A DNA stretch of 64,000 bases from contig CAZRZK010000012.1 of the NCBI GenBank assembly GCA_964604555.1, positions 7,870 to 71,869 of the forward strand, given 5' to 3'. The notes under the pieces are model-generated. The model was not told where the DNA came from. It did not search any database and saw only the letters and a list, made by a program, of their open reading frames with translations. Of this stretch, positions 1 to 64,000 are shown piece after piece. The position numbers were made by a program, and so were the translations under genes. The stretch comes from an uncultured Pseudobdellovibrionaceae bacterium. Lineage in GTDB: Bacteria > Bdellovibrionota > FAC87 > UBA2466. Numbering within the stretch: the first letter of the stretch is position 1; each line of letters starts with the position of its first letter.

Positions 1-945
1 CCCAACCAAAGAAACCTTTATCTGGGAATCTGTTTTCACGAGGCACCCGGAAGACTCCACCGCTCGATGCCCATCATTCAAGACATTGTGATCCTTATTC
101 TTCTCTGAAAGTTCATAGAGCGCGTTCCAAGATCCTACATCGGACCAACCGAAGCTCGCCGGCACCACATAGGTGTTATTCGCTCTTTCCATGATGAAGG
201 TGTCGATTGAAACACTCTCCACCTTCCCATATAAGGAACTCAATTCCTTATGGGAAGAGGCCTTTGCAAAGGGTTGCCATGCTTTGGGCTGCAAAGTTTG
301 GAAGGCCTTTTCCAGCGCCCCCAACGTCCAGACAAAGATCCCGCTATTCCAATAGATATGGTTTGAGGCTGACAACAACTTAGCCGTTTCAAGATCCGGC
401 TTTTCCACAAACCGCAACACATGCGCCCCTTTTGGGTTTAAGGGCAGTTCACTCTCGATATAACCATAACCGGTGTGGGGCGAAGTGGGACGGATCCCCA
501 AGGTCACCAAACCACTGGTTTCCTGAGCGAGTGGAATCGCAATCATTAACACCTGGCGAAAAGTAGCGGGGTCGGCAATATGGTGGTCAGCCGGTAACAC
601 CACCATCACCGTTTCGGAAGCCACCCCCAGCAATTGAAACTGCCGGAGTGAAAACATTAAACAGGGGGCGGTATTTTTTCCTTGAGGCTCTAAGAAAAAA
701 TGGGAAAGAGTGGGCAACTGCTCTTGCGCTAATGCTTTATCTTGTTCCCGGCAACAGACCGCGATTCGATCGGTAGGAATGAGAGGGAGAAGGCGCTTTA
801 CCGAAGCCTGGATGAGACTGCCCTCATTTCCATCTCCAAAAAGTGATAAAAATTGTTTGGGGCGCTCCGCTTGGCTTAGGGGCCAAAAGCGGGTGCCACT
901 TCCGCCCGCCATAATAAGGGCGACCGGCTCCTTATTGTTCACCAT
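1..945 (-). CDS. manC: mannose-1-phosphate guanylyltransferase (GDP-mannose pyrophosphorylase); C-terminus lies outside the window
   Basis: Own reverse-complement translation from the ATG at 945: MVNNKEPVALIMAGGSGTRFWPLSQAERPKQFLSL...EPQGKNTAPC...VLPADHHI...GYGYIE...FVEKPD...WNSGIFVW...GWSDVGSW. I checked that the frame stays open for all 315 codons down to position 1. It is absent from the supplied ORF track because it has no stop codon in the window. Confidence 0.85.
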   Translation of the reverse strand, partial: MVNNKEPVALIMAGGSGTRFWPLSQAERPKQFLSLFGDGNEGSLIQASVKRLLPLIPTDRIAVCCREQDKALAQEQLPTLSHFFLEPQGKNTAPCLMFSLRQFQLLGVASETVMVVLPADHHIADPATFRQVLMIAIPLAQETSGLVTLGIRPTSPHTGYGYIESELPLNPKGAHVLRFVEKPDLETAKLLSASNHIYWNSGIFVWTLGALEKAFQTLQPKAWQPFAKASSHKELSSLYGKVESVSIDTFIMERANNTYVVPASFGWSDVGSWNALYELSEKNKDHNVLNDGHRAVESSGCLVKTDSQIKVSLVG

Positions 946-1963
946 CCGCTTTTCTCACGAGAAAGTTTTTAATCTCGTTTTCCTTTTGGAGCATTTCACC
1001 ACTTTGTTGAGCGGTCTTCAAGTCGGGATAGTAACCGAGCCAAACGCGGTACCAGATTTCCTTTTTATCCCCAATCTCTTTAGTGGTGAAATAGGAGTGC
1101 CGGAACCCTTTCTGCTTCAACATCTCCACCCTTTCGGCCGCATCCTTCTCGGTGGGATAGGAACCAACCTGCACTGTAAACTTCCCTTTCGCTAAACTCT
1201 GGGGATACCGACTTGCGGGGGCACGGCCTTGGGACTCTTCTTTTTTAGGCGCTTCTTTAACAGCTTCGTGAGCAGCCTCTTTAGGTCCATGGACATCTCC
1301 ATGGGCCGCCTCTTTTTTTTCTTCATGGTTTTCGGCCGGCTTCGCATCATGAGCTACCGGTTTTGCATCATGCGCAGCAGCCTTTTCTTCATGCCCTGTT
1401 GCTTTATGCTCTTCTTTTTTTGCAGGAGCTCCATGTGCCGCAGCGGCCGGTTTATGAGCAGGCTCTTCGTCAAAAAGCTGCTTCACCTTGGGATTCTTCA
1501 TCACCAAATCACTCTCATCCTTCGCATGCTTGGGAGCTTCCTTTAGGGAAGTAGTCCCGAGATCCATTGCCTTCGGCTTTTCTTCATGTGCTGCCTCACC
1601 ATGCCCTGCTTCGCCCTGCGCCCCCTCTGCTGGCTTTGCTCCATGCTCATCATGGTTTTCAGCCGGCTTACGGTCTTCATGTTTATCTGCGTCATTTCCA
1701 TGCCCCTCCGCCTCGATCGGTGCGAGTGCCCCTCCATGGGCCTCTTGATGTGGCGCTCCATGAGAATCGGCGTCTTTATGTTGAGGGGCGTGGAGCGCTG
1801 GAAGATCCACATCTTTCAGGAGAATCGCTTCGTATTTAGCCTGAGCAATCCCCTTCCCGACGACAATCCCTACTGTAAACATCAGTAGAGAGACGAAAAC
1901 AAAAAGGCTGAAAATTACTGCGATTTCACGATGATCAAAGCGCAACTGGGGATCTTTAGCCAT
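932..1963 (-). CDS. SPOR domain protein, membrane anchored, with a long His/Ala/Lys/Glu-rich linker
   Basis: N-terminal TM helix (IAVIFSLFVFVSLLMFTVGIVVG). About 220 aa of low-complexity H/A/K/E-rich sequence follows. The C-terminus is SPOR-like (FTVQVGSYPTEKDAAERVEMLKQKGF...WYRVWLGYYPDLKTAQ). The 3' end overlaps the manC start by 14 nt. Confidence 0.8.
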   Translation of the reverse strand: MAKDPQLRFDHREIAVIFSLFVFVSLLMFTVGIVVGKGIAQAKYEAILLKDVDLPALHAPQHKDADSHGAPHQEAHGGALAPIEAEGHGNDADKHEDRKPAENHDEHGAKPAEGAQGEAGHGEAAHEEKPKAMDLGTTSLKEAPKHAKDESDLVMKNPKVKQLFDEEPAHKPAAAAHGAPAKKEEHKATGHEEKAAAHDAKPVAHDAKPAENHEEKKEAAHGDVHGPKEAAHEAVKEAPKKEESQGRAPASRYPQSLAKGKFTVQVGSYPTEKDAAERVEMLKQKGFRHSYFTTKEIGDKKEIWYRVWLGYYPDLKTAQQSGEMLQKENEIKNFLVRKADGEQ

Positions 1964-2100
1964 AGTCGACTTTCGGAATGTAAAATGTTGTGGGGATTCT
2001 TTTAAAAAGACACTACTTTATATTATAAGCCCATATCCTAATTGGATCAAACCTGCTCTTGACTGATATCATCCCAGCGAAGATGCTGTGCGTTTGATAC

Positions 2101-2178
<78 letters not shown>

Positions 2179-2209
2179 AATTCGAGGTTCCTAATCTTGA
2201 AAGGCCTCC

Positions 2210-3211
2210 ATGTCTGCTTCCCTCCTACTTACTTTAGCCCTAAACCTTTCGCTCCTTTCCCTCCCTTCACTTGCTAATCCCCCCAAAAAAGTAAAAAACT
2301 TCGTCTTCTTTGGCAGAGACCGGGAACGAATCAGCGAAAAGAACTTCTTAAACACCTCCCAATTTACTGGGGCACAACTTCTCTACGCCTGGAAGGAGCT
2401 CGAAACCGATAAAGACGAATATGACTTCAGCGAAATCCAAAAAGATCTCGCTTTCCTTACTTCAAAAGGTAAAAAACTGTTTATTCAACTCCAAGACACT
2501 ACCTTCAATCCCAAGAAAAATGCAGTCCCCAAATACTTAACCACGGAAGCTCAATACCATGGTGGTGTTATTTACCAAAAAAATGAAAAAGGGAAACAAG
2601 AAGGCTGGGTATTGATGCGCTGGGATCCCGCTGTTCGTGAACGGCTTCACAAACTCTTCATCGCACTCGGAAAAAAATTCAATGGAAAAATCGAAGGGAT
2701 AACTCTCCAAGAAACAGCCGTCGGAGTATACGAAAACGAAGAGACCGCAAAGAAAGATTTTTCTTACGTAAAATATCGCGACGGGATTCTCGCCAACATG
2801 AAAGCGCTTAAAAAAGCGTTTCCCAACGCCATTGCGATGCAATACGCCAACTTTATGCCCGGGGAATGGTTACCGGACGAAGACAAAGGCTATTTGGATT
2901 CCATTTACCAATTTGCCAAAAGAAATGGAATTGCCATCGGTTCTCCTGATCTCATGCCGAAAAAAAAGAGCCAGCAAAACCACGCCTTCAAGTTCATGAA
3001 TCAGCTTGGAGATGAAATGGTCATAGGAATAGCAGTGCAAGACGGAAACTACTCCGGCACCACCAATGAAATCATCAACCCCACTGAATCTTGGCCAAAC
3101 CTAGTTCCAGAATTAGACGCCTTCGCGAAAAAGGAACTCAAAGTGGATTACATCTTTTGGGGCGCACAAGAGCCCTATTTCTCCCACGATGTCGTTCCTT
3201 ATTTTAAATAG
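2210..3211 (+). CDS. secreted hypothetical protein, possibly a glycoside-hydrolase-like TIM-barrel protein
   Basis: 333-aa ORF with an N-terminal signal-like segment (LLLTLALNLSLLSLPSLA). The segment AQLLYAWKELETDKDEYDFSEIQKDLAFLTSKGKKLFIQL resembles the N-terminal strands of GH5/GH42-like barrels. This assignment is by eye only. Confidence 0.45.
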   Translation: MSASLLLTLALNLSLLSLPSLANPPKKVKNFVFFGRDRERISEKNFLNTSQFTGAQLLYAWKELETDKDEYDFSEIQKDLAFLTSKGKKLFIQLQDTTFNPKKNAVPKYLTTEAQYHGGVIYQKNEKGKQEGWVLMRWDPAVRERLHKLFIALGKKFNGKIEGITLQETAVGVYENEETAKKDFSYVKYRDGILANMKALKKAFPNAIAMQYANFMPGEWLPDEDKGYLDSIYQFAKRNGIAIGSPDLMPKKKSQQNHAFKFMNQLGDEMVIGIAVQDGNYSGTTNEIINPTESWPNLVPELDAFAKKELKVDYIFWGAQEPYFSHDVVPYFK

Positions 3212-3276
3212 CTCATTCCACAGCAGGAAATATCAAGGACAGAACAACCTGACCGTTTCGCACATAGAAACTTCAT

Positions 3277-4209
3277 TCAAACTTTTTCTTTTAACATCGG
3301 CGGCCAAACCAACGAAGCCGCAATAGAGAGCAATAAGATCCCCAGTACAGCCCCCAAAGCAATAGGAGTGGGAACCTTATAAACATCCATTATCAGCATC
3401 TTGCCCCCGATAAAGACCAAGATCGCCGCCAGGCCAAACTTAAGATAATGAAAAACCTCCACCAATCCCGCCACCGCAAAATAGAGCGATCTCAAACCCA
3501 AAATAGCAAAAGCATTGGAGGTGTAGACGATAAAGGGATCGGCACTAATAGCTAAAATTGCTGGGATTGAATCGACCGCAAAAACCAGATCGGTCGCCTC
3601 AACTACTAAGAGAGAAGCAAAGAGAGGGGTGGCACGTTTCCTGCCTTCCATCATTGTAAAAAATTTCCCCCCATCATAGGTCGATGAAAAAGGAATGAAC
3701 TTCCTCAACAGTCTCATCGTCAGCTTCTTCTCAAGGGTAATCTCCTCTTTTTTTGGCAGAGCCATCTTGATCCCAGAGAAAATCAGGAAACCACCAAAGA
3801 CAAAGATAATCCAATGGTACCTTTCAATCAGCGCGACACCGGCAAAGATAAATGCAGCTCGCATCGCTAAGGCCCCTAGGATTCCCCAGAACAGTACTTT
3901 ATGTTGATACCGTTCCGGCACGTGGAAATAGGTAAAGATCATCAGAATAACAAAAATATTATCGACACTTAAAGACTTCTCGATCAGATATCCGGTCAAA
4001 AATTCAAGAGCAAGTTCCGTACCGAACCAATGATAGATCCCCAAGTTAAAAAGCAACGCCATCGTGACCCAGACAAAGGTCCAGCCCAACGCCTCTTTAA
4101 AACTGACCTTATGGGATTTACGATGAAAGACCCCCAGATCCAATCCCAACATCAAAAGGACGAAAAGATTGAAGCCAACCCACAATAAAATTCCAGGATG
4201 ATTATCCAT
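3277..4209 (-). CDS. TerC family integral membrane protein
   Basis: 310-aa multi-pass membrane ORF. It has the TerC-type signature LSVDNIFVILMIF and a second half-repeat FAVDSIPAILAIS. Confidence 0.85.
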   Translation of the reverse strand: MDNHPGILLWVGFNLFVLLMLGLDLGVFHRKSHKVSFKEALGWTFVWVTMALLFNLGIYHWFGTELALEFLTGYLIEKSLSVDNIFVILMIFTYFHVPERYQHKVLFWGILGALAMRAAFIFAGVALIERYHWIIFVFGGFLIFSGIKMALPKKEEITLEKKLTMRLLRKFIPFSSTYDGGKFFTMMEGRKRATPLFASLLVVEATDLVFAVDSIPAILAISADPFIVYTSNAFAILGLRSLYFAVAGLVEVFHYLKFGLAAILVFIGGKMLIMDVYKVPTPIALGAVLGILLLSIAASLVWPPMLKEKV

Positions 4210-4394
4210 TTTATTATCTTAACCTTGTTATATCAAAGGGCTCAATTTCGGAATTTTTCCATGCCGCATGGAGCGCCACTGCCAAATCTCCCACAATAAA
4301 GACACTTTCATCTTTTTAACGATTTTACTAGCCACTTTTTTAGTGATGTTTGCGATTCATTTTCTAGAAGATTCTTTTCATTTGTTAGGCCAGC

Positions 4395-4823
4395 TTAAAA
4401 CTTCAGCCGAAGTTCTTCTGAAATTCTCTGAATTTCCTTGGAATCGATCAGTGGGGCATCAGGCCATTCAATCAATTTCCGGCCTCCCCAATACTCTTTT
4501 GGAGTTTTAGGATATCTCGGAATAATGTGCACATGGAGGTGGGGGACCAGATCACTGATAGTAAAAGTATAAATATGTTCTGCGCCGAGTGATTGCTTTA
4601 AAAGCTTCGCCGCTTTCGAAATCAGCGTACCAATTTCAGCCGCCTCTGCTTCACTGAGCTCAGCATAAGAAGGGACATGCCTTCTACTTTCAACAAAAAG
4701 GTAACCTTTATACATTTTGGGGTTTTCGGCAGTACAATGGTAGTGGACTAGAAGCGCATGTTGTCCTTCATAAATTAAGGGGCTTAACGGCTCCTTATGC
4801 TTTGTACAAATGAGACAATTCAT
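4395..4823 (-). CDS. HIT (histidine triad) family protein
   Basis: 142-aa ORF containing the histidine triad HLHVHIIPR. Confidence 0.85.
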   Translation of the reverse strand: MNCLICTKHKEPLSPLIYEGQHALLVHYHCTAENPKMYKGYLFVESRRHVPSYAELSEAEAAEIGTLISKAAKLLKQSLGAEHIYTFTISDLVPHLHVHIIPRYPKTPKEYWGGRKLIEWPDAPLIDSKEIQRISEELRLKF

Positions 4824-4861
4824 GGTTTGTCATAGTAACTTTCCAATGCAAGGAGGTCCAG

Positions 4862-5560
4862 ATGCTTGAGGTCAGAAAATCGGAAGAACGAGGCACAGCC
4901 CAATTAGACTGGCTCCATAGCCGTCACACTTTTTCTTTTGGAGATTATTTTGATCCCAAGCAATTAGGATTTTCCGATCTTCGGGTGATCAATGATGATG
5001 TTGTCCAACCGGGAAAAGGATTTGATACGCATCCCCATGCCGATATGGAAATCTTTACCTATGTCCTGACCGGCACCTTACAACACCGCGACTCCATGGG
5101 CACCGGATCCATTATCCGCCCCGGAGAGGTGCAGCTCATGAGTGCAGGGAGTGGAGTTCAACACAGTGAATTCAATCCTTCCGATTCCGAACAGGTCCAT
5201 TTGCTTCAGATTTGGATTCGTCCAAATCAGAAGGGGATAAAACCTAGCTACCAACAGGCCGATTTTCCCGAAAATCAGAAACGTGGAAAATTAAGATTGA
5301 TCATTTCTCCAGCGGGGAACGAGGGCTCGCTCAAAATCCAGCAGGATGTGCAAGTCTATGCTGGATTACTGAATGCAAATGAGCTTATGAATTATGAATT
5401 TAATCCCAACCGAAAGGGATACGTCCATATTGCCCGTGGAGAACTTCAACTGAACGGAATTCCCTTAACGGAAGGGGATGGAGTTCGCATACAGGAAGAA
5501 AAAGTGCTTTCCTTTTCGCAGGGAAAGGATGCGGAACTCCTGCTTTTCGACTTACGGTAA
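4862..5560 (+). CDS. pirin family protein (cupin)
   Basis: 232-aa ORF with pirin N-terminal metal-site residues (FDTHPHADMEIFTYVLTGTLQHRDSMG...QLMSAGSGVQHSE). Confidence 0.85.
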   Translation: MLEVRKSEERGTAQLDWLHSRHTFSFGDYFDPKQLGFSDLRVINDDVVQPGKGFDTHPHADMEIFTYVLTGTLQHRDSMGTGSIIRPGEVQLMSAGSGVQHSEFNPSDSEQVHLLQIWIRPNQKGIKPSYQQADFPENQKRGKLRLIISPAGNEGSLKIQQDVQVYAGLLNANELMNYEFNPNRKGYVHIARGELQLNGIPLTEGDGVRIQEEKVLSFSQGKDAELLLFDLR

Positions 5561-5733
5561 TTAGTTCTTGTCGGGAAAATCAAAAAGGGGGGCCCGAAGG
5601 GCCTTCATTAATATGTTCCCGACAAGAACGTATCCTGAGGACGAAGTCCGAAGGATCTCGTCATATCAAGCATTTACGATGAGATCCCTCGCATTCGCTC
5701 GGGATACGCCGCTTTCGGGAAAACATCAATGTG

Positions 5734-5757
5734 AGCCCCTTCGGGGCTAATTTTTTA
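5734..5757 (+). terminator. rho-independent terminator-like hairpin (AGCCCC-TTC-GGGGCT followed by AATTTTTT)
   Basis: GC-rich 6-bp stem with a short loop, then a T6 run on the plus strand. It lies about 170 nt downstream of the pirin stop codon. Confidence 0.5.
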
Positions 5758-5777
5758 GATTTCCCGACAGCGACTAA

Positions 5778-6161
5778 TTAAAGTTTAGAGACCGGCTTTT
5801 TAGCCTTTTTCCATCCCATAATGCCATCGGCCATCACCATCACATCGCTGTAGCCATTCTCTGCTGCTCGCTCTGCGGCGGTGTGAGAAGCAGTGCACTG
5901 AAGGTTGCCACAATAAAAAACTAATTTGGTGCTTTTATCGGCTGGCAATTCGGCTAAATCATAATTGCTCGAGGAGGAAAGAGGCTTGGCTCCGACAATC
6001 ATCCCCTCTTTCTTGCGCATCTTTTCGCCATTCGCATCAAAGATAGCTAGTTTGATATCTTTTTTTGCCTGAAGCTCCGCAAGATCTTTCACATAGATCA
6101 ATTTGAAAGGCTGGTTGGCGAATGCAATAGAACAGAGAATCAAAGCAAGAAGTGTTTTCAT
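5778..6161 (-). CDS. rhodanese-like domain protein, secreted
   Basis: 127-aa ORF with a signal peptide (MKTLLALILCSIAFA) and a rhodanese-like C-terminal part (LVFYCGNLQCTASHTAAERAAENGYSDVMVMADGIMGWKK). Confidence 0.75.
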   Translation of the reverse strand: MKTLLALILCSIAFANQPFKLIYVKDLAELQAKKDIKLAIFDANGEKMRKKEGMIVGAKPLSSSSNYDLAELPADKSTKLVFYCGNLQCTASHTAAERAAENGYSDVMVMADGIMGWKKAKKPVSKL

Positions 6162-6177
6162 GGAATTTATTTAAGCA

Positions 6178-8394
6178 CTAATGCGGTTTGATGACAACAC
6201 TACGAGATTGCGAGAGCGAAGCTCGAAGCAATCCCCTCAAACGGTCGGCAAGTTTGTTCCAGCGCTTTCCTTGATTCGCACTTTTCACCGCGATCGCCAC
6301 CGCCTTTTTCTGGCCAATTAAAACAACCAATTTCTTTCCACGCGTCACTCCGGTGTAGAGAATATTCCGTTTCAACATCATAAAATGTTGCATCGCCACC
6401 GGCAGAACAACAGCGGGATATTCCGATCCCTGCGATTTATGGATCGTGGTAGCATAGGCTAAAGTCAAAATATCAAGCTCTCCGAACTCAAACGCAACTC
6501 CACGGCCGTCTATCTCTACTATTAATTCCTGTTCTTCCTTATCGATGCTTTGGATATAGCCAATATCTCCGTTAAAAACCTCTTTGTCGTAATCATTGGT
6601 GGTGACCATCACCTTGTCGCCCGTGGCGAAGGTCGTTCCGAATCGTTCCACCTTGTCAATGGCATCCGGGTTAAGGGCCTTCTGCAACTCTACATTGAGC
6701 GAACGCGCTCCCAATCCCGCGCGGTTCATGGGGCACACCACTTGAATTTCCCGCACCGCATGGAATCCAAACCGACGGGGGATTCGTTCCTTCACCAATT
6801 CGATGATCTTGGGAACGATCTCCTCGGGAGTTTCTCCCGCAACGTAATAAAAATCGCTCTTTTCATCTTGAGCTTCAAAATCGGGCATCTGTCCTTGATT
6901 GATCCGATGGGCATTGGAGACAATCTGGCTCTGCGCCGCCTGTCGAAAAATTTGCGTCAAACGCACCGTAGGGATTACGGTCGAATCGATCAATGAGGCC
7001 AACACCGCCCCCGGGCCTACCGAGGGAATTTGATCCACGTCGCCAACAATCAAGATAGAAGCCTTTTTTGGAATCGCCTTTAAAAGGGAGTTCATCAAGG
7101 AGAGGTCCACCATCGAGGCTTCATCCAAAAGAAGGAGGTCAATTTCGAGGGGGTTCGATTCATCATGGGTGAAGCCGCCCATTTTACCGTCGAATTTCAA
7201 AAGCCGGTGGATCGTCTTTGCCTCCATGCCGGTGCATTCCGAAAGCCGTTTTGCCGCTCTTCCTGTGGGAGAGCAGAGAGCCATCGTTACTCTTTTTGCC
7301 GCCAGCACGGTCACTATCGCTTTGGTCAACGTCGTCTTTCCCGTGCCCGGTCCGCCGGTAATAATGAGGATTTTCCCTTTCAGCGCCGTCCTCACCGCCT
7401 CCCTTTGGAGATCGGCGAGTTGGATCTGGAGTTTCGACTCCACCCAGGGCAGAGCCTTCTCAACATCCAACTCTCCCCAAGGGGGAACCCCTTCCATTCG
7501 CTCTTGGAGGAGTTCCGTCACATTACATTCCCATCGAAAAAGGGAGATAGGATAGAGACATTCCACCCCTTCGATCGTTTCAGCAATCAAATGATCCGAT
7601 TGCAACTCTTCCTCCAATGCATTCCTTAAAACTTCGGCATCGATTTCGAGAAGCTCTTGAGCTTTTGCGATCAACTCCTCTTTAGGAAAGGCGCAGTGGC
7701 CATTGCTGATTTGTTCAGAAAGGGCGAAATGGATTCCGGCCCTCGCCCGTTGCATCGAATCTCTTGGAACCCCCAAGTTTCCGGCAATCTGATCGGCCGT
7801 TCTAAATCCGATCCCTTGAATGTCTTTCGCGAGGTGATACGGGTTGGCTTTGACTCTTTCGATCGCCTCGGCTCCGTAGGTTTTAAAAATACGGACTGCT
7901 CTACCTGTCCCTACCCCGTGCGATTGGAGAAAAACCATAATCTCCCGAATTACTTTTTGATCCTGCCATGCGGAAAGGATCTTTTTGATGCGCACCGGAC
8001 CGATGCCTGACACCTCTGATAATCGACGAGGAGTCTTCTCGATAATGTCGAAGACCTCCAAACCAAATGCGGTCACCATCCTTTTGGCATATTGAGGGCC
8101 GATTCCCTTGATCATTCCCGAGCCAAGATATTTCTCGATTCCTTCCAATGTCGAAGGATGGACCGTTTTTAACGCTTTCGATTGGAATTGAACTCCAAAT
8201 TCGCGGTGGTTGATCCAGCCCCCTTGAGCCTCCACAAATTCACCCGCCGAAATAGCTGCGGCATGTCCTACAATGGTAACCGCATCGCGATGCCCCTTTA
8301 CCCTCACCTTAATGACGCAATAACCATTCTCCTCATTATGATAAGTCACCCGCTCTACCGAACCGGTAATCAATTCCGACTGCATCGATTCCAC
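6178..8394 (-). CDS. recD2: ATP-dependent RecD-like (RecD2) SF1 DNA helicase
   Basis: 738 aa. N-terminal OB/HhH-like region (YLGSGMIKGIGPQYAKRMV). Walker A is ITGGPGTGKTT and Walker B is LLLLDEASMVD. The C-terminal SF1 motif is AYATTIHKSQGSEYPAVV. Confidence 0.9.
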   Translation of the reverse strand: MESMQSELITGSVERVTYHNEENGYCVIKVRVKGHRDAVTIVGHAAAISAGEFVEAQGGWINHREFGVQFQSKALKTVHPSTLEGIEKYLGSGMIKGIGPQYAKRMVTAFGLEVFDIIEKTPRRLSEVSGIGPVRIKKILSAWQDQKVIREIMVFLQSHGVGTGRAVRIFKTYGAEAIERVKANPYHLAKDIQGIGFRTADQIAGNLGVPRDSMQRARAGIHFALSEQISNGHCAFPKEELIAKAQELLEIDAEVLRNALEEELQSDHLIAETIEGVECLYPISLFRWECNVTELLQERMEGVPPWGELDVEKALPWVESKLQIQLADLQREAVRTALKGKILIITGGPGTGKTTLTKAIVTVLAAKRVTMALCSPTGRAAKRLSECTGMEAKTIHRLLKFDGKMGGFTHDESNPLEIDLLLLDEASMVDLSLMNSLLKAIPKKASILIVGDVDQIPSVGPGAVLASLIDSTVIPTVRLTQIFRQAAQSQIVSNAHRINQGQMPDFEAQDEKSDFYYVAGETPEEIVPKIIELVKERIPRRFGFHAVREIQVVCPMNRAGLGARSLNVELQKALNPDAIDKVERFGTTFATGDKVMVTTNDYDKEVFNGDIGYIQSIDKEEQELIVEIDGRGVAFEFGELDILTLAYATTIHKSQGSEYPAVVLPVAMQHFMMLKRNILYTGVTRGKKLVVLIGQKKAVAIAVKSANQGKRWNKLADRLRGLLRASLSQSRSVVIKPH

Positions 8395-8430
8395 GCCGGG
8401 ACCTTAACATTGATACTGATCTAAGTTAAT

Positions 8431-9498
8431 ATGGAGATACTCCACGTGCTAAAAAAAACCTTCATCGTCTTCCTCTCCTTTTTTGGAGCTCTCACCCTAA
8501 TAGAAGCAGGAATCCGGCTTGCCGACTGGTACCGCGGAAGCGATCCCTTTGCCAGAGCCTATTGGTATTGGGGCTTTGAACAGGATCGATTCCTGGGCTA
8601 CCGTCCGGCGGCCAACATCAAATTCCGTTTAAGCAGCGGGAACTATTTCGACACCAATTCGGCCGGCTTCCGTGACCGCGAAATGGCTATCCAATCTCCC
8701 ACTCCTCGTCGACTCATTATCTGCATGGGGGAATCGAACACCTGGGGAACCGGTTCATACAATTTAGAAACCACCTGGCCTAAATATTTGGAAAAGATTC
8801 TCCAGTCCCATAATAGGGATTTTGTCGTCTTGAATGCCGGGGTGACGGGGTACACCACGGTAGAAAATCTCCAGCTCCTTTCATTGCGGCTTTTGAAATA
8901 CCAGCCAGAAGCCATTATCTACATGGGGTTTCGAAACGATTTTATTTCATATGTAAATACGCTTTCCGAGCTGATCGATTTTGACTTTTACCGCCGTCCT
9001 TTCGCTCCGATCGCGCGCAGTGGTTTTACCGACTTTTGGATGCACTCGACAATCGTTTCCCTTTTCATGACCCGTTTCAGAAATCGGGCCCGATTGGATG
9101 GAAGGGGCTTCGCCCTCGCCCGTGAGATCAACACCCTCTACCCTCCTTTGATTAATAAAAGAGTCTCTGAGCGGGGCAAGGCATTGCTCTATGACAACAT
9201 CGCGCTCATGTCAGAGCTCGCGAAACGACATCAGATCCAGTTCCTCTGGGCCGATCAGGTGATTCAATCTTCATCTCAACATCCAATTGAAAACCTTCGG
9301 AAGGAACTCAACATTCAAGTCCATCAGCTCAAGATTCCATTCTTAGAAGTCAATTCTCTTTACGATCGAACAAAATTCCCGATGTTGGACGACGTCCATC
9401 TTTCGGAGCAAGGGAATCAACATTTAGCTGAACTGATTGCGCCCCAACTCCTTTCTCGATTAAGAAGCCAACCTAGCCGTGACAAAAAATCTCTTTAA
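8431..9498 (+). CDS. membrane-anchored SGNH/GDSL-type hydrolase, paralog 1
   Basis: 355 aa with an N-terminal TM segment. Block I-like motif is LIICMGESNTWGTGS (GES in place of GDS). Block III-like motif is LNAGVTGYT. Block V-like motif is DDVHLSEQGNQ (DxxH). Confidence 0.7.
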   Translation: MEILHVLKKTFIVFLSFFGALTLIEAGIRLADWYRGSDPFARAYWYWGFEQDRFLGYRPAANIKFRLSSGNYFDTNSAGFRDREMAIQSPTPRRLIICMGESNTWGTGSYNLETTWPKYLEKILQSHNRDFVVLNAGVTGYTTVENLQLLSLRLLKYQPEAIIYMGFRNDFISYVNTLSELIDFDFYRRPFAPIARSGFTDFWMHSTIVSLFMTRFRNRARLDGRGFALAREINTLYPPLINKRVSERGKALLYDNIALMSELAKRHQIQFLWADQVIQSSSQHPIENLRKELNIQVHQLKIPFLEVNSLYDRTKFPMLDDVHLSEQGNQHLAELIAPQLLSRLRSQPSRDKKSL

Positions 9499-10588
9499 AA
9501 TTGCCCTTCTCATCTCATCCTTCTTGGGGAGCATTCTTGCAATAGAGGTTGGGATCCGCCTCATCGATGGAGTTCGCGGAAAGCCCCCCCAAGCGAGAGC
9601 CCATTGGTATTGGGGCTTTGAACAGGATCGATTCCTGGGTTACCGGCCCGCAGCCAATATCAAACTTCAATTGGACAGCACCCACTCTTTCGACACCAAT
9701 TCGGCCGGATTCCGGGATCGCGAAATAGCCATCCATTCCCCCACCCCTCGTCGACTGATTATCTGCATGGGGGAATCGAGCACCTGGGGAATCGGTTCCC
9801 GGAACTTTGAAACGACATGGCCAAAATATTTAGAAAAGCTCCTCCAATCCGAAGACAAAAATTTTGTCGTTCTGAATGCCGGGGTGCCCGCCTACACCAC
9901 GGTAGAAAACCTCCAACTTCTTTCATTGCGGCTCTTAAAATACAGGCCAGAAGCTATCTTATACATGGGCTTTCGAAATGATCTGGTTTCGTATGTAAAC
10001 AGACTGAATAATGCGATCGATCTCGATTTTTATAGCCGCCCCGTCGCCCAGCTCGCTCGCGACCGATTCACTGATTTCTGGATGCAATCGGCAGCAGTCT
10101 CCTATTTCATCTCCCGTTTTAGAAATCATGGCCAACTCGATAAGAGAGCATGGGATATCGCTCATGAAATAAATCGCATGAACCCTCAGGTAACAGCCCT
10201 TGAGCTAGGCCGAGGCAAGCAATTGCTTGATGACAATATTGCATTAATGTCGTTGCTCGCTAAGAGGCACCACAGCCAATTTATTTGGGTAGATCAGGTC
10301 ACTCAGTTCATCGAAGGCTTTGATGAGTTTCGAAAGGATCTCCTCACCCAGGTGCAACAATTAAACATTCCTGTGATTCAAGCCCATTCCATTTATGATC
10401 AAGTCAAATTCCCGCTTCTCGATGACGTTCATTTTTCTGAAAAGGGAAATCGCTATTTAGCAGAGTTAATCGCTCCGCAACTCATGGAAAAATTAAGATC
10501 TCGGAGCTCGCTTACTGCCAGCAATCGCAATCGCCCGACCGATGCGACCGCGGTTACTGAGCTTCACCAGGTGTCGGTTGACCGCTAA
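9479..10588 (+). CDS. membrane-anchored SGNH/GDSL-type hydrolase, paralog 2 (tandem duplicate)
   Basis: 369 aa with the same architecture and motifs (LIICMGESSTWGIGS, DDVHFSEKGNR). It shares identical nucleotide runs with paralog 1: a 37-mer at 8561-8597 and 9603-9639. The GTG start overlaps the paralog 1 stop by 20 nt. Confidence 0.7.
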   Translation: MTKNLFKIALLISSFLGSILAIEVGIRLIDGVRGKPPQARAHWYWGFEQDRFLGYRPAANIKLQLDSTHSFDTNSAGFRDREIAIHSPTPRRLIICMGESSTWGIGSRNFETTWPKYLEKLLQSEDKNFVVLNAGVPAYTTVENLQLLSLRLLKYRPEAILYMGFRNDLVSYVNRLNNAIDLDFYSRPVAQLARDRFTDFWMQSAAVSYFISRFRNHGQLDKRAWDIAHEINRMNPQVTALELGRGKQLLDDNIALMSLLAKRHHSQFIWVDQVTQFIEGFDEFRKDLLTQVQQLNIPVIQAHSIYDQVKFPLLDDVHFSEKGNRYLAELIAPQLMEKLRSRSSLTASNRNRPTDATAVTELHQVSVDR

Positions 10589-11146
10589 ATAGTAGCGAAA
10601 TCGCGGCGCAAACTGCGCGGCGTTGTAAAAGGACCAGTAAGGGAGATCCCAGCCACTTCGCAATGCCTGCACCTTCAATTTAGAAAGGATCCAAGCTCCA
10701 TACATTAAATTCTTTGCAGGTTTTAAAAGATCGGTGCGGGTTGCTTTTGGAAACTCTTTGCGGAACATTTCATTGGCCAGCCATGATTTGCGAATTTGGC
10801 AGATTCCCAACTCTCCATGGGCTCCCTCAGGCAAATTCTCCCGAAAGCTGCTCTCCTGATACGTGAGCGACATCAACAAGATCGGATCAATCTTATAATG
10901 GGTGGCTGCACGGTAAATCCCCTCCGCCAACTCCCATTTTTTTGCTGCCACCAGCCGAGGCTGTAAGGTGGAAATAGCCTGAGAAAGCTCACTGACACGA
11001 TAGACCTCTAATCGGGACAAGCCGGTCATATCGGCTAAAGCGACGGTGCCAATTGTGCTGATTGTGAAAATTGCAATGAAGATTCTATTTAAACGCATAC
11101 GTACCACACTCCTGCCCCCTGTATTTTGCAAGGAGTGCACCAGCAA
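10493..11146 (-). CDS. lytic transglycosylase (SLT domain) protein
   Basis: SLT catalytic region LMSLTYQESSFRENL...GICQI. The likely true start is the Met at 11098 (MRLNRIFIAIFTISTIGTVALA signal peptide). The 3' end overlaps the convergent SGNH paralog 2 by 96 nt. Confidence 0.8.
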   Translation of the reverse strand: MLVHSLQNTGGRSVVRMRLNRIFIAIFTISTIGTVALADMTGLSRLEVYRVSELSQAISTLQPRLVAAKKWELAEGIYRAATHYKIDPILLMSLTYQESSFRENLPEGAHGELGICQIRKSWLANEMFRKEFPKATRTDLLKPAKNLMYGAWILSKLKVQALRSGWDLPYWSFYNAAQFAPRFRYYLAVNRHLVKLSNRGRIGRAIAIAGSKRAPRS

Positions 11147-11255
11147 TCATGAAATTTTCAGGCTCAAAATGAGAGCTCAGATTATGTTTTTGTGTCGAAC
11201 TTATGGACGTTGTTTAGGGCTTGTTCATTTTGAAGACTGATAGTATGCAGCAGTA

Positions 11256-13337
11256 ATGAAGGCTATTTTATTATTCTTAGTCGTACTTTCTTTTCCACTC
11301 CAAGCTGCGCAGCCATCTAAGGCCGAATGGACATTCCTCTTCTATATTGGCAGCGATGAAGAGGAGGTGCGACGTCCCACCATGGAAATGCTGAAAAACA
11401 TCGAAAAAACACCCGGGCTGGTTAAAAACGGCCCGATCAATGTCATCGCCCAGGTGGATGATGTGGATGACGACCCCAATTACCGATACCAACTTCTGTT
11501 TCAGAAAGATGGTAATAGGACTCTCGAGATCCAAAGCCCAGCTATTCCCGAGAAGCAAATCGGCCTCGACTTTAAATACAAAGAACTCGATAGCGGAAAT
11601 GTCGTCACCTTTAAAGAATTTGTGCAATGGGGGATGCAGGCTTATCCCGCCAAACATTATGCCGTCATCATAGGCGGCCACACTTGGGCCACCAGTGGCG
11701 TGATCCAAGATTTCTTTGATGGAGAGAAACTAGAGATGTCCTCCATCATCAAACTCTATGAACTGCGACGCGCGCTGGAAGAGGTGATCCGGGAAGATCA
11801 ACTCCGGAAAACTCCGCTCTTGAAGGATGGGAAATTTGATCTCTTCTTTGCTGATGCCTGCATCATGGGGCAATTTGAGGTCGCGCTTGAACTGGAAAAA
11901 CAGTTTAAATACTTTGCCGGCTCGAGTGTCGAGATGCCCTTCCATAGCGTTCCTTATTCGAGAGTTTTTTCGCACCTCTTAAAAGCTCTGGCGGAGAACA
12001 AAGAGAAAAAACTTTCCGAAACGGAACTCACCGAGCAGGGGCTGATCCGTCCCTTGATCCGAGAATTTGCCACAAGCCATGGTCCTCAAGGCGAACTCGC
12101 GAAAGCGGAAGGAGAAGTGGACATCACGGCCGCCTTCGCCCTGCGCACCGATAAATTAAGAAAAGTTTCCACTTCATTAAAAGCGCTGACCTCTCTCTTG
12201 CTCTCAAAGCCTTATATAGATCACCGAGAGGCGATCTTGCGCGAAATCAAACCAGCGGCCGATGCTGATCGCAACGCCGATCTCTATTACCTCACCGAAC
12301 TTTTTGATAATTACTTTCAACGTCATAAAAAAGAGGATGAAAAAACCTGGCAAAAAGCGATCGACACAAACCTTACCCTCCGCAAATCTTTGGGAGTTCT
12401 GGCCACTAATTACGCTGTCAAACCGATCGCGCTCCAACATGAAGAAGCCGAAGGAGCGATGCTTAAGATCGAAGTCGATACGATGCCCGGCAAAGAGATG
12501 ATCGCCTGCCTATCCCTGCGCAATCTTTACCTCTTAAATCCAAAACTCAGAGATGCCCTCCCCACTTTCCTCAATGCAAAGGGGAAAAAGGTGGACATGA
12601 AAAATCTGGACTGTCATGAAGCAGCCCTCGAGGTGAAATACGATGCCCAACAGGCCAAACCTTTGTTTGAAAAGGCCTGGAAAATAAAAGAGACGTTGGG
12701 AATGACCCTCGAATGGCCCACCAAGATGCCTGGTTACCTCATCGACCTCCCCTATTCCGAGGTGGAAAAAGAGAAAATCCACAAGGGGACCGCAAAACAA
12801 CAGAAGTTAGATGAGATCACCATCGCCAAACGGACCCTTTCCCTGTGGATCCCTAAAAAAGGCAAAACATTGCAGCGTGAAGTAATCGCCCGGCTTCCTG
12901 GATCCCATCGGATCGCCATCGATTATCTTTCCCAGGAACCCAAAATTGCCGAAAAATATAAGAGCTTCACCTTAAAAACCGTTTCAATTCCGGTCGATCC
13001 CTACCAAATCGTAGAGAATCCCAAGAAGTTGGCGAACCCCGATGTCCCGAATGAACCGGGACTCTATGTAATTCTGGCCAACAGCAACGGATCCTACTTC
13101 AAAAATGGCCTCGGCATCTACCTCAATCGGAAATATGCGAATGGCTACTATACTGGCGGCCGGACTCCCATCGAGCAGATAGAGAAAGAGCCCTATCAAC
13201 TGCAGGTTCAGCAGATGATGAAGGATCTGATCGGCAAAAAGGCACAGAACACCTACACCATCCATGGAAACGATTTCTATCGCCTGCACCGGGTGATCGA
13301 GACCGGATGGGACCAATTCATCTTTACAGGTCCCTGA
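11256..13337 (+). CDS. secreted clostripain-like (peptidase C11 family) cysteine protease with a long C-terminal extension
   Basis: Signal peptide MKAILLFLVVLSFPLQA. N-terminal WTFLFYIGSDEE segment. His motif is AVIIGGHTWATSG and Cys motif is LFFADACIMGQFE, as in the C11 His/Cys dyad. About 390 aa of unassigned C-terminal sequence follows. Confidence 0.7.
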   Translation: MKAILLFLVVLSFPLQAAQPSKAEWTFLFYIGSDEEEVRRPTMEMLKNIEKTPGLVKNGPINVIAQVDDVDDDPNYRYQLLFQKDGNRTLEIQSPAIPEKQIGLDFKYKELDSGNVVTFKEFVQWGMQAYPAKHYAVIIGGHTWATSGVIQDFFDGEKLEMSSIIKLYELRRALEEVIREDQLRKTPLLKDGKFDLFFADACIMGQFEVALELEKQFKYFAGSSVEMPFHSVPYSRVFSHLLKALAENKEKKLSETELTEQGLIRPLIREFATSHGPQGELAKAEGEVDITAAFALRTDKLRKVSTSLKALTSLLLSKPYIDHREAILREIKPAADADRNADLYYLTELFDNYFQRHKKEDEKTWQKAIDTNLTLRKSLGVLATNYAVKPIALQHEEAEGAMLKIEVDTMPGKEMIACLSLRNLYLLNPKLRDALPTFLNAKGKKVDMKNLDCHEAALEVKYDAQQAKPLFEKAWKIKETLGMTLEWPTKMPGYLIDLPYSEVEKEKIHKGTAKQQKLDEITIAKRTLSLWIPKKGKTLQREVIARLPGSHRIAIDYLSQEPKIAEKYKSFTLKTVSIPVDPYQIVENPKKLANPDVPNEPGLYVILANSNGSYFKNGLGIYLNRKYANGYYTGGRTPIEQIEKEPYQLQVQQMMKDLIGKKAQNTYTIHGNDFYRLHRVIETGWDQFIFTGP

Positions 13338-13394
13338 TCCTCAGGCATAAATTCCGTTTGTCGTTTTAACATTTTAGTTCACGCGAGGGAACGC

Positions 13395-15503
13395 ATGGAA
13401 TTTTTGATTATCTTTGGAATATCGGGTATCGCCATGGTATTCGCCTATCTCTTCTACAACTTTGTGATGAAACAGGAAACCGGCACGGCTCAGATGCAAA
13501 CCATCGCCGCTGCGATCAAGGAAGGGGCCGAAGCCTTTCTCCGACGCCAGAATAAAACCATTTTTGTCCTCAGCATCGTCTTCGCAATCCTGTTGTTCTT
13601 TTTCTACAGCAGCCATAAAGGAACCGATCAGGCTCTAAAAATGACCATCGGCTTCCTCTTAGGAGCCCTCTCTTCGGCGGTTGCCGGCTTTATCGGAATG
13701 TATGTTTCCATTCGAGCGAACCTGCGATCGGCATCGGCCGCCCGGAGTAGCCTCAACCTGGCATTGCAAGTCGCCTTAAGAGGCGGTGCCGTTTCCGGAC
13801 TGGCCGTCACCGCGATGAGCCTTTTAGGAGTCACTGGACTCTTCGTTCTCTTCGGCGGACGCGCCACCTCATCAGCTGTTGAATTAAAAGACATCGCCCT
13901 CCAAGTGGTCGGCTATGGATTCGGAGCCAGCTTCGTTGCTCTCTTCGCCCAACTCGGTGGTGGAATTTACACCAAAGCCGCGGACGTCGGTGCCGACCTT
14001 GTCGGTAAAGTAGAAGCCGGAATTCCGGAAGATGATCCTCGGAACCCTGCTGTTATCGCCGATCTCGTAGGCGATAACGTTGGCGACTGCGCCGGCCGCG
14101 GAGCCGATTTATTTGAATCTACCGCCGCTGAAAACGTCGGTGCGATGGTCTTAGGCGCCTTCTTGGCTATGAAAAATCCCGCCTTGGGCGTGGGAGCAGT
14201 CTTCTTCCCTCTCGTCGCACGGGCCTTTGGAATCATTGCCAGCATCATCGGAATCTTTGCGGTGAAAATGACCAGCGAAGATGAAGATCCGATGAAGGCC
14301 TTGAACCGCGGTTATTATGTCGCCACCGTCCTTGCGATTGCAGGATTCTACGGCGCCGTGAAATGGTTGCTCCCCTTCGAAGGCAACATTTGGTTCTTCT
14401 ATGCCGGAGTCGTTGGCGTGGTGACCAGCTTCCTCTTTGTGTGGATTACCCAATACTACACCGAATACAAATACAGACCCGTTCGAAGCATCGCTGAAAG
14501 CTGTGTGACGGGACCTGCCACCAACATCATCACCGGCTATGCCGTGGGATTGGAATGCACCGCCGCCCCCGTGGTCGTGATTTCTGTCGCTATTTTCTTG
14601 GCCCATTGGATGGGAGAACAAGCCCTTCCCAATGGCGGACTCTACGGAACCGCCGTGGCCACGATGGGAATGCTCTCCACCGCCGCTTACATTCTGGCGA
14701 TGGATACCTTCGGACCCATCACCGATAACGCCGGTGGAATCGTCGAGATGTCGGGACAGCCGGAAGATATCCGGAAACGGACCGATCGTTTAGACTCGGT
14801 GGGGAACACCACGAAAGCACTCACGAAAGGATACGCCATTGGAAGCGCCGCACTCGCCGCCTTCCTCCTCTTCTCGGCCTATCTCGATGAAGTGAGCGAT
14901 CTTCTTGGAAGAGAATTCCGTTCCGTCGATATCGCCAAGATCCCGGTCTTCATTGGAGCGCTTGTAGGAGGAGGACTCGTTTTCCTCTTCTCCGCCCTCG
15001 CCATACGAGCGGTGGGAACGGTTGCTCAATATGTGATCGTGGAAGTGCGACGGCAATTTAAGGAAAACTCGGGCATCATGGCCGGCACCTCGAAACCGGA
15101 TTATGGCCGTTGCGTTGACATCGTCACTGTAGGTGCACTCAAGGCGATGGTGTTGCCGGGCGTCTTAGCCGTAGTCGTTCCCCTTGCCGTGGGAATCCTC
15201 TTTAAAAATATCAGCTCTGAGCAGGGAGCCGGAGCGGAAGCGGTGGCCGGCCTTTTGATGGTCGGAACCATTACCGGAATCCTCATGGCCACCCTCTTAA
15301 ACAATGCCGGTGGTGCTTGGGATAACGCCAAGAAATACATCGAGACCGGTGCCCATGGCGGAAAACGATCCGAGCCTCACAAAGCGGCGGTCGTGGGAGA
15401 CACCGTCGGCGATCCGTTTAAAGACACGGCGGGCCCTTCGCTCCACGTGCTCATTAAACTGCTCTCGACCGTAACCCTGTTACTGGCCCCGCTGTTTATT
15501 TAA
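13395..15503 (+). CDS. hppA: membrane-bound ion-translocating pyrophosphatase
   Basis: 702-aa polytopic protein with the canonical motifs GGGIYTKAADVGADLVGKVEAGIPEDDPRNPAVIADLVGDNVGDCAGRGADLFES and GGAWDNAKKYIE...VGDTVGDPFKDTAGPSL. Confidence 0.95.
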   Translation: MEFLIIFGISGIAMVFAYLFYNFVMKQETGTAQMQTIAAAIKEGAEAFLRRQNKTIFVLSIVFAILLFFFYSSHKGTDQALKMTIGFLLGALSSAVAGFIGMYVSIRANLRSASAARSSLNLALQVALRGGAVSGLAVTAMSLLGVTGLFVLFGGRATSSAVELKDIALQVVGYGFGASFVALFAQLGGGIYTKAADVGADLVGKVEAGIPEDDPRNPAVIADLVGDNVGDCAGRGADLFESTAAENVGAMVLGAFLAMKNPALGVGAVFFPLVARAFGIIASIIGIFAVKMTSEDEDPMKALNRGYYVATVLAIAGFYGAVKWLLPFEGNIWFFYAGVVGVVTSFLFVWITQYYTEYKYRPVRSIAESCVTGPATNIITGYAVGLECTAAPVVVISVAIFLAHWMGEQALPNGGLYGTAVATMGMLSTAAYILAMDTFGPITDNAGGIVEMSGQPEDIRKRTDRLDSVGNTTKALTKGYAIGSAALAAFLLFSAYLDEVSDLLGREFRSVDIAKIPVFIGALVGGGLVFLFSALAIRAVGTVAQYVIVEVRRQFKENSGIMAGTSKPDYGRCVDIVTVGALKAMVLPGVLAVVVPLAVGILFKNISSEQGAGAEAVAGLLMVGTITGILMATLLNNAGGAWDNAKKYIETGAHGGKRSEPHKAAVVGDTVGDPFKDTAGPSLHVLIKLLSTVTLLLAPLFI

Positions 15504-15507
15504 ATTC

Positions 15508-15567
15508 ATTGCCGCGTCGCCCTTCAGGCTCCTCGTCATTGCGAGGAGCCGAAGGCGACGAAGCAAT
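15508..15567. repeat. hairpin copy of the dispersed GTCATTGCGAGG...GACGAAGCAAT repeat family
   Basis: ATTGCCGCGTCGCCCTTCAGGCTCCTCG-TCATTG-CGAGGAGCCGAAGGCGACGAAGCAAT forms an imperfect hairpin. It starts 5 nt after the hppA stop codon. Related units occur at 20083-20178, 39182-39293 and 48358-48432. Confidence 0.75.
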
Positions 15568-15568
15568 C

Positions 15569-15810
15569 TTGCTCTGTTGAAATCATCGTCTTTTATCCGA
15601 TTTTGTCGGGTATCGGGCTGGCTTGACGTCTTCGCCACTTTACTAAACTTCTCCAGCACGAAAGTTAAAGAGCTCCAAAGCGCAAGGAACAAAGACCTCT
15701 CGAAGCTTCAGAACCATTAGCCTCGCAGATTATCTGAGTTTCTACGTCAGCCGGTAGGCGAGTCCAAACCCGACAAAATTGGATAAAAGACGATGATTTC
15801 AACAGAGCAA
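15569..15810. repeat. 42-bp near-perfect inverted-repeat pair flanking a 158-bp spacer (MITE-like or invertible-segment-like element)
   Basis: Left arm at 15569-15610 is TTGCTCTGTTGAAATCATCGTCTTTTATCCGATTTTGTCGGG. Right arm at 15769-15810 is CCCGACAAAATTGGATAAAAGACGATGATTTCAACAGAGCAA. I compared the reverse complement by hand: 41 of 42 positions match. Confidence 0.8.
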
Positions 15811-15922
15811 AGCGATCTCGTTAATCAGAAAGTATATCCTTAAATTTCAACGGCTTAATATCGAATTAGGTACTGTCTATTTAATTGGGTAGTGAATTAC
15901 GTACTATCGTGCTATCTTATCC

Positions 15923-16972
15923 TTGTCTATGCTCATGCTCCGTCAACTATTAGAGACTCTTGGAACAATCCCAACGACGACAGCATGGTATCTTTCTGAT
16001 CTGGCTGAGGCGCGTGGAAAGCAAGAATTATTTACTAAACAAGCCCCTCAAAGATTGCGCACGCTGCGAGAGCATGCACTAATAGAAAGCGCGGTTTCAA
16101 GTAATCGAATCGAAGGGGTAGAAATTGACGGGTCTCGCGTTGCAACGGTGGTATTTGGCCGACGGATTTTGAGGGATCGAGACGAAGAAGAGGTACGTGG
16201 CTATCGAAATGCACTCTCTCTCATTCACGCCAAAGGCTCTTTGTTGAAAATATCGGAAAAAACGATCCAAGAATTGCATCGACTTTCTCGCGGAGAGATC
16301 TGGGATGCCGGGAAATACAAGGAAAAGGACAGCGACATTATCGAACATTTGCCCGATGGGAGAACCCGCCTTCGGTTTGCAACAGTCAAGGCTAGGGACA
16401 CACAAAGGATGATGAGTGAACTGATCGAATCATGGGATGAATCGACCCGAGTTCGCGAGTTGATGCCCCTCATCGCATTGACTACGTTCAACCTCGATTT
16501 CCTCTGCATTCACCCTTTTCGGGATGGTAATGGAAGAGCCTCACGCCTTCTCCTTTTACTCCAGTGTTATCACCTTGGTTTTGAAGTCGGAAAGTATATC
16601 AGCCTGGAGCGAATCATTGAGGATAACAAAGAACGCTATTATGAGGCATTGGAACTCAGCTCCAGAGGATGGCATGAAGGGAAGGCAGATCCATGGCCTT
16701 ACACCAATTTTATCCTATCGATATTGCGAACGGCCTACAAAGAGTTCGAAGCCCGAGTTGGAAAGAGTTCCCCTAAACGCGGCGAAAAGCGAGAAATCAT
16801 TATCACCGCCATCAATAACATGAATGTACCGTTTCGAGTCGCCGACCTTCAACGTGCATGCCCGGCGGTCGGTATCGTCCACATTCGCAAGACACTGGCT
16901 GAATTAAAAAAGAAGAAAAAAGTGAAATGCCTCGGAAGAGGGCAAGCAGCAGAATGGACACGGATGAAATGA
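15923..16972 (+). CDS. Fic family protein (class II, N-terminal inhibitory motif) with a C-terminal wHTH-like tail
   Basis: Fic core motif HPFRDGNGRASRLL. Inhibitory-helix-type motif SxxxEG is present (SSNRIEG). The longest ORF begins at a TTG; ATG alternatives lie at 15929 and 15935. Confidence 0.85.
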   Translation: MSMLMLRQLLETLGTIPTTTAWYLSDLAEARGKQELFTKQAPQRLRTLREHALIESAVSSNRIEGVEIDGSRVATVVFGRRILRDRDEEEVRGYRNALSLIHAKGSLLKISEKTIQELHRLSRGEIWDAGKYKEKDSDIIEHLPDGRTRLRFATVKARDTQRMMSELIESWDESTRVRELMPLIALTTFNLDFLCIHPFRDGNGRASRLLLLLQCYHLGFEVGKYISLERIIEDNKERYYEALELSSRGWHEGKADPWPYTNFILSILRTAYKEFEARVGKSSPKRGEKREIIITAINNMNVPFRVADLQRACPAVGIVHIRKTLAELKKKKKVKCLGRGQAAEWTRMK

Positions 16973-17064
16973 CCCTCTTGTTATGGCGCGGCCTGCGGTT
17001 GCAGGCCACGGCAATCGAGCTAGAACGCCCTTTTTATGTTATGCTGTTAAAATAGGAGAAAATT

Positions 17065-17679
17065 ATGGCGACCAGTTTCGGAGCAATGTTTATCCAAGGC
17101 GGATGGGTCATGTGGCCCCTCCTTCTTTTTTCCATTTTGACATGGGCAGTCATCCTTGAAAGAGCCTATGTCTATCTTTCCTTTCGTCCCAAACTCAACA
17201 AGCTGGTGAATACACTCCAAACCGCTCTTAAAACTGGCGACCTCGCCACTGCAAAACAGGTTTGCCACTCCACAGGAAGTTTCATTGGCGAGATGTTTTT
17301 AGGTGCATTGGACACCACAAAACCCCGAGAAAGCCTGGAACGCACCGTCGACCGAAATAAACTCCGCACAGTCAACTACCTCAAGAAAAACCTTTGGATT
17401 CTGGGCACCATTGGCAGTGCAAGCCCCTTCGTAGGCCTCTTAGGAACGGTCGTAGGAATTGTAAAAGCCTTCCGGGACATGGGAGAAAAGGGAGCGGGCG
17501 GGTTTAGTGTCGTAGCATCTGGTATATCGGAAGCCCTTATCGCCACTGCAGCGGGCTTGGTGGTCGCGATTATCGCCGTCTTGACCTACAACATCTTCGT
17601 GACCCTCGCGAACCAAACTGTCAGCCAACTCAAACTGGCCATTGAAGAGACTTTGGATAGTGCACAAGGAGGCCACTAA
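17065..17679 (+). CDS. MotA/TolQ/ExbB proton-channel family protein
   Basis: 204 aa, three-TM pattern. Conserved C-terminal region LGTIGSASPFVGLLGTVVGIVKAF...SGISEALIATAAGLVVAIIAV. Confidence 0.85.
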   Translation: MATSFGAMFIQGGWVMWPLLLFSILTWAVILERAYVYLSFRPKLNKLVNTLQTALKTGDLATAKQVCHSTGSFIGEMFLGALDTTKPRESLERTVDRNKLRTVNYLKKNLWILGTIGSASPFVGLLGTVVGIVKAFRDMGEKGAGGFSVVASGISEALIATAAGLVVAIIAVLTYNIFVTLANQTVSQLKLAIEETLDSAQGGH

Positions 17680-17680
17680 G

Positions 17681-18100
17681 ATGGCCATGCGGATGAGCGA
17701 TACCGACGACGACGCCATCGTCGCTGAGATTAACATCACTCCACTCACCGACGTTGCTTTAGTGCTGTTGATTATTTTCATGATCTCAAGCTCGGCAATG
17801 CTCGAAAGCGGACTGCAGGTCAAACTCCCGTCGGCAAAAGCCAACGCCATTGCCCAAAATTCCAATACCAAACCCACTACCATCACCCTCTCCAAAGATG
17901 GCACGCTCCAGATTAACGAAAAACAGATTCCACCGGAACAACTTGCCGCAACCCTCAAAGAGCAGCTCTCCCAATCGGCCGATAAAACGGTGGTGATTCG
18001 AGGAGACGAATCGATTGTCCTCGGCAAAGCGGTCGAGATCATGGACACCGCCCGTGCCGCAGGCGCTGAAAAGATAGCGGTCGCCACCCAGCCTAAGTAA
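17681..18100 (+). CDS. ExbD/TolR family biopolymer transport protein
   Basis: I chose the start ATG at 17681 (MAMRMSD...). It lies 1 nt after the upstream stop codon and is preceded by AAGGAGG. ExbD/TolR signature INITPLTDVALVLLIIFMI. The track ORF from 17642 is a 5' over-extension. Confidence 0.85.
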   Translation: MAMRMSDTDDDAIVAEINITPLTDVALVLLIIFMISSSAMLESGLQVKLPSAKANAIAQNSNTKPTTITLSKDGTLQINEKQIPPEQLAATLKEQLSQSADKTVVIRGDESIVLGKAVEIMDTARAAGAEKIAVATQPK

Positions 18101-18149
18101 CCCTCAAATTGTCCTTGAAAATTCGGAGCAATAATCCGATATTTCATGC

Positions 18150-19286
18150 ATGGCCGCTTTTATAAAAAGACCCGAAATAACCCAACTCCTCCGTGAACGG
18201 ATTCGAAACAACCCTGTTGTGGCAATCCTTGGGCCACGGCAATGCGGCAAGTCAACCCTGGCTCGTAAACTCCCTTATGAAAACTATCTAGATCTTGAAA
18301 ATCCCCGAGACCTGGCTTTTTTAGAAAATACTCAGACCGCTTTAGAATCCCTAAACGGGCTGACTGTGATTGATGAGGTACAGAAAAAACCAGAGCTCTT
18401 CAGCCTGCTTCGCTATTTAGTGGACCAAAAAAAAGGAGGCCGAAAAAGAAAATTCGTGCTTTTAGGAAGTGCCTCCCAAGAATTGATTCGACAATCCTCT
18501 GAAACCCTCGCTGGAAGGATATCCTATCTATCCATGTCAGGTTTTAGCCTCGAGGAAATCGGCCCGCAAAATCTGAAGCAGCTATGGCTAAGGGGGGGCT
18601 TTCCACGTTCTTATTTAGCCAAAGGGGAAAAAGTAAGTTTACAATGGCGAGACGATTTTATTTCCACCTATCTTGAACGAGACATTCCCCAACTCGGAAT
18701 TACCATCCCTGCACAAACACTTCGACGATTTTGGACCCTCTTAAGCCACTACCATGGTCAAATCATCAACTACTCTGAAATTGCATCTACATTTGGAGTG
18801 AGTGATAAGACAGTTCGTTCGTATATAGAAATCTTGGAAGGAACTTTTATGGTCCGGCAACACTTACCTTGGTTTGAGAACATCGGCAAGAGGCTCGTTA
18901 AAAGCCCCAAGCTATATATTACCGACTCCGGAATTTTTCATTCCTTACAGCAAATCACCTCCTACAAACACCTCCTTTCACAACCTAAACTGGGCGCCTC
19001 TTGGGAGGGATTTGCAATGGAACAATTCATCAAAACGAAGCGACTGGATCCGAAACGGTGTTATTTCTGGGCAACCCACGGAAACGCCGAACTGGACCTG
19101 TTCTGGCAAGAAAAAGGTCAAAACTATGGAGCCGAATTCAAATTTGCAGATGCTCCAACGATGACTAAAAGCCTACACATTGCACTTGAAGACCTTAAAC
19201 TTAAAAAGGCCTGGATTATCTACCCTGGAGATCAAACCTATCCAGTTCATCCTAAAGTTTCGGTAACCCCTTTATTAGAGACGTAA
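18150..19286 (+). CDS. AAA-type ATPase with a C-terminal DUF4143-like domain
   Basis: Walker A is GPRQCGKSTLARK and Walker B-like is LTVIDEVQK. The length and the C-terminal segment (YFWATHGNAELDLF) are typical of the widespread AAA_14/DUF4143 family. Confidence 0.75.
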   Translation: MAAFIKRPEITQLLRERIRNNPVVAILGPRQCGKSTLARKLPYENYLDLENPRDLAFLENTQTALESLNGLTVIDEVQKKPELFSLLRYLVDQKKGGRKRKFVLLGSASQELIRQSSETLAGRISYLSMSGFSLEEIGPQNLKQLWLRGGFPRSYLAKGEKVSLQWRDDFISTYLERDIPQLGITIPAQTLRRFWTLLSHYHGQIINYSEIASTFGVSDKTVRSYIEILEGTFMVRQHLPWFENIGKRLVKSPKLYITDSGIFHSLQQITSYKHLLSQPKLGASWEGFAMEQFIKTKRLDPKRCYFWATHGNAELDLFWQEKGQNYGAEFKFADAPTMTKSLHIALEDLKLKKAWIIYPGDQTYPVHPKVSVTPLLET

Positions 19287-19418
19287 ACCGTCAATCCGAG
19301 CAATGCTTATGCACCCTCAGCCCTCCTCTCCAGCCTAGACCCAGCCGGTCCATCCCTTGCAATTCGCCCCCTTGGACTTTCTTGCCTTAAAGGCGGAAAT
19401 TCTTAAGGAGTGGAGTAA

Positions 19419-20078
19419 ATGAAGCGTTTCATTGGGTGTGGATTGGCCATTGTTTTCGCGGCCATCAGCTGTTCTAAAGACGACAAGCAAACTAACGTGG
19501 AAGGATACTGGAAACTAACCGAAACACGAGTTGCCGGAAAAGTTCAGAACGCAGAAGAGCGATTAAAAATCCTCCATTTTAGCGCCACCGAAATTCGCGA
19601 ATACCGCACAGGCATGAAGGACTTCGCCAACAACACAAAATATCGCGTAGATGGAAAAGATATCGTAGTTAACTTTATAGGGAAAGACCGGAAACTCCCC
19701 TTCACAATGGAAAACAACCGACTCGTCCTCACCATGATCTCCATCTCCATCGACACCACCAATGGAAACCAGACTGAAAAGCAAGACACCGTTGAAACCT
19801 ATGAGCGCATCACACAAGGGTCTGGCGGCGCGAGCGGAATGATTTCGGAGGATCAAAAACAAGGCTCGGGAGGAAGCACCTCTCCCTATTCCGGAGGTTA
19901 TTATAACCCTGGAAATGGAGGCTTTGGTTATAGTTACTCATGCTCAGTGAAATGCGTCAGCGGAATCTGGCAGATTGCCTCTTCATGTGAAAGCGGCAGC
20001 TGCCCGCTTCACAGCTCGCACCTCGGCCAATCCTGTGGCGGTGGCTACGAAGAAGAAACATACGATCGCTGTCAGTAA
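19419..20078 (+). CDS. lipoprotein with a lipocalin-like N-terminal part and a Gly/Ser/Cys-rich tail
   Basis: Lipobox FAAISC. EGYWKLTE-type start as in small lipocalin-like lipoproteins. The C-terminal 80 aa are rich in G/S/Y and contain 7 Cys. Confidence 0.6.
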   Translation: MKRFIGCGLAIVFAAISCSKDDKQTNVEGYWKLTETRVAGKVQNAEERLKILHFSATEIREYRTGMKDFANNTKYRVDGKDIVVNFIGKDRKLPFTMENNRLVLTMISISIDTTNGNQTEKQDTVETYERITQGSGGASGMISEDQKQGSGGSTSPYSGGYYNPGNGGFGYSYSCSVKCVSGIWQIASSCESGSCPLHSSHLGQSCGGGYEEETYDRCQ

Positions 20079-20082
20079 AAGC

Positions 20083-20178
20083 GTTGTCTTTGCGAGGCCA
20101 GCGAATGCTTGACCTCTGCCATCCATTCTGACTCTTGTTCTTGCGAGGAACGAGCGAAGCGAGTGACGCGGCAATCGC
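20083..20178. repeat. two degenerate direct units of the GTCATTGCGAGG-type repeat family
   Basis: GTTGTCTTTGCGAGGCCAGCGAATGCTTGACC at 20083-20114, and GTTCTTGCGAGGAACGAGCGAAGCGAGTGACGCGGCAATCGCG at 20137-20178. Confidence 0.55.
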
Positions 20179-20245
20179 GTCCTTTTCTACAAAAGCCAAG
20201 CATTTCTGATAAAATAATTGAGCACAATCTTACTCCTGCTCAATC

Positions 20246-22366
20246 ATGATTAAACTTGTTCCCATCACTAAAGAAGACATTCTTGCCATGCTGGCAATCG
20301 CCATTTCATATGTGCTCGCATTCTTCCGAGTGCGACCGATTGCGTTGAGTGACCCTGACCAATACATGCATCTCGCCATTGCACGTTTAGTGGCAGAGCA
20401 GGGAGGACTCATCAATGCCTTGCCGCAGGCAGACAACCTCGGCTGGAAAACCGACTACCCCAACCCCTATCCGTTATTTCACACAATCGCGGGGCTCCTT
20501 TACAAAATGGGAGGTCTGCTAGGAGTCAAACTTCTAGTTCCCATCGTCGCGGTGAGCCTCCTGCTCATCCTTTACCTCTACCTACGGAAGTCTTTTTCTC
20601 CGGCTCTTTCTTTTTTGCTCACCCTTTACTTGATCCTCATTCCCGACTTTCTCAATCGTCTTATCATCCTACGCCCCTTCCTGTTTGGAATATCTCTTTA
20701 CATGATGATGCTTTTTTCCATTATGTCTCGGCGGCCGATTTTGCTTGGGCTTTTTTGTGCGCTCTATTGCTTGTCTTATCACCTCCTCTATATTCCCGGG
20801 ATCGTCATCTGCATGGTGGGCGTGGTCGAATATGCCGAGCACCGAACATGGAGAGCTCTTAAGATGACCGCGGGAGGGCTCATTGGCCTAACTGTGGGCA
20901 TCATTCTGGATCCCACTTTTCCAAATAACATCGTTGCAGCGTTGATTACCGCCCATGAAGCATCGAACCAACAGTTGATTCCACCCCATTTAAGACCGAT
21001 TGAGCTCTTCCCTCTCTCTCTCTCTCGAGCCCTTAGGAATTTTGGGGGATTACTTGCATGGTATCCGATTACTTTAATCCTTCTAATAATGAATCTGAGG
21101 AAAAAAAAGAGCCTATTGCCGATCGATTGGGCTTCGCTGGGACCTCTTCCTATTCTCTTTTGTTTATCTCTATTTTTCTGGGGCCTCTGCTCTCTATCCA
21201 TGCGAGCAATCGAGTATTCTATTCCAACAACCGTACTCTACATCGGCGCACTCCTCGCCTTTCAACGTTCCAGTACTTGGCTCCGGTCGGCAACCCTGAT
21301 TCTTCTAGCGCCTCTTCTGCACATTGCCATTCCGTTCTTCGCCTCGCCCATCCCCATGCGGGATGCCATCATGGACTCAGAAACGGTTCAAGCGCTTCCC
21401 ATAGAAGGATCTAGAAAGAAGGTTTTAAATTGTGAGTGGTATACCTCTCCCCACATTCTCTATCATCGTCCGACCTACCGATTCGTGGATATCAACGATC
21501 CAACTATGTTGGCAGAAAAATCTCCCGAGTTTTTCTCTCTTCGAGAGTCTTTTCGGAGTGGAAAACTGCCCTATCCCTTCGGCGTCGCCCGTTTCGCCTT
21601 CGATGCCGATTACGTTCTCTGCTCACACCCTAATGGCATCGAACAGCTGGAGCTCGATCCCCATTTCGACAGAATCTTCCCCGCCTCTTACCTTCCATAC
21701 ACCCAGAGGAGACCAGGAGTCCTCTATCTCTATAAAATAGCGGAGCAACCCTCGCTATCTCATGTCTTTGATTTTGAGTTCAATGAGCACGTATCAAACG
21801 AAGAATTAACCTCGCCCTCAAAGTTAAATAGTTCGTGGAAACCGCTAAATATGCAGTCGCACTTAATTGATAAAAAGGCTCGATCCCCTTATCTGAATCT
21901 ATCTCGGCTGCTGACTCCGCCGCCCACTGACCGTAACCTCTCTCATTCGCCCTCTAACTGTGTCACCGTTCGTCCTACTGCCGAGGAAATGAGAAACCAT
22001 CAAAAAACAGATCTAGTAGGACTGGGTGGAGGCCCGGAGATTCGTCTCTGGTGGAACGGTAAAATGATGCTGACAGCTTCCCCTCCTAAATATGCGTCAC
22101 CCAGGATGCAGGGCATCTTTATCGAACTCCCCAGGCCCCTCAATGAAAACGACCAGATTGAAGCCACCATTTGTTCAGAAAATCCCGAGGCATTAGCCTT
22201 TTCTCTCTCCCTAATGACAAAAAACGATCTTGTCTCGTTCTGCAAAAATAGGGGTAAGGAACCACGTGATAATAGATGGGATGTGAAATCGGGATCCAAG
22301 CCGGTAGAAACGACCTGCCTCGGATCGATTTATCGAGTCCAACGCGCTCCCAAGATCAGTGAGTAA
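20246..22366 (+). CDS. large polytopic membrane protein, putative GT-C-fold glycosyltransferase, with a ~320-aa soluble C-terminal domain
   Basis: 706 aa with about 12 predicted TM segments. An acidic motif (SDPDQYMH) sits in the first loop after TM1, as in ArnT/PMT-type GT-C enzymes. The gene is adjacent to a GT2 with C-terminal TM helices. The functional call is an inference. Confidence 0.4.
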   Translation: MIKLVPITKEDILAMLAIAISYVLAFFRVRPIALSDPDQYMHLAIARLVAEQGGLINALPQADNLGWKTDYPNPYPLFHTIAGLLYKMGGLLGVKLLVPIVAVSLLLILYLYLRKSFSPALSFLLTLYLILIPDFLNRLIILRPFLFGISLYMMMLFSIMSRRPILLGLFCALYCLSYHLLYIPGIVICMVGVVEYAEHRTWRALKMTAGGLIGLTVGIILDPTFPNNIVAALITAHEASNQQLIPPHLRPIELFPLSLSRALRNFGGLLAWYPITLILLIMNLRKKKSLLPIDWASLGPLPILFCLSLFFWGLCSLSMRAIEYSIPTTVLYIGALLAFQRSSTWLRSATLILLAPLLHIAIPFFASPIPMRDAIMDSETVQALPIEGSRKKVLNCEWYTSPHILYHRPTYRFVDINDPTMLAEKSPEFFSLRESFRSGKLPYPFGVARFAFDADYVLCSHPNGIEQLELDPHFDRIFPASYLPYTQRRPGVLYLYKIAEQPSLSHVFDFEFNEHVSNEELTSPSKLNSSWKPLNMQSHLIDKKARSPYLNLSRLLTPPPTDRNLSHSPSNCVTVRPTAEEMRNHQKTDLVGLGGGPEIRLWWNGKMMLTASPPKYASPRMQGIFIELPRPLNENDQIEATICSENPEALAFSLSLMTKNDLVSFCKNRGKEPRDNRWDVKSGSKPVETTCLGSIYRVQRAPKISE

Positions 22367-23585
22367 ACTGTCGACGATTTTCGTTGGATTGCGGGATGAG
22401 CCCCAAAATGCCCAGTCCAATATCTAATACGAAAAAGCCGGTCGCCACCACGGTAAAGATCATGATCCGAATGACCGCCCCAATCTCATTCAATGCACCC
22501 CAGTTTGCTTTTTTCCATTGAAAAAAGAGGAAGAGGATTTCAGCAAAAGTCAGGCCCATAAAAAAAAGAGCGATGAGGATCGGGACACTCCGATCTCCCA
22601 TCCTCTTTACCCTTTGAATGAGAGCTAACTCCTTCCCATGACAGGAGGAAGGCAGCGCAATTTTTATCAGCAAGACCGATAGCGCGATTAGGATCGGGGG
22701 GACTGATAATGCGATAGAAACAAGCGCCGTATGATAGAGCGTGGGTTTGGTAGGAAAGAAAAAACCCTGGAGCGAAAGGGCAAAAGACACAATAAGAAGA
22801 ACCGCGCTCATACAAAGGGGAAAGGCAACCATCAATTTGGATGAGATGTGGGTCAAAATAAACCGCAAGTGCCTCCAACCATCTCGCCAAGGGCGAAGGT
22901 GGGGAGCGGTGTCCCTCCCATCTTTCCCAAATCGGATGGGCACCTCTACGCACCGCAAATCGATCCCTTTGGCGCGAATCAACATTTCCGACGCATATTC
23001 CATCCCAGGGCAAAGCAGCCCAAGCCTTTCATACAGTTCACGTTTCAGCGCTCTCATCCCGCTATTGCAATCTGACGTGGGCAGTTTAAAAAAAGTACGG
23101 ATCAAAAAAGAGAGGACGGGAGTTCCCGCGTAACGATTGAGAAAGGGCATCGCTCCTGGCGCGATGTCGCCGCGGAGACGGGTCCCTAATACAAAATCGG
23201 CTTTGTCCGACATCAGCGGTTCGATCAGATCCAAAATTTGATCAAAGGGGTAAGAAAGATCGGCGTCAGCAAATACGACCCAACGATACTGGGCGGCTAA
23301 AATCCCAGCGTTTAAGGCGGCCCCGTAGCCTCGGGTGGAAACGGAAATAACTCTCGCCCCCGCCGCGCGAGCTCGCTCCACCGAATGATCTTGGCTTCCA
23401 TTATCGGACACGATCACTTCACCGGAATAGCGAGAATCTCGCAGTGTCTGCAAGGCAATTTCAATACATCGCCCTATTGTCTTCTCTTCATTCAGGCAAG
23501 GCATCACCACACTGATCCCCTCGAGATAAGGGCTCTCAGTGCGCCGAAACTCAGTGCGATGGAGGGTTGGATCGATAGTCTTCAT
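22356..23585 (-). CDS. glycosyltransferase family 2 with C-terminal TM helices (polyprenyl-phosphate sugar synthase type, GtrB/ArnC/Dpm1-like)
   Basis: GT2 N-terminus ISVVMPCLNEEKTIGRCIE...VIVSDNGSQDHS...VFADADLSY. About 170 aa with several TM helices follow. Confidence 0.75.
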   Translation of the reverse strand: MKTIDPTLHRTEFRRTESPYLEGISVVMPCLNEEKTIGRCIEIALQTLRDSRYSGEVIVSDNGSQDHSVERARAAGARVISVSTRGYGAALNAGILAAQYRWVVFADADLSYPFDQILDLIEPLMSDKADFVLGTRLRGDIAPGAMPFLNRYAGTPVLSFLIRTFFKLPTSDCNSGMRALKRELYERLGLLCPGMEYASEMLIRAKGIDLRCVEVPIRFGKDGRDTAPHLRPWRDGWRHLRFILTHISSKLMVAFPLCMSAVLLIVSFALSLQGFFFPTKPTLYHTALVSIALSVPPILIALSVLLIKIALPSSCHGKELALIQRVKRMGDRSVPILIALFFMGLTFAEILFLFFQWKKANWGALNEIGAVIRIMIFTVVATGFFVLDIGLGILGLIPQSNENRRQFTH

Positions 23586-23706
23586 CTACACCCAGCACAA
23601 TAAATTCAGTTTAAAAAAAGAATGGCCAGAAAATAGCCGACAAATACCTACGTTAATATATCACAGGGGCGGCAAAACTTTTTTGCGCTCCGCAGTGCAC
23701 GAAGAA

Positions 23707-24294
23707 CTAACCTCTTTCCCAAAGCGATAAAAACTGTAATCGATTCGTCGCAAAGCCAATGGGCCCTCTATTGCAATGGAGCGGATGGATGCGACCTATC
23801 TCCTTAAACCCACACTCTGAAATGAGCGAGCTCCACTCCCATCCCTTTTGATAGTGGTAAAGTGAGGGAACCCCAAACCGCCGATTCCCGATTTCGTCGA
23901 GCAAGCAAAGAGATAGCCAGCCAGCCAAGTTTGAGTAGGTATGATCTTTGAGGAGAAAAAAACGCCCTGAACAACGCAATAGTTCCCTCAAAGCGGCCAG
24001 TGGATCTGGACAATGGTGTAGCACATCGAGGCTGTAGATGAGGTCGAATTGAGCATCGACGAACGGCAGCTTTTCCCCGTCATAAAGACGCGGTTTCACT
24101 AGGGCTTTTTCTCTCTCTTTGACATCGATCGGTGTCACCTCCTCCGCCAAACCATGTTGGCGAAATTGGAAAGTAAACCATCCATCGCCGGATCCAAAAT
24201 CGAGCGCCGAACGAAATCGCCCATAGGGGCCTAAAAGCCCTATCATCTCTTGAAAAATTCGATTCTGGTAAGGAGTTCCTTTGGGAGCACTCAT
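23707..24294 (-). CDS. class I SAM-dependent methyltransferase
   Basis: 195 aa. SAM motif I-like ALDFGSGDGWF, and post-I/II region IYSLDVLHHCPDP. Confidence 0.7.
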   Translation of the reverse strand: MSAPKGTPYQNRIFQEMIGLLGPYGRFRSALDFGSGDGWFTFQFRQHGLAEEVTPIDVKEREKALVKPRLYDGEKLPFVDAQFDLIYSLDVLHHCPDPLAALRELLRCSGRFFLLKDHTYSNLAGWLSLCLLDEIGNRRFGVPSLYHYQKGWEWSSLISECGFKEIGRIHPLHCNRGPIGFATNRLQFLSLWERG

Positions 24295-25439
24295 GCAATC
24301 TGCCTCTGAAGGCTTAGATGGCCATTCACTAATTCCGAAAAGGTATCAAAATAAATACCGGCACATTTTTCCCAATCCCAATGCTTGCGGACAACCTCAG
24401 AAACACGGGCTCGGAGCGCCTCAAGATCGTCGGGGGCTTTCTCTATTCCCTTCAGCAAATGGGTCAGGCTTTCAATTTCCGGATGACAGGCATAAACCGC
24501 TCCATTCAATTCCGGAACGCCGCTCACCGTTTCTTCAGAAAGGAGCGCGGGAGTTCCGCATGCCATCGACTCTTGAACGACCAATGGGAATCCTTCACCT
24601 ACCGAAGGGAGAATCAAGAGATCTGAGACTTGATACCACGGAAGGATCTGATCTTGACGGAGTCGACCCACGGTCGTGACATGGTCGAACTTCCAGTTAG
24701 CTGGATCGAGGGGGCCCGATCCAATGAATACCCAATTCAGATGGGGAAATCGAGATGCCAGTTCTCTTAGCAATGAAATCCCTTTCTTCTCGATAAACCG
24801 TCCGACAAAGAGAACAGTGAGGCGATTCGGGAACGGGAGAAGCTGCCGCCTACGACACACTCGCTCCCACGATTCCAACGGCACGAATAGACTCCTGTCC
24901 ACGCCATTTGCTACAATTTGAGGTTTCGTCCGGAACGAAAGAAAACGAGTGAAATACGATTTTATCCGTTCATTCAAAAAGACGATTCGATCCGATCCCT
25001 TCATTACCACTCGGGAAAAAAGATGGTGCATAGAAAATAAAATTCCACGCAGCAATGGATTCGAATAGGGAACAAAGGCAATGTGTTGCGTTAACAGAAT
25101 GGGAACCCGATGGAATTTGGCGGCGACGAAACCGATCACGCAATTCAGGTAAAGGGATTCATGAAGATGGAGGACCTCACATTGTTTGACCTCCTTCCAG
25201 ATCCGAATCACCTCCGACGGGCGCGGGAAAGGATAAGGGATTCCTCTGGCACTGAGCGGATCCCAGCTTTTAATTGGGACACGATCGAACGAAGGTTCAT
25301 TTTTCAGAATTGGCTCCTCGGCTGCCAGCCAACGCACCTTAACCCCGCGTGCGGAAAGCCGCCGCGCCAGTTGTCCTGCAACGATCTCTATCCCTCCGCC
25401 GTGTTCCTCGAAATAGTGGCTGATAATCAGCAGCTTCAT
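24291..25439 (-). CDS. glycosyltransferase family 4 (GT-B fold)
   Basis: 382 aa. C-terminal GT1/GT4 signature LILPSVGEGFPLVVQESMACGTPAL. There are 4-nt overlaps with both neighbouring genes. Confidence 0.8.
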   Translation of the reverse strand: MKLLIISHYFEEHGGGIEIVAGQLARRLSARGVKVRWLAAEEPILKNEPSFDRVPIKSWDPLSARGIPYPFPRPSEVIRIWKEVKQCEVLHLHESLYLNCVIGFVAAKFHRVPILLTQHIAFVPYSNPLLRGILFSMHHLFSRVVMKGSDRIVFLNERIKSYFTRFLSFRTKPQIVANGVDRSLFVPLESWERVCRRRQLLPFPNRLTVLFVGRFIEKKGISLLRELASRFPHLNWVFIGSGPLDPANWKFDHVTTVGRLRQDQILPWYQVSDLLILPSVGEGFPLVVQESMACGTPALLSEETVSGVPELNGAVYACHPEIESLTHLLKGIEKAPDDLEALRARVSEVVRKHWDWEKCAGIYFDTFSELVNGHLSLQRQIA

Positions 25440-26263
25440 GATGGGATTAAGCTGGCTTCGGAGCTGGTTGGCTTATGAGAAAGGGTTAAATAGATACAAG
25501 CATTGGATTCCCGAATTGAAAAAGGCGTGATGCCATCCTCAAGCATCATTCGAACATTCATGAGAGAGGCAACTACGGGTAAAAATAAGGCCTTTGCCAA
25601 TGGAATGCGCTCGAAAAAGTGGGAAATTCCCAGGAGACGAAATTCGGTCGTCCAGGCCAGCGGCCCCATGATCGGATGGGTGATCTTGGGAGAAAAGCCC
25701 CGGGCCTCGATCTCTTTTTCAAGTCCCTGTTTTGTCCATCGTCGATAATCCCCAGGGTGCGGGTGATACAACCAGGAACCGTGCGTCGACAAAAGGAGCC
25801 ATCCTCCTGGTTTGAGCAACCTCCAACATTCCCCCAAATACCATTCAAGATCCCAAATATGTTCTAAGACTTGAAAGGAAACAATCCCATCCGCCATTTG
25901 AGGGGGAAGTGGTACAGGCTTACCAGGTTCGATGAGGACATCCGGACTGCCCCCAATATCGCATCCAATATACCGTCCCCCGCGGGACGAAAACAGCTCT
26001 TTATAAGGGAGATCACCGCAACCGATATCAACAAGGGTGGGGTTCGACTGAGTGAGCGCACAAGACTCGATGACTTTCTCCACTGCAAGTTTCAGCTCAC
26101 GGCGGGGATACCAATCATGTTGCCAAAAATGTAATTTTAATTGTTTGTCCCCCAATCCTTTAGAGGCCAAAGCGGCAAGGGGATCAACGGGTTGGTCGAG
26201 GGCTTGAGTTGAATGGGTGGGCATCCAAGAAAAATTATACCTTCTTGGCGAAACGCGCTGCAA
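25436..26263 (-). CDS. class I SAM-dependent methyltransferase
   Basis: 275 aa. Motif I is LVDIGCGDLPY, followed by IVSFQVLEHIWD and LKPGGWLLLST. Confidence 0.75.
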   Translation of the reverse strand: MQRVSPRRYNFSWMPTHSTQALDQPVDPLAALASKGLGDKQLKLHFWQHDWYPRRELKLAVEKVIESCALTQSNPTLVDIGCGDLPYKELFSSRGGRYIGCDIGGSPDVLIEPGKPVPLPPQMADGIVSFQVLEHIWDLEWYLGECWRLLKPGGWLLLSTHGSWLYHPHPGDYRRWTKQGLEKEIEARGFSPKITHPIMGPLAWTTEFRLLGISHFFERIPLAKALFLPVVASLMNVRMMLEDGITPFSIRESNACIYLTLSHKPTSSEASLIPS

Positions 26264-26287
26264 GGAGAAGGAAAAACTTTCTCAAAT

Positions 26288-26321
26288 AAAAAAGGGGAAG
26301 CCAAATGGCTTCCCCTTTTTA
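26288..26321 (-). terminator. rho-independent terminator downstream of the pilin gene (usable in both directions)
   Basis: GGGGAAGCC-AAAT-GGCTTCCCC is a 9-bp GC-rich stem flanked by an A run and a T run. On the minus strand it is followed by TTTTTATTTG. Confidence 0.7.
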
Positions 26322-26337
26322 AATCGTAAAGATAAGC

Positions 26338-26943
26338 TTATGCTCCATCTTGCGTATTTGTGACGACTCGCTGGTCGGTCATCGTCCAAACATCTTGGCA
26401 GGCGGCAGACCCACTGCAAGTTATAGGACTATTGCGATTAGACCCTGGTTTGATGGGCCCAGTCGCCGTTGCAGTGTAAGTAGTTCCATCCCCGAAAGTT
26501 CCTTCAGCACATGCTAAGCTACTAGACATATTGGCTTCCGCACCTTGGAAGGTTTCATAATACGCTGCCTGACCGGTATAATAGGCAGGAAATGCTGAGT
26601 TTAAGGCTGAGCCGTTCGCGTGATTGGTAGGATCGGGAAGATATCCTTGATCATTGCACACATTGCCGGCCGGAAAACCGACCGAATAGACTCGCCCGCC
26701 TGTTCCTTCAAATTCAAACCCAAGCTTTGTCAGTCGATTGCCATAAGTATTGTATTCGGTGCTGAAGGCCTGCTCGACCGTATAAATTCCGCCTAATGCG
26801 ACTTTCGCCTCGGTCTTCTTGGCTTTCGCCACCATCTTCCTGAAGGTAGGGACGCCCATCGTCGACAGTACGCCGATAATAGCGACCACGATTAAAAGTT
26901 CTACGAGTGAAAATCCGCGCACGTATTTTCGGATAGATGCCAT
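26338..26943 (-). CDS. type IV pilin-like protein (prepilin-type N-terminal cleavage/methylation domain)
   Basis: Leader MASIRKYVRG, then FSLVELLIVVAIIGVLSTMGVP (class III signal peptide). Two Cys pairs lie in the C-terminal half. Confidence 0.85.
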   Translation of the reverse strand: MASIRKYVRGFSLVELLIVVAIIGVLSTMGVPTFRKMVAKAKKTEAKVALGGIYTVEQAFSTEYNTYGNRLTKLGFEFEGTGGRVYSVGFPAGNVCNDQGYLPDPTNHANGSALNSAFPAYYTGQAAYYETFQGAEANMSSSLACAEGTFGDGTTYTATATGPIKPGSNRNSPITCSGSAACQDVWTMTDQRVVTNTQDGA

Positions 26944-27030
26944 TGATTTCTCCTAGATTTGCTTGAAACTAGACAGGACTTAGAACAACATCTTAATTAT
27001 ATCCGATTTTGAAATAAAGATATTAACCCA

Positions 27031-28413
27031 GTGCAACAAATCACCCTTCTGAACATTAAATCATCGGGTTGGCTCCGGAATGGGCTGCTTTGGCTGCTCC
27101 CCCTATTTTGGTTTTGCTATTCAGGAATTCAAAAAATCCATGGCTGGCATTTCGAGGATCCCGTCCACTTCGGCTTAAATCGGTATGTCGTAGGAGAACT
27201 CCCCATCACTGGGCTCTGGACACAGTCCATGAACGAGGCCTACACCCCACTCACTTACACCGTCATCACCACGTTCAATCAACTCTTTGCGAAGCCGGGA
27301 GAGATCGCTGACACTCAGATCTTTCATCATCTGAATCTTAGCCTTTATCTCGGCTGCATTTTCGCGCTTCACCTCCTACTCACCGCCCTCGGTTTTGCTC
27401 CTCTCGCCTGTTTCTTGGGTGCACTTGTTTTTGCATTTCATCCTCTTCACGTCGAAACAGTGGCCTGGGCCACCTGCGTTCGCGATCTTCTGAGTGGGTT
27501 CTTTATGTTGATCAGTCTTTTTTTCTTCGTTCGAAAAAAAAACTTTGCGACGCTTTTATTTTGTTTAGCGGCGATCCTTTCAAAACCCTCCGGTTGGTCC
27601 CTGCTCTTTCTCTACCCCCTATTTGATTTGCGGCGGGGCTTTCGAATCTCATTATGGACATTACTTTTTCTCCCCATCGGATGGATGCAGAGTCATGCCA
27701 ATATCGAGCGCGCTCAGCATCTGCTCACTCCCACTCCATCGCTCACTAAAATTTTGATCGCCCTCGACTCGCTCACCTTTTACCTTTCCAAACTCCTCTT
27801 CCCTATCGGACTTACTTTCGATTATGGACGCACCACCGCTCGAGTTTTATCCTCTCCCTTTTTCTTTGTGACACTTCCGGTGATCCCCCTCTTAGGAATG
27901 CTCCTCTACCGACGCCAGCGCAGCTTGCTTCTACCCCTAGGCTTCTTCCTCTTTTCGTTGCTCCCCACGCTGGGATTAACCCCGATTATTTTCCAGCACA
28001 TTTCCAACGTGGCCGATCGCTATGCCTTTCTAGCAGTCGCCGCTCTTTCCCTAGTGATTGCGAAATATGCCGATCGCCGTTGGCTGCAGTTGCTGTTAGT
28101 TCCATTTCTGATCTATTGCGCCCTTTATTCTCAAAAGCTGATCCAAAGGTGGGAAAGCGAGGAGCGCCTTTTGACCGAAATGGTGCACGCCAACCCCCAA
28201 AGCTGGCTGGGATATAGCGGACTGGCCAAAAGCCTCTTCCAACAAGGAAAGATGGAAGAAGGGGAAACGCTCATGCTGGCGGCTATTGCCTCCCTCGATG
28301 AGGTTAAAAAGCGGCCTCCACTTCTTTTGATGCTCTCCCGGGTAAAAAAAATGCAGGGGGACCTCCCCAAGTCGCAGTACTACCTTGAACTGGCCCAACA
28401 GTACCAAAAATAG
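27031..28413 (+). CDS. TMTC/PMT-like polytopic membrane protein with C-terminal TPR (putative protein O-glycosyltransferase, DUF1736-type)
   Basis: 460 aa with multiple TM segments. The conserved loop FHPLHVETVAWATCVRDLLSGFF is typical of TMTC-like/DUF1736 proteins. TPR-like C-terminus (WLGYSGLAKSLFQQGKMEEGE...). Confidence 0.6.
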   Translation: MQQITLLNIKSSGWLRNGLLWLLPLFWFCYSGIQKIHGWHFEDPVHFGLNRYVVGELPITGLWTQSMNEAYTPLTYTVITTFNQLFAKPGEIADTQIFHHLNLSLYLGCIFALHLLLTALGFAPLACFLGALVFAFHPLHVETVAWATCVRDLLSGFFMLISLFFFVRKKNFATLLFCLAAILSKPSGWSLLFLYPLFDLRRGFRISLWTLLFLPIGWMQSHANIERAQHLLTPTPSLTKILIALDSLTFYLSKLLFPIGLTFDYGRTTARVLSSPFFFVTLPVIPLLGMLLYRRQRSLLLPLGFFLFSLLPTLGLTPIIFQHISNVADRYAFLAVAALSLVIAKYADRRWLQLLLVPFLIYCALYSQKLIQRWESEERLLTEMVHANPQSWLGYSGLAKSLFQQGKMEEGETLMLAAIASLDEVKKRPPLLLMLSRVKKMQGDLPKSQYYLELAQQYQK

Positions 28414-28429
28414 ACTCCTACAAAACCGC

Positions 28430-28458
28430 TTGCCAGGCTCAAACACTGCCGCTATAAG
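28430..28458 (+). promoter_or_regulatory. sigma70-like promoter upstream of rplC (TTGCCA-17 nt-TATAAG)
   Basis: -35 TTGCCA at 28430-28435, a 17-nt spacer, and -10 TATAAG at 28453-28458. This is 30 nt upstream of the rplC ATG. Pattern match only. Confidence 0.4.
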
Positions 28459-28487
28459 CTAAGGATCTTATTGAGATAGGTAGATAC

Positions 28488-29168
28488 ATGCATATTGGAA
28501 TTTTAGGTAAAAAAGTTGGAATGACTCAGTTCTTCACCGAGGCCGGCATGATGGTTCCCGTCACCGTGATCGATACCACCGGCTGCCAAATCACCCAGGT
28601 GAAGACCAAAGGGCAAGGGAAAGATGGCTACTGCGCTCTTCAATTAGGCATTGGAACTCGCAAGCCTCAGAATGTGACCAAAACCTCTGCCGGCCATTAT
28701 AAAAAGGCCTCGGTTGCGGCAAAAACAGATCTTCAAGAGTTTCGCCTTTGTGGGGAAACCGATATGGCCTCCTTTAAGAGTGGCCAAACTCTCACGCCAT
28801 CGATGTTTACCGTCGGGGATAAAGTGGATGTGATCGGTATCACCAAAGGAAAAGGATTTACCGGCGTCATGAAACGCTATGGGTATAAAGGTAAACATGC
28901 CACCCACGGAACTTCCAAATATTTCCGACATGGCGGATCGAACGGTAGCAACACCTTCCCTGGCCGCGTGCTCAAAAACAAAGGCATGCCCGGGCAGGAA
29001 GGAAACACGAAACGGACCGTTACCAATGTGCAAGTGGTAGCTGTTCACCCTGAAGAGAACTTGATTCTCGTCCGCGGAGGAATCCCGGGACCTAAAGGGG
29101 GCGTGTTGATGGTGCGTTCGGCGATTAAGCGGAAAGCTCCTGAGAACCGCACTTGGGTCGCTGCTTAG
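28488..29168 (+). CDS. rplC: 50S ribosomal protein L3
   Basis: MHIGILGKKVGMTQFFTEAGMMVPVTVI...GITKGKGFTGVMKRYGYKGKHATHG...MPGQEGNTKRTVTNVQVV...LILVRGGIPGPKGG is colinear with bacterial L3. No rpsJ lies upstream and no rplD lies downstream. Confidence 0.9.
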   Translation: MHIGILGKKVGMTQFFTEAGMMVPVTVIDTTGCQITQVKTKGQGKDGYCALQLGIGTRKPQNVTKTSAGHYKKASVAAKTDLQEFRLCGETDMASFKSGQTLTPSMFTVGDKVDVIGITKGKGFTGVMKRYGYKGKHATHGTSKYFRHGGSNGSNTFPGRVLKNKGMPGQEGNTKRTVTNVQVVAVHPEENLILVRGGIPGPKGGVLMVRSAIKRKAPENRTWVAA

Positions 29169-29230
29169 ACCTTTTTTTAACATTCAACACGTTCAATTAT
29201 TCCTATTATTATCAATAGGTTACATTTGGG

Positions 29231-29265
29231 TATATCAATCCAATTAATCTATCCTGATTGATATA
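29231..29265. promoter_or_regulatory. 10-bp perfect inverted repeat (TATATCAATC-15 nt-GATTGATATA) in the AT-rich leader of the second Fic gene
   Basis: Arms at 29231-29240 and 29256-29265 were verified as exact reverse complements. They lie 39-73 nt upstream of the Fic ATG. Confidence 0.4.
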
Positions 29266-29303
29266 TCATTTTTTTTACAAAAAACTAATGTATCATGTGA
29301 CAG

Positions 29304-30380
29304 ATGTCATATAACGCTTCTCTGCCCTTTTCTTTACCTCTCCTGCCGCCTGATCTCGATTTGAGAGATCCCGACATTCTTGAATGGTTGGTGAAGGCAC
29401 ACCAGGAACTTGGGCAATTGAAGGGGTTACTTATGAAAGTCAGCCCAAATCCCCTCTTATTGATCACCCCGACAATCCTCCAAGAATCGGTGGCAAGTTC
29501 AGAAATTGAAAATATTCACACCACTGTCGTTGATGTTCTCCAGGGGGAACTTTTTCCAGAAGTTGAACGAAGGGAGCCTGAAAAAGAGGTGCTTCGTTAC
29601 CGGGATGCCATTCTTTGGGGGCATCAAAACCTGAAAAAACACTCCTTAAATACCCCACTGATTTTGGGAATTCATCAAAGGTTGCTACAGGCTAAAAAGA
29701 CCGAATTTAGGAAGTTACAAAACAGGATCAAGAATACCCTCACCCATGAAGTAATCTACACTCCACCTGAGGCTACCTCGATTTCGAAATTATTAGAAAA
29801 CTGGTGTTGGTATAGCACCACTCCTGAGAAAAAAATGGACCCTCTCGTAAAGTGCGCCATCACCCACTATCAATTCGAAGCCATACACCCTTTTGAGGAT
29901 GGAAACGGAAGAACGGGTCGAATATTGATGGTCTTGAACTTGATAGAGCAAAATATCATTCCATTGCCGGTGCTCTATGTGAGTGGCTTTCTTAAAAACA
30001 ATCGTTCCGATTATTATCAACTTCTCCTATCGGTAACCCGGAATCAAAGGTGGAAGGAATATATTATCTTCATGCTCCAGGCATTTTATCACCAAGCCGC
30101 GAAAACCACCGAAACCCTAACGAGTCTCCTTTTACTTCATGCGGAATATAGAGAAAGAATAAAAGAGAAACACCGAAAAATATACAGCGCGGACTTAGTG
30201 GATCACCTCTTTTCACACCCGCTGACCACCCCCGTAAAACTCGCCCAAGCTATGGAACTCCATCAAGTTACAGCGAGTAAATACCTGCATGAACTGGTAA
30301 AAGGAGGCTTTCTGAAGGATCGATGGCACGGAAAATACCATTTCTTCATCAATGAGAAATTAATTAAACTACTGAAATAA
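29304..30380 (+). CDS. Fic family protein (class II, N-terminal inhibitory motif)
   Basis: Fic core motif HPFEDGNGRTGRILM. Inhibitory-type motif SSEIEN (SxxxEN). The domain order matches the Fic at 15923-16972. Confidence 0.85.
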   Translation: MSYNASLPFSLPLLPPDLDLRDPDILEWLVKAHQELGQLKGLLMKVSPNPLLLITPTILQESVASSEIENIHTTVVDVLQGELFPEVERREPEKEVLRYRDAILWGHQNLKKHSLNTPLILGIHQRLLQAKKTEFRKLQNRIKNTLTHEVIYTPPEATSISKLLENWCWYSTTPEKKMDPLVKCAITHYQFEAIHPFEDGNGRTGRILMVLNLIEQNIIPLPVLYVSGFLKNNRSDYYQLLLSVTRNQRWKEYIIFMLQAFYHQAAKTTETLTSLLLLHAEYRERIKEKHRKIYSADLVDHLFSHPLTTPVKLAQAMELHQVTASKYLHELVKGGFLKDRWHGKYHFFINEKLIKLLK

Positions 30381-31259
30381 ACTATTATGAGACTCGAGCA
30401 ACACTGCTTTTAACTCTTTTTGATCCTGAAAATCGAAACCGAGTTTCGGGAGCTCTAGCTTTTTCCAATTCCCAGTCAAATTGAACTCGATTTGATGGTT
30501 ATTAGTCGAGAAGAAGAACTTTCCTCCTGGAACCAATAATCTCTCGGAAAGCTGAAACAATTTTTCCATCTCTTTCTGTAGCGAAAACACCTTTCCTTTT
30601 TTATCCCGTCCAAAGGTAGGGGGGTCGAGAATAATCCAATCATACTTTTGCCCGCGCCTGATTTCCCGTTCCATGAAATCGATGCAATCCTCAGCGATAA
30701 AACGATGCCCCTCGAGCGAGATTCCATTCAGCTCAAAGTTCTTTTTACCCCATTCGAGATAGCGCTTTGAAACATCGACGCTCGTTACCTGCGCACCACT
30801 GGCAGCGGCATAGACCGAAAATCCGCAGGTATAAGCAAAGCCATTGAAAACTTTACTCCCTGGCTTTATCTGCTCCGACAGGAACTTTCGATTCTCACGT
30901 TGATCCAGAAATAAACCGACCGAATAGGGCTCTTGAGGGTGAATGAGAAATTTCTTCCCGTTTTCGGAAGCGACCACCGAATCGGCTTCTCCCGTTTGGG
31001 GAACCTCGGCATGGCTGCGGTCTTTGGGAAAATTCTTAAAGTAAACTTTCCATTGTTTTAAGACCTGTCGAATCTCCTCCCGATTCACTTCATCTCGCAT
31101 CTGCACGATGGCGACATCCCTATAAACATCAATTGAAGTGCCATTCCCTTCCCCTGGAGTCATGAGCCGGTAGCAGTTGGTCCCTTCCTTCAATAACCGC
31201 TCAACCCCTTGTTGCCTTGCCTCTATAGCCCGCTCAACACCCCTCATTCTCGCCCCCAA
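30369..31259 (-). CDS. class I SAM-dependent methyltransferase, RlmI/RlmK-like (rRNA methyltransferase type)
   Basis: 296 aa. Motifs VFNGFAYTCGFSVYAAASGA.VTSVDVS and DWIILDPPTFGR are characteristic of the RlmI/YccW-type catalytic domain. Confidence 0.7.
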   Translation of the reverse strand: MGARMRGVERAIEARQQGVERLLKEGTNCYRLMTPGEGNGTSIDVYRDVAIVQMRDEVNREEIRQVLKQWKVYFKNFPKDRSHAEVPQTGEADSVVASENGKKFLIHPQEPYSVGLFLDQRENRKFLSEQIKPGSKVFNGFAYTCGFSVYAAASGAQVTSVDVSKRYLEWGKKNFELNGISLEGHRFIAEDCIDFMEREIRRGQKYDWIILDPPTFGRDKKGKVFSLQKEMEKLFQLSERLLVPGGKFFFSTNNHQIEFNLTGNWKKLELPKLGFDFQDQKELKAVLLESHNSLFQ

Positions 31260-31915
31260 TTGGGGGACGGAGGTTCAATTTCGATCCATTTTTCAGGCTC
31301 GGTTGGGTGAAAAAAGCCCAGTTTACTGGCAAACAGGGCAATTCCCTCCGTGTCCCAAGCCGCTCCCCCATAGGGTCCGTCCCCCAAAATGGGGGCTTTT
31401 AGAGAGGCCAACATCGCCCGGATCTGGTGTTTTTTGCCGGTTAGAAGTTCTATTTCAAGCAGGTGGGGGGCTTTTTCCTTTAGATTTATAGCTACCTCAA
31501 CGGTGCCAGGGGTGCTTAATGGTTCAATGATCGCCCTCTTTTTCTCCTCATCCCATCGCCAGCCCAAATGGATTTCCCCGGTTTGGGTTGGAGGCTGGAT
31601 TACCCTCGCTAAATAGAGCTTTTTCACCCTCCGTCCCCTAATTTGAGAAGAAATACGGGAGGCGCCTTTGGAGGTTTTGGCAAAAAGGACCACCCCCGAA
31701 ACCGGCTTATCGAGCCGGTGGATTACCCCCACAAAGACATTCCCCGGTTTTTGGTACTTTTTCTTGAGCCATTCTTTTACCAGGGGGAGCAGGTCCTCCT
31801 GAGTGGACATTCCGGGTGGCTTCAATACCGCAATCAAATGATTATCTTCGTATAGGACTTGCACTACCATACTAAAACTATTAGGACTCTTTCGTGCACC
31901 ACAAACCTCGCCCAT
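31244..31915 (-). CDS. RluA family pseudouridine synthase
   Basis: Catalytic motif HRLDKPVSGVVLFAKT. The likely true start is the Met at 31870 (MVVQVLYEDNHLIAVLKPPGM). That start would remove the 5' overlap with rsmG. Confidence 0.8.
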   Translation of the reverse strand: MGEVCGARKSPNSFSMVVQVLYEDNHLIAVLKPPGMSTQEDLLPLVKEWLKKKYQKPGNVFVGVIHRLDKPVSGVVLFAKTSKGASRISSQIRGRRVKKLYLARVIQPPTQTGEIHLGWRWDEEKKRAIIEPLSTPGTVEVAINLKEKAPHLLEIELLTGKKHQIRAMLASLKAPILGDGPYGGAAWDTEGIALFASKLGFFHPTEPEKWIEIEPPSPNWGRE

Positions 31916-32550
31916 CGGCCGAAACCCTGAACCAAATGCTACGCAAAGCAGGGATCCGCCTCGAGGAGAAGCAACTTTCGCAGCTGTGGTCTTATCACAA
32001 TTTAATCCGGAAACGGAATCAAGATGGGGACCTCACCCGGCTCTTTAGCTTCCATGCCATGGCCATTAAGCATTATTTAGATTGCCTGATGGTGGCGAAG
32101 CTGACCCGTCTCCCCTCTCCCATTATCGATGTCGGCACCGGAGCGGGATTCCCCGGGATTCCCCTGAAGATCTTTCTTCCCCAGATTCACTTTATCTTGG
32201 CCGAACCCCGCCCCCGCCGGATTGAGTTCCTCAAAGAGGCCATCCGAACGGTGGGGCTCAAATCGGTGGAGGTTTTTGAACATAAGGTAACCAGTCAAAG
32301 TTTCGCCCGCCCGGTTTATGGGGTCATCACCCGGGCTCTTGAGACGATGGACAAAACCCTCCTTAGGACCTCGGGGGCGACTCAACCCGGCACCCGACTC
32401 ATCTTTATGAAGGGGCCCAATGTCGATGCAGAATTAAAGGATATTGAAGTGCGTTTTGCCGATAAAGTGAAGTTGATCGAAGATCACGATTATGTTCTGC
32501 CAGGAACCGATCTCCAACGCCGACTCATTGTTTACGAAGCACAGTCCTAA
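31894..32550 (+). CDS. rsmG: 16S rRNA (guanine527-N7)-methyltransferase RsmG (GidB)
   Basis: LWSYHNLIRKRNQDGDLTRL...IKHYLDCL...IDVGTGAGFPGIPLKI matches the RsmG layout. The longest ORF starts at a GTG at 31894; an ATG alternative lies at 31936. Confidence 0.85.
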   Translation: MHHKPRPSAETLNQMLRKAGIRLEEKQLSQLWSYHNLIRKRNQDGDLTRLFSFHAMAIKHYLDCLMVAKLTRLPSPIIDVGTGAGFPGIPLKIFLPQIHFILAEPRPRRIEFLKEAIRTVGLKSVEVFEHKVTSQSFARPVYGVITRALETMDKTLLRTSGATQPGTRLIFMKGPNVDAELKDIEVRFADKVKLIEDHDYVLPGTDLQRRLIVYEAQS

Positions 32551-32563
32551 TGCTCTCATCCTT

Positions 32564-32600
32564 GCATAGTTTATAGTTTACTATAAACTATAAACTATGC
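32564..32600. promoter_or_regulatory. perfect palindrome (17-bp arms, 3-nt centre) covering the start codon of the wHTH-PRTase gene
   Basis: GCATAGTTTATAGTTTA-CTA-TAAACTATAAACTATGC. The arms were verified as exact reverse complements. Each arm carries a tandem ATAGTTT heptamer. The ATG at 32597-32599 lies inside the right arm. Confidence 0.6.
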
Positions 32601-33592
32601 AAACTGCCACTAAATCTCAAATCATTGAATTTATTAAAAAAACCTCTCAGGCTACAGCTCATCAAATCACCCTTCACTTAGGCCTTTCCCCTCAAGCCAT
32701 CCACCGTCAATTGAAAGGATTAATTGAAACCGGAATACTTCAAAAAGCGGGATCACCCCCGAGAGTTTACTACTTTTTAACTCCGATTCGCACCCCAACA
32801 TTTCGCTCTGATTCGATTCCAGAAGACACCCTGAATTTTTTAAAGGATCGATATCTGTACGTAAATCCAAAGGGACACCTTCTTAAGGGGATTGAAGGTT
32901 TTAGAGCATGGACAGAGGGAAATAATCAGGCAAGGCAGATGGCTCTACTCGCTGAAGAATTTGTTAAAACTAGAAAGACCTGGGATCAACACTTTCTACC
33001 TAAAACCTCCTTAATTGACGCCAGAGCTAAATTTCAAAGTACTTTCACCCCCTGCTACTTAGACAAAGCCTACTATCTCGATTTTTACAGTCTACCGAAG
33101 TTTGGCAAAACTGCTCTAGGTGCCCTTGTTCTATATGCTAAGCAGGCACAAAATCGAAAGTGGATCCGTGAAGTCGCTGAAATCTGCAGAGCCCCCTTGC
33201 AGAAACTAATAAAACTGGAAAAAATCGATGCCATTTCTTGGGTCCCCCATTCCCTTCCTCGGAAAATTCCTTTTCTCAAAGAACTGCGAGAAAATTTAAA
33301 GATCCCATTACCTGAAATCTCCTTCCTAAAAGCCTATTCAGGCGAACTCCCCATTCCTCAGAAATCACTCTCAAAATTATCGGAACGCATTGAAAATGCG
33401 GAGAGCACCTTATTTTTAAAAGACCCCAATATTGCGTTTAATAGAATACTGATCCTCGATGATGCCGTAGGATCAGGCGCTACACTCCATGCCATTTCGA
33501 AGAAAATAAAATCAACTCGACCTAAAGCCCTTTGTGTAGGGTTTGCAATCGTCGGAAGCCTTAAAGGCTTTGAGGTGATTAAAGAGGTTTAA
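32597..33592 (+). CDS. winged-HTH plus phosphoribosyltransferase-domain protein (PurR/ComF-like architecture)
   Basis: N-terminal wHTH-like segment (ATAHQITLHLGLSPQAIHRQLKGLIETGILQKAG). C-terminal PRPP-binding loop ILILDDAVGSGATL. Confidence 0.6.
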   Translation: MQTATKSQIIEFIKKTSQATAHQITLHLGLSPQAIHRQLKGLIETGILQKAGSPPRVYYFLTPIRTPTFRSDSIPEDTLNFLKDRYLYVNPKGHLLKGIEGFRAWTEGNNQARQMALLAEEFVKTRKTWDQHFLPKTSLIDARAKFQSTFTPCYLDKAYYLDFYSLPKFGKTALGALVLYAKQAQNRKWIREVAEICRAPLQKLIKLEKIDAISWVPHSLPRKIPFLKELRENLKIPLPEISFLKAYSGELPIPQKSLSKLSERIENAESTLFLKDPNIAFNRILILDDAVGSGATLHAISKKIKSTRPKALCVGFAIVGSLKGFEVIKEV

Positions 33593-33639
33593 AGCTCTTG
33601 TTCACTCATCGAAATGGGGGCTTTGCAACGGAGAAAAAG

Positions 33640-35397
33640 CTAGTAAAGGGCGTCGATTTCCTGTTTGTATTTCTGTGTGATCACTTTTCTTTTTACCTTC
33701 AACGACGGAGTTAGCTCTCCGCGCTCAATCGAGAAATCTTCCGGCAGGATTTTAAACCGCTTGATGCTCTCATAGCTCGCCAATTGTTGGTTCACCTGCT
33801 TCAACTCTTTATCGATAAGACTTTGAATTGGGTCCGATTCAATCAGATCCCGGTAATTCTTTCCTTCTCCGATCTCACCAGGGGCCACCTTTTTAATCTC
33901 CCCTTCATTAAGGGTGAGTAGAGCCACCAAATACTTCTGTTTATCGCCATAAACCATGGCATTGCTGATAAATCGGGAGGCCTTTAAGATATTCTCGATT
34001 TTCTGGGGAGCCACATTCTTTCCGCCCGAGGTGACGATCAGTTCTTTTTTGCGATCGGTGATTTTCAGGTGACCCCGAGGGGTCATCTCCCCGATATCAC
34101 CGCTGCGGAACCAGCCTTCCTCTGTCATGACTTCATTAGTAGCCTCCGCAAAACGGAAATATTCCTTAAAGAGCATCGGCCCTTTTAAGAGAATTTCCCC
34201 GTCCTCGGCGATCTTCAGCAAAGTCCCATTCAACGGCTTTCCTACCGTCCCGAATTCATAACTGTCGGGACGATTGACGAAGACCGGTGCCGTCGTTTCG
34301 GTGAGTCCGTACCCTTCCAAGATCATGATGCCACAAGCATGGAAGAACTGGATCAATTCCTTTCCGATGGGAGCCCCACCCGAAAGGCTGATTCGGAGTC
34401 TGCCGCCAAGCTTGGCTCGAATCTTCTCAAAAACCAGTTTATCGGCGAGCTGGAGCTGGGCCCAAAGGGCTGGGGGCAGTCCTTTTTTCTCAGATCGCAG
34501 CTGAGAGGCTTGCTTTCCCACTTTAACCGCCCAATCGAAAATCTTCCGCTTGGCCGGAGGACCATTCTGGACCTCCGAGATGATCTTCGCGTAAATCTTT
34601 TCGTAAATACGGGGTACGCTCACCAAAATCGTCGGTTTCACTTCATTGATATTGGCCGAAACGGTGTTTACATTCTCCGCAAACCCTAGAGTTAACCCGG
34701 TAAAGATCGGCACTAAACTCTCAACCCGCCCCAAAACATGGGCAAAGGGAAGGAAAGTCATCGTGATGTCTTTGTCTCCTACCTCCAAGATATCAATTGC
34801 CTGGGAAAGGACATGGACGAAGTTATGGTGGGTCAGTACCACCCCTTTTGGGACTCCTGTCGTGCCAGAGGTATAAACAATGGAAGCCATCTGGTTGGGT
34901 TCAATCCCAAGAACATGGGTCTCATATTCCTTGATATCCAAAACCACGCCATCCGACTTAAAAAGTGCCTCCAATCTCACGATAGGAATGTTTTTTCCGC
35001 AAAGTTCCAACGCTCCCTGGAGCTTCAGGTGTTGGGCCTCATTTTCGGCCAGTAGGACACGGGGATCACAGTTCTTTATGATCTCCGCGATCTCGCTTTC
35101 GATTGATGAGTGGTAGATGGGAACCGACACCGCCCCCAAGGAGAGGATGCTCATGTCGGCCATGAACCACTCCGGTGAGGACTGACTTGCAATGCAGACC
35201 CGATCGCCTGGCTGAACACCCAGTTGTTTTAACTTTAAAAACCCAATTTGAACGGAGTGGAAGACCTCCTCCCAATGGATAGGTTGATATTCCCGTTCCT
35301 TCTTAACGAGAAAGGCCCGCTGCTGGGGATAGAGCGTCGCCCGTTTCCAAAAGATATGGGGGAGTGATTTGCCGGTGGTATAGGTATTGGTTGCCAT
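33640..35397 (-). CDS. long-chain acyl-CoA synthetase (AMP-forming, FadD-like)
   Basis: AMP-binding motif IVYTSGTTGVPKGVVLTH; GYGLTET; SGDIG...GHLKITDRKKELIVTSGGKNVAP. Confidence 0.85.
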   Translation of the reverse strand: MATNTYTTGKSLPHIFWKRATLYPQQRAFLVKKEREYQPIHWEEVFHSVQIGFLKLKQLGVQPGDRVCIASQSSPEWFMADMSILSLGAVSVPIYHSSIESEIAEIIKNCDPRVLLAENEAQHLKLQGALELCGKNIPIVRLEALFKSDGVVLDIKEYETHVLGIEPNQMASIVYTSGTTGVPKGVVLTHHNFVHVLSQAIDILEVGDKDITMTFLPFAHVLGRVESLVPIFTGLTLGFAENVNTVSANINEVKPTILVSVPRIYEKIYAKIISEVQNGPPAKRKIFDWAVKVGKQASQLRSEKKGLPPALWAQLQLADKLVFEKIRAKLGGRLRISLSGGAPIGKELIQFFHACGIMILEGYGLTETTAPVFVNRPDSYEFGTVGKPLNGTLLKIAEDGEILLKGPMLFKEYFRFAEATNEVMTEEGWFRSGDIGEMTPRGHLKITDRKKELIVTSGGKNVAPQKIENILKASRFISNAMVYGDKQKYLVALLTLNEGEIKKVAPGEIGEGKNYRDLIESDPIQSLIDKELKQVNQQLASYESIKRFKILPEDFSIERGELTPSLKVKRKVITQKYKQEIDALY

Positions 35398-35407
35398 CTC
35401 TTATGGC

Positions 35408-35914
35408 TTATTCCAAAGGTTCCATTTCGACAAGTAGAGTTCCTGTTTCTACCGCCTGCCCTTCCTTAATATTGATCTGCTTCACTTTCCCTTCGAGGGG
35501 GGCCCGGATCTCATTCTCCATCTTCATCGCCTCCATCACCAAGACCGGAGCCGATTTTTCTAGGGTATCCCCCACCTTCACAAAGAGTTTGGCGATCTTG
35601 CCAGGCATCTTGGCGTAGATGTTGTTTTCGCTCCCCAGATCCTGCCCGCGAAGAATATTCACAATCCGCTTGTATTCACTCTCAACGGTAAACTCCAGAT
35701 TCCCTTCGGGGCGCCAGACGGTGTATTGGGTCTTTTGTCCAGTGACATTCGCCCAAAAAACCTCGTTATCCTCCACAAAGGAACAGTCATTCCCCAAAAA
35801 CTGGAGATCCACCTTCTCTTCGCCCCCCCCATTGAAGGAGATATAGGTCTCTCCATGCTTCATTTCTACCCGAACGCGGTATTCGCGATCTTGGAATCGA
35901 AAGAAAAATAGCAT
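35408..35914 (-). CDS. biotin carboxyl carrier-type protein (biotinyl domain)
   Basis: Biotinylation motif VMEAMKMENEI. I chose the start ATG at 35914 ([11 protein letters not shown]...) because it overlaps the upstream stop codon as TAATG. The track ORF from 35950 is probably over-extended. Confidence 0.75.
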   Translation of the reverse strand: MLFFFRFQDREYRVRVEMKHGETYISFNGGGEEKVDLQFLGNDCSFVEDNEVFWANVTGQKTQYTVWRPEGNLEFTVESEYKRIVNILRGQDLGSENNIYAKMPGKIAKLFVKVGDTLEKSAPVLVMEAMKMENEIRAPLEGKVKQINIKEGQAVETGTLLVEMEPLE

Positions 35915-37419
35915 TAGCGCAACCCTTCCTTCCGTCCGAACCATTTCCACTGGGAATTGGCATCGCTATCGGGGGACATCGGCCCCTTAAACTCCTTCGT
36001 GAAGGCGGACACGGCCGAGGCAATCATCGCCATGCGACTCTCCTTTTCGGTCACCTCGCGGGGTTTATAGTTAAAATCTTCCCCTATCAGACGGGTGGTG
36101 TAATTCCCACTGCGGAACTTTTCATTTTCCAAAATTTGCAGGTGCAAAGGAATATTGTGCTTGATGCCATTGAGCATCGTCTCCTGCAATACACACCGCC
36201 CTCTTTCGATCGCCTCTTCCCGCGTGCGTGCCCAGACCGAAATCTTGGCGATCATTGAATCGTAAAAGACCGGAATGTCATAACCCCGATAGACATGGGA
36301 GTCGATTCTCACACCATTCCCAGATGGAAAGGAAACCCCCGTCACTCTTCCTGCCTGGGGCAAAAACTTCTCGGGATCTTCGGCATTGATCCGAAACTCA
36401 ATCGCATGGCCAGTCGCCTTGACCTCTTCTTGAGTAAAGGAGAGTTTTTCACCAAAGGCCACTCCGATCTGCTCCTTCACCAGATCCAATCCGGTGATCC
36501 ATTCGGTAACGGGGTGCTCCACCTGCAGACGGGTGTTCATCTCCATAAAGTAAAAATTCTGTTCATCATCCATCAAAAATTCGATGGTCCCGGCGTTATA
36601 ATAACCAATCTCCTTGACCGCCTTCACCGCTGCGGCACACAGCTTGGCGCGTGTTTCAGGTTTCACAAAGGGGCTTCGAGCCTCCTCGATTACCTTTTGG
36701 TGGCGGCGTTGCACCGAACATTCCCGTTCAAAGAGGTGGCAAATATTTCCATGCTGATCGGCGATCACCTGCACTTCAATGTGATGGGGCGATTTCACAT
36801 ACCGCTCAAGATAGAGCCGGCCATCTCCAAATGCCTTGGAAGCCTCGGAGAATGCCCGTTGAAAAAGCCCGGTAAATTCTTTTTCCTCATTCACGAGACG
36901 CATGCCGCGGCCACCGCCTCCGGCGAGAGCTTTGATCATCAACGGAAAACCAATTTTCTTGGCGTGAACCAAAGCCTCTTTCTCGTCGGTAAGACCATCT
37001 TTCGTTCCCGGAACAAGCGGAAGGCCCACTTTTTCCATCGTCACCCGGGCCATCACCTTGTCGCCCATGGTGGTGATCGCTTCGGGGCTGGGACCAATAA
37101 AGACCATTCCTGCTTTGGCCACCGCCTTGGCAAATTCCGCCTTTTCCGAAAGGAATCCATAACCTGGATGGATCGCATCGGCCTTAAGCAATTTCGCCGC
37201 CGAGATTACTTTTTCAATATCTAAATAACTTTGAATCGAAGGCCCTTCCCCAATGCAGACGGCACCTTCACTGCGGGCCGCATGCCAGGACATCCGATCG
37301 GCCTTGGAATAGACCGCTAAAGGAACATGCCCTAATTCCCGCACTCCACGCATCACACGCAGAGCGATTTCACCCCGGTTGGCGACCAGAATCCGTTTGG
37401 GCTTAAAGTTTTTTTTCAT
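35914..37419 (-). CDS. biotin carboxylase subunit of an acyl-CoA carboxylase
   Basis: 501 aa. [18 protein letters not shown]...; ATP-grasp [10 protein letters not shown]; [14 protein letters not shown]. There is a 4-nt overlap with the carboxyltransferase gene. Confidence 0.9.
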
Positions 37420-39044
37420 AGTGGGATGTTTCCATGTTTCTTAGAAGGATTACGATCCCGTTTATTCCGGAGCATCTCGAGCGCCTGGATGAGTTTAATC
37501 CGGGTTTGATCGGGTGGGATAACCTCGTCGACAAAACCTAATTCCGCAGCCTTATAGGGAGTCGCAAACCGTTCGGTGTAATCTTCAACCAGCCGTTGTT
37601 TTTCGGCATTGGCATCTTTTGCTTTATCTAACTCCCCGCGGAAGACGATCGCCACCGCTCCATCCGGTCCCATTACCGCGATCTCCGCAGAGGGATAGGC
37701 ATAGTTGATATCGGCCCGCAGGTGTTTCGAGGCCATGACGCAATAGGCGCCACCATAAGCCTTCCGAACAATCAAAGTGATCTTAGGCACCGTCGCTTCG
37801 GCAAAGGCATAGAGCAACTTCGCTCCGTGCTTGATGATCCCGCCATACTCCTGCTCCGTTCCGGGCAAAAATCCAGGAACATCGACAAGAGTGATCAAGG
37901 GGATATTAAAGGAATCACAAAAGCGTACAAAGCGGGCCGCTTTGGTAGAAGCGCTGATATCGAGACAACCGGCCAATACTTTCGGCTGATTGGCCACAAT
38001 CCCCACGCTCCGGCCATTCAACCGCGCAAACCCAACGACGATATTTTGCGCGTAATCCTTCTGCACCTCGAAGAAATAACTATCATCCACTACCGCCTCG
38101 ATGAGATCGATAATGTCGTAAGCTTGCCTTGAACTATCGGGCACCAAACGATTTAACTTCGATTCGGACCGGTTGATCGGATCGCTGGTCTTGGCGATCG
38201 GCACATCGTCTAAATTATTCGATGGCAAATAGCTCAGTAATTCACGAATCAAAAGCAGGTTGCTCTTTTCATCTTCACTGGCGAAGTGACAAACACCGCT
38301 TCGGGTGCTGTGGGTGGCGGCGCCTCCCAGATCCTCCATCGTCACCTCTTCGTGGGTGACGGTTTTAATCACATCGGGACCGGTCACGAACATATAACTG
38401 CTCTTTTTGACCATGAAGATAAAGTCGGTCAGTGACGGACTATAAACCGCCCCTCCCGCCGAAGGCCCCATGATCGCAGTGATCTGCGGAATTACGCCAC
38501 TCGACATCGTATTGCGCCAGAAAATCTCAGCATAACCGGCAAGTGACTCCACCCCTTCTTGAATGCGGGCACCACCGGAATCATTGATCCCGATAATCGG
38601 TTTGCCATTCTTCAATGCCAGATCCATTAACTTGCAGATCTTGCTCGCCTGGGCGCTTGAAAGCGAGCCTCCAAACACAGTGAAGTCCTGGGCGTAAACA
38701 TAGACGTGCCGTCCTGAGACAGTTCCATAGCCGGTGATGACCCCGTCTCCCAAATATTTTTTCGACTGCATATCGAAATCGGTGCATCGGTGAGTCACGA
38801 ACTTATCGAGCTCCACGAAGCTCCCTTCATCAAGCAAAAAGAGAATCCGCTCCCGCGCCGTCATCTTTCCCCGAGCATGCTGCTGCTCAATGCGCTTCGC
38901 ACCGCCGCCGAGTTCCGCCTCTTCATTTTTTTGCTTTAAAATCGCTAACTTCTCTTCGTTGGTATGGATCATAAGCCCGATATGAAACTTCGTTCCAGGC
39001 AGGCTGTCAATAGGAAGGCTCGCATCGAGTAAGGGGCTTAACAT
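37416..39044 (-). CDS. acyl-CoA carboxylase carboxyltransferase (beta) subunit, propionyl-CoA carboxylase/methylmalonyl-CoA carboxyltransferase type
   Basis: [31 protein letters not shown]...[12 protein letters not shown]...[11 protein letters not shown]. The probable true start is the Met at 38972 (MIHTNEEK...). Confidence 0.9.
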
Positions 39045-39181
39045 TCGATCACACTATTCAGCTCTATTTACCCCTCCTCTTGAAGAAGCATGTTTCAATT
39101 AAACTGTAAGATTCTTTCCATACTTCACAAAAAAATAAATCAGAACTGAAAAATCAGGATTACCGCAAAGACCACAACTTT

Positions 39182-39293
39182 GTCATTGCGAGCCTCGAAG
39201 GGGCGAAGCAATCCCCTTGCCTTAGCTTCGATCAAGAGATGGCGGAGCCTGCCGCGAGCGCAGCGTGGCGGGCACTTGCGCTCCTCGCCATGA
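39182..39293. repeat. split copy of the GTCATTGCGAGG-type repeat (two inverted half-units about 60 bp apart)
   Basis: GTCATTGCGAGCCTCGAAGGGGCGAAGCAATCC at 39182-39214, and the inverted half GCGCTCCTCGCCATGAC at about 39277-39293. Confidence 0.6.
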
Positions 39294-39318
39294 CGCCTTT
39301 AGAGAAAAGGACGCGTCT

Positions 39319-40089
39319 ATGCACTTTTGTAAATGGGCAGTCTCATTGTTCCTGGTGTCGATCTGTTATGGGGAGGAGTTTGAACCCAGATTGATTAACG
39401 GCAAGGCGGCCGATCCGAAAAAATGGCCCAGTTCGGTCTACGCTTCGATGTCGGGATCGCGATGTTCAGCGACGGTCGTTGGCAAACAGACCCTTTTGCT
39501 CGCCGCCCATTGTGTCAAATCGGGAGGGAAAGCCTCTTTCACCGTCGGTCCAAATAGTTACACTAGCACCTGCACCCGCGCTCCTCAATATAACGGCAAT
39601 ACCACGGCCGATTGGGTTCTCTGTCTCATCGATAGGCCCGTGATTGGGAGTGATTTTGAACATATCAATTCCAATCCCAATCGCCTTCAAATGAATGATG
39701 AACTGCTCTTAACCGGATATGGTTGCGTGAACCCGGGAGGAGGGGGAGGAAATGATGGGACCTATCGCATCGGGACCTCCAGAATCACACGTCTACCCCA
39801 AGGTTCCGACAATGACATTATCACCAAAAGTGGAGCGGCCCTCTGTTACGGCGATTCGGGTGGTCCTGCATTTTATATCGATCCCGACACCCATGCCAGG
39901 TGGGTGGTGGCGGTCAATAGCCGAGGCAATATCAGCACAACCAGTTACCTCTCGAGCCTGTCGAGTGATACCGCTCAAAAATTTATTAACGATTGGGCAA
40001 GTAAAAATAATCAACGGATTTGCGGAATCCACGCCGATGCGAGAGGCTGCCGGCCCATGCCTCTATCCAATACCGAAACCCTTCCATAA
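39319..40089 (+). CDS. secreted trypsin-fold (S1 family) serine protease
   Basis: I chose the start at 39319 (MHFCKWAVSLFLVSICYG signal). The longer track ORF from 39265 runs through the repeat element. The catalytic triad is in context: LLLAAHCV, DWVLCLI, CYGDSGGPAF. The residue six positions before the catalytic Ser is Ala, so trypsin-like Arg/Lys specificity is not implied. Confidence 0.85.
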   Translation: MHFCKWAVSLFLVSICYGEEFEPRLINGKAADPKKWPSSVYASMSGSRCSATVVGKQTLLLAAHCVKSGGKASFTVGPNSYTSTCTRAPQYNGNTTADWVLCLIDRPVIGSDFEHINSNPNRLQMNDELLLTGYGCVNPGGGGGNDGTYRIGTSRITRLPQGSDNDIITKSGAALCYGDSGGPAFYIDPDTHARWVVAVNSRGNISTTSYLSSLSSDTAQKFINDWASKNNQRICGIHADARGCRPMPLSNTETLP

Positions 40090-40111
40090 TGGGATATAAT
40101 TAAATCATCCC

Positions 40112-40990
40112 ATGAAAATCCAATTTTTCCTTCTGATGTGGAGCACCTTATTGTTTGCTGAGGTGCGTCCTTACGCCGAATATGAGCACGCCCGAACAGT
40201 GATCCTTTCGAGCAGCCTCCGCTACCACTCTCTTGAACCCAAACAGATTTTAGCAAGCCATCTGCCTCCGAATGTGAAGCTTCTATTCCTGGCGGAATCC
40301 CCATCGGATGCGCAGCAGACTCAAGCTACCTTTTCACCTCAAAACGTAGAGGTGATGAACCTCAATAGCTTTTCCGGTTTCTGGGTACGCGACTCACTCC
40401 CTCTCCCCATCCAAATCAAAAACCATCCACAAAAATGGGGATTGGTCGATGCGGTCTATTATTATGGTCTGGAACCGGACTTCAAGATCGCTAACTATTT
40501 CAAAATGCCGATTTGGCAACACAACCGACTTTTAGAAGGAGGCAATTTTGCCGCCACTCGGAATGGCATCTGCATGTCGGTGAATCTGCGCATTGCCCTC
40601 ATTCCCGATTCCCTCTTCCAACAATATTATGGCTGCAAAAAAATGATCCGTTTCCCCTACCGCAAAGGGATCGGCCACATCGATGAGAGCGCGAAATTCA
40701 TTTCCGACACCCAAGCAGTTACCGATCTCGAGGAATATGCAACTATTCTAACTCATGAAGGATTTGAGGTGACCCTGCTTCCCCAAGCGCCCCGCCCTTT
40801 TCAAAGCTATGTCAATGTGCTCCTAGTGAATGGGACGATCTTCATGCCCACCTTTAATTCAGCTAACGACGGTATTGCGTTGAAAATTTATGAACAATTG
40901 GGCTTCACCGTCGTGCCAATCCCCTCGACCGATCTCACCGCCTCCGGCTTTGGCTCGGTTCATTGTATGTCGATGAGCTATCCGTTTTAA
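40112..40990 (+). CDS. secreted agmatine deiminase / peptidyl-arginine deiminase family (PAD_porph-type) protein
   Basis: Signal peptide MKIQFFLLMWSTLLFA. Family motifs FWVRDSLP, EGGNF and GIGHIDE. The C-terminal catalytic Cys is in context GFGSVHCMSMSYP. The start lies 22 nt after the protease stop codon. Confidence 0.75.
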   Translation: MKIQFFLLMWSTLLFAEVRPYAEYEHARTVILSSSLRYHSLEPKQILASHLPPNVKLLFLAESPSDAQQTQATFSPQNVEVMNLNSFSGFWVRDSLPLPIQIKNHPQKWGLVDAVYYYGLEPDFKIANYFKMPIWQHNRLLEGGNFAATRNGICMSVNLRIALIPDSLFQQYYGCKKMIRFPYRKGIGHIDESAKFISDTQAVTDLEEYATILTHEGFEVTLLPQAPRPFQSYVNVLLVNGTIFMPTFNSANDGIALKIYEQLGFTVVPIPSTDLTASGFGSVHCMSMSYPF

Positions 40991-43011
40991 TGCATTGCTG
41001 TCGCTAATTGCCTGCAATCCAACTTGTGATAATTCTGGACAATGACCTGCACCTGATCGGCGACTCTCGATACTTGGGAAGGATCCTTCGGGGCAACACT
41101 CAGGAATCCTACCTCCCGATCGCCCCCAAGAGTGGTGTCAACGGTCCAGCCTTCTTTCCGGATCATCTCTTCGAGATCATGGGCGGTATCAAACAGCCCT
41201 TTATATTTCACGCTGCGCTCCCCTTCGATCACAATGTGGGGAACTTGTGGAAGGTAAAGCATCTCCAGAGAACGGGTCGCCCATTTCAATCCCACTCTAG
41301 GAACTTCCAATCGAAGGACTCCATTAAATCTTTGTCCATCATGCCCCGTATGGAGTTGCCCTTCATAGAAGTTCATCTCAAACTCAATTTTTCGCCACTC
41401 CCCCAACTTCGTGAGAACCTCCCGAATTTCAGGGATCGTCAACCCAAGATCCAAAAGCCCTTTTAATCCCGAGCGATCCAACACACCAATGATGAGATCA
41501 TTCAGGGAGGGGCGATAGTGGAACACCTCCATGAACTGCTCGAGAGTCGAGTGTTTTCGAATCCCGTGGGTGCCGTGATGATCGAGAACCACGATTCCCA
41601 ACCCACTTTTCTCAGATCTATCAATCCATTCTTTCTTCACTCCAACCACTTCGCACAATACCAAATTTGTAATTCCACGGTCTTTGGCAAAGGCCTCGAT
41701 TTTTTGATATTCAGCCAGTGAAATCGCCTCACCTCTTCTGAGTTTAGGATAGTCAGGATACAACCAACCCCTTTGTTCATTGGGAGAGTTGGGATGTCGA
41801 AGTTCCTTTTCCAATCGCTGTGCAATAGCGAATATCCGATCCGATTCCACGTCATTCTTTGGCACCACGATAAGGCTTGGCTGAATCGCCAAATTAAGAA
41901 AGGGTTGAATCACCTCAAAAGATTTTTTCGTCTGCAAAACAATATCAACTTTCGGAACTCCGACTAAATGGTAACGATTATCATATCGAGTGGCCATCGC
42001 ATAAAGGTGAGAAAGCACGTTCCCTTCAGTCGCCGATTTCTCATACTCCGACTGCCATGCCTTCATCAACTCGGTTCGGCGATAGGTATTGGATAAGAGC
42101 AATTCCCAAATAAAATCCTTGGCTCGATAGACCGATCGACTGTTCAAGGAACGAATCGGAGCCTTATAGCCGGTACGATACTTCTCATACGAAAGGTATC
42201 GTGCCTGGAGTGAAAGCACCTGAACGGGAATTTCAAACTGCGCAAAGGCTCCACCAAACCCACGAATAAAAGCCTGCATGTCGGCTCGAGCCCCTTTTAA
42301 CACCTTTTCAATTCTAGCAGCAGCAGCACTCCGCTGCGGAAATTTCGACTCTTCAATCAAAGGGGGAATGAGATCGGCGAAGGGAGAGAGTCCAGAATGC
42401 GCGGAAGTTTCAAAGAGCGCATCGACCCGCGCGAAAAAATTAGCCAGTGCCCAACGGAGCGATTCTATCTTCGCCTTTGAATTGACATCGTTTGCCTCTC
42501 TCAACGCCAGCAGGACCGGCACTGGATCCGAGGCACAACGATTCAATCCCGCTTGTCGGAATTTTTTGATGTATCCCTCAAAACTACCAAAGGGGCTTGG
42601 CTCTTTGTTTTGGGCACGAAGGTAATAAAAAAGCAATTCGTGGTTATTTTGTTTGGCGATGAGGGTCTTTTCTAAAATATCGGGTTCAATAAACTGATCC
42701 AGACCAAACATATAATGGAACGCAAAGATCTCTAAATATTGAGCGAGCAGCTCTGGGGACTGAAGGAGATCGGCCTGTTGGGGGCGGCGGTGTTTTCCGG
42801 CGTCGGTATAGGATTCGATAAACCCGAGATGAAATCCATTTCCCAGGTTCATCTCCCCCAGCGAAGTAAGCTCATTAGGAGCGATATTCCACTCCTGAGG
42901 GTTAAAAATAATAGGGGAGGAGGTCACCTGATCCTGTAGTAGGAGCTGGGCCATTTGGATAAAGGTGAGGTGGGAGAGAAATTCATAAGGGTTCCTGGGG
43001 ATACGGACCAA
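40987..43011 (-). CDS. large hypothetical protein (674 aa), no confident domain assignment
   Basis: Long uninterrupted ORF with protein-like composition. The longest form starts at a TTG, and the first ATG alternative is at 42954. The only motif-like feature noted is IVVLDHHGTHG, preceded by LIVVPKNDVESDRIFAIAQ. This is weakly reminiscent of DHH phosphoesterase motifs III and I. Confidence 0.6.
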   Translation of the reverse strand: MVRIPRNPYEFLSHLTFIQMAQLLLQDQVTSSPIIFNPQEWNIAPNELTSLGEMNLGNGFHLGFIESYTDAGKHRRPQQADLLQSPELLAQYLEIFAFHYMFGLDQFIEPDILEKTLIAKQNNHELLFYYLRAQNKEPSPFGSFEGYIKKFRQAGLNRCASDPVPVLLALREANDVNSKAKIESLRWALANFFARVDALFETSAHSGLSPFADLIPPLIEESKFPQRSAAAARIEKVLKGARADMQAFIRGFGGAFAQFEIPVQVLSLQARYLSYEKYRTGYKAPIRSLNSRSVYRAKDFIWELLLSNTYRRTELMKAWQSEYEKSATEGNVLSHLYAMATRYDNRYHLVGVPKVDIVLQTKKSFEVIQPFLNLAIQPSLIVVPKNDVESDRIFAIAQRLEKELRHPNSPNEQRGWLYPDYPKLRRGEAISLAEYQKIEAFAKDRGITNLVLCEVVGVKKEWIDRSEKSGLGIVVLDHHGTHGIRKHSTLEQFMEVFHYRPSLNDLIIGVLDRSGLKGLLDLGLTIPEIREVLTKLGEWRKIEFEMNFYEGQLHTGHDGQRFNGVLRLEVPRVGLKWATRSLEMLYLPQVPHIVIEGERSVKYKGLFDTAHDLEEMIRKEGWTVDTTLGGDREVGFLSVAPKDPSQVSRVADQVQVIVQNYHKLDCRQLATAMH

Positions 43012-43298
43012 ATGCCGATTCCCGATCGGGTCGATAACAGCAAACTGATCCCAATTGCGCTCTCACTTAAAAACCCCCTTCTTTTCCTTGTTTCGAATCA
43101 GATTAAAAGAGAACTGTTCTAGATAGCGCCCAATATCCAATGGAACGGCGTTTAAACCATTGGAAACACAGATAAAAACAGCAAGACAAAAGATTCGAAT
43201 CCGCATCCGCTCTCACTTCTTAAAGGATGGCTTTATAACATATTTCCACCATCTTTAAGCCACCCTTTTTCCATAGAGTGAGAGGCGAAGGGGGAACC

Positions 43299-43724
43299 AT
43301 GCGCATTTTGCTTTTTGCACTCATTTTAGGTGGAATAATCGGTTGCACTGGAAAGCCTGGGGGCAAAACTACTTTAACAGGCAATCCTCCCAGCTCCCCC
43401 TCCCCTTTTCTTCCTTCTCCTCCGTCCCCACCCACCATTACCTCGACCGACATCCGAGGGATCTGGAAACAGGCAGGCTGCGTCGGCGAATGTTTTTATG
43501 ATGAATTGGATAACTCGCTTCGGACTCTCGATATTACAAATACGACTGCCGTACGAGTTTCCTATTCCGATGCCCCCTCCGATTCTGTCAGCGCCTACAT
43601 CTCGGGCAATAGCCTCTGCTTTGCACTCGATGATGGGGATCAAGTATGCAATCCGATTTCACTGAGCGGCAATCAATTGCTCTTTTGTTTAGATGATTTC
43701 TGTGAGAAATACGATCGCATCTAA
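43299..43724 (+). CDS. small lipoprotein with a Pro/Ser-rich linker
   Basis: I chose the start at 43299 (MRILLFALILGGIIGC lipobox), preceded by AAGGGGGA. A PPSSPSPFLPSPPSPP linker follows, then an ~85-aa C-terminal domain. Confidence 0.65.
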   Translation: MRILLFALILGGIIGCTGKPGGKTTLTGNPPSSPSPFLPSPPSPPTITSTDIRGIWKQAGCVGECFYDELDNSLRTLDITNTTAVRVSYSDAPSDSVSAYISGNSLCFALDDGDQVCNPISLSGNQLLFCLDDFCEKYDRI

Positions 43725-44155
43725 TGAAGATCATCGCCGGACGAATTGGAAGAGTGAAATCGAAAGAGCTGGAATCGATTCTCCGCGATTTTGAAAAACG
43801 TTCCAAACGTTACGTGCCATTTGAATGGACCGTCTATCAAGATGAAAAAACGATCCTGAAGCAATTAGAAACGACGCCCACCTTCCTCTGTCTCTTAGAG
43901 ATCGAAGGGAAGCGTTACTCCACCGAACAGGCGGCCGAATGGCTCGAGAAGATTTTAAGCTCTGCGCAATACAAAAAGGCGATCTTTTTGATTGGGGATA
44001 GCTATGGCTTCTCAAAAGAAATGAAGAGCAAGACCCATCACCAGTGGAGCTTTTCACCCCTCACATTTACGAGTGATCTCACGAGCCTTCTTCTCTGTGA
44101 ACAGCTCTATCGAATCGGAAGTTTCCTGAAGGGTTCCCCTTACCATCATGGTTGA
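43724..44155 (+). CDS. rlmH: 23S rRNA (pseudouridine1915-N3)-methyltransferase RlmH (SPOUT)
   Basis: 143 aa. MKIIAGRIGRVKSKE..., FLIGDSYGFS, and LTFTSDLTSLLLCEQLYRIGSFLKGSPYHH match the RlmH layout. The junction with the upstream gene is TAATG. Confidence 0.85.
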   Translation: MKIIAGRIGRVKSKELESILRDFEKRSKRYVPFEWTVYQDEKTILKQLETTPTFLCLLEIEGKRYSTEQAAEWLEKILSSAQYKKAIFLIGDSYGFSKEMKSKTHHQWSFSPLTFTSDLTSLLLCEQLYRIGSFLKGSPYHHG

Positions 44156-45858
44156 AGGTTTTTTGTTTTCTGGGCGCGGTTCTTCAGTAGTTTCGCCTGC
44201 TCAATTCCCGGCTTCATCACCTCTTCACCCGATAGGATTCGGGCAATCTCCTCGGCGCTGTCGCTTTCCGACAGGCGACGCACCACCGTTTGAGTCCGTT
44301 GCGATTTCCCAACCTTCTCTACCCTAAAATGGGCGTCGGCATAAGCAGCCACCTGAGCTAAGTGAGAAACACAAAGCACCTGAAACTGTTTTGAAAGCCC
44401 CTGCATCTTGCGTCCTACAACATCGGCCACCTTTCCGGAAATCCCAGTGTCAATCTCGTCGAAGATCAAAACGCAGGTATCGGCATCGGCAGTGAGGACT
44501 CGTTTCATCGCCAACATAATCCGGGAGAGCTCGCCTCCAGAGGCGACCTGCACCAGAGGTTTTGCTGATTCTCCCGGGTTTGCCGAAAGCAGAAACTGGC
44601 ATTGCTCAGCCCCTGCTTCTGACAACGAAGCAAACTTTTCAGCGGGAGTTTCGCCTATCGATCCAATGGACTGGAAACGAGAAGCAAAGTGGGCCTGGGG
44701 CATTGCCAACTCTTTTAATTCTTTTTCAATCGCCGACTTCATTTTATCGGATGCTTTCCGACGGGCCCGACTCAAAGCCTCCCCTTGCGCAACCAAGGCA
44801 TCGACCCCCGCTTCAAACTCCGATTTCAACGCCGCTAATCGGGTCTGTAATTTTTCAAACGAATTCAGTTTTTCACTCAGTTCCTCTTGGGCCCGCACCA
44901 ACTCCGTAACTGTTGCCACTCCGCATTTGCGGAAAAGTTGCTGATAATGATAAAGGCGCTCCTGAGCCGCATCGATCTTCTCTTCGCTAAACTCCGATTG
45001 CTCCAATTGACGGGAGAGTTGGTATTGCGCCTCTTCGATCAACGATTTTGCCTGAATCAATTCCTCTCGAATCGCGGAGTTCAAAGAATGGGAATGACGA
45101 ATGGCATCTTTCAAGCGATCGGAAACCCCATCGGCGTCACCGAGTGCCTCGAGCACTGCACGACTGGCCTCTACCGACTTGGATCCCTTCTGGGCCTGTT
45201 CGGTAAACTCTTTCAACGAAGCAAAATCTTTTTCAGTGGGAGCAAACTTCTCCAACTCTTCCAATCTGAAACAGGCCAACTCGCGATGCTTCTCCAATTC
45301 CTCAATTTCTTTTTCAAGCTGAGTAATTTCCCCTTTGACCTGACGGCAAATCACATATTGGGCCCGGTAGTTCTCCAACACCCTTTTATCGGCAAGAAAA
45401 CTATCGACGTATCGCAGGTGTTCACTCTCCTTCATAAGCCTTTGGTTTTCGTGTTGGCCAAAAAGGTCTATCAAAGTGCTGCCGATTGCTTTTAGAGTGG
45501 CCAAAGTGACCGGAGTGTCATTCACCCAGGCCTCCGCTTTTCCTTTATTCGAAAGGCTGCGCCGCAAAAGGAGCTGGGCATGGCCATCGACTTCTTCCCA
45601 GGGAATGCCATGATTGGAAACTAATAATAGGGCTGGATGCTCGCCCTTCACTAGGAAGCGCCCCGTAGCATTCGCCCTTGCCACCCCCTCGCGCAACATA
45701 TCGGTACTCACCTTCCCCCCGGCGATAAATTGGAGGGCCCGGATGAGAATGGACTTTCCAGAACCGGTCTCTCCGGTGAGCACATTAAACCCGGATTCAA
45801 ATTCCACTTGGAGGGAGTCGATCAGCGCCAACCCCTGTACCGTCAGACTTTGCAGCAT
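44146..45858 (-). CDS. recN: DNA repair protein RecN
   Basis: I chose the start at 45858 (MLQSLTVQGLALIDSLQVEFESGFNVLTGETGSGKSILIRAL). There are long coiled-coil regions. C-terminal signature ASGGELSRIMLAMK...LIFDEIDTGISG. Confidence 0.9.
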   Translation of the reverse strand: MLQSLTVQGLALIDSLQVEFESGFNVLTGETGSGKSILIRALQFIAGGKVSTDMLREGVARANATGRFLVKGEHPALLLVSNHGIPWEEVDGHAQLLLRRSLSNKGKAEAWVNDTPVTLATLKAIGSTLIDLFGQHENQRLMKESEHLRYVDSFLADKRVLENYRAQYVICRQVKGEITQLEKEIEELEKHRELACFRLEELEKFAPTEKDFASLKEFTEQAQKGSKSVEASRAVLEALGDADGVSDRLKDAIRHSHSLNSAIREELIQAKSLIEEAQYQLSRQLEQSEFSEEKIDAAQERLYHYQQLFRKCGVATVTELVRAQEELSEKLNSFEKLQTRLAALKSEFEAGVDALVAQGEALSRARRKASDKMKSAIEKELKELAMPQAHFASRFQSIGSIGETPAEKFASLSEAGAEQCQFLLSANPGESAKPLVQVASGGELSRIMLAMKRVLTADADTCVLIFDEIDTGISGKVADVVGRKMQGLSKQFQVLCVSHLAQVAAYADAHFRVEKVGKSQRTQTVVRRLSESDSAEEIARILSGEEVMKPGIEQAKLLKNRAQKTKNLQP

Positions 45859-46043
45859 AATCCCATGGTGACACATTCCCCCCACCCTGAGCAAGCAGTA
45901 GCAAGCTCACTAAAAGGGGTCGACAAAGCCGCGGAGATCATTTGTTAACGATTCACCGCATCTAAACCCTTGTGCTCCTTGCATTTTGTCGCAATGTTAA
46001 CAAATGTAGATTCAGGGTTGACATGGATTTGCAAGGGGGACAC

Positions 46044-48281
46044 ATGAATCGACAATCCAAAACACCAGCAATGATAACGGCAGCAATGGGTTTGGTCTTG
46101 AGCCTGACAGTCACAACGGGCTGTCAGAAAAAGGCCGAAAACCTAGCGCCCACTGCAGACAATGTAGTGGAATCGGATAATCCAAATGCCAATAAAACCA
46201 TCGGAGACGACAATGGGAAGTTCCAGGTTTTAGGCAACAACACCGTTGATGAAAAGAAAAAATCCGGCCGAATCGTCTCTGTAAATGAGGCGATTGCGAT
46301 GAACGTGCTTCGGGTACCTGAGGCAGCACCTCTCCAACCCGATGTCGTTCCTTCAAATCATGAAAGGAATGATCCGCCTTCCCTGACACTCGGATACCCT
46401 CTCTCCCTTTTGGGAGAAAACCAGGTGTTTGGCGGCGTGATTACTACCGTCAGCGATAAGGAGAATGATGATCTGGGAATGTTAAAGCTCACCGATCTTC
46501 CACCGCTCCATGCTCGTTCAAAGATCTTGAAGATCGACAAAGACAAGTTTGGGTTTGTGCTCTTTGGATGTGTCGAGCAATGCACCGAAGCTTCGAAGCA
46601 GGAGCCTCTCATCGCCATTCCAGTCCTTGGAATTGATCTCGATAAGCAGACCGCCCTGCTCGATCTTTCGGTCTTAGGATCGGAGCTGAATCTGATTCAG
46701 ATGCTGGATCCTGTGGGTGCTTATACTCAACTTCAGACCAAAAAATCGGAAGTGGTCCGTTTTGATTTCTCGGCTTCCACTTTAGTGTTTGATGTCGAGG
46801 TCACGATGGTTCCCATCGGCACTGAACCGAATGATGCCGAAGCACCTGAAACCAAGTTTACGATTCGGTGGTACCTACGCCTAGGTTCAGCCTTCAACCC
46901 GGCTTTTGAAGTCCGGAAGGCGACCGAAGGGGTTGGGTTCTTCATGACCGAACGGTCCTTGGTTCCAAAAGTGCAACGTTTTGCTCAGTTTGCGGTCGAA
47001 GGCACCACAGAGAAGATTGGGCCGATCCATTACTTCATCAAGAATGTTCCAGAAGAGCATAAAGCCGCCTTCAAGGCAGCCTTTGATCAATGGAATAAAC
47101 ACTTTCTTGAAGTCACAGGGAATCCCATCTTCAGCTATGATTTCGTAAATGAATCGGATCCGCAATCAAAGCTCCTTGTTCCAGGGGATGTGCGGTTTAA
47201 CATCCTTGAATGGGACCTCGTGAATGCGGCCCCTTACGGTGGTTTGGGACCGTCGATTGCGAACCAATTTACCGGTGAGATCTTATCGGCCAATGTGCTC
47301 ATCCAAGGGCCGGCGGTCATTGAGATCTATACCAAGTGGTTCGAAGCGGCCCGTTCCAATGATCGGAATGTCATGATGAAAACGATGCGCGAGCTCCGAA
47401 AAAAATTCGATAGCAAGGCAAAAGACAGATCTTTCCGACTCACTTTAGGAACCAAGCTCGGATTTAAAGTACGGTCGCAAATGCCGGCCTTCGAAGATCC
47501 CCTCTTTTCAAAAGAGGATTTCGACGAAATCCCAACCGGAGTGGATTACAAAAGCTACATGTCCGGTTACTTCCAAGAGATGGTCGCACATGAGTTAGGC
47601 CACAACGTGGGGTTACGGCATAACTTCCGAGGAAACCTGAACTCGGCTGGATTAGAAGAGGGCAAAGTCTCTAGCTCCATCATGGAATACTTGGGGAGAG
47701 GATTCCGCCACCTGAATCGAATTGCCGAATACGATGTATTGGCAATCAAATACGGTTACACCGGTGTTGAACCCACCAAACGGGATCTCTTCTGCACCGA
47801 TGAACATGTAGCGGTTCTAAAGGATACTGCCTCTTCTCCAGAATGCTCACGGGATGATGCGACCAGTGACCCCTTCAGCTTCTTTGAAGGACGAGTAACA
47901 CGGGCGATCGACCTGTTAGTACTCAGGAATGAGAAAGTAGCACCTGAATCCAAGATTGCCGATGTCGAGGCTAAACTCGCCACTGCCATCAATGGACTTG
48001 GCTACTACGCTTCCCATGCTGAGAAAACGGCGGAGAAGTGGACCCACTTCTTTAAAGGAGCTGAGGATCGTCCTAAAACCGCGGCGGAGGTGAAGGAATA
48101 TACCCTTACCAAGATCCGCAAGCAGGTTTGCGATGCCTCCCTCCTCCATGAAGTTGAAATCAAGGAGGATGAAGCGGCCAAGAAAGCGACCGAGGAGAAC
48201 ATTGCCGAGCTGAAAAAGAGCGTCACCAAGTCATTGAGTGCGCTCAACCTCATCAAAGCAAACGCAGTCCTCTGCGAATAA
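46044..48281 (+). CDS. zinc metalloprotease lipoprotein (zincin, HExxH)
   Basis: I chose the start at 46044 (MNRQSKTPAMITAAMGLVLSLTVTTGC lipobox), preceded by AAGGGGGA. The zinc site is VAHELGHNVGLRHNF, with downstream SSIMEY. Confidence 0.8.
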   Translation: MNRQSKTPAMITAAMGLVLSLTVTTGCQKKAENLAPTADNVVESDNPNANKTIGDDNGKFQVLGNNTVDEKKKSGRIVSVNEAIAMNVLRVPEAAPLQPDVVPSNHERNDPPSLTLGYPLSLLGENQVFGGVITTVSDKENDDLGMLKLTDLPPLHARSKILKIDKDKFGFVLFGCVEQCTEASKQEPLIAIPVLGIDLDKQTALLDLSVLGSELNLIQMLDPVGAYTQLQTKKSEVVRFDFSASTLVFDVEVTMVPIGTEPNDAEAPETKFTIRWYLRLGSAFNPAFEVRKATEGVGFFMTERSLVPKVQRFAQFAVEGTTEKIGPIHYFIKNVPEEHKAAFKAAFDQWNKHFLEVTGNPIFSYDFVNESDPQSKLLVPGDVRFNILEWDLVNAAPYGGLGPSIANQFTGEILSANVLIQGPAVIEIYTKWFEAARSNDRNVMMKTMRELRKKFDSKAKDRSFRLTLGTKLGFKVRSQMPAFEDPLFSKEDFDEIPTGVDYKSYMSGYFQEMVAHELGHNVGLRHNFRGNLNSAGLEEGKVSSSIMEYLGRGFRHLNRIAEYDVLAIKYGYTGVEPTKRDLFCTDEHVAVLKDTASSPECSRDDATSDPFSFFEGRVTRAIDLLVLRNEKVAPESKIADVEAKLATAINGLGYYASHAEKTAEKWTHFFKGAEDRPKTAAEVKEYTLTKIRKQVCDASLLHEVEIKEDEAAKKATEENIAELKKSVTKSLSALNLIKANAVLCE

Positions 48282-48295
48282 TAAACTGTCTCAAA

Positions 48296-48331
48296 GCGCC
48301 GTTCTTCAATAAGGAGAACGGCGCTTTTTTT
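48296..48331 (+). terminator. rho-independent terminator of the metalloprotease gene
   Basis: GCGCCGTTCT-TCAATAAG-GAGAACGGCGC followed by a T8 run. It begins 15 nt after the stop codon. Confidence 0.8.
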
Positions 48332-48357
48332 TGCCTCACTGTCATTCGAAATTAATT

Positions 48358-48432
48358 GTCATTGCGAGGAGCCAAAGGCGACGAAGCAATCTCGCCGGCA
48401 TTGCTTCGTCGCCTTCGGTTCCTCGCAATGAC
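48358..48432. repeat. best-preserved hairpin copy of the dispersed GTCATTGCGAGG...GACGAAGCAAT repeat family
   Basis: GTCATTGCGAGGAGCCAAAGGCGACGAAGCAAT-CTCGCCGGC-ATTGCTTCGTCGCCTTCGGTTCCTCGCAATGAC. The arms are 33 nt with about 2 mismatches. Confidence 0.8.
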
Positions 48433-48456
48433 CGCCTTTTTGGTATGTAACTTCTA

Positions 48457-48963
48457 TTAATGAGTCGACCGCTTCAACAAGTGAAGTGCTTGTCGTATCA
48501 CCTCAGTATCGGATCGAACACCTAAAGCTGTGCGAAGATTCTTAAGGAGCTCAATCTCATCTTGATACATTCGAAACGTTTTGAGTCGTGAAGCGCCTCG
48601 ACTTTTTTTAGGCAACCATTTGCAATATTCTGATGAAGGAATTCCCCGGAACTCTTGGTGTGCATTTCCAGAGAGAATTTCACTCACTATAATTTTGAGA
48701 TCCTGCGGGGTTTTATACATCCGGAGATATTTGGGACGGGTCGCGATAAGAGCAGGAAGGACCTCTAAAATGCGAGGCTCTATGGTTCCGGCCCATAAGG
48801 CATCTTCAATTTCTACCGGCCCGCCGTATTCTGGAATATCAGGTGCATCTAATAGTTTTGCTCGTTTCAGCTTACCTACCACATGTACAAATCTATCGGT
48901 TCTCTTCGCAGCTGCGAGCATCCTCGCTTTAGCTTGAAACTTTTTCAGGATTTTATCGTTCAT
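48457..48963 (-). CDS. hypothetical protein with a C-terminal ribbon-helix-helix-like DNA-binding tail
   Basis: 168 aa from the ATG at 48963, or 169 aa from the GTG at 48966. The C-terminus is KTFRMYQDEIELLKNLRTALGVRSDTEVIRQALHLLK, which follows the strand-helix-helix pattern of CopG/Arc-type RHH domains. The N-terminal ~120 aa are unassigned. The start overlaps the upstream stop codon (TGATG). Confidence 0.6.
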   Translation of the reverse strand: MNDKILKKFQAKARMLAAAKRTDRFVHVVGKLKRAKLLDAPDIPEYGGPVEIEDALWAGTIEPRILEVLPALIATRPKYLRMYKTPQDLKIIVSEILSGNAHQEFRGIPSSEYCKWLPKKSRGASRLKTFRMYQDEIELLKNLRTALGVRSDTEVIRQALHLLKRSTH

Positions 48964-49439
48964 CACTTTAGAAATTCCTCAAGATCAATTTCATATTTCT
49001 TAGCAAGCTGTAAGAACAATGGGCTCGGTTGGGTTCCGAGATACTCAATAATGAGGTTTTCGTTCTTCTTTCTTGCCATTTTAGCCTTTGAAACAAGGAC
49101 ATATTCCGGCTGCGCTACAAAGCACTTCACAAATTTGCCTGCATAAATTGGATTGAACTGTGTCTCCTTCGGCATCCATGCTTCATGACCCACAGGATCA
49201 ATTTTCTTTCCATGGATTGCGAGCAAAGCATCTAATTTCTCCCGAATGGCGCCATGCAACTGTTTATGCAAATCCACATCCATTGTGGCCGCTAATCGAA
49301 TACCCATACGTGCTTCTAAAAGAGCGGTTTGTCCAATGATATAGAGCTCACAGTGTTGCACGAGGGTTCCCATTTCCGCCCTCTCCTGGTTTTCTTCGGT
49401 TAACCATTTATCGAGTTCTTTGCAAACTTCCTTTAGCAT
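48963..49439 (-). CDS. nucleotidyltransferase-fold protein (AbiEii/DUF6036-like minimal NTase)
   Basis: 158 aa. ELYIIGQTALLEARMGIRLAATMDVDL resembles the G[GS]-x(n)-DxD NTase core. VLVSKAKMARKKNENLIIEYL resembles the K..A.R.kD helix of that family. The assignment is by eye. Confidence 0.5.
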   Translation of the reverse strand: MLKEVCKELDKWLTEENQERAEMGTLVQHCELYIIGQTALLEARMGIRLAATMDVDLHKQLHGAIREKLDALLAIHGKKIDPVGHEAWMPKETQFNPIYAGKFVKCFVAQPEYVLVSKAKMARKKNENLIIEYLGTQPSPLFLQLAKKYEIDLEEFLK

Positions 49440-49447
49440 AAATACAT

Positions 49448-49499
49448 AATATCACAACTGATATTCTGATATATACAATTATTATGCATTTAATATCAA
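49448..49499 (-). promoter_or_regulatory. promoter (TTGATA-18 nt-TATATA on the minus strand) overlapped by four AATATCA/TGATATT heptamers
   Basis: -35 is the reverse complement of 49494-49499, and -10 is the reverse complement of 49470-49475. A perfect palindrome AATATCA-CAAC-TGATATT lies at 49448-49465. Further heptamers lie at 49467-49473 (TGATATA, overlapping -10) and 49492-49498 (AATATCA, overlapping -35). Confidence 0.55.
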
Positions 49500-49513
49500 T
49501 AACTTAGTAATAA

Positions 49514-51043
49514 TTACATCGGCATAATGGGATAATGGCGAGTCCGCGGAGAATTCTTAAGCCCGTAATAACCTAAGCGCTGCACCAGACTCTGCCTCAG
49601 ATCGGAAGCCTCGATCATATCGTCGATAACCAGCTCATTCGCCAGCCGGTGAATATCGACATCCTTTTCATACTCCTCCACCTTTTTGGCAAAGAAACTC
49701 TTCTTCTCTTCGGGGGACATCGCCTCCATCTTATTGTAATAGACTGCGTTCACGGCAGGCTCCGCCCCCATCACCGCAATTTTGGCGGTGGGGAGTGCAA
49801 TCACGCAGTCGGACCCAAACGCAGGTCCCGACATCGCATAGAGTCCCGCGCCAAAAGCTTTGCGGACTACCACACAGATCTTAGGAACCGTGGCGGTCGA
49901 CATGCTGTGGATCATCTTGGCTCCCGCCCGGATCATTCCCTCTTTTTCTACTTTCGATCCGATCATGTAGCCCGGAACATCGGCGAAAAATAAAATAGGG
50001 AGTTGATAGCTCTGGCAGATCTGCATAAAGCGCGCCGCCTTATTTGAAGACTCCACAAAAAGGACGCCTCCTTTTACCATCGGTTGGTTCGCGACAATTC
50101 CCACGGCACGCCCTTCAATGCGAGCAAAGGCGGTGACCACCTCTTTCGCGTAAAGCTCCTTCACTTCAAAAAGGGAATCCTTATCGACGACTCCTTTTAA
50201 CACTTGCCGCATGTCATAGGCTCGATTCTGGGCTTCAGGTATCAACCCCGCCAGTTTATCGGCAGAAATTTCAGGAGCAGTTGGCGCAATTGCAGACACT
50301 CCCGATACAAAATCTTTCGGCATGTAAGATAAATATTTTTTGGCTAAAGCGATGGCACTTTTTTCATCAGGGGCTAAATAATCGCCACACCCACTAGTCG
50401 TGCAATGCATGCGGGCGCCGCCCATCTCTTCGAGAGTCACCTTCTCCCCAATCACCGCCTCGGCCATACGAGGGGATCCTAGGTACATACTGGCGTTTCC
50501 TTCGACCATGATGACGATATCGCAAAAAGCGGGAATATAGGCGCCTCCTGCAGCTGACGGGCCAAACAGAATGCAGATCTGAGGGAAGCGGCCCGAGAAG
50601 TTGGCCTGATTAAAAAAGATCCTCCCGGCCCCTCTTCTGCCCGGAAACATCTCTACCTGATCGGTGATGCGTGCTCCAGCGCTATCGACGAGATAGAAAA
50701 CTGGAACTTGCAACCTTTCCGCTGTCTCTTGGAGCCTTAAGATCTTTTCAACGGTTCGCGCGCCCCATGATCCCGCCTTTACGGTGGAATCATTAGCGGC
50801 AATCGCTACCGTTTTACCGTCGATTTTACCGAGTCCGGTGACCACTCCATCCGCAGCCAAGCCTTCAGCTAGGCAGTTGGCAAAAAGGCCGTCTTCTATA
50901 AAACTGCCCTTGTCACACAGCAACTCAATCCGATCCCGGGCAAAGAGTTTTTTACTCTCAACCAATTTCGCCCGATTTTTTTCGCCCCCTCCTTGAGAGA
51001 GGCGTTTCCTCATTGCCGTAATTGTTTCGCCCGTTGCTGACAT
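49514..51043 (-). CDS. acyl-CoA carboxylase carboxyltransferase subunit (methylcrotonyl-CoA carboxylase beta type)
   Basis: 509 aa. LFARDRIELLCDKGSFIEDG..., ANDSTVKAGSWG and GPSAGGGAYIPA. The cluster context includes HMG-CoA lyase and an enoyl-CoA hydratase. Confidence 0.85.
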   Translation of the reverse strand: MSATGETITAMRKRLSQGGGEKNRAKLVESKKLFARDRIELLCDKGSFIEDGLFANCLAEGLAADGVVTGLGKIDGKTVAIAANDSTVKAGSWGARTVEKILRLQETAERLQVPVFYLVDSAGARITDQVEMFPGRRGAGRIFFNQANFSGRFPQICILFGPSAAGGAYIPAFCDIVIMVEGNASMYLGSPRMAEAVIGEKVTLEEMGGARMHCTTSGCGDYLAPDEKSAIALAKKYLSYMPKDFVSGVSAIAPTAPEISADKLAGLIPEAQNRAYDMRQVLKGVVDKDSLFEVKELYAKEVVTAFARIEGRAVGIVANQPMVKGGVLFVESSNKAARFMQICQSYQLPILFFADVPGYMIGSKVEKEGMIRAGAKMIHSMSTATVPKICVVVRKAFGAGLYAMSGPAFGSDCVIALPTAKIAVMGAEPAVNAVYYNKMEAMSPEEKKSFFAKKVEEYEKDVDIHRLANELVIDDMIEASDLRQSLVQRLGYYGLKNSPRTRHYPIMPM

Positions 51044-51047
51044 CGTT

Positions 51048-51848
51048 TTACTCTCCCAGGTAGTTGGGTTTGCGTTTCTCGGCGAAGGCCTTCAATCCTT
51101 CAAGCCGATCTTTGGAGTAGAGGCATTGTTTATAACATTCCAATTCGTAGTTGAGCCCTTCCGGCATCGTCCGTTCTGCCGCCCCCCGCACCGCCCGTTT
51201 CGCCTGCTTCAATGCAATCGGTCCCGCCTCCAACAGTTCCTTCGCCCATTGAGTGGCCTCAGCCATCACTTGCCCCGTCTTTACCACCTTATGCAATATG
51301 CCCAGTTGAAGCGCTTCGGCCGCGGTGATTCGACGGGCAAACAATACCAGTTCCAGCGCTTTCGCCGTGCCAACTAACTTTTGGATGCGTTGAGTCCCCC
51401 CATTTCCGGGGATAATCGCTAGGTCCACTTCCGGGAAACCGACGGTGACATGTTCTTCAGCGAGCCGAAAATCGGAGACCAGGGCCAACTCCATTCCTCC
51501 ACCCAGGGCCAATCCATTGATTGCCGTAATCACCGGAAAGGAGAGGTTTTCGATCCGTTGATAGAGGCGATGGACAAAATCCATCCGGACCAAAATATCC
51601 TTTTCGTTCATCCCCTGCCGTTCCTTTAAATCCGCACCCACACAGAAGGCTTTATCCCCGGTACCGGTAATGATGAGCACCCTCACCGTCTTGTCGGTTT
51701 CAACGAGATCGACAAAGCGCTTCAGATCTTCAAATAGCTCTTTATTGAGCGCATTTAATTTCTCGGGACGGTTAAGCGTGAGATAAAAAATCCCGCCATC
51801 CCTTTTTGTAATGAGACAATCACTTGTTTTTGCCATTCTCTCCCCCAA
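51048..51848 (-). CDS. enoyl-CoA hydratase/isomerase family protein (methylglutaconyl-CoA hydratase candidate)
   Basis: Crotonase fold motifs: RVLIITGTGDKAFCVGADLKE and AINGLALGGGMELALVSD. Confidence 0.85.
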   Translation of the reverse strand: MGERMAKTSDCLITKRDGGIFYLTLNRPEKLNALNKELFEDLKRFVDLVETDKTVRVLIITGTGDKAFCVGADLKERQGMNEKDILVRMDFVHRLYQRIENLSFPVITAINGLALGGGMELALVSDFRLAEEHVTVGFPEVDLAIIPGNGGTQRIQKLVGTAKALELVLFARRITAAEALQLGILHKVVKTGQVMAEATQWAKELLEAGPIALKQAKRAVRGAAERTMPEGLNYELECYKQCLYSKDRLEGLKAFAEKRKPNYLGE

Positions 51849-52770
51849 AATACATTTCTAATTTTACTTGGCCACCTTTGACTAAAATATTATGAATCGC
51901 GCTCTGTGGTTGAAGCCCAAAATCTTTTTTCAGTACACTCAAAGTGTTTTCAATCTCTGCTAACGGAAAGAAATTCCGTCTTTGCTGACGGTAAAATAGA
52001 TACATGAGCGATTCCGACGCCACATTCCCGGTGGCTCCCTTGGCGTAGGGACACCCTCCGATCCCGCCTAGAGAACCATCAAAGGATCGCACCCCAGCCT
52101 GGTAACCGGCCTCGGCATTGGCGAGGGCCATTCCATAGGTATCATGGAGGTGAAGCACTAACTTATTTGCTTCTATGTTTGATTTCGCCCCCTCGACCAC
52201 TTCCTGGATCAATTCTGGTGTGGCCACTCCAATGGTATCACTCAAAGCCAACTCATCCGGCTGAAGAGCTGCGATTTTTTTTACGACTTCAAGCGTTTGA
52301 TTCGGCTTTACTGCCCCTTCATAGGGACATCCAAAAGCGGTCGAGAGATAGATCCGGCACTTTCTTCCTTGAGTTTTCGCTAACGTTACGACTTCTTTGA
52401 GCTGAATTAATGTCTCATCGATAGAACTGTTCACATTTTTTTGATTGAAGCTCTCAGTTGCCGCCACAAAGGCCGAGGCCCAGGGGATGGAAAAACAGAG
52501 CAGCCGTTCCAGCCCTTTTCGATTGGGCACAAAGGCCATGAGTTCAACACCCGGATGTTTTTCACTGGACAGTTTATTCAAGAAAGCTTCGGAATCTTGG
52601 AATTGAGGCACCCATTTGGGATGCACAAAGCTTGTTACCTCAAGTCGTTCAAAACCGCATTTGACGAGGGCCCTAAAAAGAGAAAGCTTCTGTTCGGCAG
52701 AATAGAGGGTGCTCTCCATCTGGAGGCCATCTCGAAGCGTAACATCTGTGAGCCTTACTTGTTGATCCAT
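51820..52770 (-). CDS. hydroxymethylglutaryl-CoA lyase
   Basis: VRLTDVTLRDGLQ start, HLHDTYGMALAN, and GGLGGCPYAKGATGN-type motif (GSLGGIGGCPYAKGATGNV). Confidence 0.9.
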   Translation of the reverse strand: MDQQVRLTDVTLRDGLQMESTLYSAEQKLSLFRALVKCGFERLEVTSFVHPKWVPQFQDSEAFLNKLSSEKHPGVELMAFVPNRKGLERLLCFSIPWASAFVAATESFNQKNVNSSIDETLIQLKEVVTLAKTQGRKCRIYLSTAFGCPYEGAVKPNQTLEVVKKIAALQPDELALSDTIGVATPELIQEVVEGAKSNIEANKLVLHLHDTYGMALANAEAGYQAGVRSFDGSLGGIGGCPYAKGATGNVASESLMYLFYRQQRRNFFPLAEIENTLSVLKKDFGLQPQSAIHNILVKGGQVKLEMYFGGENGKNK

Positions 52771-52779
52771 TTTTTGCGG

Positions 52780-52995
52780 TCACCCGTCCAGCTCTAATAG
52801 CGTTTCACCATCATTCACAAAATCCCCGGCCGCCTTTTTAACGGCGGTCACCTTTCCCGCATGGCTACTCACTACCGGGACTTCCATCTTCATCGATTCC
52901 AATACCACCACCTCTTGCCCTGCACCCACACTATCCCCTACCCCGACTTTAAACTCCACGACCGTTCCGGCCATTTCACTTTTGATTGCCTTCAT
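52780..52995 (-). CDS. stand-alone 71-aa biotinyl (biotin carboxyl carrier) domain protein
   Basis: The whole ORF is a single biotinyl domain with VLESMKMEVPV. Confidence 0.8.
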   Translation of the reverse strand: MKAIKSEMAGTVVEFKVGVGDSVGAGQEVVVLESMKMEVPVVSSHAGKVTAVKKAAGDFVNDGETLLELDG

Positions 52996-53513
52996 GGGTT
53001 GCTCTCAAAGAAATAGGATAAACGAACTAAAGCGGTCCAGAGCTTGCCACTCGTTACGCTATTGCCCGAAAAAACACCGTGATACAAAATCCCCACACCC
53101 ACCTTTAAATTTTCATCGGCCATCACATCGACGATACCGCCAATGTGCAATCCGAAATTACTTTCTTTCCCGGTATCGGTGTTAAAAAAATAAAGCCCGG
53201 GGCCGGCTGCTACCGAGAGCAGCACATCATTCACGTCCATGAGATGAGCCTCGGCCGAAAGATAGGTGGCAAAGATCTTATTTCCATTCCCTCTGCCAGA
53301 ATGGCTGCTCCAGTGGGTGTTGAGCATGAGATCCAGGTTGGAATTCACCTTCACCCCGAGATCGGCGCCAAAACCGATGGAGTTGCTATAGGTGCGGGAG
53401 ACATCCCCTGAAAGGCCGATGTGGCCCAGCTGACCTCCCAGATAAAAGCCGTCGACGGCCCAGCAGATTTGGGTAAAATGAAATACGCTTAAGAAAACAA
53501 TGAGTTTACGCAT
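52992..53513 (-). CDS. outer-membrane beta-barrel protein (OmpA-like/OmpW-like small barrel)
   Basis: Signal peptide MRKLIVFLSVFHFTQICWA. Alternating hydrophobic strands. The C-terminal strand is LVRLSYFF. Confidence 0.7.
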   Translation of the reverse strand: MRKLIVFLSVFHFTQICWAVDGFYLGGQLGHIGLSGDVSRTYSNSIGFGADLGVKVNSNLDLMLNTHWSSHSGRGNGNKIFATYLSAEAHLMDVNDVLLSVAAGPGLYFFNTDTGKESNFGLHIGGIVDVMADENLKVGVGILYHGVFSGNSVTSGKLWTALVRLSYFFESNP

Positions 53514-53528
53514 GGGAGGATATTAACG

Positions 53529-54275
53529 TTGATTGAGAGAATCCGGCAAGCGGTCGAAACACTTCTCCCTTTAGGGGAGGAATTACGCAGGATGCAGCAC
53601 TCCCCCCTCAAAACCCGACTGAAGGGAGATGGTAGCGCCGTCAGTGAAGCCGATCTCCACGCGAATCTGGTGCTTTGTGAGTTCTTGAGCCGCTTTGCCC
53701 CCGGTGTTCCGGTTTTATCTGAAGAAGAGCCCCCATTTTCAGGGGCGGAGACCTTCATTGCCCTAGATCCGTTAGATGGCACGGAAGCTTACCTCAAAAA
53801 ACTTCCCGACTATTCGATCAATATTGCGCTGATCCATCAACAAAAGATTGAATGGGGAATTCTTTATCTTCCTACCAGTGACAAGATCTACTACGCAGAA
53901 AGGACCAAAGGGGCCTATGAATGGATGGATTCTTCTCCTGCCCTTCTCAAGACCCAGCAAAAAAGCATCCCGACCGTTTTGCTCAGTCGTCGATCCAAAG
54001 CCCATTCCAAAATCAAAAAGGCTTTTCCCGAATGCATGATTGAAGGAATTTCCGGAGCGCAAAAATTTTCGATGATCGCTGAAGGCAGGGCTCAAATCTA
54101 TTTCAGAGATCAGCCTTCTTATATCTGGGATACCGCAGCGGGCGAGATATTGGTGACCGAAGCGGGAGGAGCGATTACCCCAGCTCTCTCAACCGAATGG
54201 AATGAAAATGGGAATCCCAACTTTGTGGTGGTGAGCCACCCTTCTCTTCTTAGAGATGTTAAACAGATGCTGTAG
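53529..54275 (+). CDS. cysQ: inositol monophosphatase family protein, CysQ-like 3'(2'),5'-bisphosphate nucleotidase
   Basis: Motifs LSEEE, ALDPLDGT and YIWDTAAGEILV. TTG start. Confidence 0.7.
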   Translation: MIERIRQAVETLLPLGEELRRMQHSPLKTRLKGDGSAVSEADLHANLVLCEFLSRFAPGVPVLSEEEPPFSGAETFIALDPLDGTEAYLKKLPDYSINIALIHQQKIEWGILYLPTSDKIYYAERTKGAYEWMDSSPALLKTQQKSIPTVLLSRRSKAHSKIKKAFPECMIEGISGAQKFSMIAEGRAQIYFRDQPSYIWDTAAGEILVTEAGGAITPALSTEWNENGNPNFVVVSHPSLLRDVKQML

Positions 54276-56673
54276 CGGTCGATTCCGGCTTCGCTTCAAC
54301 ATAGCCGCAATCTTTATTGGGGCATCGCAACGAAGCGCCTTCCTTCTTCGTATATTTCTCGAGGATGAAAGGGCTTTGGCAACGCGGACAGGGTTGCTTG
54401 ATCGGTTTGTCCCAAATCGCATATTTGCAATTGGGGTATTTAGTACAGCTATAGAAATTTTTCCCGAACCGGGTCCGCTTTTGGGTCAACTCACCCTGAC
54501 TGCACTCCGGACACTTAATGCCAGTCGTGATTGGTTTCGTATTTTTGCAATCAGGATAGGTCGAACAGGCCAGGAATTTCCCGAATCGTCCCGTTTTCAC
54601 CGCCATCGGGCTGCTGCATTTCTCACACTTTTCATCGGTGGTCTGCTGAGCGACCAACTTGATTGAACCATCTTCTGCCGTCTCAAACTCACTCGTAAAT
54701 CGGCAATCGGGATAGCCTTGGCAGGCGGCAAACTTCCCGTTCTTCCCCCATTTAATAATGACCGGCTTAGCGCATTTTTGGCAGGTGAGATTAGTGACTG
54801 TCTCTTCCCGCTTCACATCCCGCATCTTTTCTTTAGCGGTGGTTAGAGTCTCTTCGAAGGGAACATAAAAATCCTTCAGGGTCTTCACCCAGCTCGCTTG
54901 CCCCTCTTCGATCTGATCCAGCTGGTTCTCCATGTTGGCGGTGAATTGGAGATCGACGATATTAGCGAAGTTTTCAATAAGAAGATCAGTTACCAACTCT
55001 CCCAATTCAGTGGGATAGAATCGGTTTTCCTTCTTCTCCGCATATTTTCGATCCTGAATGGTCGACAAGATCGTAGCGTAAGTGGAGGGACGTCCAATTC
55101 CCTTCTCTTCCAGTTCTTTAATGAGGGAACTTTCTGAATAGCGGGGAGGCGGCTGCGTAAAGTGTTTTTCGGAAAGTACCTTGAGGCACTTCACCAGACT
55201 CTTTTCGTCTAGCTCTGGAAGCTGAGTTCCAATCACTTCATCTTCTTTGCCATCTTCCTGGGCTTCTTGCCAGAGGATCAAAAACCCTTCGAACTTCAAA
55301 ATAGATCCCGTTGACCGGAAGATATACTTATCATTCTGCGGGCTCACCACATCGAAATCGATGGTGGTTTGATCAAAGACGGCCGATTCCATCTGCGAAG
55401 CCAGATAACGCTTCCAGATCAATTCATAGAGACGGAACTGATCGTAATCCAAAAAGGGTTTCACCAACTCAGGTGGAAATTGGGTTGAAGTGGGACGGAC
55501 CGCTTCGTGCGCATCCTGGGCATTTTTCTTGTTGCGGTATTCAATCGGGTTATCGGGTAGAAACTTCTTACCGTAATCCTTTTCAATCATCGCACGGGCA
55601 TCGGCCAACGCATCATTAGAAAGGCGCGTGGAATCGGTACGCATATAGGTGATCAAACCTTGCGCCCCGTGTTCGCCAAGCTCCACCCCTTCATAGAGTT
55701 GCTGAGCTAAGGTCATCGTTTTTTTCGCCGAAAAATAGAGCCGCTTGCTTGCCTCCTGCTGCATGGTGGAGGTGATAAAAGGAGGATCGGGGTTCCGTTT
55801 CCGGGCCTTTTTCTGCACCGAAAGAACGCGCCATTGCCCCTTCTCGGCACCGGCAACGATACTATTCGCCCACTCTTCGTTGTCGATATCGGTCCGCTCG
55901 ATCCGCTTCTCCCCTACCTTATAGATACGGGAGATAAAGCTCTTTCCGATGCTTTCGAGCTTCGCTTCGATTGACCAATAGGCCTTCGGCTTAAAAGCCC
56001 GAATCTCTCGCTCACGTTCGGTGAGCATCCGCACCGCGACCGATTGCACTCGGCCGGCTGAAAGCCCTCGGCGAACCTTCGTCCAAAGGATGGGAGAAAT
56101 TTTATATCCTACCAGGCGATCTAAAATACGGCGGGCTTGCTGGGATTCATAGCGATCTCGATTGAGCTCTATCGGGTGTTCAATCGCTTTGAGAACGGCC
56201 GGTTTGGTGATTTCATGAAAAAGGACCCGTTGCACCTTATGCTTTGGCAGATCCAATAGTTCCGCCACATGCCACGCAATCGCCTCTCCTTCGCGATCCG
56301 GATCCGCCGCGAGGTAAACCATATCAGCTCTTTTTGCCGCTTTGGTGAGGTCATCGATGACCTTCTGCTTCCCTTTAATCAATTCATAGGTCGGTTCAAA
56401 ATCGTTATCGACATCCACCCCGATTTTGCTTTTGGGGAGATCTTTAATGTGGCCCACACTGGCCTTCACGTCGAATTGACGCCCGAGGTATTTTTTCAGT
56501 GTTTTAGCCTTAGCGGGGGACTCAACAACAACCAGCCCCTTTACATTCCTTCCGGAGGTTTCTTCTTCTACTGAATCTGGCGTAGCTACGTCACCGCCAT
56601 CAGAGCCAATAACAGCGGTAGGCTCTTTTTTCTTTTTGGCAGTCGTGCGCTTTGTACGTGTTTTTTCAACCAT
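54259..56673 (-). CDS. topA: DNA topoisomerase I
   Basis: 804 aa. TOPRIM region LVVVESPAKAKTLKKYLG. Active-site region GLITYMRTDSTRLS. Several C-terminal C4 zinc-ribbon repeats (CQKCAKP...CQGYPDC, CEKCSSP...CSTYPDC, CPEC...CTKYPNC, CPRC...CPNKDC). Confidence 0.95.
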   Translation of the reverse strand: MVEKTRTKRTTAKKKKEPTAVIGSDGGDVATPDSVEEETSGRNVKGLVVVESPAKAKTLKKYLGRQFDVKASVGHIKDLPKSKIGVDVDNDFEPTYELIKGKQKVIDDLTKAAKRADMVYLAADPDREGEAIAWHVAELLDLPKHKVQRVLFHEITKPAVLKAIEHPIELNRDRYESQQARRILDRLVGYKISPILWTKVRRGLSAGRVQSVAVRMLTEREREIRAFKPKAYWSIEAKLESIGKSFISRIYKVGEKRIERTDIDNEEWANSIVAGAEKGQWRVLSVQKKARKRNPDPPFITSTMQQEASKRLYFSAKKTMTLAQQLYEGVELGEHGAQGLITYMRTDSTRLSNDALADARAMIEKDYGKKFLPDNPIEYRNKKNAQDAHEAVRPTSTQFPPELVKPFLDYDQFRLYELIWKRYLASQMESAVFDQTTIDFDVVSPQNDKYIFRSTGSILKFEGFLILWQEAQEDGKEDEVIGTQLPELDEKSLVKCLKVLSEKHFTQPPPRYSESSLIKELEEKGIGRPSTYATILSTIQDRKYAEKKENRFYPTELGELVTDLLIENFANIVDLQFTANMENQLDQIEEGQASWVKTLKDFYVPFEETLTTAKEKMRDVKREETVTNLTCQKCAKPVIIKWGKNGKFAACQGYPDCRFTSEFETAEDGSIKLVAQQTTDEKCEKCSSPMAVKTGRFGKFLACSTYPDCKNTKPITTGIKCPECSQGELTQKRTRFGKNFYSCTKYPNCKYAIWDKPIKQPCPRCQSPFILEKYTKKEGASLRCPNKDCGYVEAKPESTATASV

Positions 56674-56696
56674 TCTTGTATCATTCCAGAAAAACG

Positions 56697-57146
56697 TTAG
56701 TTTAAACGCGAGTAGATTGGGGTCGGCCTCTCTACTTGAAACCTGTGCTCATAGCCGAAAACGGTCAGGGCCGCAACCGTTTTTATTTCACGAATGCCGG
56801 CATCCCCTTCCAAATTCATCGCTTTATGGACGATTTCATCCTCCAAAGCATGGTCTATCACCCCTTTACATTTTAATCGCCATAAGTAGCCTCGGACCCT
56901 CGAAGGCAGTTTTCCCATCTCTTCGTGGGTATAGGACCGATAGACTGGAATGGCATCGCTCCAGAACTGTCCCGGAAGCTCCAACAGCATTTTTTCTAGG
57001 TGTCCCAGCGCCATTTCAATATCATCTTCGTCGTAACCCCGTTGCGCCAGTTCTTCCCAAATCTCCTGGGCATCGTAGAACAGATCTTTATTCTCTTCGA
57101 TCGACTGAGAAAGGTGACTCAGAATATTTAGTATTTTACCGTGCAA
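56697..57146 (-). CDS. smg: Smg (DUF494) family protein
   Basis: 149 aa and acidic. Its position between dprA and topA matches the conserved smf-smg-topA arrangement. The N-terminal region resembles DUF494 (LFYDAQEIWEELAQRGYDEDDIEMALGHLE). Confidence 0.7.
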   Translation of the reverse strand: MHGKILNILSHLSQSIEENKDLFYDAQEIWEELAQRGYDEDDIEMALGHLEKMLLELPGQFWSDAIPVYRSYTHEEMGKLPSRVRGYLWRLKCKGVIDHALEDEIVHKAMNLEGDAGIREIKTVAALTVFGYEHRFQVERPTPIYSRLN

Positions 57147-57225
57147 TTGATTTTATGTGGGTGATAATTTTATGTTCAGGAAAAAATTTTCATTTGGCAA
57201 GAAGCAGGTTGTTATTTCATGAAAA

Positions 57226-58089
57226 TTAATTTCCCACCCAAACATATTGTTGAGGTTGACTTTCGATCAAAAGCCCGCGGGCTCTTGCCTGCTCTATCTC
57301 TTGATAGATGCGGGAGAAATCCCACCCAAAATGGCTCTGGATCTTTTCCACTGTGGCGACAAAATCTTGCCGCCGAAAAAAATCGGCCCACTGCTGATCG
57401 GATTCGTTCCATTCCCGAATTTGCACTGAACTCAATCCCATCATCGGGGCCAAATCGGCCAACACCTCCTGAGGTTCTAAGATCAAACGAGCCCCCTGCT
57501 GAATTAGGGAATGGCTCCCCCTGTAAAGAGAATCATCGAAACGGCCTGGAATCACATAAACCTCTCGCCCTTGATCGGCAGCACATCGCGCGGTGATGAG
57601 TGAACCACTCTTTTCGCTCGCCTCAATGACAATCACCCCAACCGATAGACCGGAAACAATTCGATTTCGGGCCGGAAAATGGTGCGGCAAAGGGGGCGTC
57701 CCCACCGGATATTCAGAAATCAGACATCCCCGCTTTTGCAAAATCTCCTGAGCAAGCCCTCGATGAATAGCGGGATAGATCCGATCTAAACCATGCCCTA
57801 ACACCGCGATAGTATGGCCACCGACACTCAACGCCCCACGGTGGGCCGCTCCATCAATCCCGCGAGCTAGACCACTCACCACACAAAACCCTTGCTTTGC
57901 GAGCTGTGCCCCAAACCGATAACTGGCCGCCAGGCCAAACGGAGAAGGCCGTCGAGTTCCAACAATAGCAACGCAGTGGAGCTTGGGAAGCTCCCGATTC
58001 CCCATTAAATAGAGGAGCTCGGGGGCCCCTCGAGTCGCTTCTAAAGGAGTGGAACCAAGGTCTGAAAGTTTTAACGCTAACATCCCCAC
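57226..58089 (-). CDS. dprA: DNA-processing protein DprA (Smf)
   Basis: Rossmann-like DprA core: VAIVGTRRPSPFG...VVSGLARGIDGAAHRGAL...TIAVLGHGLDRIYP...IVSGLS..VIVIEA..KSGSLITAR.A.DQGREV. Confidence 0.9.
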   Translation of the reverse strand: MGMLALKLSDLGSTPLEATRGAPELLYLMGNRELPKLHCVAIVGTRRPSPFGLAASYRFGAQLAKQGFCVVSGLARGIDGAAHRGALSVGGHTIAVLGHGLDRIYPAIHRGLAQEILQKRGCLISEYPVGTPPLPHHFPARNRIVSGLSVGVIVIEASEKSGSLITARCAADQGREVYVIPGRFDDSLYRGSHSLIQQGARLILEPQEVLADLAPMMGLSSVQIREWNESDQQWADFFRRQDFVATVEKIQSHFGWDFSRIYQEIEQARARGLLIESQPQQYVWVGN

Positions 58090-58138
58090 ATTGAAGCGAG
58101 ATTAAAATAAATTTCAAGGATCAGAGGGGAGCATTTCT

Positions 58139-58189
58139 AAAAGGTAGTTTTCACAAAGGTAGGCCGTACCTTTGTGAAAACTACCTTTT
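58139..58189. repeat. perfect 23-bp-stem palindrome with a 5-nt loop, between the LysM gene and dprA
   Basis: AAAAGGTAGTTTTCACAAAGGTA-GGCCG-TACCTTTGTGAAAACTACCTTTT. The arms were verified as exact reverse complements. The right arm overlaps the LysM gene stop codon by 2 nt. Confidence 0.8.
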
Positions 58190-59369
58190 AGGGGATTTCG
58201 ATGGGATCACGGCGCTGGGGTTTGGAAGGCAACGGCACATTAAACTTCTGCGCTGCCACTAACCGATCCCCAATAGCAATGGGCTCGGTATTTCTATTAA
58301 TCATCGCGAGGCTTGAGTATTTTCCGACATAATTGACCTGAACCTCTCCTTTAAAAAAAGGTTCGACGGTGTCGGTCGATTTCGTAAAAGGATCTTCATC
58401 CTGGTAGACCCGAAAGAGATAGCCCAAGCGCATTCCCTCTTGCGAACCCTTATTCAGGAGAATTAAATCCCCTTGCCCAAAGGTTTTCCGTTCCGTTTCA
58501 TCCCCCATGATTACCTTGGCTTCAAAATCGATGGGAGGGCGCACATAGGCCTGAGTTTCGATCGGTTTCACCTGTTGAATGAGTTTATCTCCCCGCTTAA
58601 TCGCATCATACTGACGGACAATCTCGGCGCGATAGAGTCGTTCTCCCATGGCAATGATTTTCAGTTCCCCGATCACTTTGGCGATGGTTCCCTGACTTGG
58701 CATCTCATCATCCGATGCCGACTTCACATCCTCTTCCTCTCGAACGATAGTATAATTCTTGGAGATATCGGCACGCACATCTTCATAAAAATCGATATAG
58801 ATCTGATCGGGTAAGCGGAACCCTTCTTTCTCCGTATATCCACCGATAATCTCACCCACATACTCCTCTTCATCGATTAACAGCCACCGTGGAACCAATT
58901 TATTTTTTACGGTGACATTATTCACGGTTGCCTTCTCAAGATCGGTCACTTTCTCCTTGGAAAGTTTAACGAGCGGAATCCGGATCACATTTTCCACCCT
59001 GTTTTGGTAGAGATTCACCAGTGTCCCCGAATCGATCTCATGGGGATTAGTAATAGTTGGATTGGCCTCCCAGATTTTAGGCCAATATTTCGGATCCTGG
59101 GCGAGAGCTCGTGAGATGCTCCACAGAGTATCCCTTTTTTTCACTCGATAATTCCCCACTCCGGCGCTCGTGGAAGCAGGAGCGCGACTTGAATCACTGG
59201 CTCCTCCTCCAATAATCGTTCCCCATTGCTCATTATAGAGTGGCGATCGAATAGGAATGCGGGAAATCTGTTCCTCCGCCTTTTCCGGGTTGAGGCGATA
59301 TCGCTTGTTACGTTTTCCAAAAGCGGGATCCCAACAAAGCACTAAAACAAGGAGGAGTATGATTTTCAT
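58188..59369 (-). CDS. LysM domain-containing secreted protein
   Basis: Signal peptide MKIILLLVLVLCWDPAFG. LysM segment YRVKKRDTLWSISRALAQDPKYWPKIWEANPTITNPHEIDSGTLV. Confidence 0.8.
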   Translation of the reverse strand: MKIILLLVLVLCWDPAFGKRNKRYRLNPEKAEEQISRIPIRSPLYNEQWGTIIGGGASDSSRAPASTSAGVGNYRVKKRDTLWSISRALAQDPKYWPKIWEANPTITNPHEIDSGTLVNLYQNRVENVIRIPLVKLSKEKVTDLEKATVNNVTVKNKLVPRWLLIDEEEYVGEIIGGYTEKEGFRLPDQIYIDFYEDVRADISKNYTIVREEEDVKSASDDEMPSQGTIAKVIGELKIIAMGERLYRAEIVRQYDAIKRGDKLIQQVKPIETQAYVRPPIDFEAKVIMGDETERKTFGQGDLILLNKGSQEGMRLGYLFRVYQDEDPFTKSTDTVEPFFKGEVQVNYVGKYSSLAMINRNTEPIAIGDRLVAAQKFNVPLPSKPQRRDPIEIP

Positions 59370-60019
59370 GGTTTTGGCACCATTAAAGGAGGTGAATTTT
59401 TCGATTGCTCATTCAGCATCGACTCCATCGCCAATTGCGATAGAGCCGATTTCGGAAATCGTTTTACTAGACTTTGCATTGCCTCTTGAGATCGCTCTTT
59501 TTGTCCCAACTCTGCCAGGGCGACGCCTCGCCGATAAAGAGCCTCAGGAAGACGCGTGCTTTGAGGATATCGTGTTTCCAGGAGATTCGTATCGACAATG
59601 ACTAAATTATATTCCTGGTTCTGAAAGTGGCTCTCCATTAAAATCCATTGGGCCCGATCGGCTGCGGGATCCTTCGGCTTTTCGTTCAAGAACTCCCTCG
59701 CAAGCCGAATCGCTTCTCGATAGTTCCCCTGCTCCAATTTTTGAGTGGCTAAATCAAGAGGAGAGAGTTTTGCAGCCGCAACGGCCGCCTCCATTTTTTG
59801 TACCTTTTCCTCCGCCACTTCCTTCAAGTGATTGAGAGCGTCGATCTCCGCCTGGAGCTGCCGAATTTCCCGCTCATGTTGATTGAGTCGTTCAACGACA
59901 CCGAAGAGCCTATCCTCTTTGATTTCTAATTCAGGTTTTGCGATGCGATGAGTCGAGGCACACCCTGTCAGAACTAAAAAAAGGCCCAAAAGAAGTGACA
60001 GCCACACTCTAAAGTTCAT
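59366..60019 (-). CDS. coiled-coil plus TPR lipoprotein (YbgF/CpoB- or BamD-like)
   Basis: I chose the start at 60019 (MNFRVWLSLLLGLFLVLTGC lipobox). A coiled-coil segment (ERLNQHEREIRQLQAEIDALNHLKE) is followed by TPR-like repeats (GNYREAIRLAREFL..., EALYRRGVALAELGQ). Confidence 0.6.
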   Translation of the reverse strand: MNFRVWLSLLLGLFLVLTGCASTHRIAKPELEIKEDRLFGVVERLNQHEREIRQLQAEIDALNHLKEVAEEKVQKMEAAVAAAKLSPLDLATQKLEQGNYREAIRLAREFLNEKPKDPAADRAQWILMESHFQNQEYNLVIVDTNLLETRYPQSTRLPEALYRRGVALAELGQKERSQEAMQSLVKRFPKSALSQLAMESMLNEQSKNSPPLMVPKP

Positions 60020-60042
60020 GGTATTATTGTACCACTTCCCAA

Positions 60043-61098
60043 ATGCAAACTCCCAACTCAGAAGTCTCCTATGAACTGGCAGTCGACTGGACCCCACAGC
60101 AGACTTATACGCGCCTTATCAATATGGAGTCGGAAGCAGCTCAGCTCCCCTCAATTGAAAAGGAACAACTGCTACGTCAATTATGCGAAGCATCGGAAAA
60201 TGAGTTAACAGCATTAGGACGCAGCTATCGCAGCTATGCAGTTCCCACTCTCCAAAGCTACCGCAAAAAGGTCCGTTATTTCGGAGAACCGGTGGAACTC
60301 ACCCACCGCTTCTGCCATTTAAAACTCTCCCTCGCCAAAGACCCTCAACTTGGCATGGAGTTTTTTGGTTACCATCCCAATTCATTTTTCGAGCAAATCC
60401 TCCAAGACAATCTTTGGCAGGAGGAGTTACTACGCCAGGGAGATCGAACTCCAAAATGGCCCGTTCCTGAAGGTGAACTTCCCATTTATTGGAGTCCTGT
60501 AGCCCTCGCGCACCTGATTTTTCCCTTTTTGCAACTCATGGAATCGGATCGATTTAATAAAACTGGCCTTTCACTTGAAAACCGCTGGGACCTTCCATTT
60601 CAAATTTTTGAACATGCCCCTTTCGATGGAATTCAACAGGGAACACTTTTTGACGGAAAGAAGATCCAATTTCTCCTTTCCCCCGAAACAGGCCACCTTC
60701 GACAAAACTACTCCAATCAACGCCCCATTCTTTCTTGTTGGTATCCTGAAATTGATGGAACAGCGAAAATAGAAGAACCATTATCCCAACTCCCATTCGG
60801 CATTGCTATCGACAAACTGGCCATTATTGCTCTCGATCCAGAACAGATCGAACTTGAAGTCACCGAAAGCCGGTTGATCCATCATGGGAAGTGTGGCGAG
60901 CGATTGGAACCCTTCCATTTAAAAACCCATTGGTGGGAACTTTTGGCTACTTTTGAAAATTTTTCTGTGAATAAAAAATCGGTCACTTTGCTCAATCAAA
61001 AACAGGGAATCCAGATTCCAGTTCCTTGCCTTGCTCCCTCTGCCATCTCACCCAAAGTGTTCATTCCTGGGACTGTGCCCGCCAATCACTATTGGTAA
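60043..61098 (+). CDS. hypothetical protein, possibly a divergent TldD/PmbA-family C-terminal-domain protein
   Basis: 351-aa ORF with protein-like composition. There is loose by-eye similarity to the PmbA/TldD layout (ELPIYWSPVALAHLIFPFLQL...FDG...; C-terminal ...IPG). No catalytic motif was identified. Confidence 0.4.
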   Translation: MQTPNSEVSYELAVDWTPQQTYTRLINMESEAAQLPSIEKEQLLRQLCEASENELTALGRSYRSYAVPTLQSYRKKVRYFGEPVELTHRFCHLKLSLAKDPQLGMEFFGYHPNSFFEQILQDNLWQEELLRQGDRTPKWPVPEGELPIYWSPVALAHLIFPFLQLMESDRFNKTGLSLENRWDLPFQIFEHAPFDGIQQGTLFDGKKIQFLLSPETGHLRQNYSNQRPILSCWYPEIDGTAKIEEPLSQLPFGIAIDKLAIIALDPEQIELEVTESRLIHHGKCGERLEPFHLKTHWWELLATFENFSVNKKSVTLLNQKQGIQIPVPCLAPSAISPKVFIPGTVPANHYW

Positions 61099-61229
61099 AC
61101 GGTACTCCCCTTCAATATCTGGTCGGCTTTGAGCCTTAGGGACAAAAAGAATAGGATTGGTTCAATCAGTTAAATCCTAGGTAGCCGGATATCTTCCCAT
61201 CTCCCCATTCTTGAGATATAAACTCTGGC

Positions 61230-61454
61230 GTGTTCATGCTCATCGACAAAATCGATAAGGCCTTGGAAACAAAAGCGGAATGCACCCTTATCGACAAGAT
61301 GGGGAAGTATTTCCATGGCCAAGTATTGGATTCTTGGATAAGACTCTCCGGTGGGAAAATGCGGGGTAAGCTCCAATTTCGTTCCGAAGAAAAAGGGGAG
61401 ATCGAAGTGGATGCCAACGATATTTTAGATCTATTGATCGAAGGAAAAAAATGA
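61230..61454 (+). CDS. small hypothetical protein translationally coupled to ald
   Basis: 74 aa from a GTG, or 72 aa from the ATG at 61236. Composition is balanced. Its stop codon overlaps the ald start as ATGA. The competing minus-strand ORF 61166-61417 looks less protein-like. Confidence 0.4.
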   Translation: MFMLIDKIDKALETKAECTLIDKMGKYFHGQVLDSWIRLSGGKMRGKLQFRSEEKGEIEVDANDILDLLIEGKK

Positions 61455-62563
61455 TTATCGGCGTACCGAAAGAGATTAAGAACCGTGAAAACCGAGTGGG
61501 AATCGTCCCTTCAGGGGTTCGTGCCTTCGTGACTGCGGGCCATAAGGTGCTCGTCGAAAAAGGGGCCGGTCAAGGAAGTGGAATCGCCGATGCCCAATAC
61601 AGTCAAGCCGGGGCCGAGATGGTGAATGTCGATTCCGCATGGGGAGCCGATCTCGTCATTAAGGTAAAGGAACCCTTAAGCGATGAATTCAAATACATGC
61701 GCAAAGGGCAGATCCTTTTTACCTACCTTCACCTGGCAGCTGAAAAACGCCTTACTGAAGAATTGATTGAAAAACAGGTCACCTCAATCGCTTATGAAAC
61801 GATCCAGGAAGAGGACGGTTCCCTTCCCTTACTCCGTCCAATGAGCGAGGTGGCGGGCCGGATGTCGATCCAAGTCGGGGCCTATTACCTTCAAAGTAGC
61901 TGGAATTCGGAACGGGCCGGAAAAGGGGTACTCCTGGGCGGTGTCCCTGGTGTCATGCCAGGCCGAGTCACGATTATCGGCGGCGGAGTCGCCGGAAGCA
62001 ACGCGGCGATGGTGGCCTTAGGGATGGGTGCGATGGTCACAATCTTGGACTTAGATGTCCGTCGTTTGGAATACCTCGAACATGTTTATAAAGGTCGCAT
62101 TCTTTCATTGATGTCCAATATTGATAATATTGAAGAGAGTGTCGCTTCGGCCGATTTAGTCATCGGCTCGGTGTTAGTCCCCGGTGCCCGGGCGCCAAAG
62201 CTCGTCACCAAAAAAATGATTTCACAGATGAAACCGGGAGCGGTCGTCGTCGATATTGCAGTCGACCAGGGGGGTTGTGTCGAGACCTGCCGTCCCACCT
62301 CACATGAATCCCCCACCTATTTAGTGGACGATGTGGTTCACTATTGTGTCACCAATATGCCAGGGGCTGTTTCCCATACCTCCACCTATGCTCTCACCAA
62401 TTCCACTTTAAAATATGGATTGATGATCGCGGAAAAAGGGCCGGAGATGGGAGCCCGTAAGAGCAATGCCTTAATGAAAGGGTTTAATACCTATGCCGGT
62501 AAAGTGGTCCATCCGGCAGTGGCCATTGCTCACAATCTCTCCCATGAAAGCTTGAAGTTTTAA
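61451..62563 (+). CDS. ald: alanine dehydrogenase
   Basis: MIIGVPKEIKNRENRVGIVPSGV start. NAD-binding region VTIIGGGVAGSNAA. C-terminal motif HYCVTNMPGAV. Confidence 0.95.
   Translation: MIIGVPKEIKNRENRVGIVPSGVRAFVTAGHKVLVEKGAGQGSGIADAQYSQAGAEMVNVDSAWGADLVIKVKEPLSDEFKYMRKGQILFTYLHLAAEKRLTEELIEKQVTSIAYETIQEEDGSLPLLRPMSEVAGRMSIQVGAYYLQSSWNSERAGKGVLLGGVPGVMPGRVTIIGGGVAGSNAAMVALGMGAMVTILDLDVRRLEYLEHVYKGRILSLMSNIDNIEESVASADLVIGSVLVPGARAPKLVTKKMISQMKPGAVVVDIAVDQGGCVETCRPTSHESPTYLVDDVVHYCVTNMPGAVSHTSTYALTNSTLKYGLMIAEKGPEMGARKSNALMKGFNTYAGKVVHPAVAIAHNLSHESLKF

Positions 62564-64000
<1,437 letters not shown>

Follow-up and report, generated by a model that had tools for sequence, protein, structure and literature searches.

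Two small genes on the minus strand of the window (the whole 64,000-nucleotide stretch of DNA analysed), here called A and B, probably form a toxin-antitoxin-like operon that is chromosomal and self-regulated and represents a family so far undescribed. From conservation in the family and from a structural model, A is proposed to be an active enzyme, a minimal nucleotidyltransferase that belongs to the DNA polymerase beta superfamily and is distantly related to the uncharacterised nucleotidyltransferase family DUF6036; B joins a folded helical domain to a C-terminal ribbon-helix-helix. We infer from the spread, regulation and decay of the pair that it acts as a toxin-antitoxin module with a nucleotidyltransferase toxin.

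The locus and its two proteins

The preliminary description had called two small minus-strand genes of 158 and 168 aa that overlap in TGATG. Both open reading frames were recovered where it had placed them, B being 169 aa long if translation begins at GTG. The genes and the repeat element beside them are:

48963 to 49439, minus strand: gene A, 158 aa, from the open reading frame call and homologues; putative toxin.
48457 to 48966, minus strand: gene B, start at GTG 48966 (169 aa) or ATG 48963 (168 aa), stop codon at 48457-48459.
48358 to 48432, no strand assigned: hairpin with 33-nt arms that are 94% complementary, a repeat element 25 nt past the B stop.

The A/B junction reads GTGATG, and the ATG shares 1 nt with the TGA stop of A, which bears out the overlap. 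The closest relatives read ATGA at this point, and therefore GTG at 48966 is the start codon that keeps B in register with theirs. The neighbours were as claimed, namely a HExxH metalloprotease gene with its terminator (48293-48327) and the hairpin on one flank, and on the far flank a carboxyltransferase/enoyl-CoA hydratase operon with its end at 49514. A further copy of the hairpin arm is located at 15535-15567. The hairpin gave sub-threshold matches only when searched against Rfam, and it may also terminate the A-B transcript. The GC content of the module, for which a comparison with the flanking genes had been proposed, was the lower of the two (42-45% vs approximately 50% in the flanks). 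The spacer upstream of A (49440-49513) had been described as 74 bp long and AT-rich, and is both.

The protein features were mapped as follows:

49272 to 49334, minus strand: catalytic core of A, G36-Q37-x16-D54-V55-D56, conserved in both family tiers.
49197 to 49199, minus strand: third carboxylate of A, D81, conserved in at least 90% of sequences.
49062 to 49091, minus strand: helix motif of A, S117-K118-A119-x-x-A122-x-x-K125-N126, at least 90% conserved, with the family consensus SKAxKAPxKN.
48604 to 48963, minus strand: N-terminal all-helical domain of B (approximately residues 1-120), AlphaFold2 pLDDT approximately 90; proposed A-neutralising domain.
48460 to 48588, minus strand: C-terminal ribbon-helix-helix of B (approximately residues 126-168), with the beta-strand L127-K128-T129-F-R131, from Pfam and Foldseek.

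Residues G36, Q37, T52 and D56 of A are invariant in both family tiers, which match each other at 100% probability in hhalign; D54 and D81 are kept in at least 90% of sequences, as are K118, K125 and N126. The AlphaFold2 model (pLDDT 93.9) has an alpha-beta-alpha-beta-alpha-beta topology (helix 2-22, strand 30-35, helix 36-43, strand 54-57, helix 63-74, short strand 79-80, strands 95-100 and 104-109) and places the catalytic motif at the beta1/alpha2 junction and on beta2. A displays the hG[G/S]-x9-13-DhD-like motif (I35-G36-Q37-x16-D54-V55-D56), the third carboxylate and the core topology of DNA polymerase beta-type nucleotidyltransferases, and departs from the motif twice, with Q instead of G/S and a spacer of 16 residues. 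The SKAxKAPxKN helix likely contacts the NTP or the substrate. It had been described as K..A.R.K; the K and A positions are conserved and the R is not.

No model in Pfam, NCBIfam or PADLOC matched A, the Pfam nucleotidyltransferase models gave nothing even at E<=10, and a profile search of PDB sequences returned no match. The relatives listed by a word-indexed protein search with the A profile were all unannotated. Foldseek against PDB and BFVD gave nothing significant; the weak matches (E of at least 0.17, TM approximately 0.3) were enriched in nucleotidyltransferases, which rank top. DUF6036 (PF19502) was reached through P0257, a divergent A-family member scoring 25.7 bits (gathering cut-off 23.6) over residues 31-165. 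P0257 matched the profile of the window's A subfamily at E=3.5e-21, and at its locus the B partner and the upstream box of A-B loci are both present. The window's A itself had no DUF6036 match at E<=1 or E<=10, and the best of 34 close relatives reached E=0.12 (one sequence); membership of A in DUF6036 would hold only by transitive homology. The earlier assignment of A to the nucleotidyltransferases is supported indirectly, by GQ-x16-DVD with D81, the model, the Foldseek enrichment and the score of P0257 above the DUF6036 cut-off.

The best PDB TM-scores of A (0.32-0.33) were to the aminoglycoside nucleotidyltransferase ANT(2'')-Ia. This speaks for a reading without an addiction module, in which A is a small-molecule nucleotidyltransferase (e.g. 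for inactivation of an antibiotic or metabolite) and B a dedicated repressor whose N-terminal domain senses a ligand. The same alternative was raised by Makarova et al. for MNT modules (PMC2701414), as predators in soil and water the hosts encounter antibiotics, and an orphan repressor may persist without harm. However, the structural matches of A are all non-significant and the 158-aa protein has no separate substrate-binding domain. Together with the evidence on pairing and regulation given below, this makes a small-molecule enzyme unlikely.

The N-terminal domain of B contains the invariant residues E62, R64, P70 and W116. Pfam, PDB and Foldseek gave no match to it, in agreement with the preliminary description, which had left some 120 aa unassigned; the domain is novel and belongs to no known family. 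For the C-terminus, where a ribbon-helix-helix had been proposed, B scored 20.4 bits (E=5e-4) against Pfam RHH_1, i.e. 0.1 bit short of the cut-off of 20.5, and RHH_1 was matched by 4/18 B relatives (best E 9e-5). Foldseek matched B, through the ribbon-helix-helix alone, to ParD, PrpA, MazE and Arc (rmsd 1.6-2.2 Å over 40 residues, TM 0.6-0.73), the best matches reaching a probability of up to 0.96 with TM 0.73 and rmsd 1.8 Å to ribbon-helix-helix proteins. The borderline score and the structural matches support the proposal, and place the C-terminus of B in the CopG/Arc/MetJ fold. In NCBIfam, PADLOC and Pfam the borderline RHH_1 match was the only one, and a profile search of PDB sequences gave chance-level matches and a weak match to the ribbon-helix-helix of NikA. 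An Rx4-6H motif is missing from B, and none of its histidines is invariant.

These properties of B bear on whether the roles of the two proteins might be exchanged, as in type VII MntA-HepT. The helical domain of B would then be the toxin and A the antitoxin that nucleotidylates it, with autoregulation by the fused ribbon-helix-helix. In its gene order, nucleotidyltransferase first, and in the small size of A the pair is reminiscent of MNT-HEPN, the invariant polar residues E62 and R64 could make an active site, and HEPN-RHH fusions are on record (PMC2701414), which counts in favour of such an exchange. Nevertheless, B lacks the Rx4-6H motif, Pfam gave no HEPN match and no HEPN structure was present among its Foldseek matches; we regard reversed polarity as quite improbable.

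Promoter and candidate operator

The following elements were located in the spacer upstream of A:

49469 to 49476, minus strand: candidate operator box GTATATAT, 1 mismatch to GTATATAC, starting 37 nt before the ATG and overlapping the -35 position.
49446 to 49451, minus strand: candidate -10 hexamer TATTAT, with its end 6 nt ahead of the A start codon.
49448 to 49465, no strand assigned: perfect palindrome AATATCA-CAAC-TGATATT, overlapping the candidate -10; clade-specific second site.
49492 to 49499, minus strand: upstream TTGATATT, including TTGATA, conserved in the nearest clade only.

The family-wide upstream element is the palindromic box GTATATAC, which is enriched approximately 2000-fold upstream of A (25 exact copies in 4.6 kb of upstream DNA vs 1 in 380 kb of background). 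It is borne by 34/40 loci with a positional peak 37-38 nt ahead of the A start, and is often paired, the two boxes being 23-24 bp apart. The window's own promoter has a box with 1 mismatch to GTATATAC and a poor -35. A -10-like hexamer ending exactly 6 nt before the start was found in 42/102 unique loci, vs 0-18 at the other offsets scanned. Because this hexamer ends 6 nt before the ATG, the transcript is predicted from the sequence to be leaderless, with its start at approximately 49439. The conserved core promoter is probably this leaderless one, approximately 24 bp downstream of the promoter first described.

That promoter, TTGATA-18-TATATA, is present at 49494-49499/49470-49475, but was not called by a consensus promoter scanner, and its TATATA, first described as the -10, is part of the family-wide conserved box. 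TTGA(T/C)A is found 18 nt upstream of TATATA in 5/6 aligned promoter regions and is absent from deeper relatives; TTGATATT could be the -35 of a second promoter or an extra operator half-site. Four AATATCA/TGATATT heptamers had been reported in the spacer, of which three are exact (49448, 49459, 49492) and the fourth matches at 6/7 positions. The window contains 15 such heptamers vs 8.6 expected, with 3 inside 51 bp. The palindrome formed by one pair was found exactly as described, and related TGATAT(C/T)AT palindromes are present at the same position in L004, L010, L048 and L051. The heptamers were rejected as the family operator, a role first given to them, since their conservation does not extend beyond the nearest clade; the deeply conserved element is the GTATATAC box instead.

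A conserved palindromic box at a fixed promoter position thus accompanies a ribbon-helix-helix in B, which may bind the GTATATAC-type box and so autoregulate the operon. No such box was found elsewhere in the window or its flanks and therefore there would be no regulon, which argues against A as a small-molecule enzyme under a dedicated repressor.

Family spread, decay and proposed mechanism

A followed by B was found in approximately 125 distinct loci, mostly of Bdellovibrionota and Myxococcota; the A homologues comprised 98 close sequences and 241 representative clusters (50% identity). Using the SKAxKAPxKN-type helix motif as a search pattern, 61 loci were recovered. B was directly 3' of A in 44/45 A-seeded loci and in 60/60 divergent-tier loci, usually with an overlap of 4 nt, and the pairwise identities of A and B were correlated (r=0.82 over 4465 pairs). 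A and B are strictly linked and co-evolve. Strict pairing, a 4-nt overlap and this correlation are unusual for an enzyme and its regulator. With a mean identity of 33% vs 36% for A, B is only slightly more divergent, a point against the toxin-antitoxin-like reading; in MNT-HEPN modules, too, the nucleotidyltransferase is the better conserved partner (PMC2701414), a point counted for reversed polarity. P0194 (323 aa) was considered as an A-B fusion, and so as a sign of physical interaction, and rejected, since its linker looks like the end of A read in the wrong frame.

Close homologues are present in unrelated neighbourhoods and the flanking genes vary by locus; the copies 80% and 77% identical to the window's adjoin rhodanese and cytochrome genes. 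The proposal of a mobile cassette withstood a check for linkage to the liu genes: copies occur elsewhere, 80 carboxylase loci have no A-B pair, and in none of the approximately 125 loci is the pair tied to leucine-catabolism genes. Two A-B copies were found in at least two genomes. An empty-site comparison was limited to nearest genomes only 67% identical in the carboxylase; the pair is absent downstream of it and the insertion site was not definable. The small, overlapping, co-transcribed genes, inherited as a unit in variable contexts, have the properties of type II systems. Scattered, sometimes duplicated and often decayed copies are a further argument against a small-molecule enzyme.

Phage defence by abortive infection, with A released upon infection, would fit the self-contained two-gene design, and some nucleotidyltransferase toxin-antitoxin systems, AbiE among them, do protect against phage (PMC3985639). 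However, A and B had no match in PADLOC-DB 2.0 at E<=1, viral contigs contained no A homologue, and PHROGs gave weak matches to ribbon-helix-helix regulators only. No association of A-B with plasmids, phages or defence islands was found, and the neighbours are housekeeping genes, not defence genes. The abortive-infection-like role proposed earlier is thus unsupported and appears very unlikely; it is a sub-case of the toxin-antitoxin-like explanation and not an alternative to it.

A is broken or absent next to an intact B in 12 of 125 unique loci, and in 3/12 the box is directly ahead of B. A toxic B dependent on A would be hard to square with these loci. The reverse case was clear only in L158, with a full A and a truncated B that still contains its N-terminal domain. 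The count is 12 vs 1 under strict classification and 12 vs 5, which is not significant, under lenient classification, and misassembly of metagenome-assembled genomes may account for some of the frameshifts. The asymmetry is conservative because loci were mostly found via A motifs, a bias against loci that have lost A. It fits A as the toxin and B as antitoxin and autorepressor.

In the favoured toxin-antitoxin-like operon, free A would inhibit growth by moving a nucleotide onto an essential macromolecule, a toxicity and a class of target proposed by comparison with AbiEii and MenT, which are nucleotidyltransferase toxins. Neutralisation of A would fall to the helical N-terminal domain of B, and direct binding between the two is presumed. 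A ribbon-helix-helix dimer of B would occupy the GTATATAC-type box at the -35 and, within the window's clade, a second site, the TGATAT palindrome at the -10, shutting off the promoter of a leaderless A-B mRNA from which A and B would be translated in a coupled manner. A bolder version, to which we give little credence, is a lineage-restricted class of toxin-antitoxin systems of predatory bacteria (Bdellovibrionota, Myxococcota) with a DUF6036-type nucleotidyltransferase held by a new antitoxin fold. The invariant E-P-R...W site would be enzymatic or inserted in the active site, e.g. reversing nucleotidylation or being itself nucleotidylated, in place of plain sequestration.

If confirmed, the toxin-antitoxin-like operon would provide the first functional context for DUF6036 and for an unannotated branch of approximately 240 clusters at 50% identity. 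It would also add a new antitoxin domain in an unusual layout (folded domain first, ribbon-helix-helix last), and a toxin-antitoxin family that current toxin-antitoxin and defence annotation tools overlook, in predatory bacteria, a group in which growth control is little understood. An enzymatic or inserting antitoxin, if real, would mean a first function for DUF6036 and a new mechanism of neutralisation. The sharp GTATATAC operator and the leaderless promoter architecture offer a regulatory part open to direct testing.

Comparison with known systems

A resembles DUF6036 (PF19502) in length (approximately 160 aa) and nucleotidyltransferase core, and differs in that the window's A and 33 close relatives have no significant match to it (best E 0.12). 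We know of no function or partner for DUF6036. In the literature searched DUF6036 was unmentioned and the A-B pairing was not described.

With AbiEii/MenT (DUF1814) the locus shares a bicistronic operon, a proposed nucleotidyltransferase toxin from the DNA polymerase beta superfamily, and a basic helix C-terminal to the core; the G-to-DxD spacing is also long, with 15 residues in AbiEii vs 16 in A. AbiEi-type antitoxins autorepress via inverted repeats in the promoter (PMC3985639). The preliminary description had set the pair apart from AbiE, and the features of AbiEii/DUF1814 were not found in A-B. A has no PF08843 match, is half the size, and has Q where AbiEii has G/S after the motif glycine. 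By the motif definitions of PMC3985639 (KLxAaxxR motif III, +DxxD motif IV), KLxAaxxR is loosely mirrored by K118..A122..K125 and +DxxD is absent. [quoted passage not shown]

MntA-HepT (MNT-HEPN) systems are similar in that the leading gene encodes a minimal nucleotidyltransferase and overlaps the gene of a small helical protein, and MNT-HEPN modules are mobile two-gene units (PMC2701414). The pair had been held distinct from these as well: there was no HEPN or MNT match in Pfam, and B, with neither Rx4-6H nor a HEPN sequence or fold match, has a ribbon-helix-helix. The A-B decay pattern, moreover, suggests that the harmful partner is the nucleotidyltransferase rather than the helical protein.

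Ribbon-helix-helix antitoxins and repressors (ParD, PrpA, MazE-mt1, CopG, Arc) superpose on the C-terminal 40 residues of B, and have palindromic operators over the promoter, as proposed for A-B. In ParD-type antitoxins the ribbon-helix-helix is N-terminal and toxin is bound by a short, often disordered C-terminal tail, whereas in B the ribbon-helix-helix is C-terminal and follows a folded 120-aa domain.

Gene layout and genomic contexts

Two overlapping minus-strand ORFs, designated A (the first gene) and B (the second), were located between a convergent metalloprotease gene, with its terminator and a hairpin, and a metabolic operon, as in the preliminary description.

Features of the module and its surroundings (window positions)
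48293-48327: terminator of the convergent HExxH metalloprotease gene, on one flank of the module
48358-48432: hairpin with 33-nt arms, just after gene B
48457-48963 or 48966, minus strand: gene B, ORF of 168 aa from ATG or 169 aa from GTG
48963-49439, minus strand: gene A, ORF of 158 aa
49446-49451: candidate -10 hexamer TATTAT, conforming to the family pattern
49469-49476: palindromic box GTATATAT, conforming to the family pattern
49514: end of the carboxyltransferase/enoyl-CoA hydratase operon, on the other flank

The A/B junction reads GTGATG, with the ATG of B sharing one base with the TGA stop of A. The corresponding junction in the closest relatives is ATGA, and therefore the GTG at 48966 is the B start in register with them. 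The GC content of the module, 42-45%, is below that of its flanks (about 50%). A terminator search in 49440-49513, between the carboxylase stop (49514) and gene A, found none, so transcription of the upstream metabolic operon may run on into A-B. The arms of the hairpin after B consist of the 33-nt sequence GTCATTGCGAGGAGCCAAAGGCGACGAAGCAAT, a third copy of which lies about 33 kb away at 15535-15567; the sequence resembles a dispersed REP/MITE-like repeat, and only sub-threshold miRNA-like matches were returned by Rfam.

B directly follows A in 44 of 45 loci recovered with the first-tier A profile (the lone exception ends at a contig edge), in all 60 divergent-tier loci, and at the locus of P0257, a DUF6036-positive protein from the representative-cluster search. 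Pairwise identity of A is correlated with that of B (r=0.82, 4465 pairs). A and B form a unit.

The hosts are nearly all Bdellovibrionota (Bdellovibrionia, Bacteriovoracia and Oligoflexia, including Halobacteriovorax marinus) and Myxococcota/Polyangiaceae, with a few Desulfobacterales, Acidobacteriota, Dadabacteria or Pirellulaceae bins; the pair is present twice in at least two genomes. Flanking genes vary by locus, with an integrase, transposase or dnaA at some; an 80%-identical copy adjoins rhodanese and acyl-CoA dehydrogenase genes and a 77%-identical copy a cytochrome c nitrite reductase gene. Neither A nor B was present in any of 80 loci encoding the carboxylase that adjoins the pair in the window; among these are three Bdellovibrio-like genomes that share the hydratase-carboxylase arrangement. 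Fixation of the pair beside the leucine-catabolism (liu) genes, which the preliminary description had considered, was therefore rejected, and the varied neighbourhoods it had proposed to look for were found. Its suggestion of a defence or abortive-infection association fared otherwise: PADLOC, PHROG and viral-contig searches gave no indication that the pair derives from phage or sits in defence islands, and a phage-defence role is without support.

The nearest genome representatives share only 67% carboxylase identity with the window (49514-51848), and therefore the species-level genome set includes no close relative of its organism. One of these representatives, MAG AM_0619 (loci L007 and L052), carries the pair and a liu-type operon on different contigs. 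A degraded copy of the module (L190/L201) occurs on contig CALQIT020000005.1 of a MAG labelled Streptomyces griseus; given the distribution of the family, this contig may be mis-binned.

Proteins A and B

Searches of Pfam, NCBIfam and PADLOC gave no match to protein A. Its close homologues number 98, and 241 clusters were recovered when 1.84 billion representative proteins were searched with a profile. The family comprises two sequence tiers of 158-170 aa, homologous by hhalign (probability 100%, E 2e-46). Residues G36, Q37, T52 and D56 are invariant over both tiers, and D54, D81, W88, P90, S117, K118, A119, A122, K125 and N126 are kept in at least 90% of sequences of both. In the AlphaFold2 model, which is confident (pLDDT 93.9), beta2 carries D54/D56, the short strand that follows it carries D81, and G36-Q37 fall where beta1 meets alpha2; the placement predicted by the model is that of a DNA polymerase beta-type nucleotidyltransferase core. 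Foldseek against the PDB gave no significant match (best E 0.17), the top matches being mostly nucleotidyltransferases (NF90/NF45, JHP933 (DUF1814), terminal uridylyltransferases, ANT(2'')-Ia). The firmest nucleotidyltransferase link is a transitive one: P0257, a divergent family member (E=3.5e-21 against the A profile), passes the Pfam DUF6036 cut-off (25.7 bits against 23.6). This link, the conserved core and the model together place A in a predicted remote branch of the DUF6036 nucleotidyltransferases that lacks annotation; DUF6036 was mentioned in no paper of the literature searched. A 323-aa protein from the representative search, P0194, was considered as an A-B fusion and rejected; its Arg-rich linker resembles an out-of-frame read of the A end, and it is probably a frameshift or pseudogene.

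The C-terminus of B is a ribbon-helix-helix, scoring 20.4 bits on Pfam RHH_1 (cut-off 20.5), a model matched by 4 of 18 relatives. The fold can be overlaid on ParD, PrpA, MazE-mt1 and Arc with an rmsd of 1.6-2.2 A. Residues 1-120 are confidently predicted as an all-helical domain, for which Pfam, PDB-sequence and Foldseek searches returned no relative. Only E62, R64, P70 and W116 (168-aa numbering) are invariant family-wide, and the HEPN Rx4-6H motif is absent.

Upstream region

Comparison of upstream regions identified the palindrome GTATATAC, with variants GTATTTAC and GTATGTAC (the box), as the deeply conserved element before A. Exact copies numbered 25 in 4.6 kb of upstream DNA versus 1 in 380 kb of flanking DNA, and the box was found with at most one mismatch at 34 of 40 unique first-tier and 36 of 60 second-tier loci. 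In the most numerous group of loci it begins 37-38 nt ahead of the start codon. Two boxes, spaced 23-24 bp, are usual at Myxococcota loci. The 3' half (TATACA, TTTACA or TTGACA) lies at a -35 position. The best conserved part of the B ribbon-helix-helix, the beta-strand L-K-T-F-R, fits a conserved operator, to which B would bind.

A -10-like hexamer ended exactly 6 nt before the start codon at 42 of 102 unique loci, compared with 0-18 loci at each of the other offsets scanned. This position and the absence of a Shine-Dalgarno sequence argue for a leaderless mRNA. The putative leaderless architecture, in the window (49440-49451) and at those 42 of 102 related loci, is unexpected for Bdellovibrionota.

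The window follows the box/-10 pattern, and therefore the TATATA previously read as a -10 is part of the operator box; the proposed TTGATA-18-TATATA promoter is present as sequence but is not called by a consensus promoter scan. The TTGATA, 18 nt upstream of the box, is conserved in the nearest clade only (TTGACA in L048) and might belong to a second promoter or serve as an additional half-site. Four AATATCA/TGATATT heptamers had been described in the 74-bp spacer; three are exact, including the perfect palindrome at 49448-49465, and the fourth matches at 6/7 positions. The whole window holds 15 heptamers versus 8.6 expected, three of them within 51 bp. The heptamer palindrome overlies the candidate -10 and has counterparts, of the form TGATAT(C/T)AT, in the nearest clade only; the deep element is the box rather than the heptamers earlier taken for the operator.

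Decay of the module and relation to known systems

A-seeded and B-seeded loci were pooled to give 125 unique loci.

State of the two genes
Both intact: 100 loci
B intact, A frameshifted, truncated or gone: 12 loci (L148, L159, L186, L187, L190, L192, L198, L228, L211, L219, L221, L233)
A full-length, B truncated: 1 clear case (L158)

In L158 only the ribbon-helix-helix of B is missing and the N-terminal domain is retained; both genes are truncated in L035, L042 and L200, and in L181 B is merely divergent. The asymmetry is 12 to 1 by strict and 12 to 5 by lenient counting, some frameshifts possibly being assembly errors; because A motifs led to most of the loci, the sampling is biased against those that have lost A. 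Such a pattern is expected if A is harmful without B and is hard to reconcile with a toxic B, although it is suggestive rather than decisive. In L211, L219 and L233 the box (GTATATAC or GTATTTAC) directly precedes a solitary B, about 60 nt upstream, with no trace of A, and these look like orphan autoregulated antitoxins. The orphan B loci speak against reversed polarity of a type VII-like kind, as in MntA-HepT (PMC2701414). In a Desulfobacterales MAG (L221:2173-3384), a 226-aa DprA-like protein (DNA_processg_A, E=2e-12) replaces the nucleotidyltransferase before B with an ATGA overlap. This may be a partner swap, which, if true, would point to B as a modular antitoxin.

A-B is proposed to be an autorepressed toxin-antitoxin-like operon. 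A would be an active minimal nucleotidyltransferase, toxic when free, and the analogy with AbiEii and MenT (PMC3985639) suggests that it would do so by modifying an essential macromolecule; B would neutralise it through the N-terminal domain, and B, as a ribbon-helix-helix dimer, would repress the promoter at the GTATATAC box. Alternatively, A could be a small-molecule nucleotidyltransferase with B as its dedicated repressor, but the strict coupling of the pair, the dispersal and decay of its copies and the lack of a substrate-binding domain in A count against this. That A-B is a conserved, self-regulated nucleotidyltransferase and ribbon-helix-helix module is held with high confidence; that it works as a toxin-antitoxin system with A as the toxin is favoured more modestly.

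Identity with AbiE was rejected: A has no DUF1814 match and does not satisfy motifs III and IV, the genes come in the opposite order, and the antitoxin differs in kind. MNT-HEPN was ruled out because B is not a HEPN protein, and the earlier view that the pair fits neither system thus stands. A is related to the uncharacterised DUF6036 at a distance only, and the order in B, a novel folded domain followed by the C-terminal ribbon-helix-helix, is the reverse of that in ParD-like antitoxins. The A-B family is real, widespread in the lineages that carry it, and missed by current annotation resources. In kind it would be a nucleotidyltransferase-toxin TA module, and it leaves the understanding of such systems unchanged unless the N-terminal domain of B acts by a new mechanism.
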